From the human T2T-CHM13v2.0 reference genome, Homo sapiens, in NCBI RefSeq assembly GCF_009914755.1, contig NC_060934.1: a stretch of 64,000 bases of DNA, one strand, 5' to 3'. Made by a program: the position numbers and the translations under genes. Below are positions 1-64,000 of the stretch, piece by piece (position 1 is the first letter of the stretch; the number at the start of each line of letters is the position of its first letter). The notes beneath the pieces were generated by a model. The model saw only the letters and a program-made list of their open reading frames with translations, did no database searches and was not told where the DNA came from.

Positions 1-1066
1 GAATAAAAGGATAGTCTTTGAAATCCCTCAGTGTTACAGGCCCTCAAGCTCTTCAGCTTCCAGAGACTTTTTCCTGATTCCAAATTCTCTGTGATCCAGG
101 GAGCCCAGGCATTTTTAGGCTACACTCTTTATGGGGACAGAAAAGACAGGATTGGTGAGGTAGTTCAGGGCCACTAAAGAGATGTGAGATGATAGGGTAG
201 CAACATCAGAGGTTCAGACTACTTCAAAGGCTAGGATGGTAGTGTGAGCAGCTTAGGTGAGTTGTTTCAGTACATCTATTCTTTGTGGAAGGATGGTGGA
301 AAGATAAGAAGGGTAGCTGATCATGGCTAGTTTCTCCGTTTTCTACCCCAAGAGTAAAAGGAGAATGGAAGACATTGATATATTAGGCTGAATTGTAGCA
401 GGATTTGGCCATCATCTTAGCTAAACTATACAGAAATCTTAAAGCTTTTTGGAATTACCGTATCACAAGCTTAATTTTTAATACAATCATTTCTGTAGCT
501 AATGAAAAACATTCACAGTTTGTTTTTGGCTTAGCCACTGGGGAATTTCTCAGCATGTGTACGCATTGGTCAGGTAGCAACAAACCTGCTGACACTGAGT
601 GATGTCCACACTAAAGGCATGTATCTTCAGTTAACTCTTGTTCAAGAACCAGCTGTTTCATCTCATGATTTAGTTGTGACTCTGATGTCAGGCTTTGATT
701 TTAGATAAAAAAAACTATCTAGACATCTATGAAGCTTTTCTTTGGCATCTTTGGCTTTTGCTTTTGATGTCTTCTATAGGACTTTTAGTCACAAAAAGAA
801 TTCACTTGAAAAACTACTTTTACCAAGATGAAGGATGACTTTATGAATGTTTTCTTCTGGGAATATTTGAATCTTTAATAAATGTACAGGGACAAAGAAA
901 TCTAGTTGAATAAATAGAATTTCAAACTCATGCAAGTTCATAAATTCATGGCATATATAACCCAACAGCTGCTCTGATAACCTGTGAAGCTCACTTTATG
1001 TTGCTGTTGTTTTCTTGGAAGGGTGGAGGAATTACTAAGGGAAAAGAAAATTTGTTAAACACTTAC

Positions 1067-3446
1067 TATATTAGTCTGTTCTCATGCTGCTACTAAAGAC
1101 ATATCCAAGACTGGGTAATTGATAAAGGAAAGAGGTTTAATGGACTCAGTTTCACATGACTGAGGAGGCCTCACAATCATGGTAGAAGGCAAAGGAGGAG
1201 AAAAGGCACATCTTACATGGTGGCAGGCAAGAGTCGTGTGCAGGGGAACTGCCCTTTATAAAACCAACAGATTTCATGATACTTATTTACTATCATGAGA
1301 ACAGCACAGGAAAACTCACTGCCATAGTTCAATTACCTCCCACTGGGTCCCTCTCACAACACGTGGGGATTATGGGAGCTACATTTCAACATGAGATTTG
1401 GGTGGGGACACAGCCAAACCATATCATTCCTCCCTTGGCCCCTCCCAAATCTCATGTCCTCACATTTCAAGACCAATCATGCTTTCCCAACAGTCCCCCA
1501 AAGTCTTAACTCATTTCAACATTTACTCAAAAGTCCACAGTCCAAAAGTCTTATCTGAGACAAGGCAAGTCCCTTCTGCCTATGAGCCTGTAAAATCAAA
1601 AGCAAGTTAGTTACTTCCTAGATACAGTGGGGTTACACACATTGGGTAAATACACCTGTTCCAAATGGGAGAAATTGGCCAAAATGAAGGGGCTACAGAC
1701 CCCATGCAAGTCTGAAATTTAGTGGTGCAGTCAAATTTTAAAACTCCAAAATGATCTCCTTTGACTCCATGTCTGAAGTCCAGGTCACACTGATGCAAGT
1801 GATAGGTTCCCATGGTCTTGGGCAACTCTGCCCCTGTGATTTTGCAGGATACAGCCCCCTTCCTGGCTGCTTTCATGGGCTGGCATTGAATACCTACAGC
1901 TTTTACAGGCACACAGTACAAGCTGTTGATGGATCTACCATTCTTGGGGCTGGAGGACAGTGGCCTTCTCCTCACAGCTCCACTAGGCACTGCCCCAGTG
2001 GGTACACTGTGTGGGGGCTCCCACCCCATATTTCCATTCCACACTGCCCTAACAGAGTTTCTCCATGAAGGCTCCACCCCTGCAGCACACCTCTGCCTGG
2101 ACATTCCAGCATTTCCATAAAGCCTCTGAAATCTAGATGGAGGTTCCCAAACCTCAGTTCTTGAATTCTGTGCTCCCACAGACCCAACACCATGTGTAAG
2201 CTGCCAAGGCTTGGGGCTTGCACCCTCTGAAGCAACGGTCTGAGCTGTATGTTGGCCACTTTTAGCCACAACTGAGACACAGGACACCAAGTCCCAAGAC
2301 TGCACAAACAGCAAGGCCCTGGGCCCAGCCCATGACACCATTTTTTCCTCCTAGGCCTCTGGGCCTGTGATGGGAGGGGCTGACTTGAAGACCTCTGACA
2401 TGCCCTGGAGACATTTTCCCCATTGTCTTGGCATTACTATTTGGCTCCTCATTATTTATGCAAATTTCTGCATCAGGCTTGAATTTCTCCCCAGAAAATG
2501 GGTTTTTCTTTTCTATCACATCATCAGGCTGCAAATTCTCTGAGCTTTTATGCTCTGCTTCCCTTTTGAATATAAGTTTCAATTCCAAGCCATATCTTCA
2601 TGAATGAATGAAATTAAATGCTTTTGAGAGCACCCAAGTCACATCTTGAATGCTTTGGTGCTTAGAAATTTTTTCCACCAGATACCTTAAATCTTCTCTC
2701 TCAAGTTCAAAGTTCCACAGATCCTAGGGCAGGGGCAAAATGCCAGCAGTCTCCTTGCATAGCAAGAGTGACCTTTACTTCAGTTCCCAACAAGTTCCTC
2801 ATTTTCATCTGAGACACCTCAGCCTGAACTTTATTGTCCATATCACTATCAGCATTTTGGTCAAAGCCATTCAACAAGTCTCTAGGAAGTTCCAAACTTT
2901 CCCACATCTTCCTGTCTTCTGAGCTCTCCAAGTCTCTGGGAAGTTCACAACTTTCCCACATTTTCCTATCTTCCTCTGAGCCCTCCAAAGTGTTCCAACC
3001 TCTGCCTGTTACCCAGTTCCAAAGTTGCTTCCTCATTTTTGGGTATCTTTACAGCAGCACCTCATTCTATTGGTACAAATTTACTGTATTAGTCCATTTT
3101 CATACTGCTATGAAGAAATACCCAAGACTAAGTAATTTAGAAAGGAAAGAGGTTTAATGAACTCACAGTTCCACATGGCTGGGGAGGCCTTACAATCATG
3201 GTGGAAGGCAAAGAAGGAGGAAAGACGTGTCTTATATGATGGCAGGCAAGAGCACATGTGCAGGAAAACTGCCTTTTATAAAATTATCAGCTCTTGTGAG
3301 AGTTACTCACTACCATGAGAACAGCATGGGAAAATTCCTCCCCATGATTCAATTACCTCCCACTGGGTCCCTCCCACAACATGTGGAGATTATAGGAGCT
3401 ACAGTTCAACCTGAGATTTGGGTGGGGCCACAGCCAAACCATATCA
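1067..3446 (-). mobile_element. Full-length THE1 (ERVL-MaLR) element: LTR 1067-1426, internal 1427-3084, LTR 3085-3446
   Basis: Two ~360-bp direct repeats (t[a/g]tattagtc...cagccaaaccatatca), the reverse complement of the THE1 LTR consensus, flank a ~1.66-kb THE1-int. 5-bp TSD CTTAC at 1062-1066 and 3447-3451. Confidence 0.95.
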
Positions 3447-3449
3447 CTT

Positions 3450-4075
3450 ACTAAGTTCTAGCATTGGTCTAGGGGATTTACATAATTTATCTCAATTATT
3501 ATTCATGGCAGCTTTTGGAGGGAGGAGGTAGCTTTGCTTGCTTTAGAGAGGAAAAATATTGGGGTCTAGGGAAGTAAAATAACTTGTTAAATTAACAGAG
3601 CCTGGAGGCGAAAGAGCTGAGACTTGAAACTAGATGTGTTTTATATCTTTGTTTGTTCATTTGCTCCATCATTCCTCACTGACTTACTATGTGCCAGAAA
3701 GTGGGGACATGGCAGTGCATGAGAAAGCAAGATTTTGCCCTTATGAACTTTACATTGTAGTGAGGAGGACAGACAATATCAGTCTTCACAGATATTGTCT
3801 TCACAGTCAGGTTATGTAAGACCTTATAAGCTAATGTAAGGAGTTTGCATTTTGTTCTGAGTATGATGGGAAATCAGAATGTTTTCAGCCAAGAGAGGTA
3901 CCGTCTGGCTTCCATTTTCAAAAGATACACTATACCTGTTTTGTGAGTGGTTGACTCTTGGGAGACAAAAGACGAGCAGGGGAAGTTGTTGGAAGGCAAC
4001 TGCCATGAAAGTGAGAGATGACAGTAGCATGGACTAGGTTGGTGCTGAGGAAGTGGTAAGAAGTGGTGAGATTCA
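3450..4075 (-). mobile_element. Old MIR and L2 fragments
   Basis: MIR-like (ttatctcaatt...gagctgagacttgaaactag) and L2-like (ttactatgtgccag...aaggagtttgcattttgttctgag...gttttcagc) degenerate motifs; boundaries approximate. Confidence 0.6.
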
Positions 4076-5125
4076 TAATAGATCATCTCTTCAAGATTGT
4101 GCTCCTTTTATTATTTTCTTTTAGGCAGGGCAGAGCTTTTTCAACCCACTTTGGACTTTCTCTTTTTGTGGCTTATACTTCTCTATCCTCAGACCTAGTG
4201 GGAGAGATCAAAGTAGATGACCAACCAGTCCCAGGCAGGGGATAGGGACTTTATCCCTGGTGAGGATAAGGCAATTCAGGGCTCAAACATATCATGGTGT
4301 TTTCATAAATTGTCTTTTTGTTATCCTTCATTGGATTGTTAATTGCTGCACCCTTGACTTGAGACTTTATGTAATAATATTTTTTAAACGTGTGTTGTTT
4401 ATATAATTTTAGCTTCCAAAAATGTTTTAAGGCCTAGACATATCAGCCTTTATTTGCACTGTGATTTCAAAATAGACCAAGATAGTTCTGAGATTAGAAC
4501 TTTCCCGGCACCAGGGAATCTGAACTAGTCATTGTTGGCCTGAGAATGAAATGTGCTCATTAACAAAGAAAATTGGAAACTGGGTGGCATTTTTCCATTA
4601 GTGCTTTGCTTTCTGATGCATTAATGAACTTTGCTACTGCTCTAGAAACTATTAATAATTCTCCCCTTGAAAATACTACTCCTATAAACCTCCCCAAATA
4701 CTATACTACTGACCTTCCATCAATAAGGCATGAGATTTAAAAACTTTTAAAATTGTTTGGACAGTGCTGCTGATGGATAATATATTAATCAAAGTTATTT
4801 TTGTTCTGAGTTACAGAAACCAACCTGCACTGATCTAAACAACAACAATAACAACAAAATATGCAATTTGTTGTACAAGTGTTTTATGTAACTAAGAGGA
4901 TCAAGTTGCTGGTGGTTGTTGGGTACCACTGGAATCAGGAATTAGAAAACCACTGGGAACTCAGGAAGTTTTTCCCCTTCCTTTTCTCATCATGCCTTTC
5001 TTGCTGAAGGTCTGCCAGGTTCTCAGCAATGGGATCAAGCTAAGTGAATCAGGCTTCTGGGAGAGCAGGGCTTTGTCTGTGGCCACATTACTACAGCCTT
5101 TCCCTCCATGAGAAATAAGTACTTT

Positions 5126-5215
5126 GCATGATCAATGGTCCCATTTGCCTGGGATTGTCCTGCTTTAGTAATGGAAGTCCTGCATCCTGGGTGACTGGGA
5201 AGGTTGGCCACCCTA
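5126..5215 (-). mobile_element. MER81-like hAT MITE
   Basis: ggtcccatttgcctgggattgtcctgctttagtaatggaagtcctgcatcctggg...ggttggccacccta matches the recalled MER81 pattern ending ggttggtcacccta. Confidence 0.65.
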
Positions 5216-6719
5216 CATGATGCAGTATTGTCTGTGGAGGGGGCATAATGCGGATGTTGGGAGTGCAGCTTCAAGTTCAAAGGAAGTGAGAACAGAAAAG
5301 ACCCAAATTCGGTCTAAAAAATACTTCACAGCTGTTCTTGTAGCTTTGTCTAGTTTGAATTCAAGATAATTTAGCCAGTGATGTTAGGAACATATAGACA
5401 TAACCTACATCTTCTAAAAGGCAGCTATTCTGGACATATTTTCACCATTATTATGTCATCTGCACTGCAACAGGTATAGTGCCCCACCAAACAAGAGGGA
5501 ACTAATTTTGGACCAAGACAACTAATATTTCCTACACTTTAGTAATGGCAAATCTTTTGCAGCACTATTTGATTTTTGTCACAGTTCCTCTCTGTTCAGA
5601 TGTAATAGAAAGGGTAAACCCTGTACAATGATTAGTGATTCCTCATCCTTTTTCCTCCTTCATGATCTTAGAGCAAATAATCTAACTATTATCAACCTCA
5701 GTTTCCTTATTGTCAAGTGGAAAAGGAGAAAGATGAGACCAGATGGCTCTTGGTCTCTGACTTCCTAGATCTACAGCTTCTTGTGGCCACAGACTATCCT
5801 CTCATGCTTACTGTCGTAAGGCTCTCCTTCTTTTCACTCTTAGTGTTATAAATTTAAATTCTGTGAGCTTTTCCAGATGATAGAGCTGGAAATTATTCTT
5901 ATGAGACCCCATAACCATAGGGACTGATGAGACATTACCCTCTTGCTTGTTTCCTGCATTGGCTTGTACAACATCAGGAAATACCCTGAAAGACAAAACC
6001 TTATATTGATCATGGTCTTCCTTTGGTCTCTCCTCTACACCACCCATCTGAAGGCATAGATCGAGCATGCCACACCTTCTTCTATTTGATCACAGCCATC
6101 GCAAGCTGCACGTCGTTGCAAAAGTCCTTAAATTCACAATCTAATCATTATCTCTAGGCTGAATAAATGATAGGTCTCACATTAGTACAGAAGGTACCAC
6201 TGTTTTTCAAATGTATGTTTAAGTTAATTGGACAGTGTGAATACTTGTACATGTTATGCATTAAGTCTTAGGCAATTGTACATCTATTATTACATTTAAT
6301 TTGATTTATCTCATTTACAAAGTTTTAAAATCTTGGCTCTAGGCTTTGTTGGGCAGCTCATTGTCATTCTCTGAGTAACATCATGAGCTTCCCGTAACTG
6401 CATGCCTCTGCATGTTATTCTCTCTTCTGGAATGCTTTTCACTTAGATTTTCCTTGGAAAACTCCTTCTCATCTTTCGATACATATCTAAAATGTCACTT
6501 TCCTTGAGTAGTTTTTCTCTTTTTTGAATTTCAAAGATAACATGTTTTTCTCATCTTGGCTTCTAGAACAAACTATGCACCAACAGGGTAAATAATCATA
6601 CCCTTATATGAGTTTACATGTTAGACTTCCCTTTTGGCTGGTGATGGGGTACACAGCAGGGCTTGGAAAATAAATTCAGTAACATTTACAGAGCAGCCAC
6701 TCTGCCACACACTGTTCTG

Positions 6720-7140
6720 TGGCCTTATCTTTCTGGAGTCTTCCCAAACCAGAGGTTGAAACAAGGACTTGGGTACAGAAAATTTATCTGAGTTGATCCC
6801 AAGAAGTACAAGTAAAGAAAGTCAGTCAGGAAAGGTGCATTAATTACTAGATTACTACTTCTGGCACCAGGGGCTCAGTCCCCCTGGGGACCCTCTGAGA
6901 ACATATCTGTTCAACATGCCTCAAAATTTCCCCACTGGATGACAAGGAGGCTGTGGCATGAATCCAATGGTTTTGGCTGAGGGTTATCCCCAGGAATGTG
7001 GTACCGCCTCCCTTCCTGGAAGTACCTGTTCCTATGGTGCCAGAGAAAGTCCTTAGAAACAGAATCTGACACTTGGGACAGGATTCTCAGCATGCAGGAA
7101 AGTATCCGATACAGCCATAGGTAAAGTTCAGGTAGGCTGT
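6720..7140 (-). mobile_element. Old ERVL-class solo LTR (LTR16/LTR41-like)
   Basis: aaacaaggacttgggtacagaaaatttatctgagttgatcccaagaag and gggctcagtcccctggggaccctctgag are characteristic of this LTR group. Confidence 0.55.
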
Positions 7141-7149
7141 AGGTGAGGC

Positions 7150-7416
<267 letters not shown>

Positions 7417-7844
7417 GCCTGTTACGGGTCTGTTATATAGTACATATGCAATAATATTCCATAAATGGATACTTGTAGAAGTTATTGCTTATTCCTTTAA
7501 AAAGTTGTTATTGGATGATTGTCTTTTAAAAATACATATAAATATACAAAATAAAATGAAAATAACCCATAATCCTAACACCTAGGTAAACCATTTTAAA
7601 ATGTACATAGTAGAAGCAATCAAAAAAGTATTAAAAGTAAAAAATAATAAATAAAATTTTTGTCCTCCCATCCCTGGTCCCATTTCTTTCTCTTCCAGAG
7701 ATAAGTACTGTACTATCAAGAGCTGTCTGAGTATCCATCCAGAAACAAAACTTATCTATATAGCAGTATATGATTGGTATATTCTTTCTATTTGACCAGA
7801 AAGGATCATCTTCTGCACACATGATGCACTCTGCTTGACTCTCC

Positions 7845-8215
7845 TTTCATATCTGCCAACAAGGCTCATCTCCCAGAGAATTGCATGGTTCAGTCCCTCA
7901 CCCTCAAGTCTCTGCTCAAACATCACCTCCGCATAGAGACTTTCCCTATCTAATACCAACCCGTCACTCTATTTCTTTACTCTCATTTGTCTCACTACTC
8001 TCTTCCATTAAATATATTGTGTGTATATAAATATATATATGTATTTATATGTGTGTGTGTATATATATAGTATATTTATTTGTCCTCCCCTGTGAGAATG
8101 TTAGCTCTAAGAGTACAAAGGTTTTGCTAGGTTGGGCTGTATCCCCAGCACACAGGACATTGCCTGACAGGTAGTAGGTATTTAATAAATATTTGTTCAT
8201 TAAATGAATGAAATA
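7845..8215 (+). mobile_element. L2 3' end
   Basis: tctctgctcaaacatcacctc...tagtaggtatttaataaatatttgttcattaaatgaatga is the L2 3' terminus. Confidence 0.75.
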
Positions 8216-10769
8216 ATTGATAATTAATTCCATACAAAGGAACCTTGTTTTTAGTGACTTTTAAAGTTAGGTTAAAGGCTAATTTCTTGTTCAATGGTGG
8301 AATTAGGAGCAACTTAATTTTCTTCTATAAGCAAGGGGGTCTTCAAACAGAGTCTACAGACTCTCCAGGTATAAAACCAAAGTTTTAATATAGTTTTATA
8401 TTCTCCCTAGTCTCATTAGGAAAGAAAACAGAGGACTCCAAAGCAGGAGAAAGTAAATAATTACAGGGTTTGGTGGCTGCTGAGGAGACTTGGAGAGAAC
8501 AACATTGTCTCAGCAGCCAGTGGGGCTGAGTCATTTCCGAAATAGGGGATGGGAAGCAGACCACAGTTTCAGCCATTGTTAGAGCAGTGTCCCCAACTAC
8601 AAATACAGCCTATTACCTGTGGCCATTCTAGAGAACCTGGGAGCCTGCTCTTTTATGGAGATCATTATGGGTTATCAGAGCCCCTATTATGGAGCAGCCA
8701 GGAATTCAGAAGCTAAGCTTTCCCTAACCAACTATCTTATCAATCTTTTAATGTATGTATCATTTCATAAGAAGACACTTCATTTGCATCAGTATTTAAA
8801 GACTACATTATAATTTAATTTCAACTGAATTTCATCTTTCTAAAGACTTGCAGGTTTTAACTAATTTAGGGAGTGGCCTATTGTTCAAAAGCAGATAGTC
8901 TTGTTATAAACTAGGCATTTGTTTAATGTGGCTCAGATTCCACAAAAGACCGTTTTTCCCAGGGACACTCAATGCAAGACTGTGTCATAATACGTTGGAT
9001 GGATGGACTTTTATTCATATAACCAGCTCCTTCTTAAAGAGCTTTCAGGTTGGATTTAGTTATTTTCCTAGCAATGCAATGCTTCAGTAAACATTCTTAT
9101 ACATAGATAGCTTGGCATAATTTTGTAGAAATCTCTGAAAGGAAATTTCTAGCAGTGGAATGACCAGATCCAAGAATTTGTCCTCCAACGTGCCTTCACT
9201 AATCTTAGATTCTTACCTGTAGCGTATCACAGTACCTGGTTCTCCATATCCTGAGTAGGATACAAGTGAAATATCTACATGTGTGTATACCAAGAGAGTT
9301 TTAGAATTATGTCTCCGTAATTGTGAATGAGGCTAAAATTGGTTAACATGTTGATTGTATTTATTTTCTTGTGAATTTCCTGTTCATATTTTTCATCTAC
9401 TATTTTTCTATTTAGTGTTTTCTTTTTGATGGGTATAGCAAGTGATTTTTAAAAATCAATCCCTCTAAAAACATACGGGAATGAGTACTTTTTAAAAACT
9501 TTATTCTCAAAAAGTAGTAGCAGTAGCAGCAGCAGCAGCAGCAACAGAAAATACTCTACAATTCAGGTCCCTCTTTCTTCTGGAAATTAGTTATTTTTCA
9601 GTTTCATTATAGTAACTTTTTTAAAGTTCAAAATCAGATGATAGTTGATGGGCAGAGTCATAAATATGGGTAAATATTTGTCAGTCTTAGTAGTAAGAAA
9701 TACCAACATTTAGTCTTAGTAGTAAGAAATATCAAAATGTATCCTTAATTTCATATTGTTGAAGAAATAATATTAACAGGAGTTAAAACCATTTTTGTTA
9801 CAAATTTTTCGAAACTATTTCAATTCATTTAACACTAATTAACTTACTTTTAGACTACTGAACTTTTTAAAAAGTAGTACTTACATTATCTCTACACTTT
9901 CCTTCTAATGCTTCAATTTAGATTTTTTTTTTACACTGGCACTAGGTATCCAAGGAAGTTCCTGGATTTTAAAGGACAATTAATCTCCAAAATATCCAAC
10001 ATGCTATGACACCAGACATGATTTGAATACTTACCAACTTCCTATCTCAGGTTGTTTTCACTATCTATAAATCTGTATGGCAGACCTAGGTTAATGAATT
10101 ATATATTATGGACTCTTCAGCTTAGACCAGGAACTATTAAATTGCTAGACTTTAATGCTCACATCAATCACCCAATTCTAAAATAAGAACTTTATTTTTC
10201 TTCTGACATAGTTAAGAGATAATTTAAAGGAATAATACATATTAGACTTTTCTCTTAAAGGAGTGCCCACATTGTTGAAATGCTGATGTTTTGAAAACAT
10301 TTTCTTAATATGGTAGCAGTTTGCTTAGGTGAAATTATCTGAGATAAGTATTCCAGAAAAGAGGCCAACTTTACAGGATCAATCAGACTCACAATATGTT
10401 TAAGCCATGAAAGTTAAATGAAAGTGTTTATAAAGCTAATATCTCAGTAGGTTACAAGTTATTATAGCAGAGTAATATATCTTTTGATTATTAGAAACTT
10501 TCATCATGAAATATTGAATTTTTGACTACACAGTCATTATTCTACATTAAAATGTAAGATGTTATCTCCCTGGAAGCATAAAGATCACCCAAAGAGTTTC
10601 TCATTGATCTGTGATTTATATTTGACACCGCTTATTTCACTTATATACTGATATACTTCATGATGAACAGCCTAATTTAATCTCTCATATGTGGTGGTGA
10701 TCACTGTTAAAATTTATTATTCATGACATGCAATAGCTGGGGTCATATGTGGCATTGCTATAATATAAG

Positions 10770-10985
10770 ATAATGTGCAGACACTCTTCTGAGCATTCCA
10801 CATGAATTATCTCATTTCAACCTCACAACAATCCTAGAAGGCAAGTACTGTTAAATCTAATTCCTGGGGGAAGAGTCTGAGGCACAGAGATATTTATTTA
10901 AAATGGCTATAGCCTTAGTAACTCAGACAAGTGGATGATAGAGCTGGCTGGCTAACTCGAGAATCCGTAACCTTCACTATGTAGT
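10770..10985 (-). mobile_element. MIR
   Basis: attatctcatttcaacctcacaacaatcctag...tctgaggcacagaga MIR core. Confidence 0.7.
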
Positions 10986-12509
10986 TCCTTCCTGTAGAAA
11001 CACCATCATGGCCAGCCTGCTGGTGTTTGCTATCCCACTAGTCTGCCACCTGCTGCTTTTCCCCACCCTCTCCTGTAAGGCCACAGATATCAAACACACA
11101 CACACGCATGCACGCACACACTAGAGGTAAAGAATTATAACAGTTTAGAGCACAACAGCCAAAATGTTCTATTGTCTCCTCTTCATGTTTAAAGCCTTTC
11201 TCACGTATTTGCAACATCATTCAGGCTTTTTTCTGAAAGGACATTTTCATTCCGTTCAACATGTATCTGCCTTTTATGACATCTGAAAAAGTCACCACTT
11301 TCTGAACTTTAAATTCCAGATTCTTTACACAGAGGAAACAGCCCTTCTCCTCTGCCAAGTAAAAGCAGTAGGTAAGAGTTGAAGCAGACACTTAGAAAAA
11401 ATTGAAAAATCTGAGAAAATTGTTTTGCCTCAATTTCAAGTCTTAAATCATAACTTCTTCTTTGAAATATAAAAATCTCACTGTGCAGGAAGAAAGAAAT
11501 TTAGTGTTATTTTACCGAAGCCAATCCATTGTCTACATATAACACGTTTCTGTCACTTGTAACATTCTGAAAGGATACAGTTGAATTTGGTGGCAAGAAT
11601 GTCTTAAAACTAAGCAGATGATAAGTACTATTATGTATGTTCAATTGGCTTTGTAAAGATGTTTAATTACTTTCTTCTTAGCTGTCATTTAATACTCAGG
11701 CTTTCCCATTCCTGACATTCATGACAATAGTAAAACACTAGAAGGTGAATTCAGAAATACACTGAGAGGAAAACAAGACTGAGGAAAACAAGACTGAGCC
11801 CTCTTCAAACCCATACAAAAAGACTGTGTTAGATTGGAGTTAGAACCAAAGCAAGATTAAACATCTAAGTTTCAGGGTACATAACACTAAATAGCATAGG
11901 ATTTTAAAGAATGATCTCTGTTTCTTAGAGCCTGTTTTGCTAAGGTAGAGGCTGTGACTAGAAAAAAAGGAACAGAAAATACTTGAATAGCCTTAACATC
12001 ATTCCAAATTGGCTTTACTGTAAGGGACCTCAGAGTTTATTGGTGGTGTGGCTGAAACGTGTCCTGCATTTGACTACGTTGTGTTCCATACTAAGGAAAC
12101 AAACAATAATAGCTAAAGTGATTGATACACACTATTGCGGATCAGTTTGCTTTGTAAGATGATCATGAATACTTACTTTGCAGTTCACAAATATCTCAAG
12201 CCCCTCAAAAGACAGTTTTTACCAGAGCAAATGGCTTCATGATCACAATAAATCCTTGGGAATCTTCATCATATTCTCACAACTTAAGTATAAGCAAAAT
12301 GCAGAGTGTGTAAAAGGTACACATTCATGACTTCAATAAACCTTAGTGCTCATTTAATTCAACATTTTCCTTTTACAAGGGAGGAAAAGACAATCCAGAC
12401 TGTGAGTGTTAAAACAGTATGTTTGTCATAAAGTGAGGGAGAAACCAGAAGCAGAAGCAAAACTCCCTGTGGACACTGGAGCTTCTGACTCTTGGGGTAA
12501 TGACCACAA

Positions 12510-12930
12510 CTTTGAGCCTGGCCCTATGTTCCGGCCCCCTCTGTCTCTCATCAGAGGCTCCTTTCACTCTTCTCTGGCCCTTTCCAGTTCCTCAAATGTA
12601 CTAGCCTCTTCCTATATCAGGGATTTCCAAACTGCTGCTGTCTCTGGCTGGGCTACTTTTCCCACCGATTTCCCCTAGTTAATACCTACTCAACCATCAG
12701 CTTTTACTAAACGCTTTATCACCTGCTCCAGCATGTTTTCCTGTCTCTTGCCTTCTCATCATGTTTTCATATTTACTTTTATTTGTTTACTAAATTAATA
12801 TTCACCATGCCCCCTGTGGACTGTCCTCTCAAGAAGGGTATTACCTATGAGCATTTTTCATTCCCATTCTGTCACCAGCATAGTGACTGATACACAGAAC
12901 ATGTTCAATATGTATTTTAAGTGAATGAAT
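12510..12930 (+). mobile_element. L2 3' fragment
   Basis: tctggccctttccagttcctcaaatg...gttcaatatgtattttaagtgaatgaatg. Confidence 0.65.
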
Positions 12931-13261
12931 GCTGTGGATGGATATATTATTTCCACTGAGGCGGGTTTGGTGAGGCTGAAGTTGTGGATAAGCTGAGTTA
13001 CTAAGAGGATGTAGAAAGAACAAACAAAAGGATTTTTGCTAGGAAGACAAACTTTTTGTATTTCCTGGTTTAGATCAATGTCCCTACTGATTGCCAGTTT
13101 AAATTCTGTGATAATTGGTTCCATCACAGATGGATCATTCCCCAGTTCTTTTATAAGGACACATATAACTTTAACCAACATAGGCACAAAAGTGCCAATA
13201 CAATAGACTATTGAAGCTGAAAGAGGCATTATAAAACTCCTGGTTAAATGCTCCATTTTAT

Positions 13262-13622
13262 TTTATTTTTAACTTTTATTTTAGGTTCAGGGGTACATGT
13301 GCAGGTTTATTATATATGTAAATTGTATATCACAGGGTTTTGGTGTACAGATTTTTTCATCATGCAGTTAATAGGCACCTGATAGGTAGTTTTTCAATCC
13401 TTTCCCTCCTCTCACCTTCCAGCTTCAAGTAGCCCCCAATGTCTGTTCTTACCTTCTTTGTGTTCATGTGTACTCAATGTTTTGCTCCCACTTATAAGTG
13501 AAAACATGTGACTTTTTTCTTCTGTGTTAGTTTGCTTAGGACAATGGCCTCCAACTCCATCCATGTTGCTGCAAAGGACATGATCTTATTCTTTTTATGG
13601 CTGTGTAGTATTCCATGGTGTG

Positions 13623-13665
<43 letters not shown>

Positions 13666-14538
13666 TGTATCACATTTTCCTTATCCTATCTACCGATTTA
13701 TATTTTTTTGGGTATATACCATGGTGTGTATTTTGTGTGTGTGTGTGTATCACATTTTCCTTATCTAGTCTACTGATTTATATTCCTTTGGGTATATACC
13801 CAATAATGGGATTGCTGGATCAAATGGTAATTCTGTTTTAAGTTATTTGAGAAATCACCAAACTGATTTCCATAATGGCTGAACTAATTTACATTCCCAC
13901 CAGCAGTGTATAAGTGTTCTCTTTTCTCCACAACCTTGCCAGCATCTGTTTGTTTGTTTGTTTTTTTTACTTTTTAATAATAGCCATCTGACTGGTGTGA
14001 GATGGTATCTCATTATGGATTTTATTTCCATTTCTGTAATGATTAGTAATATTGGGCATTTTCTTATATGCTTGTTGTCCATTTGTATGTCTTCTTTTGA
14101 AAAGTGTCTGTTCATGTCCTGTGCCAACTTTTTAAATGTGGTTGTTTGTTTTTTGCTTGTTAATTTGTTTAAGTTCCTTAAAGATCCTGGATATTAGATC
14201 TTTGTTAGATGCATAGTTTGCAAATATTTTCTCCCATTTTGTAGGTTGTCTGTTTACTCTGTTGATAGTTTCTTTTGCTGTGAAGAAGCTCTTCAGTTTA
14301 ATTGGTTCCAATTTGCCAATTTTTGTTTTTGTTGCAGTTGCTTTTGATTTCTTCATCATGAAATCTTTGCCAAGGCCTATGTCCAGGATAGTATTTCCTC
14401 TGTTATCTTCCAGGGTTTTTATAGTTTTCTGTTTTACATTTAAGTCTCTAATCCATCTTAAGTCAATTTTTAGATATGGTATAAGGAAGGGGTTTAGTTT
14501 CAGTCTTCTGCATATGGCTAGGCAGTTATCACAATTAT
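13262..14538 (-). mobile_element. 5'-truncated L1 (L1PA13-16-like), 3' UTR plus ORF2 C-terminal remnant
   Basis: Poly-T tail at left, L1PA 3'UTR (aggttcaggggtacatgtgcagg), ORF2 peptides MNRHFSKEDIQM...RYHLTPVR and [29 protein letters not shown] on the minus strand. 10-bp TSD TCCATTTTAT at 13252-13261 and 14539-14548. Confidence 0.93.
13626..13664. repeat. (TG)n microsatellite within L1
   Basis: About 19 uninterrupted TG units. Confidence 0.95.
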
Positions 14539-14577
14539 TCCATTTTATAGGATAGGAAACAAGATTTTCTTGGCCAC

Positions 14578-14935
14578 TGGATTGGTTCGTTCTCATGCTG
14601 CTGTGAAGAAATACCCAAGACTCGGTAGTTTACAAAGAAAAGAGGTTTAATTGACTCACCGTTCTGCATAGCTAGGGGGAGCCTCAGAAAATTTACAATC
14701 ATGGCAGAAGGCACCTCTTCACAGGACAGCAGGAGAAAGAAAGAGTGCAAACAGGGGAAATACCATAGGTTTATAAAACTATCGTATCTCATGAGAATCA
14801 CTCATTATCACCAGAACAGCATGGGAGAAACTGCTCCTATGATTCAATTACCTCCACCTGGTCCCACCTTGACCTATTGGGATTAGTACAATTCAAGGTG
14901 AGATTTGGGTGGGGACACAGAGCCAAACCATACCA
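14578..14935 (-). mobile_element. THE1 (C/D-like) solo LTR
   Basis: ttctcatgctgctgtgaagaaatacccaagact...ggcacctcttcacag...gagatttgggtggggacacagagccaaaccatacca. Confidence 0.9.
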
Positions 14936-16950
14936 GTAGCCCAGTATATCAAAATATTCAGAAAAATGGTATTGGGAGGGAGGTGTATTGTTGCCCCAGT
15001 ATTTGGTTTCCAGGCAGCTATTAACATGAAGTACTGTCACATTCTTCAAACTTATCTAGTTCTGCCTCATTCTGAGTGATGAAGGTTTGATAAGGTGCAG
15101 TTACACTTAGTCTGTACCAACTTTCACCCTAAAGAGTATGAAGGAACTTGTTTGTCTATGTGTCTGTCACAGCATTAGTGACTTGCTTTAGAGAATCTTG
15201 TGAATCATGAATAGCTCCACTATCTATCCTTGCCTTGGGACTTTGCCATGCCCAGTGTTGATGACAGTCACTGAAATTCTGCCAGGTTGAATCATTCATT
15301 ATTACCTTGTCTGCAGAAGAATTGCTGATCTTTTGCATATCATCATCTTATTCTTCTTTCATTTGAGATTATGGATATTTGTAAAATCTATTCAACATCT
15401 TTGATAAATCATTTTAGATAACTACATATTATTCCATTTCTTGAATATTTTTTCATTTCTTAATCAACCTTCTAATGTTGGTCATTTAGGTTGTTTACAA
15501 TTTACAACTATAATATATTGCTGAAATAAGTTGCTTGTGTTATTTATTTAGGATAAAATCACAGAAATCAAATTACCACTCACATGGTAGGAACATTTGT
15601 AGGGAACTTAATACATGGTTTCAAATTGGAAAAGTTTTCTTAAGTTTATAAAATTAACATTACTCTATAAGATTCCTGACAGCAGAGATTTTATCTTTTT
15701 AAACTATCTTTTTCCTGACACCTCAAGTAGTTTCCTAACACCTAAAAAAGCCTGGTATATTGGTATAAATAAATATTTTTGTATGACTGATTTATGACTC
15801 TACTTTAGTTGTACTGATTAAGTTATTCCCAGATGAACCTAGAACCAAGCTATCAACAAAACATCAACTTTGTTTGTGTACCAAACTGTGAAGATAAGAC
15901 AGGAGGAAATAAATCTGCTGTCTACCTTTTGTGTTTTTCAACCCTTCAGCAAAAGTAGGCTCTGGATATGTCTTCAAATGGAATCTTTGGTTTTGTAATC
16001 TTTTTTAAAAAATTGGTTGATTCTCAACTTTTGTAGGTGATGACGGTGACGGTAGTAGTAGAGGTGTGTGGGTGTGTGTCTGTGTGGGTGTTGTGTATGA
16101 TGAGGATGTGGGCAGAGATTTCCCCTTCCCACTTATCAGTTTAAATTAGTATCTAATCACTTAGGCTTTGGATATTTTTGTGATTTCTTCAATTACTACT
16201 GAACTGAAAGGACATAGTTGCTGTTAGAGTTTGCAACCTGGGCTTTGATCTAGATATACACTTATAATGAATCTCTGTGACCTTTTAAAAAAGATGTATT
16301 TGTTTTGCTCAAATTGCGTATGGAATTGTGAATTGGAATGGTACTTAATCTTTTCGGTTGCAAACCTTTCTCAAGACATCCCAAGTGCTGAACACTAGAT
16401 GGCATGGTAGAGTTATCATACTATTCTTGGAAGAGAAAGTCCACTCCAAAGCATGGAAATTTTCTGCCTTGGCAAAAATAAACAACTGAAGTAACAAAAT
16501 ATAGCTTGCTATAGGAACAAGCATGACTTATCTTCACACTTTTAAAAACTATTAACTGAGTATATATTACACTCCCCTTTTCTAAGTTATAAGAGTAATA
16601 ATGCTTGTCAAAACAAACCTTAAATATAGAAATAAATAAAAGTGGAAAATGACTTATAACCTCATTAACCAGAAATATCCACTGTTAACCTTTTGATAAA
16701 TTTTCTTGAGATTTCGAGACTCCTTGATGCATATGTAAACATTTATAGATACATAGATATAGAAAGATGTTTGGAAAATGCCATTTTATAATATGCATAT
16801 TTATAGAGAAATATAGATAGATATTTGGAAAATGCCATTTTGTAAAATGCATTCTATCAAATAAATGAAAGACATTTTTCATGTCACTATATGTAAAGTA
16901 TCACAAAAATAGTTATAGTTGCAGTGTTTTACATAGAATATATTTATCAT

Positions 16951-17162
16951 GGCCAGGAGCAGTGGCTCACACTTGTAATAGCAAGAAAGTGCAAGACGCT
17001 GTCTCTACAAAATCATAGTCCTAATTACACAGGAGGCTGACATGGGAGGATCACTTGAGCCTGGGAGGTCAAGGCTGCAGTTGAGCTATGACTGTGCCAC
17101 TGCACTCGAGCCCCAGCCTGGGTAAGAGAGTGAGACCCTGTCTCAAAAAAAAAAAAAAAAAA
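16951..17162 (+). mobile_element. AluJ with internal deletions
   Basis: ggccaggagcagtggctcac...ggaggatcacttgagcctgggaggtcaaggctgcag...A-tail. Perfect 16-bp TSD AGAATATATTTATCAT at 16935-16950 and 17163-17178. Confidence 0.92.
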
Positions 17163-18544
17163 AGAATATATTTATCATAATTATTTATTTAGCCAATTTA
17201 TCATTGTAACTTCAGGTTGTTTTAGAATTTTTGCTATTATAACATTGCTGAAATTAGCATCCTTATTCTTAATACTCTATACTTTTCCAATTATTTCCTC
17301 AGATTAAATTTCTAGGTAAAGTGTTATACGTATTTAGATTTGACTTACCTTATCTTATAAAAGTGACCCCAAAGAGTTCACTTGCCATTTACACCATGCA
17401 AGTACACAATGTGAAGATGGCCATCTGACCTCTATTGTCAGATTGTCCACCAAAATTATTAAATCAATTTATTTCTATTACTGCCTAAAGTACTTGAGAA
17501 TCCCGTTTTCTCAACATTTTTGCCAACATTGGGTATTTTTATTTTTTTGAGTGTTTTTCAGTATGAGGCTTCAACAATTAATATTGCGTTGTTTTATTTT
17601 GCAGGCTAAAAATTATTAGTGAGGTTACACATTTTTTTTCTTTTACCACTTATATTTCTTTCTTGTTGAAACATATGCTTGTATGATCTGGTGACTACTC
17701 CTTTAGGATGTTTGTCTTTTTCAATAGATTGTTAAAAGGTTATTTTATATTTGAGACACTGACTCTTCATGTTTTATGTGTTGCCAATTTTTGATCAGTG
17801 TGTAGTTTTCTTTTCCTTGCTAATAATATTTCTGTTGTTTCACTTGTGTGCATTTGGGTGTGACTTGCAGAAGTTTGACATTTTTAGAGCATCAACGCTA
17901 TTAATCTTTTCTTTGGTGCTTTTTGTTTTTGATGCTGTGCTTACATACCATATCAAGACTGTAAAAGAATTTGGCTCTGAGTAAGAGACATATGTGTTCT
18001 TTATAGAGTAAAATACTGTAACAAAAGTTATAGTTATAATGTGTTTATTTTTGTCAGCCAATTATAAATTTGTCATATATTAACATATTTAAATCTTCCT
18101 AAATTCACATATTTTCACTATATAACCTGCTTAGTTTATTGTCTTTGGTATTGGAAAATGCTGTACACAACATATTGTACTTCCAACCTCCGGTTAGGAC
18201 TGAAAATTTTAAAATCTCTTCTCTGCTATTGTCTTCCCTACACAGAAGCCCTTAAAATTACAACTAAAAGGTCTACCTCTAACCAAAGTCTCTAATTATT
18301 GACTTCCTTTTTGTTTACACTGCTTCCCTCATGCTTTTTAAAATAAATTTCTGTTCAAGTTGAAGCCTAGGCTGCCCTTCACTCCCCCTCAGGTTAATAA
18401 TACTTTTGAATATAAGAATCAAACTTTGTTGATACCACAGTAATGTTCTAGTGGGTAAGACCTAAAGGTTTTTTGTTTTTGTTTTTACCTTATCTTAAAA
18501 GATATCTAGACTAATTTGAGTGAGAAACATATTGAAAAACTTTT

Positions 18545-18897
18545 TGCTATGGATTGAATGTTTGTGTCCCCCTACCCCAAATTCATATGTTGAAATTTAA
18601 TTCCAAATGTGGTGATATTTGGAGCTGGGAATTTTAGGAGGTGATTAGGTCATGAGAGATGGAGCCTTTATGAATGGGATTACTGATTTCAAAAAAGAGA
18701 CCCCAGAGAGTTCACTTGCCCCTTCTACCATGTGACGACACAACGAGAATATAACCATCAGTGAACCAGGTACCACGTCTGCTAGCACCTTAAACTAAGA
18801 TTTCCCAGCCTCCAGAACAATGAGAAACAAACATCTATTGTTTTAAAGTCACCCAGTCTATGATATTTTGTTATAGCAGCCCAAGTGGACTAAGACA
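18545..18897 (+). mobile_element. MLT1A-type MaLR solo LTR
   Basis: tgctatggattgaatgtttgtgtcc...attttgttatagcagcccaagtggactaagaca; imperfect TSD ctttt/ctctt. Confidence 0.88.
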
Positions 18898-18974
18898 CTC
18901 TTCAAAGAGAAAGTGTATCATTCTTATAGTCCTGTATTAAAGGAAATGGCCCTGGGTAGTTTCTCAAGGATTTG

Positions 18975-20140
18975 TTCATTCATCTATCCATTCAAAATAT
19001 ATTCTTTAGCACTTACTAGGTGCCAGGCTCTGGGGATATGATGGTAAATAACAATAGATATGATCTTACTTAATATGAATATTAGAGTGTGGGGATATGT
19101 GAGAAAACATAAAAAATGTAACAATCACATCATTAATGTAGCCTTTCAAAGACAGAAATATGGACCTATGAGACTGTATAGCAAAGGATCCTGACATGGA
19201 CAGGAATCAGGAAAAGCAGAGTCCTGAAGATTGGATAGAAGTTATCCAGATGAAGAGACACCATCTAGCTGTTCATGCAAGAGATTATTTCATTAAAAGG
19301 ACTTGTAGCAGGAAAGTTCTTGGCATACTCAAGGGTCTGAAATGAGGCTGATGTGATTGGAACAAAGAAACATTATGCAGAACGAAGGTAGGGAGATAGA
19401 CAGAGGCTAGACTAGACACGCAGAGCCACATTAAAGATGCTATTCACAATTCCAAGAGTGATAGGAAATCATGGAAGGGTTTTAAGTGGGAAGGTGGGGA
19501 GGTGACCTGATAGGAGCTCTTTTGTAAAGCTCACTGTGACTGTGGTATTGGGAATCAACTGAAAGGGGGCCAGAGTAGATGACAGGGAACAATGTGAGGG
19601 GCCCTGTAGTGGTCCAAGAGAGTGATGGTGGTACTGCGAACTATATGGTGGTGGCTGCAAAGAACATGAGATGTAGATGGATTTTAGAGGCATTGAGAAA
19701 GTGAGATTGATGGAGCCAGGAGGTAGATTGAAAATAGGTTTGAGGCAGAAGGATATGTCAAGGATGGTTCCTTGAGGCTTTTGTAACTAAATGGACAGTG
19801 ATGCACAGATAAGTTAGAGGCAGAATAGCATAGGTTAAGTCCAGAATATATTGCATTCGAGATGCCTTGGAGACATAAAAGTGGAAATGTCAAGTTGGCA
19901 ATTAGATATCATCTCTGGAATTCAAATGAGAGATTGAGGCAAGTGATATACATTTGGAAATCATTGACCCATGTGTGTGAACTGAAGTGATGGGCATGGT
20001 AGAGATTACATAAGGAGAAAGATAGTAGGAAAAGAGAAAAAGGCCTAAGCCTCAACCTCAAGGATATCCAACATTTAATGACTACACAAAGGAGTATCTG
20101 GAGAGGTGGTAGGACATCTAGGAGAGTGTGGTGTCCCCGT
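18975..20140 (-). mobile_element. L2 fragment
   Basis: ttcattcatctatccattcaaaatat...cacttactaggtgccaggctctgggg...tgagatgccttggagacat...gtggaaatgtcaagttggcaattagatat typical of antisense L2. Confidence 0.8.
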
Positions 20141-20922
20141 ATCATGGGTAACCACATTCTATTTGCTGTGATCGCATGACCTTGATCATAGATACTGGAT
20201 GAAGGGTAAGCATTTGAACTAAGTACAGCTAGTCTGCAGGCTAACCAGAAGCACATGAGGCTTTCCAACACAGATAATCTCCCAGCAGGGCTGTCTACTG
20301 GATAATGGGTGAATGAACAAATTAGGTCCTCTGCCTTGGAGATGTTGAATGCCAGACCCACAAATGGAGGGCATCCCTGATAGGAAGAGCAGAAGCCAGT
20401 GACTTACAGAAAGGAGCAGAGGCAGAGGGTAGCTGTGTTACAATCATGGCAGAGTACGAAAGAAGGAGTCCCTGCTGCCCAGGGGGAGCAGACAACCCAG
20501 TGTCTAGAGTTACGTTGAGTTGTAAACAAGCTTCTAGTATCTGACTTATATTTCACTCCATGCAAAGCCAAACTGCATGGCTATTTATAAGTTTTTGTAA
20601 GCAGAAGCTACTTAGTGATCCATCTCATAATTTTTATTTCCACATGTATTTTATAAGAAAACTTACTGCGGGGGAACCTAAGTCTGTTTCTTACAATTTA
20701 AACTGTTACCTCACCCTCCTTCTTCAGGTCCTCCCATGCACTTTTACTTTTCATTCTTGTTCTCACATGAACTTTATCCCCTTGCCCTCTACCAGCTTCA
20801 CTTTGATTATGTCCTCACGTATTATGTGGATTCTTTTAAGTATAAACTCCTCTTTTAAGTATAAACCATTACCCACTAATGCAGCTCTGAAGTGGTTTTG
20901 CATTAAAAAAAATCGTGGTCTG

Positions 20923-21133
20923 ACATAAACTTAGAGAGTGAAATAGTGAAATGGAGCCTCAGAAGTGTGAGGGAGTGGGATGGGGCTGGATGATGAGAAA
21001 TTACTAATGGATACAACATGCCTTATTTGGATGATGGATACTCTAAGAACTCTGACTTGACTACTTTGCAATCTATGCATGTAACAAAATTGCACTTACA
21101 GCCCATACATTTATACAAATAAAAAATAAATAA
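20923..21133 (+). mobile_element. L1MA/L1PB 3' end
   Basis: gagaaattactaatggatacaac...caatctatgcatgtaacaaaattgcactt...atttatacaaataaaaaataaataaa. Confidence 0.85.
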
Positions 21134-21844
21134 AGATGTTCTTCCTCAACTAAAAAAAATGGTCTGAAAAGGAATTTCAATTTTTTCTCTTTAGTGGGGT
21201 CGAAGCACTTTGTCCACACCAACTCCTGTCAAACTTTCTTCCCCATTGGATTCTCTAGCATGTCTAACCTCAGGATGGGTCTCACTGTCTTAATTTTAAC
21301 AGACAGTGGCAGCACCAAGAGGTGACTAGAGGGGACTTTGGTTAAAGTGATCAAACGTCCAGGGCTTTGTACCTGTTGGTTCATCATAATAATTAATGTC
21401 ACCTCTTTCCATTTGCAAAAGCGCCTTAGCTTGGGCTGTAAACTTTGTGGTCACTCTCGCTTACTCCCCCTCTCCTCTCTCCTGATCCCAATTTCCATCA
21501 ACCTTCCCCAAAAGTAAACATATAATCTAAGCTCTCTTCTTGTATGATGGCCCCACATTTTCTTTGCTCACATTAAAGTCCCTTAAGTGAGTATAATTCT
21601 TCTCTGATGACTTGTCCTTGCTTTCCTCAGAGATCAGAGGAAAGAAAAGGAGGAAAGCTGTGAATCCCCACAAATTAAAAACTTTATCTTGTCACATTCC
21701 TCTTATCCTCTACATTTTTATCTTCCCATCTCTTCCTATCCTTCCTAAAGCTTGGCAGCTCATTACTGTCATTAGAGAGAAAGCCCCTTCCTCAATGACT
21801 AGAGTATGCCTCTCTCATTCTTCCCTGGATTTATTATGTGCAGG

Positions 21845-22100
21845 CATCAGTATGGCTGTGGGTGAAAGCAAAGGTTCTGGAGTCAGCCTGGGTGTGAATC
21901 CTGGTCCCACCATTTATGAACTCTGTGCCATTGGGCAAAATACTTCCACTCTCAGGATCTCCCTTTCTGCACCAGTACAGTGAGTATAAGGAGAGTATAT
22001 GCCTTACAGGACTGTGAAGCTTAAACATGATGATACATATAAAGCACTTTGTTTCTGGCAGGTTTCAAATGCTAATTATATGTTGGATATTAGTATTATT
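21845..22100 (+). mobile_element. MIR
   Basis: ttctggagtcagcctgggtgtgaatcctggtcccaccattt...ttgggcaaaatactt...tataaagcactt. Confidence 0.75.
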
Positions 22101-22591
22101 ATCCATTTCCATGCTAGAGGTTCATCCTCTTTTAAAACCACCATCTTCAAATTAGCACTGATGTCACCTGCCCTCGTTTAGCATCCTCCTATTTGGCCTT
22201 TCCCTGAAGACTTGAACACATGCATATTGTTTTTCTCATTCCCAGGGACTTTTCTGAACCTAGTCTCCATCCCCTGAGCACCTTGACTTCATGATCCTAT
22301 GCCCATTGAGACTTCTTTCACCTTCATGTCTTTGCCACACCAGGTAAGAGAATTAATATTCTCAAATATACAAAGCAAGGCTGTGACTCAGTTCACTGGT
22401 CATAGTCTCCTCTCCTCTTTCATTTATCAGCAACCCCATGGCTAAGTTGTAGATCCAGGATGAAAATCTAGGTCTTTCTGATTAAAAATTCATGATTTAG
22501 CTCTTATGTTTTACTATATTTTCAATCACAATCGACTATTAGTCTCTTCTCTTACAATTTTGTGTTGAATCAGTCTTTCCTCCTGCCCTGA

Positions 22592-22885
<294 letters not shown>

Positions 22886-23969
22886 AGGTCAGAGCTTTGG
22901 TACAAATGGAAAGTGGGCTTGTCTTTGCCCCCTTCAGGTGTATCTCTTTAGAGCCTCAATACTAGTTAGTTGCTTGGCATTCCTAAGGGAATATATAGGG
23001 AAAGAGGAATAATAGAGGTATGGTTGGCCACTGGATCAGAGCAATTTCTTCTGCATCAAGTGATACTAATTCAGATATTTTCTTGCATGGTGGATATTTC
23101 ATATCCCCATCTTCCCAAAAGAAGGAATTACCTTCCCTTAGGAGGAGAACCATCTTGAGAATGATCTAGAAGAAAAAATAAAATGGGCTGATGAAAATTA
23201 TTTTGGGAACAACTTTTAATTATTAGGTTACGTAAGACAGGAAGCTCATTATGACTATAACTATAAACTTTATACTGGATTCTATGCGTAAAATTGGCAA
23301 AAGTTCCAATGTATTGCCAATCACTAACTTGAAGATAAGAGCGACTGGAAACACTTTGTTTCTCAAATTTAAGCAGAATCAAACTGATGAAGCTCTGCAC
23401 CACAGAGACCATGACTTTCTTCTTACTCTGTTGTTCCATTCTGGATGGGCCAATGATAGACCTTCACTTGGTCATTTTATAACCATGTGTGACACAAGGA
23501 GCCTGTTAACCTGGTTATGAAGCATCAGCCCAGGAAACAGATGTTTTATTTAGAAAGTCTGTCACTAATAACAAAATGAATATTTTTATTTTTTTAATTG
23601 AGTCTTTTAAAACTAAATGAACTGGGCATAAATACTTCTCCTTTTCAAAAGTGTTTCAAAACTTCCCCAGTACTTACTTAGTATAACAGGCTCTACTTCC
23701 CAAGATTTGGTTCCTTTAAAATAGTCCTGACCGAAAGTCATCTGTTTAGTTTCTTGTTTATTTTTCAAAATATTCTTATATTAAAAATGAAAATAAAAAG
23801 TTCATAATTACCGATATTTTGAATGTTTTATATTGTTTAAATAAATATTAATTAGTCTTCTTTTTGATGTTGCATTAACTTATTAATTATGTGGCCTTCT
23901 AAGTGAGAGTTCTCATTGATTATAGTAATGTATGTTTGTATGTTTTATTTATAATAAGGGTTGGGGGCT

Positions 23970-24200
23970 GTTAGACTCTGATCTCAAAATACCTAAATTT
24001 GAGTCCTACTATTGCCACTTAATAACTCTGACTTTGGCAGCTTATTCAATGGCTTTAAGCCTCAGTTTTCTTTTCTGTAAAATAAAGAAACTAATATTTC
24101 CTACTCTGTAAGATTCTTGCGTGTATTCAAGAGTAAACTGCATATGAAGCCTACTACCTAGCATAACAGCCCAATAAACCTCAGAAATAATTGCTATTTT
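23970..24200 (+). mobile_element. MIR
   Basis: tgactttggcagcttattcaatggctttaagcctcagttttcttttctgtaaaat MIR core. Confidence 0.7.
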
Positions 24201-25065
24201 GGTTGTAGAACAGCAACAGTTTAGCACATGCGAAAACCTATATTGCCCTAAGGGCTTCTGATCATGATTCTTTCATCATTTAATGTAAAATAAGCCAGAT
24301 TAAAAAAAATTAGATGCCCACAGTAGAGAAAAAAAGTAGGAAAGTGTCTTATCCCATTGATGGCATAAGAAAAGTCAGACACAAAGTTTCTGTCTGAAAG
24401 TCAAATTTGGCACCCCAGGATAACACAATGAGTTCTTTCAGACATTCAGTTTTTTGGACTTGAGCAGTTTGCAGAGTTGGCTCATTATAGGCAGATGGTT
24501 TTATTGTCAGATTGCAATGATTAAGTAATAAGGGAAATCTTATTTTAAAATATCAGTCTTTGTAGAGTTAGTCCTTAGAGACTGCAGTTGTCATAAAACA
24601 TCTGAATGGAAAAGTTATATCAGAGGAAAACATAAGCAGTTTTCTCATAAAAGTTGACTCCATCCTCTTTCTGCCTCCCTAAGTTACTTTGTTATAGAGC
24701 AACAGCTCAAAGGACTGTCATTTTTGCTTCTTCACTAGTAGAAGAGAGAAAGTAAAATGCAAAGACAAGCCAATTGCTATGGAAAACCAATAAAGTAGCC
24801 AAAATTTCAGATAACAATCTTTTTTCTTTTGAAATGCTTTGTAATAATTTGTTTGCTTTATTTCAATGCAAAAGTTTCCTACATTACACATCTAAACCAT
24901 TTAAAATATAAATGATTGACTTCAAATGAATGCATAGAGTTTTCCCCCCACATTTTTTACTTTAATGACATAATTAACATACTGCTTATTATCAAAGATG
25001 ATGCTACCTGGAAAGTCTCAACAATGAATGTATCACAACCAGAAAAGTTTGTATATGATTAATTT

Positions 25066-25375
25066 ATATTTTATTATTTATTTATTTATTTTTGAGACAG
25101 GATCTTGCTCTATTGCCAAGGCTGGAGTACAGTGGCGTGGTCTCGGCTCACTGCAACCTCTGTTTCCCGGGCTCAAGGGATCCTCCCACCTCAGCCTCCT
25201 GAGTAGCTGGGACTACAGGCAGCTGCCAGCATACCTGGCTTGTTTTTTGTACTTTTTGTAGGGACAGGTTTTGCCATGCTGCCCAGGCTGACCTTGAACT
25301 CCTGGACTCAAGGAATTTACCTGCCTTGGCCTCCCAAAATGCTGGGATTACAGGCATATGTCACCATACTTGGCC
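25066..25375 (-). mobile_element. AluJ
   Basis: (TTTA)n tail, gagacaggatcttgctctattgcc...gctgggattacaggcat...tggcc. Confidence 0.93.
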
Positions 25376-25593
25376 TCATGTGATGGATTTATATTATTGG
25401 CACCACTGAATTACACTCCTCTCTCACACAGCCCTTTGTTGGAGAGCTTCTCTGTTTAACAGTTCATCTATTTCTCAGCTACAGCTGGCTGGAAATTCTA
25501 AGAGAGGGGATAGCTGGATGGGAGGAGGAAATGCGTTTCTCATCCTCAGCAATATGGAGACTACCCTCTTTACTTCTATCTGTGGTAGAATTC

Positions 25594-25728
25594 TGTATAT
25601 ATATATTCTATATATATTCTATATCTTCTATATATATCTATATATATTGAATATTATATTATATATTCAATATATATATCTATATCAGATATATCTATAT
25701 TGAATATATCTATATATATATTCAATAT
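25594..25728. repeat. TA-rich low-complexity tract
   Basis: Degenerate (TA)n. Confidence 0.85.
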
Positions 25729-26239
25729 CTTCTCTCATAGCCCTCATTTTGTCTGTTGCGCTGTGGAAGGGGAGGTAGATAGATTCATGTGGAAAAATTA
25801 AAGTCACACTGGCATTTATTACGTGGGAACTGACTCACTTCAATAGACTCACCAGAATTCTCAATTGTGAAGAATGTGGACTTTGAATTATTTTACAGAC
25901 TAGATGTGTGACCTTTGGATGAACCACATAAGTCGTCGCAAAGCTAATAAGGATTGAATTTAGGATTAGATCTCAAGTTGAATGATAGTATTTATGAAAT
26001 TGAAAAATTCATACTAAATACATACATGCATAATACTAAATACATACATCTGTCTGTGGGTAGACAGATTAGACACCATCGATGATTATGCTGAAAAGGC
26101 ATGCAGAAAAAAATCATAGTGTCTAAAATTTCTACTATTTTCATTCTTTTTAAAAATTAAGATATCGTAAACCTTAGTGATAACTGTAGTGTATGTGTGG
26201 TAACTAGCTAAATACTTTTCTCCTTTTCCTTGGTTCTCA

Positions 26240-26860
26240 TTTACTGTTCAACCCACTATGACTTGGCAGTTTTCTTAATCATTCTATTGAAAATATTGCT
26301 ATGCAACAACATGTCCTAATTGCCCAAGTCCTCTCATTGTTTTCTACTTTCATCTTGTTTGACTTTTTAGCAGCATTTGACTCTCTTTTTCAGTCCTTTT
26401 TTGGAAGTCTTTCTGGATTTTCATGACATTACCCCCACCTGGTTTTTCTCTTATCTCTGTCTTATCTTTCCAAGCCGGCTTCCACATCTGAATTTCTCTT
26501 CCCATCCTTAAATTATTGATTGGCATTTCATACTAGTTCCTCTGTCATCTGTCTCTTTATACTTCCCCTCACTGGTTACATTCAAACCTACAGCTGCAAC
26601 TGTCATTAGTTACACTACTGGATCTCAAGTCTCTCTTCTGCACACAACTTTTTCCTAAGATCTGGTTCCTTGTGTCCCCCATCTTCTTGGACACATCCAC
26701 CTCAATGCACCACAGGCATTTCAAATTTGATGAGCCCAAAATGAAAATCATTTCTCTTCTCTCAACTCAACTTGCTCATCGTCCACCATTCTCTATTATC
26801 TACCAAATTTCTAAATCAAGAAAACCCTTCACCTCCACATTATATCCATTCCTTTAATGG
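26240..26860 (+). mobile_element. L2 fragment
   Basis: catcttgttttgactttttagcagcatttgactct...ttcttggacacatccacctcaatgcaccacaggcatttcaaattt L2 ORF2/3' region. Confidence 0.7.
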
Positions 26861-29800
26861 AGTAATGTATCAGAAATTTTTGACTGCATGGCCAAAAGCC
26901 ATTCCTAATTTTTTTCTTGATAAATAATCCCTAGAATTTGTTTGGAGGAGCCATGTGTCTAGTTCAAAAGAAAGAGCTATGAATTGGTTATTTTAGTCTT
27001 GGCAATCCCATCCATTTCTGCCACATACTCATTTATCTATATTCTTCTGCACCGCGTGGCCATTTGACTCATTTTTTGGCCTATGAAACGTAATGGAATG
27101 TCACCTGCGTGACCTCTTAAAGAGCTTTTTCCCCTTGATAAAATTGGGTGAAATTACACTTTGTCCTTGTCCCCTTTCTTCCTCTTTGGGATACTGTCTT
27201 GTGAGATAATGATGCTTGGACTATGGCAGCTATCTTGCTACTATGAGCAAAAAGCCTCAGAATGAAAGCCAATATGATAAGGATGCTGGTATAGAGGAAC
27301 CAAGTGCAATGTGTGAGCTGAGGGTGGAGTACCCAAATGAAAAACTCTAGAAAACTGCTGGCAGCATGAGAGTATCCAAATAATTGAGAAAAATTAAAAA
27401 GTCAAAAAATTAAAATTTTCCAGCCTTGGTAGTTATGTTCAATGTTATGCACCAAAATGTAAGAAAAACAGAAAACTCGGTGGTGAACAATAGAGATAAA
27501 AATATGGCTGGAAAGGAAAGCCTACCATAATATTAAAAGATTTGTGATTATTTAATACATGATAAAATCTTAAAATTTTATTTATATAGTTAAAAAGAAG
27601 TCTATTATGGATAGGCAATTGATCAGTTCTGAATATATATTTTTAGAGTGATGTAATACAAGCTGAGCTTCACATGTCCAGAGCCCCATTTTGCTAATCT
27701 AAGTCAGTTGTCTGTTCCTCTTACATACTTTCTCCTCTGAAATTCTGTTATAGTTCAATATGCCATTTTTCAATGAGATCCCCAGACTGTGTACCTCAAA
27801 CCTGCAAAAGTCAGGTTTAGTAATGGCCTCTCCTCCTGCTAACATCTGCATTATGTAATAGTATTAATTGTAACTTTTAAAGGTAATAGAAAGTTTTAAG
27901 TCACTCTCTTTTTAGTTTGGCTAGTTTATTATTGAGTATATTTAAGTGGAGATTCTTCCTTGACTTAAAATCTCAGGAGGACCCAAGGAAAAACAGAAAA
28001 GATAAGAAGTCAAGTTCATAGAATGAAACTGAGGTTAGCACCTAAGATACTAAAGTGACTTGCTAATTGGCATATCTACTCAAAGCAACTTTTGAGAGAC
28101 TCATTAGGCTGCAGGTCACACTGAAATGGGAGGATTAAGGACCATAGACCTCAGCTAAACTTTGTACAGATCAATTTTTAAAGACTCAGAAAGGACTGAT
28201 ATTATTGGCTAAATCAGCATATATTTCAACCTTATCAGAATACCTTGACAGAATGAGGAGGGCACAATAAATGTGATGAAAATAATCAGTGATCTCTCAG
28301 GATCTAAAAAAAAGCCCAAATTTATCAAACAATAAGTATTCTCTGATGGTGTATAGTGTATGCCTTTGAGGTCGCATTTGCTGGGGGCAAAGAACTATCA
28401 ATGGCTCCTCATTGTCAAAGCAGGAACATCAAAACCTGGCAGATGTGCTATCACTCGCCTCTCTTGCCTCTGATCCAGTTGAGTCTAAATGCCACCCCAG
28501 ACTCCTTAACTCAGACCTTCAGGCAGCCACAACCACTGGACTAGAATTGGCAAAATCATTGGCTTACAAGGTGGAATCCCAGCTTTTAGACATAGCAAGA
28601 GGGACTTTCCTATTCTTTATTCTTACACTTGCTACTCCATGTCTTGTAACATCAAGCTCCATCAATAATGAGTTACTTGAGATTCTCCCAAACATTGAGC
28701 TGTTTCTTGTGCTTTTGCTCAAGTTGTCTGCTTTGCCTGAAATGTCCTCCTGACTCTCCCAAGTCTTTACCTGATTATCTCCTGCTCATTCAGTCTCATG
28801 TTTTCATGAGGATGGAATTCCTAGAGTCATACCCTAGAAGCTCCTTTTGAGATGTTTTTGGAAATCTGTTAGGGTATTAAATGAAGGTTTAGAATTGGCT
28901 ACCTTTGTCACAAAACATCTCTGTTTAGGTCCTATGACTCATAAAGTTGTTCAAGAGTTATTACAAGTAGTTGTGTTTACTGCACAACTACTATAACTTT
29001 CCTTCTTCCCAGGAATCAGACCTAGTCTAGGCTCTGGCCTAGGGAACAAATGCCATCCTGCTCTCTTCATTGCTCCACTTTCCCCTATGCCATAAACCTA
29101 TGCACACATAAAATTTTATCCTCTGGGTCCTGTTATCCTTCCCCTACTTCTCTAAAAAGGACAACTCTCAGTGAAACCACTAGTTCCTCACAAACAGGCA
29201 AACTCTAAATCCCAATTAGGCCCAGCTGGAGCTCTGAGACTATTGAAAACATCTGTCATAAGGAAATTAACTCATTCTCTAAGATTTATAACAGGCTCCT
29301 CCTTGCCTTTAGGAACCTGGGAAGGAGTGAAAGAGATGCAAAAGTAAAAAAAAAATGTTTTGTATGTGAGTTGGGGTCAGGGGTAGAGCATGATAGGAAC
29401 AGATGATAAGATGGGGAAAGAAGGAGACTTAAACATTAACTCAAAGTGAAGCTCAACCAAGAACCTTTAAAGGTTCATTACTGTTTATCACAGTGCTTTT
29501 TTGGTACTTTTTGAATTCAGAATGTGTATCCAAGACTGCACAAACAACAGGGAAAGGAGTCAACAGAAAGAGCAAACATATCCTTCTTAAAGGACGTGAT
29601 ATTCTTGAAGACCAGATCTATACAAATGAAACAATTAAAAGAACTCAAAACAACATAGGAACAAGTATTGTCGTCTGTGGCTTTGAGAACCCCTATACTT
29701 TATTGGCTCATTTTTTGCTTTGTTGGGAGGGGTGGTGAGAAGATGACAATATCTAGATCTGCAGGGCAGGCATCATATCAACTCTTCCAGCACTAAGGAG

Positions 29801-30744
29801 AACAAAAACCCAACCAATACTACTGATTTTAAGTATTAAGTACACAACCATAATTAATCCTACTGAGAAATATTATGTGACAAGAGGCAAATATGTTTTT
29901 TCTCATTGTCCTTGAGCTATAAAATTGAAGGCTACCTTAGCTGCATTATTGGAGAAAGGCTTTCAAGGACTTCTGAAAACATCTGTCCTCCTCTCAGCAT
30001 TTTTTGTTTCTTTAGGCAGAAGAGCATGCTCTCAGTAGAGCTGAAAACTGGCATGAGCTAGAGAGAGATTCAAGCTACTGTAGGGGGCTAAGTAATTGCC
30101 CTTGTTATTCAAACGCTACTCATCAGTTTTTGCACCTCTGTGTGGACAACAAATTGATGTGAACAGGCTCCAGGTCCCAAGCTGGAAATGTTTCCAGGAG
30201 GAATAATTCAATGAACTGAGAAGATACACGTTGCATTTTTCATGAACTGCTCTCGGTTCCTGGAAATGTCAGTTATATAATTATAGTATATTATGTCACT
30301 CCTCAGCACCATTACTTGGATAGAACAGAAGTATTTTAGTTCAGCCATCGTACTGTGTAACTATCTGCCTAGAAACACACAATTATATCACAAACCTTAA
30401 TGTATTCCAAACTGAGCAACTGTTCTCTCTCTAAAATCTTTCTATATCCAGTTTTGTCCTGGTGAATGACACTTGCTTAAGTCAAAAACGTGAATATTAT
30501 CTCTTATTCCTCATAGTCTGACAGTTTTGCTATGTAGTGTCTCTCAAACCCATCCACTTCTCTCCATCCTCACTGTCACTACCCTAGTTAACCTTAATCG
30601 CTACTGGATTAATGCAACAGCCCCAGGCAAATTTCATGTCTCTGGTGTTTGATACATCTGATCCAATCCATTCTTCACACTGAATCATTCTAAAACATAT
30701 TAACTTGCTTAAAATCCTTTTAATGACACTTTTAAAATATGTCA

Positions 30745-31380
30745 TTAAAATTCACTTTTTACTTATTGTACAGTTCTGTGAGTTTTAGCAAATCCATAGA
30801 GTTTTGTAACTACTACCGCCGCAATCAGGATATAGAACAGTTAGCTTCACCTTCAAAAAATTCCCTCATGCTGCTGCTTTGTAGTCAGAACCTTTCCCCA
30901 ACCCTAACCCTAGATAACCACTAATCTGTTCTCCATCTTTATAGTTTTGCTTTTCTAGAAGGCCATATAAATGGAATGATATAATATATAACATTTTGCT
31001 CTGGCTTTCACTAATCACAGTGTATGTGAGATTCATTCATATTGCTGAACGTATTGATAGTTCATTCCTTTTTATTACTGAGTAGTATTCCATTGCATGC
31101 ATGTTCCTATGGTTTATACATTCATGTACTGAAGGACATTTGGGTTATTTCCTAGTGGGAGTAGTTATGAATACTATTATTATAAGTATTTGCATAAGAG
31201 TTTTTATGTTTAATATAAGCTTTTATTTCTCTAGGATAAATATCTAGGAGTGGGATTATTGGGCCATGTGGCAAGTATAGATAAATGCCAAACTCTTCTC
31301 CAAGTGGCTGTACCATTTTTGCCTCCCACCGTAATGTATAAGAGCTCAAACTGATCCACATCTTAACCAATACTTGATAT
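30745..31380 (-). mobile_element. Old L1M (L1MC/MD-like) fragment
   Basis: ataaccactaatctgttctccatc...agtagtattccattgcatg...ctaggagtgggattattgggcc antisense L1 3' region. Confidence 0.8.
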
Positions 31381-31392
31381 TGCCAGGTTTTT

Positions 31393-31689
31393 TGTTTTTG
31401 TTTTTGCTTGTTTGAGATGGACTTTCACTCTTGTTCCCAAGGCTTGGATGCAATGGCGTGATCTCGGCTCACCACAACCTCCACCTCCTGAGTTCAAGCG
31501 ATTCTGCCTCAGCCTCCTTAGTATCTGGGATTATAGGCATGCACCACTATGCCCAGATAATTTTGTGTTTTTGTAGAGACGGGTTTCTCCATGTTGGTCA
31601 GGCTGGTCTGAACTCTCGACCACAGGTGATCCACCTGCCTTGGCCTCCCAAAGTGCTGGGATTATAGGTGTGAGGCTCTGCACCCAGCC
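31393..31689 (-). mobile_element. AluS (Sp/Sq-like)
   Basis: tttcactcttgttcccaaggcttggatgcaatggcgtgatctcggctcaccacaacc; TSD-like tgccaggttttt/tgacaggttttt. Confidence 0.92.
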
Positions 31690-31709
31690 TGACAGGTTTT
31701 TTTAAATTG

Positions 31710-33368
31710 ATGGTGTTCACTCTTCAAAATAAAACTTAAATATGGTGATATAAACTCAACTATTATTAATACATCTTATGTTAGATGATAAGGGAATAAG
31801 AGAGGAAGAAAACAAAATATTTGCTTCATATATATACAGATACATACATGAATACATATATATGTAATATACATACAAACATATTTATAAGAAAATAAGG
31901 AAGAAATACAACAATTACAGTCCTCATCTCTGTAAGTAGACACATGGTTATAGCTGTCATTTGTAACTATCTTCTGCTAGTATACATGCCATATTTCCTT
32001 TGTTCTCAGTAATCAGTTCAACTGGTCATGGTTCTTTGCCTGGTAGGCAGAAAACACAACCAAGTAAAATCCCATTATTTTTGAAGAGTCTGGGCCATTA
32101 GCAGTACTAACTGAATTGTGATGTTGTGGTTTTGCATTGGCTTTAATCAAAGAACAGGGTAGTACTAAGAGACACCCTAAAAGATCTCCTATGTTTAAGA
32201 CATACTCTTCCTTGCCTCCCTTGTGTAGCAGCAGTCCAATTTCCCCTTGGTAACCAGGACTGATTACCCCATCCTACACAGTAGCTCCCTTCCTTGCCTG
32301 TTAATTAAGAGGCAGGAGGAGCCCAAGGTGACTAGTTAAGATGATCGTCTTAACTTCTGTTTCAGTGAAATTATTGTTGTGTTTCCTAGTAAAAATATTT
32401 CTCCCATTGGAGCTAATACATCTATACCAGCAGAACATAAGGTTGCAGGGACAGGAAGCAACCATTGTGCTAGTATATCACCAGGGATAATATGAGTTGT
32501 GCCATTTCTACCCATTGATTCTTGGGACCCAAGAATCCTGGCCATGGGAGAAACCGTATCATATATTGGATGCTGATTCAGAGCATAGATAGCCTCTTGG
32601 AGGTATTGTCACATAATTGGCACTGAAATTGAGGCTTCAAAAAGTATTCCACTATTTTTTTTTTTTTTGAGACGGAATCTTGCTCTGTTGCCCAGGCTAG
32701 AGTACAGTGGCATGATCTCGGCTCACTGCAAGCTCGGCCTCCCAGGTTCACACCATTCTCCTGCCTCAGCCTCCTGAGTAGCTGGGACTACAGGCGCCCG
32801 CTACCATGCCTGGCTAATTTTTTTTTTGTATTTTTAGTAGAGACGGGGTTTCACCGTGTTAGCCAGGATGGTCTCGATCTCCTGACCTTGTGATCTGCCC
32901 GCCTTGGCCTTCCAAAGTGCTGGGATTACAGGTGTGAGCCACCGCGTGTGGCCTAAGTATTCCACTATTCTATCAGGCTAGCTGCTTCAGGATGGTGGAG
33001 AACCTGGTGAAACCAGTGAATCCTATAGGCCTGGGCCCATTGCTGCACTTCATTAGCTGTGAAGTGATTTCCTTGATCAGAAGCAATGCTATGTGAAATA
33101 CTATGATAATGGATAAAGTTATGGATGGTAGTTTTGGAAGAAGCAGAGAAGGCAAATACAACTCCAGATAAAATGTTTATTCCAGTGAGAACAAAACACT
33201 GCCCTTTCCATAAAATAAATGCTCCAGTATAATCCACTTGCCATCAGGAAGCTGGCTGATCAACCTAGGGAATGGTACCACATTGAGGACTCAGTGTGGA
33301 TTTCTGCCACTGGCAGATCGGGCACTCAGCACTAGAGTAGCCAGATCGGCCTTGGCAAGTGCAAGTAA
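31710..33368 (-). mobile_element. ERV-L internal remnant (integrase and dUTPase), interrupted by AluY
   Basis: Minus-strand peptide WKGQCFVLTGI...SIASDQGNHFTANEVQQWA...[10 protein letters not shown] (32965-33237) matches the HERV-L integrase core. LLPVPATLCSAGIDVL and GVISPGYQGEIGLLLHKGGKEEY (~32190-32470) match the HERV-L dUTPase. In-frame stops are present. Confidence 0.88.
32657..32953 (-). mobile_element. AluY
   Basis: Y diagnostics (gcaagctc, ccattctcc, ttcaccgtgttagccaggatggtctcgatc). 15-bp TSD AAGTATTCCACTATT at 32642-32656 and 32955-32969. Confidence 0.95.
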
Positions 33369-35144
33369 CGGAAACTCGGCTCCAATTGAGCAAGGTAAGG
33401 ATACTGGGCTACTGTGTGGGTCAGAGGATGGAAATATGACTGTCCCTCAGGAGTCAGAACCCCCGGAATCTCACCCTCACTGATCCCTTTGGATCAGCTT
33501 CATGTGGCCTCTCTTGCTGAGCAGTTCTTTATGAAGTTCTTTGCCCACAGTGTAGAACAAAGACATGCAACCCTTTCCTAGGTTTATGTTCCTCGGTTTC
33601 AGAAACCACCTAGACTGAGTTGGAATCTTTGACTCTGATCATAAATCTCTGGAGAAAAACTTTGGTCCCACTTTGGCTTGGTTCCACCCTCCCTTTCCCT
33701 GAACAATCAATTCTGGACAGCAAACTGGGCCATGTTTACCAATATGGATAGAGGGCAGGAAAAGGAAGCTTGAAGTGGTGAGGAGGAGAGCATGGGGTGT
33801 GGACATAGATCATTTTCAGAGAAAGAAGCTGGTGCATGGACAAAAAGGTCAATAGATTTTTCATGATGGAAAAGTCATGTGGTATTTTACTATGGTGAGT
33901 ACAGGACCCCTTTTCTTACTTTAAAAATTTGATTTAAATGAGAGAGTGGACTTAAAGTGTTTGCACAGTGCCTAACTAAACGTATTATTATTGCTTGATT
34001 TGGCTCTGCCATCACAAGAGTACTAACTCACTATAAAACTGGTTAATGCTCACTTCATCTGTTTCAGATGGTGGTTTTGAGTTTTAAACAAAATCACATT
34101 TGATGGAAGCTAATCGAAAAATGGTACTAGATTAATCTTAATAAATGAAGGCACTAAGCACAGTAGTTCCACCTTAATGTCTCTTCTGTGCTCCAGCCTT
34201 GTACCTCCAAAGACCTCCTGGTTATGTCCACTGGGATACCTCAATGACATCTCAAAAGCGACATGTGCAAAACTCCTCTTACCTCCCTAATCTTCCCTTC
34301 TTAGTAACTGTCAACTTTTCCACACTCGCACTGTTGTTCAAATTTAATCCAGACAGTTGTCCTGATATCTCTGAGTATCTTAATCCCTGTATCCACATGA
34401 TCATGAATTCCTATTGATCCAGCCTCTGATTTATATCTTGAGTTGGTGTAATTTTAATCTCTTCATTGGATTATTGAACAGTCTCCTGTGTGGTCTCCTT
34501 GTTTCCACCACTTTTCCCTCTCTAACCCATTTTCCATAGAGTAGCCAGGGTGATCTCATACATTTATTTATTAGGTAACAAGATTCCTGAAAGGTCTATC
34601 TGAAGGCAAATATTTTGCTACTTCATCCAACTGAAGGTCACAATAATTGTGAACTATCCTCAATCCTGAATTTATCTCCCAACAATTAGATTATATTTAA
34701 GCCTTTAGGAGAAGATGTGCCAATGGACACCTTTTCAAAATAAACATTTCTTATAAAATATTAACTAATCTTGCCTTACATTAAATTAAAATTAGTTGTC
34801 AACTAAATTGTTTTGGGTGAATAAGGTCCTAGTTTCAAGAACAATAAGAATGATTATAAAAGTGGCAATGTTTTATGTTTTATCAAACAACTATTAACCT
34901 ATAACCATGAGACCATTTTTTGCCCTCAAGATATGTAGAAAAGTCCGTGTTTTGGATAGAATATATACACTGTAATTCGTCTCATTCAAAACACATGAGT
35001 GTTCCAGATACAACTTTTTTAGTCTCTTGAAAATTCAGGATTATGGATAGCTTATACGATCCTAATAAGATCAAATAGGGACAAAAACACTTGCTTTATA
35101 ATACTAGAATTAAAATAATATTTAAAAAATGACATTATATTTCC

Positions 35145-35950
35145 CCACAAGACCCCAATTAATTACAAAGCAAAAATAGTAACTTTTTACTAGAGACACC
35201 TCACAATCATCACCTTAATACCTATCAGAGTAAACATCACCATTAATGGGGAAAATTGCATCAAATGCCTTCTAATATGATGCATTGAGAAAAACATGAC
35301 ATCCTTGAGTCTTGCCCATAGTGCAAAACTGAATCAAATCATGAAGAAATATCAGACAAGGCCAGATTGTCCACTTGTACTCTCAAAAATGTCAATGTCA
35401 TAAAACACACAAAAAAAGACCAAGAAACAGTTCCAGGTTAAGAAAATATAAGCAAATACAATAATTGATGTGGGACTTTTTTTTCCTATAAGGATTTAAC
35501 TGGGACAATTGGCAAAGTCTGAGTAAAGTTTTTTGTTTAGATAATGGTATTGCTTCAATATTAATTTTCTAGCTGTGAAAATTGTATTGTGGTTATCTAA
35601 GAATGCTCACCGTTTTAGGAAATGCACTGATGTATTTAGGCATGAAGGAATATCATGTTCACACTTAACCTCAGACTCGGGGAAAAGTGCATGTGTGTGT
35701 ATATATATACACACACACATACATGTGTGTATACATATATATACACACACATACATGTGTGTATATATATACACACACATACATGTGTGTATACATACAC
35801 ACACACACACACAGAGAGAGAGAGAAAGTAAAAGCAAATATGGTAAAATGTTAACACTTGGCTAATCCGGGTAAAGGATTTAGGAATTTTTTGTACTATT
35901 CCTGCAATTTCACGTTAAATCTGAAGTTATTTCAAAATAAAAAAATTAAA
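35145..35950 (+). mobile_element. Old L1M (MC/ME-like) 3' UTR
   Basis: aattaattacaaagcaaaaatagtaacttt...tttttgtactattcctgcaattt...tctgaagttatttcaaaataaaaaa. Confidence 0.75.
35690..35826. repeat. Compound (TG)/(TA)/(CA)/(GA) repeat
   Basis: Repeating atacatgtgtgtatatatatacacacac-type units followed by (CA)n(GA)n. Confidence 0.9.
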
Positions 35951-36614
35951 GGAGAAATAGACTCTACATTTGTCCCTATATAAGAATATTTTAGGGACAT
36001 AGCCTCTTTAAATTAATATTTTCCCACCTGCCAGATGATTATCCTCTTCCTCAGAAAAACATTCTTCTTTCTCCTATCCGTCTATGTTCAAATTCGATTT
36101 TTCTTTAGTTGCTAATGAGGTTGGTCCCTTCTACCCAATCTTCAAGGGAAGAAAGAGTAGTCTGTTTTGATAACTTCTACAGAACCAGATTTATATTTAT
36201 ACAGTCTAATATGATACATACAATAATTTGTCATATAACAATTTTGGTTTTTATATTTACAGAAAACCTGGACTCCATTTGATTTTCACATAGGGACTTG
36301 ACATTGATTGTTAGTGAAAATTGTGTGTTCCTTGACAATATTATTATGCCTCCCGTATACATGGCATACAGGCCAGATGCTGGGGAGGGGAGAGTAAGGG
36401 TGGAGGTGCCCTTATGTTGTTTGCAGTTGCAGTTAGGAAAAAATGTGACACCTGTGTCAGAAGTTATATACCTATGTATGAATCAGGGTGGTCCCAAGGC
36501 AGATAATTAATTTACTGTTGAGTTATAGACAATAAATATTGATTAAATTGTTTTGCATCCAATACAAGTTAAGGAGGTATGTCAAGACCCAAATTATTTG
36601 GATGGGCAGAGGAT

Positions 36615-36835
36615 GGCGGGAAAGAGTCTGGGCACATAGGCCAGACTAAGTTGCATTTGAACCTTGACTCCGCTCTTTACTGCTCTCATGATCCTAGGAA
36701 TGCTCCTTAGGCTCTTCCAGCTCAGTTTCCTCATTTGTAAAAGGGAAAAATAATTTCTACCTTAAAGGGTGTTGAAAAGAGACAATGCTGGCAAATCACC
36801 TGATGTAAACAAGGCATTTATTCATTTAGTGATAT
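36615..36835 (+). mobile_element. MIR
   Basis: ctcagtttcctcatttgtaaaaggg MIR core. Confidence 0.75.
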
Positions 36836-36922
36836 AAGCTGAGTGCTCACAGCCTACAAGATTTCCATGGGCCTACCTAGAATAAATAAGTGTGTTAATA
36901 AAAATTATAAAATCCTTTTTGA

Positions 36923-37429
<507 letters not shown>

Positions 37430-38713
37430 TAATGAAGATTTGAACTCTCAAAGAGAAGCCTGCCTACTGCCTACTAATATTTTAAAACTACTCTACTTGT
37501 GGGTATTCAATAAAGTCTAATGGTTATAATTATTTTTAATTTTAAAATGCTCATTGTTTTTCCTAATGTGAGATTCTCCCAACCTGGAATGGATTTTTAT
37601 TTTCTTCATCTGTAGGGCTAAAACAAATAACCATCACAAACCGTGGACTACATGTGTTAAAACACCACAGAGTCAGGGAAAGTTTTTATAGAAACTTCTT
37701 CTCATATGTTCCACTGTGTCCTCTCTCCAACTTTGAACATGACCTTCAATTGTCAGGCTTAAATGTAGTAGTTTTATTTGGCTGTTGAACCTAATTATAA
37801 TGAATGAAAGGCTCTGAGACTTATCACAGATGAGGTGGTGAGCCTTTTACAGAAATGCCTTCAAATAAACTTTTGTAGCTTAATATATTTGTGGCACCTA
37901 ACAGCTGTGTGCTACTCCTAGAAAATTTAATCCCACACACTGATCATTTGGCACAGAAAATAAGATGTGGGGTGGGAAGGGGAACCTTAGATTTAAATTG
38001 TGTATACAAATATTTATGTAAGCATAAAACACTATCAACAAACACGCAGATGCTGCAGTATATACACTTTGCATGGTGAGAAATCTAAAGATTAATTCTG
38101 ACATTATTTTCAAGGGGAAGATTCTTTTCACATGAGTTTAAATAGTTTGGATACACTGTATTAAATTTTTTTTTTTTTTTACTTTAGGGGTTAGTTATTC
38201 CTCATTTATTAAGCAAACATCGAGCTGCTAAAAAAAGACCAAGAACATCTGAAAAATATGGTCCCATTCTTCACAGAAAAGCTTTTAGTTCTGAAGACAT
38301 TTTATGTGAAAACCTGAAATAATAATAGATCTTTGGAGGACACATTATTTGTTTTTCCTATGGGTTACACATATGGGATTTCAGGTACAGGAAAGATCTA
38401 CATAGGAAGGGAGAAACAAAAGGGGTTTCTAGAGGGTAAGTGTTGAGATGGAACTTAAAGGAAAGATATGATTTATATAGGCAGTGAGCAGGGTCTGATT
38501 AAATATTGCATATTTTGTGTGTATAAACTTTGTGTATATCATGCACTGCAATTCACTGTGATTTTTTAAAATTCACAAACTTTGGCTTTTAGAGCACTTT
38601 TAAGTTTATGCAAAGTTCATCAGAAAGTATGAAGAGTTTCCAAATACCCCCATTTCCACATATGTTCAACCTCTCCCACTAAACCTAACCTATTCTAGGG
38701 CTCTCAAAAAACA

Positions 38714-39215
38714 TGTAGTGGCTTGAATGGTGCCCCCCTTTCCCCTCCCATTTTTTTCTCCTGGCTGGAAAAAAGTGTGTTCACTCAGAATTTATGAATC
38801 TAACTTTACTTAGAAAAACCATATTTGAGGATGTAATTAAGGTAAGGATCTTCAAATTAGATCATCCTAGACTAGGGTAGGCCTTAATGAATATGAAATG
38901 CAAAGTGTCCAATGAAAAGTGTCTTTAGAAGACACAGACACAGAGAAGAAGGAAAGAAGACACAAAGAGAAGACCATCTGAATCTGGAGGCAGAGACCGG
39001 GGTTGTATAGTTACAAGCCAAACAAGTACTCGAAACCATCAAAACCTGGAAGAGGCAAGGTAGGAGTCTCCTCTGGAGCCTTCAGAAAGAGAATAGCCCT
39101 ACGAACACATTGATTTTAGACTTCTGGCCTCCAAAACTGAGAGGGTATTAATTTCTGTTGTTTTTAAGCCACTAAGTTTGTGATAATTTGCTATATAGAA
39201 GCTCTAGAAAATTGA
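38714..39215 (+). mobile_element. MLT1C-like MaLR LTR
   Basis: tgtagtggcttgaatggtgcccc...gattttagacttctggcctccaaaactgagag...tttctgttgtttttaagccactaagtttgtg. Confidence 0.82.
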
Positions 39216-40015
39216 TGGTCTTGACTTAAAGAATTTCCACCTTCTTTCCTTTCCCTTGACAAGAGTTTGTGTCAGTATTGATGGCCATTTCATTTAACAT
39301 GCCTGTAGCAGTAGACATGGCTGGCTGTGTGTTCCACCTTCCATGGAATAGATTTTTCTTTTTGAAGTAGTTGTCCAGACAGGGGCTACATTTTCCATCA
39401 CTTCTTTCATCTTGATCAAGTGTATGTGCAGTTCTGGCCAATGAAATATGAGCAAAATTGATGTATGTTACTTCTGAGGGAAGGCACTTAAGAGTGTGTT
39501 TTTTTCCTACTTTCTTGAATCATGTCTATTGGCTGGATCAGAAGACTCCAAGGATCTAGCGGATGGCAACACCACAAGATGGCATTGTCATTGTAGCTTA
39601 ATGAAGCACATGACACTATGGAGGGGAGTGGGTTTTTTTAATTAAAGTGGGGTTCTGTCAGTCAGGCGAAACGGAGGTGGGCAACACACAATATCTACTA
39701 CAACTACTTTATTATGTTCATATGCTTGTTACTTTGCTTTGATAGAGTTGCTTTGATGGAATTCAGATATTTGAAAAATACCTTTCCAAAGGACACATTC
39801 TTAGCTTCTTGGTAATAATGATAGTATTTAACTGTAAATTAATATTCAAATGCTAATGAAACACTTTCACTAAATACTCATTTAATTCTTAAAGACCCCT
39901 GTCATGTAGCTAAAACCAGTTGAACTAACTAACATTAGAATTAAGAAATTTTGACTTCAAATCCACACCTCTTTCTCTGCAGTACTTCATTTACAAATGG
40001 AAATTCTTATTGCCT

Positions 40016-40495
40016 GGGAGACCTAAGCTTGTCATCTGTAGTGAACATGTGCTCTTTTTTGCTACCTAGTATGTATTTTCCTTTCTTTAATTAATGCTTA
40101 TCTGAACTTCTGGGAGAACCACCCTTTCTGCTACTCTCAGCCTAACTAGAGTTGACTCTATCCCTGAATCCAGGGATGAACATGTGATTCAGACTGGCCA
40201 ATCAGAAATGGCATTCCTCTGGCCTGTGGCCCAATATAGGCCAGTGAGAGTCAGGTCCAGAACTTTCATTGTGTAGAGGAAAATGTAAGAAGTGCACTGT
40301 CGGCAGACATCTTGCTCACCGTGTAGCAGCTAAGAAGCCAACAGAGTTGACATATCAGACACAGGGAGCCGGAGACGTCTTTTGAGTCCCTGAACCCTGT
40401 CAAGTCAGAAGTCAAATTTATTTGTTTGTTGACTTTTCAGAAGATTCCCTCTTCTGCTTAAACCAGTTCAAGTTAGATTTTCTTTATCAACTGTT
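40016..40495 (+). mobile_element. Old MLT1 (K/L-like) LTR
   Basis: catgtgattcagactggccaatcagaa...tgcttaaaccagttcaagttagattttct. Confidence 0.6.
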
Positions 40496-41308
40496 TATAA
40501 AATAGTGACTTTTACCTCATGTGGATAAACAGTCATTTAAAAAAAGAAAAGTAAGATACTCCAGTATCCAGTATCCAGTACAGAGCTACTTCATGCTTAA
40601 TCACTTCTAGTTTCAGAACTTTGAGCCAGGGACACTGAGCTAGTGTAGCCCCAGGTACAAGATTTGAAAGTTTCCTGCTCAGGATTCTGCATCCTTACTC
40701 ATGAGGTCTGAGTATTAGGAGCCCCAAACAGGGAGAAGCTCAGTAAAAAGAAAATTTGTTGAACGTTGAGTGAATCTGGGGTAGTATGGACTTCCATGAA
40801 GTTCCAAGTATGTATTCATGCTTTACTATTGAACTAAATTGTTCACAATTCTGCAACAGCTTGTGGCTTAATGTTCAGTAGGATAAACTTTTTTTTTTTC
40901 TGTTGCTTTGTAATTACTTGAAGTACACTTTATGGAGAATAACACCCAAAATTTAATTGTGTGACTGTGTTCTTATACATATGGGAGAGGGTATGGGAGG
41001 GAAGGTAAAGAGATTCCTTTGCCAAGGGGTGGAATTTTAAAATGCAGTTCATGTGTTGTATTTGCCTTATTGACATTTATCCTTCAATATAACCTAGAGT
41101 CAGGCTATTTGGATGATCACCACATCACAGTCAAGAGCTATGAATGACCTTCATTGATTTTGTTATTTCATTTCTTTAGTACATACCCAGCAATTTGCCC
41201 ATCCAAAATTACAGTTGTGCTGTTTCTGAATCTATGCTGCTTTAGTGTTTATAGGTATGAAAGGAATTTGGGAAATATAATTTTCTGATTATTTGAGAAA
41301 GATGAGAT

Positions 41309-42011
<703 letters not shown>

Positions 42012-42437
42012 AGAAAAATGAGATGTTTTAAACCACTTGGCTTGCATTGATTTCCTACCTGTACACCTTGGAAAAGTCAGGTCCTCTGATTTCTTCTTCT
42101 ACATGAGCCACTGGAAAGGATGAAATGAGGCTGGGGATAGAATAGTATGTGAAGAGCACTATTTACTATATGCAGAAGAGGAAAATCCTACCGTACATAT
42201 GCTCCTCAGTTAATAGGTTTTCTGTAGAATGTAAACTTCTTGAGGCCAAGAACCTTGACTGTCCCTTGGAAGAGCTAATCCATGGTGAATGCTTAATAAA
42301 TATTTTCTGAAAAACAACTGAAAAGATGGTTGAATAAAGAAATCTTCAGAAATTAAACAAATAATGCCATAACTTTCATTGTAAAACTCAGGGTCCAATT
42401 ACGCTTTTAGCCTAATTCAATCCTATTAACCTGAAAC

Positions 42438-43263
42438 TGAGAGGTGAAGCTGGCTGGGCTTCTGGGTCAGGTGGGGACTGGGAGAACTTTTCTGTCTAGC
42501 TAAAGGATTGTAAACGCACCAATCAGCACTCTGTGTCTAGCTAAAGGTTTGTAAACACACCAATCAGGGCTCTGTGCCTAGCTAATCGGGTAGGGGACTT
42601 GGAGAGCTAGACAGAAAGTCTAGCTAAAGGATTGTAAATGCACCAGTCAGCGCTCTATGTCTAGTTAAAGGTTTGTAAACACACCAATCAGCACTCTGTC
42701 AAAACGGACCAATCAGCACTCTGTAAAACGGACCAATCAGCACTCTGTAAAATGGACCAATCAGCTCACTGTAAAGTGGACCAATCAGCAGGATGTGGGT
42801 AGGGCCAAATAAGAAAATAAAAGCAGGCCACCCAGCCTCAGTGGCAATTGGCTGGGGTCCACTTCCCCACTGTGAGAGGTTTTTTCTTTTGCTCTCTGCG
42901 ATGAATCTTACTGCTGCTTACTGTATGGGTCTGCACCCGCCTTTATGAGCTGTGAGACTCACCACTAAGGTCTGCAGCTTCACTCCTGAAGCCAAGGAGA
43001 CCACTAACCCACCGGGAGGAACGAACAACTCTGGACGGGCCGCCTTTATGAGCTGTAACACTCACCGCGAAGGTTTGCAGCTTCACTCTTGAAGTCAGCG
43101 AGACCAGGAACCCACCAGAAGGAAGAAACTCTGCACACGTCCGAACATCAAAAGGAACAAACTCTGGACACACCATCTTTAAGAACTGCAACACTCACCA
43201 CGAGGGTCCGCGGCTTCATTCTTAAAGTCAGTGAGACTAAGAACCCACCAATTCTTGGACATA
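42438..43263 (+). mobile_element. LTR12 (ERV9) solo LTR
   Basis: tgagaggtgaagctggctgggcttctgggtc, tandem tctagctaaagg[a/t]ttgtaaa..caccaatcagc repeats, U5 repeats (gcttcactcctgaag), end aacccaccaattcttggacata. 4-bp TSD AAAC at 42434-42437 and 43264-43267. Confidence 0.96.
42519..42825 (+). promoter_or_regulatory. LTR12 U3 enhancer/promoter: 7 CCAATCAG (NF-Y) boxes plus AATAAAA TATA-like element
   Basis: CCAAT at 42519, 42560, 42684, 42709, 42733, 42757 and 42781; aataaaa at about 42816-42822. NF-Y binding to LTR12 is established; activity at this copy is untested. Confidence 0.7.
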
Positions 43264-44598
43264 AAACCAGTAATTCTTATCAGCACAGGCACAAGCTATT
43301 TTATTTATCTTTGTATTAATCATTTATTCAACAAATAATAACTGAATGCTTACAAAGTATTAGCCTGGAATTGTCAAAAGAGGATGATAACATCCCCTTT
43401 CCCCAGAGGAGTGTTTGAAAATGTATGGGGACATTTGTCATTGTTATTGTTACAATTACTGTCTTTGTTGGAATTTAGCGAGTTGGGGGACAAACATACT
43501 AAATATTCTATAAACTCTTCCACTATTAGTGGAATTTGAAGTTTGTTTCGAGTCATTATGAACATTCCATACTTGTCTGCTGGTAAGATTCCTTTCTTAG
43601 GGCATATATACAAGGGTTTCAATGGCTTAAAAACTCTTAATCGTGGCCAAAAGTAATACATTTTGTGTCACAACGCTGAAACACATATGTGTGTGGATAA
43701 CTGAAACAAATAATTCACGAGAATATATCCCTTAGTATGTTTTTATGCACACCAATTTATTAAAAAATAATGCTGCTTGCTATAATACTAAATTGATTTT
43801 CAAAATCTATTCATTCACCAAAACTCAGTTTAAAAAGCAAAACTCTACAGGGCAGACCTAGTGGAGGAATTATTGCATCAAAGAGTATGCTTATGTTTTT
43901 CTCAAAATATCAAACTATTTTTAAAGTTGTTATTTTAACTTATACCTACTAAGAATGGGTGAAGAAATTCTGTTGCTCTAAAACTTTACTTTTGGTCTTT
44001 TTAAGTTCTACACGCATGTGTGCTGTTGTAGTATATAAAATTTTATATCTTTTTAACATTTAACAATATGAACAATTTCTGGTGTCATTAGTTGGTATTA
44101 AAACATGAGGTTTTTTGAATTAAAGAATAATATTTTATTGTGAGGATACATGATCATGTATTTGATTCTTCCCCTATTGTTGTACATAACTATGCTTCTA
44201 AGACTTTGGACAACTCTATAATGAAATCATTAATTTTATATACTATTTTACTAATTGATCTCTGGTTGCATCTTATGACAGATTTCAAGACCCAGTATTA
44301 CTGGGTCAAAGGGAATGACCATGTTTATAGCTTTTGATATACATTTTCAAATTGCGTTCCAGAAAATGTATACCTGTTTACTTTTTGATAGATCCAGGTT
44401 TTCCTACTTTTGACTGAGTAAAATCAAGTTTAACTAAACATGTAACATTAGACAACAGTGTTCTATTTATAAAACATTACCCTTAAATAGATTTGGAAAT
44501 GTGTTTTCCAGTCTCCATATTTAGAATGGTAAATGTAAACAGAAGAAAGGAAGGAATTTCCAGCCTTAACACTGTATTAATTTATTTTGCTTTAATAG

Positions 44599-44989
<391 letters not shown>

Positions 44990-45389
44990 AGGCCTGGCTT
45001 TTAATCTTACCCCTTACCCGCCACTTGAATCTGCCTCCATAGAATGATTTTGTTCTGCTCTGCTTATCTCACGGAGGATGTGTGAGAGTTAAATGACCTA
45101 GATGAAGCAAAATCATCGGTATTCAAATTGGTCAAGTGAAAAAACAAATCATAAGAAGTTCATTTGGAAATATGTTTAATCTAGCCAATTGATTTACCAC
45201 AAGGGCATAGATCTTGAGTAAGAAATCCGGTTTTCCATGGATTTTACCAAGGAGGTAAGACTGGATTCTACACCTAGTAGACAATATTTTTCTTATTTAT
45301 TTTTTAAATAAAAAAGGCAAATTAAAGTAAACTTCCCATAATTAAAAGGTAAACAAAAGCAACAACAACGAAAAAGCCCAATGCCTGGG

Positions 45390-45716
45390 CTACAGCAGCT
45401 TGAAGTCCTGATTTAATAGATCTAGAATGGGGTCTGGGCTTTGACATATTTTAAAGCTCTTTAGGTGATTTAATGTGTAGGTGGAAATGTGATCTTCTAG
45501 AACTACGCTGTCCAGTATGGTAGCCGCTAGTAACGTGTGGCTATATACATCTAAATTTAAGCTAATTAAATAGTATTACGAATTTAGTTTCTTAGTAACG
45601 GTAGGTACACTTCCAATGCTCAACTCTCACATATGGCTAGGTTGGTAGTTACCATCTTGGACAGCACAGAAGAACTTTTGTAACATTACAGAAAATTCTT
45701 CTGTTAGATAGCACTG
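45390..45716. mobile_element. hAT MITE relics (MER5A-like, then MER3-like)
   Basis: ctgatttaatagatctagaatggggtctggg...aagctctttaggtgatt; gctgtccagtatggtagccgctagtaacgtgtggcta...ttggacagcac...ttagatagcactg. Confidence 0.7.
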
Positions 45717-46489
45717 GTGTTAAGGCATATACAATTGATGAAGAAAGGAAATCTTTTGATAAGCGAGTAGTATTTTTTCTTCTTTTCTCATTCATCAAAT
45801 ACTACTGTGGGCTTGCTGTGTTTCAGCCAGTGTATTAGATAGGTGTTTCCCCCTTATCTGTTAGTCTTCTGTATTTGTCATGTCCAAGTAACACCTGTTT
45901 TGATGATTAGTTTCCGTTTTTAAAAATAAGTTTATTTTAAAAGTAAATATGTTTCTTTATATAAATTAAGTATCACTAATATTTGCCTTAAATATACAAA
46001 AAGTTTTTAAAATATAAGGTGAAGATTTCTAGCAACAAAATCCAATTATGAGGTACCTAAGTTCTAATACAAAGAATATGCTAGATAAAAGGTAACAGTT
46101 GTTAAAGTTTCAACACAGACCTATCTGAACTCAAAATACAGAGAACTACTTAGATCCCAGTAAAAACAGAGAAATCAAAGGCAGAGTGGTGAGCAGGTGG
46201 GAAGTCCTAGAGTTCCATTCAGATGCTCGTCCCAGTTATAGCCATAAAGGTTGGAGATCTAGTAGCCAGATTGGGACGTTTGTTGTGTGGAGAAGCTGGA
46301 ACTGACACTTCCACGCCTTACCCCATCTAGCAAACAAAAGAATCACACACAAAATCACACACACACTCCTGAATGTGCACAATTAACTCAACTTTTCTGG
46401 CAAAATTAAAAAAAAAAAAGCAAGGATGCATAAAGCCTATGTGGATGAACAGAAAATTTTGACAAGTAATAAAAAATAACTCTAGGTCT

Positions 46490-46904
46490 ACTATGAGGGC
46501 TACGTCAAATTGATTGGACCATGGAGTGCCCAGACATTTGGTCAAACATTATTCTGGGTGTGTCTGTGAGGATGTTGTTAGCTGAGAATAGCATTTGAAT
46601 TAGCAGAATGAATGAAGCAATTTGCCCTCCTTAATGTGGGTGGGCTTGATCTAATCAAGTGTAGACCTGAATAAAACAAAAAGGACTGAGTAAGAGGGAA
46701 CTCTTCCTGACTGACTGCTTGAGTTGAGAGATCAGTCTTCTTCCCTGGAACTGGAACTTATACCATTAGCTCTCCTGGTTCCCAGGCCTTCAGACTCAGA
46801 CAGAACTGTATCACTGACTCTCCTGGATCTCTAGCTTGGGGACTGCCAAGCTTGGGACTTCTCACCTTTCATAACGGCATGAGCCAATTCCTTGTAATAA
46901 ATCT

Positions 46905-46948
<44 letters not shown>

Positions 46949-46989
46949 TCCTATTGGTTCTATTTCTTTAAAGAACCCTGACTAATACA
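46490..46989 (+). mobile_element. MLT2 (ERV-L) solo LTR, MLT2D-like, with (CA)n at 46909-46944
   Basis: gtgcccagacatttggtcaaacattattctgggtgtgtctgtgagg...ctcctattggttctatttctttaaagaaccctgactaataca. Confidence 0.88.
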
Positions 46990-47709
46990 CCCACAAACCA
47001 CGTTTAAACAGATGAGCCTGCTCCCTCTTTCCTAGGAGACAGAAATTGGGATCATGATTTAATGTTCCCACTGAGACTTGGAATTCTTGATTAACCAAGG
47101 CAAAGGCCCAAGAGACAGTGATTGCAGCAGAATTGAGAGTCCAGTGGCATATAGCTGAGTGGCCAGCTATAGAGGAACCCAGTAGCCAAGCATCCAGTGT
47201 CCAGGGGATGCCAATGCCAGTGCCAATAGTGATGGCATCAGAAAAAACTCTGGCAGGCTCTTGGCCACAGCTTGTCTCCATTGATTCCAAACTTTCTGGC
47301 AATTCTACTTAAATTTTTGTTTTTCTACAGGCTATAATAATTCACTAAGTAACATGAACAGGGAAATGACAAGATTAGTGCCATACGTCTATGTTCATAG
47401 AATGTTGGTCATTTCTTTTGGGAACAACTCCTCCTTCAACACTCACAAAATGGGATGCTTTTGAAGAGCTCTAAATTTAGATTGCGTTTTCCTCTGTGCT
47501 ATTTTTGATTTGGGCCAGCTCTCTGATGTGAAGTGTCAGTGCATCCCAAGGTACAAATCAAGTGGCATGATGAAAAGATCCCCGCTCCAAAATGTCCATC
47601 TTTCTCCCTGACCACAGACTCTCCTTCTTACCTGAAAATTCCAACTATTAGTAGTTTCCATATGTTATGAACACACCAGGTCCCTTTGACTCTCTCTGCC
47701 CTACAGTGG

Positions 47710-47940
47710 CAATGCATAGTTGCCCTAGGGTCAGATAGATGCAGACCTTCATACTAGCTCTACTGTGGTCTATCTGTGTGATGTTGGGCAACTTGATTAC
47801 ACTTGAAGCCACAGTTTTTCTTCCCTGTAAAATGGCACAATAGTTGTATTGAACTCACAGAGGTTTTATGAGGTTTAGGTGAGATGACGCTTGTAGAGAA
47901 CTTCTCACAGTGCCTAGCATATAGACATTATAAGTACTAG
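47710..47940 (+). mobile_element. MIR
   Basis: tgtgtgatgttgggcaacttgattacacttgaagccacagtttttcttccctgtaaaatgg...cacagtgcctagcatatag. Confidence 0.75.
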
Positions 47941-48339
47941 TAGTAGATATGATATTAATATCTTGGAAATCCAAAGGACAGGAGTGTGACAGGCTTCAGT
48001 TGGTTGGAAGTGGTGCTGCAGAATCAAGTCCAACTTGAACCAGAAGCATTTTAAGAAAATCATAGGACATAGGAAACTTTTTATTTATAGGTTCAATCTC
48101 CCATGTTCTACATTAAATAACCTTTTATGCTGTAAAGTATTGAGAAGATTTTTATGACTGTGCTTTTAAAATTAATATTAATAACTTATTGAACTTACAT
48201 TGCTTGTGGTATCTTAGAAATCACTAGGCTTATATTGAAATCCTTTTGAAGTAATAGTCAAATTTATACATTCTTTCCAAGGCAATAACATTTTTATAAA
48301 TATTAATGTTTTGGTGAGGCTTTGTATAAGCAAAGGAAG

Positions 48340-49265
48340 TTTTCTCCAATTTTTATTATGAAATTTTTTTGACAAATATACTGATAAAATAGTTCAATTT
48401 ACATCTTTATGTCCTCCACCTGGATTTACCAGTTGTTTATATTTTGCCATATTTGTAGTATATTTATACATACCAACAAATGTGAATATATTTTTCTTTT
48501 TTGGCTGAAATATTTGAAACTTGGCAAGTATCATAATGCATCATCCCTAAATCATCAGCAGGCATCTCCTACGTAATCATAGTCCCTTTATTACACTTAA
48601 GAAAATTAATGAAAATTCTTCAAATATCTCTCATATCTGGTCCATTTTCAGATGTCTTTTGCAGCTGATTTCTTGAACCAGGATTAATGACATTTTAGGA
48701 TTGTACTTGGCATGACTCTTTTTATCTTTTAATATAAAACCATTTTTCTCTTCATGACATTGACTTGCTCAATCTTTTAAGATGCTTCCATTCTGGGTTT
48801 GTTTGTTTCTTCATGGTGATGGCCTCCATCTCCTTTATATATCTTATCAACTGGTAGTTAGGTCTAGATCGTTGACTAAGTTCAGTTTCAACATTTCTGG
48901 AATACTACATCACAGTGATGTGAATTTCATATCGTATCACAGTAGACAAGGCTCATTGCAGGTTGTATCACAGACCAATGGCTTGACTACTTGCAAGCAT
49001 GGTAACCCCATCTCTCTCCATTGTAAAGGTACATTTTCTCCTTTTGCAATCATTAAGTAATGGGCAGTGGGGGGTAGCAGGAGTCAGTACTTTGGAAAAA
49101 ATATGAAAAAATATACTGAGGTTATCCTAATAATCTTTTATCTAATGATTGTAGCATTCATGGATGATCCTTGCCTGAATTGTTTATTACATTAGGGAAT
49201 CCAAAAGGGTGATCTTCTGTTATCATTCCCTCTACATTTATTAGTTGGTATTATTTCTCTCTTTT
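48340..49265 (-). mobile_element. Old L1M (MC4/5-like) 3' fragment
   Basis: ttgtttatattttgccatatttg...cattgtaaaggtacattttctccttttgcaatc...ggatgatccttgcctgaat. Confidence 0.65.
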
Positions 49266-49560
49266 TCTTTTTACATCTAAAAATAGGTTCATAAGTTGAA
49301 CAATATAAAACCACTAAATTTAATAAGAAGTAAAACTGACATAATGTGATAGAATGCTACATTTTATATTTGTAGATTTATACATTACATTAATTTAACA
49401 GGTAAAGCCAACACATTTTCTTATGCATATTTAGCTCTTGAAAAATTCATAGCCTCTGTGGCACTACAGTGCCTAGTGGATAACATAGCTTTGATTTGAA
49501 CTATTTCTGAGCACACAGTCAGCATCAAATAGTTCTGATTGTGTTGTTCAGCAATGAGTG

Positions 49561-49909
49561 AGCATGTCAGCAGGTGAGGGAAAAATGTGTGGTTAAGAAA
49601 AACAATCTGCCCAAAATCCAAGGACCCAGAGGTCAGTGTGATAGCACTGGGGGGACAGGGAAGGGGTGTGAGATGGTGTGGGGCACAGGAAGACCACAGA
49701 CAAATATGTGTCTCAGTGTTATTTCCTGTGACCCACTATGATTTAAATCATATTTGGGACACATACTTGTCTGTGGTCTTCCTGTGCCCCACACCGTCTC
49801 ACACCCCTTCCCTGTCCCCCCAGTGCTATCACACTGACCTCTGGGTCCTTGGATTTTGGGCAGATTGTTTTTCTTAACCACACATTTTTTCCTCACCTGC
49901 TGACATGCT
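49561..49909. repeat. Long near-perfect inverted repeat (155-bp arms, 39-nt spacer)
   Basis: 49561-49715 is the reverse complement of 49755-49909 with 4 substitutions and no indels; paired coordinates sum to 99470. Confidence 0.98.
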
Positions 49910-51532
49910 ATCGATAAGGATTTTGAATGTTTATTCTGGAAAAAAGGCTGCTAGCATTCCTTTCAACGATTTACTTCTAAACTTGAAAGATCATTCACTT
50001 ATTAATTTCTTCACTTATTCCCTTATGAAAACTGACTGCACACACCTACTGTGTTCTGGGCCTAGAGAAGACTCTCTCTCCTCTGGGAAGGAGAAACACA
50101 CCTAAGCATTCATAGCGACATCAGCATGCTCCTGTCAATGCTCATGTCCACAGAAACCTACTAATTTGGGGTTATAATTCAACTCAGTCTCTCTCAAATA
50201 TGTGTATTTGCTTTTTCATGCTAATGTGAATGGTGTTTGGGTTTTCATTTTCTTTCCTGAGTTGTTCTTAACGGTCTCCAGTGATGAAGAGAATTATAAG
50301 GGCGAATTTTATAACTACTGTCACATTGAAAAAAATGTTTTTATTCAGACTGCATGGTCTCTTTTGAAGCAATGACATCATTAAAAGTTTTTTTTATTTG
50401 TCCCCAATTATTTTTTAGCAGAATTTTTGGACCTATAGTGATTAAGAGCATGATTTAGCTTCAAAACATCCACATGTATGGAGCTTGGTCCACATCTCTC
50501 TTGATCTGTAGTGTCTTTATGTGTAAAATAGAAATTAAAATATCTATTCCACAGAGCTGCTGAAAAAGCTATATATACAGCATATGCCTCAATGAGCCTA
50601 GTGCTAAATAAATGGTAGCTATGATAGCTGTGTTATTCATAACAGTGTTTGACACCTAAAACTGACATCATGTGCATTTATTTTCTATTAGCAAGCTGTT
50701 AAAGTAAACCCTGAGTAATTTCCCTTGCTTTGGTTCCTTCTTACTTCACTTTGGCACTGCATATTCATCAAGCTCATTGCTCCCCTTCATCATTTCCCCC
50801 TTGAAAATTTTCAGTTGCTTATGGCATAAACAGCACATTCCCAAGGCCGGTTTTCTCAGACCTCTGGCAATCAAAGTGGATTGTTTACTCTCTTCTCTAA
50901 ACTCTCTGTATAATTCTCTTGCATGCTCATCAGACCATCCCCAGACTCTTGTAGTAGCCTATATGTCCTACGTATTTCTGGGAGTTCCCCTGAAGATCAG
51001 TAGGAACTCACAAACACATCTGGTCTGTCACCATGTAGCTTTGGCAGTGTGTTTCTTTATCAGTCCTACATTGATGAGTACCATGGAGTCCCTCACTGTC
51101 ATCCTTTGCTCCTTCTACTTGATGAAGGAACAAGGCTCTGTGGCTCGTGCCTCCACTACGCTCCTATTGTGGACTTTCCAGCACCATATTTGCCACAGCT
51201 GAAACATGGTAGGTTATCTCTGCAAAATGGGGATGAATGTCTCTCTCTATTTTCAGTTAGTCTTAAGCCTCCAGCACCTATGAGGCTTTTAGCTTTTGTT
51301 TCCTTAAAGCTTTCCCATCTTCATCACTGCAGGACTCAGTCCAAAGTTCTTGAAGGCTGGGCCAGAAGATAAATTGTCCTGGCAAACACCATGCTGTACT
51401 CCACACCACACCTTTTTCTGACAGCTGCGGTTTTGTTACTGATTAAACCTTTGTGGGCCTGCTACTTTTCCCATTAGAATGTGTCATTGTCCAACAAGAT
51501 ACTAAGGGCCACTTAAAAAATAAAACCTCTCT

Positions 51533-51660
51533 GGCCGGATGCAGGGGCTCACGCCTGTGATCCCAGCACTTTGGGAGGCTGAGGCGAGAGGATTGCTTGA
51601 GGCCAGGAGTTTGAGATCAGCCTGGGCAATAAAGCGAGACCCCACCTCTACAAAAAATAC
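51533..51660 (+). mobile_element. Alu left monomer (FLAM/AluJ)
   Basis: ggccggatgcaggggctcacgcctgtgatcccagcactttgggagg...ccccacctctacaaaaaatac. Confidence 0.9.
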
Positions 51661-52005
51661 AGATTAAATTTTTTTTAAACTTTTTATTACACTAGTTTGC
51701 CTGACATTTCCAGACATGCCTTAAAAACAGCTGTAGAGATGATGAAGTCTCCTTCTGAGATCTCTCCTCTTTGTTTAACTCATATGAACCTGACTGTATT
51801 ATAAGCTTCCTTTGGACAGAGCTCATGTCCACAGTGCCTAGAACATAGTAAGTTCTCAATAAACTTTTATTAAATAGATGAATAAATTAATTAAAATAAT
51901 AATACTAATATTTATTGAGTACTAGATGCAATTTCTTGTGTTTTATATTCATTAGCTTGTTTAATCATTATTAAAACTCTGTAAAGAGGTATTTTTATTC
52001 CAGTA

Positions 52006-52475
52006 TGTGACCCAATACCTTCCTTTTGCTCCTGTAATTCTGATCTCAGCCCTTCTCCTTCTCTCTGTTGCAGGAGGTGGGCCCATGTGAACTACCACAG
52101 TGGGGCTTCTTACCCTCTGGTTTGTGTGGGTTTGGCTATTGGGAGGCCAGGAGGTCAGAGGGAGAGAGGAGAGAGGAATAGGGGCTGATCATTTCCTGGC
52201 CTCTTCATTGTGATATTGCCTGGGTCAGGTTGGGACCTTCTCTGAAAGTAACAGGTCTTCTCAAGATGGCTTTATTCTCAGGATCTCTCATGTTCCCTCC
52301 CTTTTCCCTTTACATTAGGAGTGGTAACAGCCCGACACTACCACACTCAGGCTCCTTCACCACATATAGTGCTGTCCTTTACACTTACACCCCACTTTAG
52401 TAGATAATCAGTTTGGTAACCGCTTCTCTAATTATATTATTTTAAGAAAGTCATCCTTATCTCTCTGGGACTCTG
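52006..52475 (+). mobile_element. LTR33-like ERVL LTR inserted into a MIR
   Basis: ccctctggtttgtgtgggtttggctattgggaggccaggaggtcagagggagagaggagagagg; antisense MIR pieces on both sides (51905-52003 and ~52490-52600). Confidence 0.65.
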
Positions 52476-52634
52476 TGTGGAAAGCATGTTGCTAATGAGG
52501 TAACTGAGGCCCACAGAGATTAAGAACATTCCTTAAGATCACTATACTAAAGGTGCCAATGTGGGAGTTTGTATCCAAGCCCATGGCTTTAATGACCACA
52601 TCATGCACACATGAAACTGCATTTGAATGCTGGG

Positions 52635-52885
52635 TGGCAGTGATGCACAGCGGATAAGCATATTACCATTGCAGTCACAAAGATCTGGGCTTCAAAATGG
52701 GCTCCACAACCTAGTTACAGTATAACATTGGACAAATGACTCTAGCTCTTTAAGATTCAGTTCCTAAATCTGTGAAATGGGGATTCTACCTACCTTGGAA
52801 TTTTTATAAGATTTAATTTTATGTTAATTTATGTAGAGTGCTACCATAGTGTTTTGTACCTAATAAAGACTTAATAGTTATCATA
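52635..52885 (+). mobile_element. MIR
   Basis: gatctgggcttcaaaatgggctccacaacctag...ttggacaaatgact...tcagttcctaaatctgtgaaatgggg. Confidence 0.72.
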
Positions 52886-53919
52886 AAAGCTATTCTGAAG
52901 GGGATTATTTGGAACTATGAGAGAACACAAGAGAAGTTTCATATGTGGTACCTTTAGTTAAGATGCTTATAGTAGTAACAGAAAATAATCAAATACTGGA
53001 TGGTTAGAACAGACATTGGAATTAAAGAGTTCTGGGGAAAGGGAAGAAACTCGTGGTATAAAGCAGATAGGTCAGGATTCATTTTGTTTCTTCACCTCTT
53101 TGGTGCATTTATTTTCTTGCCTTGGCTCTGGCAATCCTGCTGAGAGTGCAAGCATCCCTCAGGCAATGTGGTCTGAGTGAACTAACAGACATTAGCAGCC
53201 TTCATCATGAGCCTTCTTTCTGGCTGTTAATTCTTGTGGTGATAACACTTCCACTTGGTGGGGGAACAAGGCCACTGTAGTGGCCTGCCTAGCTGTGCTA
53301 CTGGGATTAGATTGCCACAGGGCTGCACTCTTAAAAACAAAGCCTACTTTTTCAATGAGGACAATTATGCAGTATTCCCATAATGGCTTCGCAGCTTGAA
53401 TTAAAATTGTTTAAAAAGTTGCCAGTACATGAAAAATATGTCTTACCTGTGAACTCTGTAGAGAGATGGACAATGCAAAGTAAATAGTGAATACTTTTTT
53501 ATGGGCAAAAATATTCCAGGGGTACATCTAATTTATGGCAAGGCTTGCAAATGTCTGACATGTTTATACTTCCCACCCCCTATTAAAATCAGAGATAGCC
53601 TTAGAATCTCTAAACACAGCACTGAAAAATGGCATCATTTACTTGATTAAAGTTAGTACAAAAGATAAGAGCTTTGCTAGCACTGTTGTTCTATGAAGAG
53701 GAGGATCCTACCTTTCCATGTCATATCACTGTCCAGTGTTTACCACTGAGTATAAAACCAAATAGAACTGGTTTCATTTTATTGGCTGAATTATTATATA
53801 ATGTTATTGACAATATTGTATAAGTAAGCCAGAATTTGTATGTGGAAATGTAAATGTAGACTATTAGCTACATCCTGAATTATGATTTTTAAAATCCTTA
53901 TTTGTGTTGTCTATAGGAA

Positions 53920-54724
<805 letters not shown>

Positions 54725-55564
54725 GGGATGCTGTTCCAAAATAATAATGTGTGGTAATGAAACAATATGCTTATATTCATATAATTTTTCAGAAAAGGCT
54801 TATTGTAATATAATAATTATACTTAGAAATTACATGGAGACATTTAATATTATTATTTCAATTAAATATTATACTGAACCATTGCTCTTAACCTTATCCC
54901 TACTACTAAAAATATTTAACTTTCATAATCATCCAAATGATAAAGGTACTACTGTTATTCCCATTTTACACCTGAGGAGATTCAGACTTAGAGAAGTTGT
55001 AGATCTTTCCCAATGTCACCATAGCTGAGAGAATAACATTTGAGGAACTTTGAGGATATACTAATTTAATGTATATGAGGAACTTAACATGGTGCCTTCC
55101 ACGGAGTGTTCAATGAGTATATGGATGCTATATTTATAATATAATATTATTCATAATAGTTGAGTATGAAAGATTATTTTAATTTATTTTAAAAGTCAGG
55201 TCATATATAGCTATAAAACTAAGAACTCACTAACATATTAAATTTCCCATTATGGACATATCTATAATTGGTTCTATATTTTGCTTTAACTGGAACTGAC
55301 TACAAATCCAATATAAACTCTAGTTTTCAGGGAAGTCATGTAACTCAGCTCACTAAGAAACAATCAAACTTTTCAAGCACCACTCATTAAGCTATGTCAT
55401 TAAATCTGAAGCTACATTACCAAAACACTAAATAATTGGCTAGCTTCTCTTTATTCCTTCAGTGATTACAAAAGATGTCTTTATCAAATCTTTATGGATG
55501 CCATATGTTATTCATTTTGGTTAAAAGTAGAAGGGTTTATTTGAAGGAAGGAGGTTAAATTCCA

Positions 55565-56020
55565 CATATTATATATAATATATATTATATATAAATATAA
55601 TATATATTATAATATAAATATATATAATATAATATAATATATAACATTATATTAATTATATATATTATAATATATAATTATATATTATAATTATATTATA
55701 TAATATATAATATATAATTATATATAATATATATGATTTATAATATAATTATAATATATAATATATATATTATATATTATAATTATATTATATATCTAAA
55801 TATAATATATATTTATATTTTATAAATATATAATATATAATATAATATATATAATATATTATATTATATATTATAATTATATTATATATCTAAATATAAT
55901 ATATATTTATATTTTATAAATATATAATATATAATATAATATATATAATATATAATATATTATATATTATATATGTATTTCACCTCTGCATTATATATAT
56001 ATTTTATATATACATATATA
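55565..56020. repeat. ~450-bp AT-rich (TA/TAA) tract with 94-bp internal tandem duplication
   Basis: Almost pure A/T; the landmark atatctaaatataatatatatttatattttataaat recurs with 94-bp period (ctaaa at 55796 and 55890). Confidence 0.93.
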
Positions 56021-56079
56021 TTTCACCTCTGCATTAGTCACATGGTGAGAAAAGAATAGAACTGGAAATCGTGTTTTAA

Positions 56080-56406
<327 letters not shown>

Positions 56407-56947
56407 TAAAAAGAATCTTTAAAGGATACCTTAAAGAAATGTGAAACAGGTTTATGCTACACTTGATAACATTCTTCCATTTTCCTGAATGGAGTCCAGA
56501 AAAATACTAAATGCCGACATCTAGTCATCGAATGATAATTTTCATATCAAAGTTGAGTGTGAATGACTCATTAATTCTTTGACTGCTCTGTTCTCTTATA
56601 ATTAACTTGAAATCAAAGAAAGAATAGGCGGAGAGAGTATAAGGGCTGGAGTTCTCCAGGTTAGTTTGTTAAAACTCGGTTAAGGCCAAAATGGCAGGGA
56701 AGTGCAGAACAGGCATCCCTGACCAGGAGTCAAATTGGTGTTTCTTTTCAGCACTGCTTTTAGATTTATGCCTCACTCAACAGTCAGTATCTTTGGTGTT
56801 GCAACATGGCATAAACTACTTCTCTGCTATTCCCATGTACTTATTGAAAATGAATGCGGGTTAAGGGTAAAAATATGAATAAACTTGAATTGAAATATTC
56901 CATGTAAGAATTAATTTTGAGGCTTAGCTTTCAGCATCAATTTATAC

Positions 56948-57157
56948 AAATGGGTCTCAACTGGGTGGGGGGGATTGTCATTTGTCAACATCTGGATATA
57001 TTTTTGGTTGTAACAATCCAGGATGAGGGCTGTTACTGGCGTCTAGTGGATAGAGGCAAAGATATTACTAAAGATCCTACAATGCACAGCACAGTCCCCT
57101 ACAAGAGAAAATTTTCTGGCCCCAAATGTGAATAGTGCTGAGGTTGATATAACCCTG
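56948..57157 (+). mobile_element. MER20 hAT MITE
   Basis: tgggtctcaac...tactggcgtctagtggatagaggcaaagat...ggccccaaatgtgaatagtgctgaggttga...ccctg; 8-bp TSD atttatac/atttatat. Confidence 0.88.
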
Positions 57158-58511
57158 ATTTATATAAACAAAATTGCACTAGCTCTAATTGCTTAAGTCA
57201 TCTAGCCATTGGTGTACATGGCTATCTCTCAGGCATGTGTTAGAAAAGATTTGTGTGTGTGTGTGTGTGTGTGCACGCACGTGCATGTGCACAGGAAATT
57301 AGGCTATTTCTATAATCTGTTGAACTGTAAGGTCCTAGGCTACCCATTTATTTTACTCTTTTGGAGACTGTTACCCAGAAGAGGCCCATGGAACTATTGA
57401 AATCTGGCAAATATGAAGGTTAATGCTTTTTAGAACACATCTTAGGATGACATATGGCATCAGTGAGAGGACAGCTTCTGGTGGTCTCCATACCCAGTGT
57501 AAGTAGGATCAAGTTTGAGGGTAAGAGAAGGCCAAAGGGAAAGTTGTTTTCTGCTCTTTCTGGATGCTGTTTATTAGTAAAGCTAAGTCATTTTATTATA
57601 TCTGTATATTTAAGAAATCATAGAAATTCAATGACTTAAAACATTTTCATGATTTGTTATCTTGATTGCAGTTGTAATTTCATGTAATATCTGTCTAAAT
57701 TGATAAGAGTTAATAATTTAAATATGCGCAGTTTATTGTATGTAATTTTCCTCAATAACATTGTAAAAATTGTATACAATATACATTAGTACATTCTCAC
57801 TGTAGAAAGTTCAAACAGTGTGTATTTTACCAAACTTGACAGTTATCCACCTCTCCTCACTCCTACTCCCCTTCCCTCTGGTAACACTGTTGAGTTTGGT
57901 TATTTAAATACATATGCAAGTATTTTACATATATCATGTAAACATGGTCATGTAAATGAAATCATAATTTTTTTCCTTCCTTTTTTTCACTTTCTATCAC
58001 ACCTTGGCATTCTTCTTATAGGTCTATTTCATTCTTTTTTTGTGGCTACATTTAATTTTATAATGTGTCATCCATTATTTAATCACTTAATTTTAAGGGT
58101 TTTTTTTTCTCTTTTGCAAACAGCAAAAATACTTTGTGTATACACATGATCATTATGTCTATAATCTGAACGTTTAGAAGTAGGATTGCTGAATAAAAGC
58201 TAACACATGTTGCGATTTGGATGGCTACTGCTAAATTGCTTGCTACCAAGGGCAACAGCTTACACTCTAGTCAATATTTGGGAGGGCCCTTTTTCACAGC
58301 TTTGACAATAAGGAATATTATCAATCTCTTAAGTTTTGCTAATTTGACAGACAAAAATAAATTTTGTTCAGGATGGATGTCTTTGTTTTTATCATTTTGC
58401 ATTGGAAATTTGTATTTTTTATTTTGTATTGGATTAGGTATCTCGTTGATTTGTAGGAGCATTTTACATCTTATGAATACTAACTGTTTCATATATTTAT
58501 AAAGCATTGTC

Positions 58512-59333
58512 AATGATTAAACATAGAATTACTATATAATCCAGCAATTCCAGTTCTGGGTATGTGCTGAAAACAAATGAAAGCAGAGACCTGAACATAT
58601 TCTTGCACACCAATGTTCATAGTTGCATAATGCACAACAGCCAATAGGTAGAAGCAATTGAAGTATCCACTGGCAGATGAATGGATGAACAGAATGTGGC
58701 CTATATAGACAATGGAATATTATTCGGCGTCAAAATGGAAAGACATTCTGGTACATGTTACAACATGGATAAACCTTGAGAACATTAGACTAAGTGAAAT
58801 AAGACAGTCACAAAAGGACAAATAATGTATGATTCCATTTATATGATGTGATGGTTAATACTGAGTGTCACCTTGATTGGATTGAAGGATGCCAAAGTAT
58901 TAATCCTGGTGGCTTTGTGAGGGTGTTGCCAAGGGAGATTAACATTTGAGTCAGTGGGCTGAGGAAGGCAAACCCATCCTTAATCTGGTGGGCACAATCT
59001 AATCAGCTGCCAGTGATATAAAGCAGGCAGAAAAACGTGAAAGGCAAGACTGGCTCAGCCTCCGAGCCTACATCCTTCTCCCGTGCTGTGTGCTGGATGC
59101 TTCCTGCCTAGCCTCCTAGCCTACATCTTTCTTCTGTGCTGGATGCTTCCTGCCGTCAAACATTAGACTCCAAGTTCTTCAGTTTTGAGACTCGGACGGG
59201 CTCTTCTTGCTCCTCAAGCTTACAGACAGCCTATTGTGGGACCTTGTGATAGTGTAAGTTAATACTTCATAAACTCATATATATACACATAATAAACTCA
59301 TATGTGTGTGTATGTGTATGTATATACACATAA

Positions 59334-59392
<59 letters not shown>

Positions 59393-59685
59393 TGTCCCAC
59401 TAGGGAACCCTGACTAATAAATATAAGGTACCTAGAACAGTCACATTTATAGAGACAGAAAGTGGAATGGTAGTTGCTGGTGGCTGGGGTAAAGAGGGAA
59501 TGGAGAGTCATTGTTTAATGAGGTTCACAGTTTCAGCTTGGGAAGATAAAAATTTTCTAGAGATGGATGGTGGTGATGGTTGCAGAAAAATGTGAATGTT
59601 CTAAAAGCCCCTGAACTATACACTTAAAAAATGGTAAAAATGGCAAATTTTATATTTTTTACCAAAATAACAAAATGGAAAATAA
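58512..59685 (+). mobile_element. L1MB 3' fragment, split by MLT2A
   Basis: catagaattactatataatccagcaattccagttctgggtat...cagtttcagcttgggaagataaaaattttctagagatggatggtggtgatggttgc...ctgaactatacacttaaaaaatgg. Confidence 0.88.
58847..59421 (+). mobile_element. MLT2A (HERV-L) solo LTR
   Basis: tgtgatggttaatactgagtgtcaccttgattggattgaaggatg...ttctgtcccactagggaaccctgactaata; TSD tatga/tataa. Confidence 0.92.
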
Positions 59686-62600
59686 AAACATTGTTTTGTT
59701 TCTAAACTTTGTGTTTTCATTATTGACCCATTTTTAAAAATTATTCACCATGTTGGTTTAATTACTATAGCTTCATAGTATATTTGATGGTAGGGCAGCA
59801 ATACAGTTTTTGTTGTTTTCAAATATTTTTCTTACTCTATTATAATATTTGTTCCATATAAATTTTCAAATCCACTCATCCACTTCTATTTTTAAAGTAT
59901 TGTTGGAATTATACTGAATTTAGAGATAAATATATCTGGGGAGATATATCATAGTTATTATCCAGAATATTTTGGTTAATCACATTATTCTTACTTTTCT
60001 AAGTATAGAAAAATAATTTTTACTATTGAAAATTATTCTTATTTATAAAATGTTTTGTAATTTTTTACACCTATACTCTCTCTTCAATTTTTCTGTAATA
60101 CATTATTTCATCAATAGTAGCAATTTTAAAACTGCTTATTCACATGATACACACTCAGGCATTCTCTATTGCACAATGTATTAACTGTTTACTAATTTTT
60201 TCTTTCCTTGGAAAAATGACTTAATTTGTACAAAATTAGAATAGAAATTTTGTTACTCTAATAACATAATAACACAGATATATTATTTTTTAAATTAACA
60301 AGTATACATATTTCGATTTGCAAGGTTAGCTTGTCAGAGTACTCTATTTCTTTAAGCAACTTAATTATTTTAACCTGATTTTCCCGGTGAATAAATTTTC
60401 ACACTCAAAGAGAAAAGCAGTCTTTATAGGAGAAGTGAAAAAAGAGGCTAATTTTAAATGAACATTAAACCCAGTGAGGAGACTATAGTCTTGCTTTACT
60501 GGTGCCACAGATAACATTTGGTTGTTTTCAAATATCTTTTTGGAAGCTTCCATATGTTATTTATTGTAAAAATGTCCCTGGTTATGGCATTATATTAAAT
60601 CAGCACCTCTTAGTATAAAACTTCAAGTCCTCGGAGAGGCATTCCAAAAGGCCCTCCATATGTACTTTCCAGCAAGCATGTGGCCTTGTCTTGCCCCACC
60701 CATCACACCACCTTCCTATCCCCTGACCAGTTACACAAACAGGTGCCTGAGCTTTTCAGAGAACATGTTCATAGAAGAAGCCATTCAGAGAGATTATACA
60801 TATACTCAGAAAGGCTCTTTCTTAGTGACAGTTTTTGGTTAGTTTTAAATTATAGAAATTTAGCTGGTTTTTACATTTGTTTGGAAAATTGTTTCTTTGG
60901 CTTCAACAAAGTGGGCATGTGTCAAATTTGTTATTTGGTGATTTTGGCTTTCTGTGAATTGCTTTTTGGCAAATTAAATTGTGGAGAATTGACCAAGGCT
61001 ACCCCAACTTTCTCTCTCTCTCTCTCTCTCTCTCTCATGTGAAGACACACTCACATCTTACTGATTGTTCCTTCTCCTTCCTCTGTCATATGATGGCACT
61101 TTGAGAAAAAGCCTTCTAGTTTTTTCACTATTGCTCCACCATTAGTCATGTGCATATCTGTGTCCCCTAACCCTAGAGCAGCTCCTTCTGCACTCTCCTG
61201 AGTTTCTTGAGGGCAGATACTCTTACTAATCTCTGTATCCTCAATGTCTAGCAGAGGGCCTGGGACCTGTAGAAAAGCGAGCAAAAAAAAACTTTTTGAA
61301 AGAATGAGATTAAATACATCTGCTCAGGTAATACAAACATTTATTTTTAATTTCCCTTTCTGAGGAACAATGCCAGATTCATGATATCCTTAATAAAAAG
61401 ATTCCTGGCATAAGTGGCTCTTCGCCTGTGTCTTTCCTAGAATGCTAATTTGACATTTGCACAAAAGGTAGATCAGTTTGTCTGACTGTGGAGGGGCAGA
61501 TGTTGTCAGTCTTGATTGATGATGATGCTCTAGAGTCTAACCCTCAGCCACTTGTGGCATTTCCCATCTGGTCTTCACACCACTCCATTTCTGCTATTAA
61601 CATTAAACTATCCAAATATTCGAATTGAGACTTTTAAAGGAATAGTTTGTTTTTTACTGACCTACCCAAGCTAGAGGAATGATTTATAAGAAAAGAAAGT
61701 TACTGTGACTGAAATAGACACACACACACATACACATGGGTGGGGTGTACACACACACACACACACACACCAGCACCACCTTATGTTACCCCGAGGTATT
61801 CCTGGCAGTTTCTTGCTGATTTTAGCCACAGTCTGAGTAATGTCTGCTTGCCTGAGTGTTGTAAAGTTATCTCCCTTTATTAGATGAACTCTTGAATGAA
61901 GGCTGGCGGTACTGTGTCTTCCTAGTTCAATATCTGTTGTCTTTCTGCCGCCTCTCTGCAGACTAGAGGTGGCTGCAAAGGATGCCGTGGAAACGAGAGA
62001 GGAGTGCTGAACCAAAGCATTTTTCAATGCAAAGACTTCTCATTGTAACTCATAGAGTTCTTTAAAATTGTTTTGGGGAAGTTTTGAGTGTTACTCTGGC
62101 CTTCTCACTTTTATTAAGGCTGCTAAAATGGAGCCATATATAACACAGATTTGAAAACATAATCAATATAGCACTTGGAATTGTTACTTGTAAATATGAG
62201 AATTCTAACATCTCCTGGAATATTGCAAGTTCTGTGAAACTATTTTTTTACAAAAGCAAATTATAATTTATTTTTATAATAACTGCCTGGACATTCTGAT
62301 AAAATCATTTCCAAATAAATTTGTCCTCATTGAATCTAAAATAGTAAATGAACTATTTAACTAACTATGCAATTTTGATTAGAGACCAAGAAAATCATGA
62401 CAGTTATAAAGGCTTGAGAGACTATCAAAATAGAGTGCTCCTTATGCCTAGCTTTTTTTTTTTTTTCTTTTACATGGACACTGCTAATTGGAAATAACTT
62501 GAGATAAGCTCAGATGAATGTTTCCATTAACACAAAGCAGTTGGGGAAGACTAAGGCCAGAGGTTATTTTATTATATTCTTAAAAGACATATATGTCTTA

Positions 62601-63129
62601 TAAGGTTTGGCTTTTGTTCTTAAAATACTAGACCATTCAAAAATTGTTATTAAATATATTCAATAAAACAAGAAGTACCTAATTTTTTTTGGAAGGGAAA
62701 GAAAATCTATAAATAATGGCTAAGTGAAGGGAGGTCGCAGACTGTCTAAATTCAGCCATGTTCCTGCCTTGTTACTGACCATTTTATTGCAAAGTGAAAC
62801 AGTGTGACATATTGCACTGGAATAATGATCCTGAAAAGCAGGAAATAATAGCTTTAAGTTAGGGAATATACTAGCATACAAACCAGGTATTAAATCTTAT
62901 TTGTGTAAAAATGCATGTTTTTACAAAAATGCTTTTATGAATGAATTGAGTATTTTATGAGGGATACACAAATAAATGTTACTAGTGAATGATTGCCTCC
63001 AGAAAAGGGAACTGGAGAACAGGGATGGGAGAGAGACTTACCTTTCAATGTACATTCTCTTGTACTTCCTGAATTCTATATCACATGCATGTATTTTCTA
63101 TTAAAATTATTTATTTAAAAAATGCTCTA

Positions 63130-63428
63130 GCTGGGTGTGGTGGCTCAGGCCTGTAATAGCTATACTTTGGGGGGTTGAGGCAAGCAGATCACTTGAGGCC
63201 AGGAGTTCAAGACTAGCCCAGTCAAAATCACGAAACCCCATCTCTACAAAAAATACAAAAATTAGCTAGACGGGGTGGCACAGTCCTGTAATCCCAGCTA
63301 CTTGGGAGGCTGAGGCATGAGAATCGCTTGAACTCAGGAGGCAGAGGTTACAGTGAGCCGAGATCGTGTCACTGCACTACAGCCTGGGTGACAGAGCGAG
63401 ACTCTGAGATTCTGTCTCAAAAACAAAC
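63130..63428 (+). mobile_element. Alu (S/J)
   Basis: Full dimer with short tail; TSD-like aatgctcta/aatgttcta. Confidence 0.93.
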
Positions 63429-63699
63429 AATGTTCTAAGCAGACAACTCCAATTTCTATCATTTCTACAATCAAACAAATATTCAAATCAAAAACTAAAC
63501 TCAAAAAAGATTTGTATTTAAAAAAGAAAAATCTTCCAAGTCTCCTCAAATACATGACATTAGGATTTGAACTCAAAGGTAACATGATGTAGGAGCACTT
63601 ATTTTCCACGGATAACTATGGAAACACATTCAGTTAATTAATAAGACTCCAAAATTATTTAAGTATATACTTATAGTGAAATACTTTATAAAAAATAAA

Positions 63700-63800
63700 T
63701 AATACTACGCAAGAGAGTTATTAATATTTTACAGATGAGAAAACTAAGGGTCAGCTGACTACATAATTTATTCAAAGTCACAAGGCTGGTCCTCTACATA
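63700..63800 (-). mobile_element. MIR fragment
   Basis: ttttacagatgagaaaactaaggg...ttcaaagtcacaaggct. Confidence 0.65.
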
Positions 63801-64000
63801 GGGCAAATTATAGTAACATTTCTGCTGTGTAGTAAACTAATGAATGATTTCAATCCTTACTAGAACCTATGTTTGGAAGATTTACACTTCAGTCACTTTA
63901 GTGTTTTGCTTTAAACATAAACATCTTTTATGGAAGGCTGTTCATATTGTCATCAGTATGCTTTAAGCAGTTCATAATTTATAGCAATGTTTAATGTTGC

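What the first reader, a model, noticed from the sequence alone, without database searches (positions are those of the whole stretch)
49561..49909. 349-bp near-perfect palindrome in apparently unique sequence
Seen: the 155-bp arms pair at 151/155 positions with no indels around a 39-nt loop. The flanks (gagtg| and |atcga) show no TSD, and I do not recognise the arms as a MITE or an Alu. Established: inverted repeats this long and this identical with short spacers are unstable, extrude hairpins or cruciforms, and are rare outside transposons. Inference: either a recent fold-back inverted duplication, possibly lineage-specific or polymorphic, or an older structure kept homogeneous by arm-to-arm gene conversion. 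It could be a rearrangement hotspot or a hairpin-RNA locus.
Basis: partly seen in the sequence, partly recalled or inferred. Interest (0 to 1): 0.85.

Follow-up and report, generated by a model that had tools for sequence, protein, structure and literature searches.

The report
Single-copy inverted duplication near PRKG1
A 155-base stretch of unique human DNA sits next to its own mirror-image copy 20 kb upstream of PRKG1, most likely because DNA copying once switched strands; it is a real but rather ordinary by-product of a known mutation process.

Summary
Arms 49561-49715 and 49755-49909 pair at 151/155 with no indels around a 39-nt spacer. As single-stranded DNA it folds at -202 kcal/mol, z = -35.

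The arm is single-copy in the 3.1-Gb assembly. Four queries, two of them spanning the outer junctions, found only the two arms even at E<=10. The same search found 71-88% identical old repeats 300 bp away. There is no target-site duplication, and no Rfam family reaches its threshold. A MITE, an Alu pair and a known miRNA are therefore not supported.

Best reading: a local inverted duplication, most likely one replication template switch or fold-back. Four later transitions, one at a CpG, give 2.6% divergence, roughly 13 My (3.5-33) at 1e-9 per site per year.

The spacer carries a perfect 16-bp palindrome and a 13/14 copy of an arm segment, so the centre has a more complex history.

Which arm is derived, whether it is polymorphic and whether it is transcribed could not be tested: no primate, pangenome or RNA data are available here. 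Published work suggests a 39-nt spacer makes it fairly stable. It is a large, clean member of a known kind, of modest interest.

The parts
49561..49715 (.). Left arm of the inverted repeat (155 nt, GC 0.50, purine-rich on the + strand)
   Evidence: 151/155 to the reverse complement of the right arm; GC; single-copy apart from its partner.
49716..49754 (.). 39-nt asymmetric spacer (GC 0.31, like the flanks)
   Evidence: Not self-complementary about the centre of the large repeat (49735).
49755..49909 (.). Right arm of the inverted repeat (155 nt, GC 0.52); keeps the one CpG (at 49796-49797) that reads TpG in the left arm
49737..49752 (.). Perfect 16-bp palindrome nested off-centre inside the spacer
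   Evidence: Only 7 perfect palindromes with arms >=8 lie in complex sequence of the 64-kb window (43 hits in all; the other 36 lie in three AT/TG-rich simple tracts). The chance of one in a given 39-nt spacer is about 0.002 (my arithmetic).
49727..49763 (.). Secondary quasi-palindrome centred at about 49745. It joins a 9-mer of the spacer (49727-49735) to the first 9 nt of the right arm (49755-49763, 8/9). The same 9 nt also pair with the inner end of the left arm (49707-49715, 8/9).
   Evidence: searches (self-match 49727-49763, 84% over 38 nt; 8/9 match) and the side hairpin in the folds.
49723..49736 (.). Spacer segment that is a 13/14 direct copy of right-arm 49779-49792 (and so inverted relative to left-arm 49678-49691)
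   Evidence: 38 of 2000 shuffled spacers score as well, so this is suggestive only.
49649..49683 (+). G-rich run (four G3+ tracts, one 13-nt loop), mirrored on the - strand at 49787-49821. It is G-quadruplex-like only under a relaxed definition.
   Evidence: absent at maximum loop 7 or 12, found at maximum loop 15.

Best explanation
This is a local inverted duplication of single-copy intergenic DNA. One arm is the original sequence and the other is its reverse-complement copy, laid down next to it. The most likely cause is a single template switch during replication or repair synthesis: the growing strand folded back on itself, or jumped to the opposite strand, copied about 150 nt backwards, and returned to its template. 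The imperfect 9-12-nt complementarity at the inner ends of the arms is a plausible priming site. The 39-nt spacer is the stretch between the two switch points. After the event the arms picked up four ordinary transitions, one of them a CpG-to-TpG change. Today the locus is a hairpin- or cruciform-capable non-B DNA motif with no demonstrated function. Its 39-nt asymmetric spacer probably keeps it stable enough to persist. Shown: the structure, its uniqueness, the lack of transposon hallmarks and the mismatch pattern. Inferred: the template-switch mechanism, the priming site, the age, neutrality and stability.
For: (1) Arms match 151/155 with no indels, as expected of one copying event. (2) The arm exists nowhere else in 3.1 Gb. 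Four queries, including two 425-nt queries across the outer junctions, return only self and the partner arm at E<=10, so the only available source of one arm is the other. The same tool found 35 old repeat copies at 71-88% identity in the left flank, so its sensitivity is adequate. (3) No TSD and no outward extension. (4) All four differences are transitions. One is CG in the right arm against TG in the left, the usual direction of decay after a duplication. (5) Two of the four mismatches lie in the innermost 13 nt (P = 0.038, post hoc). That fits a pre-existing imperfect short inverted repeat that primed the switch. (6) The centre carries further inverted and direct copies: a perfect 16-bp palindrome, a quasi-palindrome at 49727-49763 and a 13/14 arm copy. 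Local template switching leaves footprints of this kind. (7) Passages read in PMC5453318, PMC10710096 and bioRxiv 10.1101/2021.11.26.470150 describe template switching as a frequent human and primate mutation process that creates perfect hairpins in one step. They report 53,666 putative events in genic regions, 31,007 of which form new stems, and a longest event of 318 bp.
Against: No outgroup or second human haplotype could be examined, so neither the ancestral one-arm state nor the direction of copying is shown. At 155 nt the copy is far out in the reported size range. The great majority of template-switch events are 10 bp or shorter, and the longest in complex sequence among the gnomAD cases was 90 bp (10.1101/2021.11.26.470150, passages). 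There is no microhomology exactly at the inner junction and at most 1 nt at the outer one (my reading). Both arms are GC-richer (0.50/0.52) than spacer and flanks (0.31-0.36), which would also fit insertion of a ready-made hairpin; however, 6.3% of 155-nt windows in the 64 kb are as GC-rich. The evidence on mismatch clustering and spacer copies is post hoc and weak (P = 0.038; 38 of 2000 shuffles).
Confidence: 0.6

Rival explanations
1. The palindrome was made by break repair rather than by a replicative switch-and-return. A double-strand break was resected, the 3' end snapped back on a short inverted repeat and was extended. Alternatively, an initially tighter palindrome broke at its centre and was rejoined with templated filler, which left the present 39-nt asymmetric spacer as a stabilising scar.
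For: The spacer looks composite. It holds a 13/14 copy of an arm segment and a perfect 16-bp snap-back-like palindrome. Junction microhomology is 0-1 nt (reading), as at end-joined palindrome junctions in MCF-7 cells (0-7 bp; PMC4057610, passages). The same paper raises secondary events that lengthen a spacer and stabilise a palindrome.
Against: Fold-back repair of a broken chromosome normally gives large duplications with terminal deletions or dicentrics, not a 155-nt interstitial copy (PMC3907307, seen only as a search listing and start of abstract). The spacer's similarity to the arm is weak (38/2000 shuffles). Nothing in the present sequence separates this from a template switch.
Confidence: 0.15
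2. An older inverted repeat whose arms are kept alike by arm-to-arm gene conversion or repeated template-switch homogenisation, or by selection on a hairpin RNA (a long-stem precursor of small RNAs or an ADAR substrate) or on a protein-binding cruciform.
For: The stem is near-perfect on either strand as RNA (-327 and -321 kcal/mol). Three of the four mismatches are G:U-compatible on the + strand. Homogenisation of inverted-repeat arms by template switching is described in yeast (PMC8604942, abstract only), and conversion is known for Y-chromosome palindromes (PMC6790999, abstract only).
Against: No Rfam family reaches its gathering score. The best hits are MIR1858 at 111.8 and 108.8 bits against 137, then MIR2118 and MIR408. 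They occur on both strands at similar scores, so they reflect a long stem and not homology. No gene or functional element is annotated here (hub table). A 155-bp perfect stem is not the shape of a canonical animal miRNA precursor (established knowledge). Long, nearly perfect dsRNAs are depleted from human transcripts (PMC7006430 and PMC11838218, passages). With transitions about twice as common as transversions, four out of four transitions is unremarkable.
Confidence: 0.1
3. A relic of a palindromic mobile element (MITE-like DNA transposon or other hairpin-shaped insert) that arrived as a unit.
For: Both arms are GC-richer than spacer and flanks. Almost-complete palindromes occur among human MITEs (recalled, not tested).
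Against: Single copy in 3.1 Gb at a sensitivity that detects 71% identical repeats. No TSD of any usual length. Arms 97% alike would be far too young for the human DNA transposons, which are ancient (established knowledge). The stretch is not among those listed as masked in the hub's table, which lists the longest ones down to 174 bp.
Confidence: 0.04
4. An assembly or sequencing fold-back artefact in T2T-CHM13.
For: Palindromic chimeras are a known long-read library artefact (recalled).
Against: An artefact that reads the two strands of one molecule should give identical arms around a symmetric join. Here there are four arm differences, including a CpG/TpG pair, and a 39-nt asymmetric spacer with its own internal structure.
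Confidence: 0.02

Closest known systems
Template-switch mutations (four-point model of Loytynoja and Goldman) and the hairpins they create, e.g. the primate events behind hsa-mir-4713 and hsa-mir-5690 (PMC5453318, PMC10710096; passages read)
   Same: A reverse-complement copy of immediately adjacent unique sequence, made without indels, giving a perfect stem that then gathers point mutations. Intergenic or intronic, with no transposon hallmarks.
   Different: Size: 155 nt here against 28-83 nt at the miRNA loci, with 10 bp or less typical (the longest reported is 318 bp). No evidence of transcription or processing. The ancestral allele has not been seen.
Palindromic AT-rich repeats (PATRR11, PATRR17/NF1, PATRR22), as described in PMC7999016 (passages)
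   Same: A near-perfect palindrome several hundred bp long, non-transposon and locus-specific.
   Different: PATRRs are described there as more than 90% AT with little or no spacer, and they are proven translocation hotspots. This one has arms of 50% GC and a 39-nt spacer, and no rearrangement is known.
Closely spaced inverted Alu pairs (PMC7999016, PMC8053094, PMC3300023; passages)
   Same: An inverted repeat with arms of similar length. The rules on spacer length and arm identity measured on Alu pairs are the best available guide to its stability.
   Different: The arms are single-copy sequence made by local copying, not by two independent insertions. Arm identity (97%) is higher than for most Alu pairs.
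Long, highly paired predicted dsRNAs of the human genome (dsRNAscan, PMC11838218; Barak et al., PMC7006430; passages)
   Same: It would be scored as a >96% paired, intergenic, probably untranscribed dsRNA-forming locus. 31,017 of 5,134,754 predictions are >96% paired.
   Different: Most such structures form between repeats, LINEs among the long ones. Non-repetitive ones are sparse, with a median of 75 bp and 75% paired for the unedited class. This one is 155 bp and 97% paired, with a 39-nt loop. I could not check whether that catalogue lists it, because the supplements are closed.

Membership tests
Template-switch mutation product (short-range inverted duplication) | A reverse-complement copy of sequence lying within a few hundred bases on the same chromosome | tested here: met
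   Arms are 39 nt apart and 151/155 complementary. No other source copy exists in the genome.
Template-switch mutation product (short-range inverted duplication) | An ancestral or parental allele lacks the copy, and the difference is explained by one switch-and-return | not testable with these tools
   No primate, GRCh38 or pangenome sequence is held; one search states that the genome has no relatives here.
Template-switch mutation product (short-range inverted duplication) | Copied fragment within the reported size range | tested here: met
   155 nt. Reported events are mostly 10 bp or shorter, with the longest at 318 bp, and 90 bp the longest in complex sequence among gnomAD clusters (10.1101/2021.11.26.470150, passages). 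It is within the range but in the far tail.
MITE / palindromic DNA transposon | Many dispersed copies in the genome | tested here: not met
   Only the two arms match at E<=10. Positive control: 35 diverged repeat copies were found for the flank.
MITE / palindromic DNA transposon | Target-site duplication flanking the terminal inverted repeats | tested here: not met
   No direct repeat at the edges.
PATRR-type palindrome | AT content above about 90% and little or no spacer | tested here: not met
   Arms GC 0.50/0.52, spacer 39 nt. Definition taken from PMC7999016 (passages).
Known miRNA or other Rfam RNA family | Covariance-model score at or above the family's gathering threshold | tested here: not met
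   Best hit MIR1858 at 111.8 bits against 137. Mirror hits on the other strand show it is a match to structure only.
Hairpin-RNA / endo-siRNA locus | Transcription across the repeat and small RNAs or A-to-I editing mapping to the arms | not testable with these tools
   No expression data are available. No gene or functional element is annotated in the hub table.
Conversion-maintained palindrome (sex-chromosome type) | Arm-to-arm identity higher than orthologue divergence, with substitutions shared by both arms across species | not testable with these tools
   This needs ape orthologues. Arm length (155 nt) is also orders of magnitude below that class (recalled).

The most novel reading that the evidence does not exclude
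The locus is a hominoid-born long hairpin that is not inert. One possibility is that it is transcribed from the PRKG1 upstream region as a 155-bp, 97% paired dsRNA, which would be a rare non-repeat substrate for ADAR, Dicer or MDA5. The other is that it is structurally polymorphic in living humans (spacer inversion, centre deletions, one-arm alleles), which would make it a natural non-AT-rich, unique-sequence model for how the spacer protects a palindrome in the human germline.
Probability: 0.07. Interest if true: 0.6.

Novelty: new member of a known kind. Interest (0 to 1): 0.3.

Why it matters
If the template-switch reading holds, this is one of the largest clean single-event inverted copies in unique human sequence. 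It would be a useful test case for three questions: how long a polymerase can run on the wrong strand, whether such hairpins persist because of their spacer, and how often they seed new RNA genes. By itself it changes no concept. The mutation process, the structural class and the stability rules are all already in print.

Tried and rejected
1. Rfam scan of 48500-51000 at E<=10. It gave 10 matches, none at its gathering score. The seven that lie on the palindrome are to miRNA hairpin models; the three best families hit both strands with near-equal scores. I rejected them as structure-only. That MIR-prefixed families are plant families is my recall.

2. Search for other copies in the window by sensitive blastn and in the whole assembly. 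None were found. Caveats stated by the tool: counts are lower bounds and very common words are skipped. The assembly is held as 24 contigs, so the mitochondrial genome is probably not included (my inference).

3. Flank searches. The left flank has old repeats at about 49122-49260 and 48565-48660, none reaching the palindrome. The right flank 1 kb is single-copy. No old repeat therefore runs across a junction to show which arm is original.

4. TSD and outward-extension tests: negative.

5. Tandem repeats and further direct or inverted repeats in 46500-53000: nothing relevant. There are three trivial short tandem arrays and one 34-nt pair at 74% identity.

6. G-quadruplex idea as a stalling trigger: present only with a 13-nt loop, so weak.

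7. GC and skew continuity to guess the original arm: not decisive.

8. Microhomology at the junctions, read by eye: 0-1 nt, uninformative.

10. Literature for this locus. One search combined PRKG1 and A1CF with palindrome, inverted repeat, hairpin and cruciform (at least 3 of 6 terms). None of the 10 listed papers contained PRKG1 or A1CF. That is one search of one library, not proof of absence.

Full report
**The observation**

The window holds an inverted repeat exactly as described. The arms are 49561-49715 and 49755-49909, 155 nt each, complementary at 151 of 155 positions with no indels, and separated by 39 nt.

- The four mismatches are all transitions, at 49580/49890, 49674/49796, 49704/49766 and 49713/49757.
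- The pairing stops at the stated edges: only 4 of the next 29 outward position pairs match.
- As single-stranded DNA the 349 nt fold into one long hairpin at -202.3 kcal/mol. The mean for 100 dinucleotide-preserving shuffles is -48.5 (sd 4.4), giving z = -35, and no shuffle did as well.
- As RNA either strand folds at about -327 or -321 kcal/mol.
- Among 41 inverted pairs found in the whole window with arms up to 2 kb apart (25 listed), this one is the longest. It is the only one above 83% identity; the others are AT-rich simple sequence or 70-78% identical repeat pairs.

**Is it a repeat-family member?**

It is not. The held assembly is the window's own 3.1-Gb genome. I made four searches:

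- the left arm;
- the arm plus half the spacer, at E<=10;
- two 425-nt queries running from each flank across the outer junction into the spacer, at E<=10.

All four returned only the query itself and the partner arm. The tool warns that counts are lower bounds and that very common words are skipped. However, the 1 kb to the left gave 35 further matches at 71-88% identity, to old interspersed repeats at about 49122-49260 and 48565-48660. That serves as an internal positive control for sensitivity. The 1 kb to the right is single-copy.

There is no target-site duplication. The best word shared by the two 30-nt flanks is 5 nt and lies away from the edges. Within 46500-53000 there is no other repeat of 25 nt or more, apart from one 34-nt pair at 74%. 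A MITE, an inverted Alu pair and any dispersed element are therefore not supported.

**Is it a known RNA?**

It is not. Rfam at E<=10 gave hits on the palindrome only to long-stem miRNA models:

| Family | Bits (+ / - strand) | Gathering score |
|---|---|---|
| MIR1858 | 111.8 / 108.8 | 137 |
| MIR2118 | 59.1 / 54 | 85 |
| MIR408 | 34.6 / 30.5 | 64 |

All are below threshold, and the scores on the two strands are nearly equal. Any long perfect stem would give this result.

**Anatomy of the centre**

The spacer (GC 0.31) resembles the flanks (0.32 and 0.36), whereas the arms are GC 0.50 and 0.52. In the window, 6.3% of 155-nt windows are as GC-rich. The spacer is not featureless:

- It holds a perfect 16-bp palindrome at 49737-49752, off the main symmetry centre at 49735. 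Only seven perfect palindromes with arms of 8 or more lie in complex sequence of the 64 kb. The other 36 of 43 hits are in three simple AT/TG tracts. By my arithmetic, the chance of finding one in a given 39-nt spacer is about 0.002.
- 49723-49736 is a 13/14 direct copy of right-arm 49779-49792. 38 of 2000 shuffled spacers did as well, so this is suggestive only.
- 49727-49763 is a secondary quasi-palindrome (84% over 38 nt). It pairs a 9-mer of the spacer with the first 9 nt of the right arm (8/9). Those same 9 nt pair 8/9 with the inner end of the left arm.
- Two of the four arm mismatches lie in the innermost 13 nt (P = 0.038, post hoc).

Taken together, the inner ends of the arms may be an older, imperfect short inverted repeat, and the centre may have seen more than one local copying event.

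**Age**

Four differences in 155 nt give a Jukes-Cantor distance of 0.026. At 1e-9 substitutions per site per year on each arm this is about 13 My, with a Poisson 95% range of 3.5-33 My. At 0.5e-9 it is 26 My.

One difference is CG in the right arm against TG in the left. That is the usual direction of methyl-CpG decay, so at least this change most likely arose after the copy was made (inference).

Against recalled divergences of about 1.2% for human-chimpanzee and about 3% for human-orangutan, the point estimate suggests an origin in the great-ape stem. A human-specific or a catarrhine-wide origin is not excluded. Gene conversion would make the true age older, and raised mutation at hairpins would make it younger.

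**Mechanism**

The only possible template for one arm is the other arm, 39 nt away, and the copy has no indels. This is the signature of short-range template switching. The growing strand leaves its template, copies nearby sequence in reverse complement (its own nascent strand or the opposite strand), and returns.

Passages I read in three papers describe this as a common human and primate mutation process that creates whole perfect hairpins in one step, including at sites with no earlier similarity:

- PMC5453318 gives the four-point model and reports 4778 candidate human-chimpanzee events.
- PMC10710096 reports 53,666 putative events in genic regions, 31,007 of them forming new stems, and fragments of 28-83 nt at miRNA loci.
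- bioRxiv 10.1101/2021.11.26.470150 reports 3,049-3,934 patterns per individual, the longest 318 bp. A great majority were 10 bp or shorter, and 90 bp was the longest in complex sequence among the gnomAD clusters.

A 155-nt copy is thus inside the reported range but in its far tail. I cannot tell which arm is derived. No old repeat spans a junction, junction microhomology is 0-1 nt by my reading, and composition gives no clear answer.

A break-repair route remains possible and could explain the composite spacer. It would involve snap-back priming at a short inverted repeat, or breakage at the centre of a tighter palindrome followed by rejoining with templated filler. Junctions with 0-7 bp of microhomology, and secondary spacer events, are described for tumour palindromes (PMC4057610, passages).

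**What it does now**

Nothing is shown. No gene or functional element is annotated here; the site lies about 20 kb upstream of the PRKG1 start and 85 kb from A1CF (hub table).

As DNA it can form a hairpin when single-stranded. Extrusion of a cruciform from duplex DNA across a 39-nt spacer should be unfavourable. The literature I read agrees that the spacer is the main determinant of fragility:

- In yeast, breaks and fork arrest fall sharply beyond an 8-bp spacer unless RPA is depleted (PMC8053094).
- In primate cells, 320-bp Alu repeats with a 0- or 12-bp spacer stall forks but those with a 52-bp spacer do not (PMC7999016, PMC3300023).
- Spaced repeats lose the recombination-stimulating effect in human cells (PMC3300023).
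- Some studies hold that folding needs spacers under 15 bp, although this is debated (PMC11661062).

This is inference.

If the locus were transcribed, it would give a 155-bp, 97% paired dsRNA. Such structures are rare and depleted from transcripts. 31,017 of 5.13 million predicted human dsRNAs are more than 96% paired, and non-repetitive ones have a median length of 75 bp (PMC11838218; see also PMC7006430).

**Verdict**

This is a real, statistically overwhelming, single-copy inverted duplication. It is best explained by one template-switch or fold-back copying event some millions of years ago, followed by ordinary point mutation. It is a large and clean member of a known kind, not a new kind.

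The decisive data could not be reached with these tools: ape orthologues, human pangenome haplotypes, Dfam, and RNA or editing data. No paper naming this locus appeared in the one search I made for it.

Noticed in passing
window 55566-55979 (with flanking pair 54398-54520 / 56273-56395): A ~400-bp almost pure A+T tract full of overlapping inverted repeats (70-83% complementary). It includes a perfect 54-bp palindrome at 55739-55792 and a 34-bp one at 55941-55974. In composition and symmetry it resembles palindromic AT-rich repeats more than the reported locus does. It sits between a 123-nt inverted pair at 78% identity, 1.75 kb apart.
   Followed up: no
window 49122-49260 and 48565-48660: Old interspersed repeat fragments in the left flank. 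They gave 35 matches elsewhere in the genome at 71-88% identity. The family was not identified because no repeat library is available. They end about 300 bp before the palindrome.
   Followed up: partly
window 35692-35813: A (TG)n(TA)n(CA)n-type simple tract that reads as quasi-palindromes (arms of 58 nt at 74%; perfect 26-bp and 22-bp palindromes). Ordinary microsatellite symmetry.
   Followed up: no
window 59352-59390: A (TA)n run of about 39 bp, which accounts for most of the 'perfect palindromes' counted.
   Followed up: no
window 49649-49683 (+) and 49787-49821 (-): Each arm carries a G-rich run with four G3+ tracts, but one loop is 13 nt, so it counts as a G-quadruplex motif only under a relaxed definition. 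Because of the palindrome, one such run lies on each strand.
   Followed up: partly
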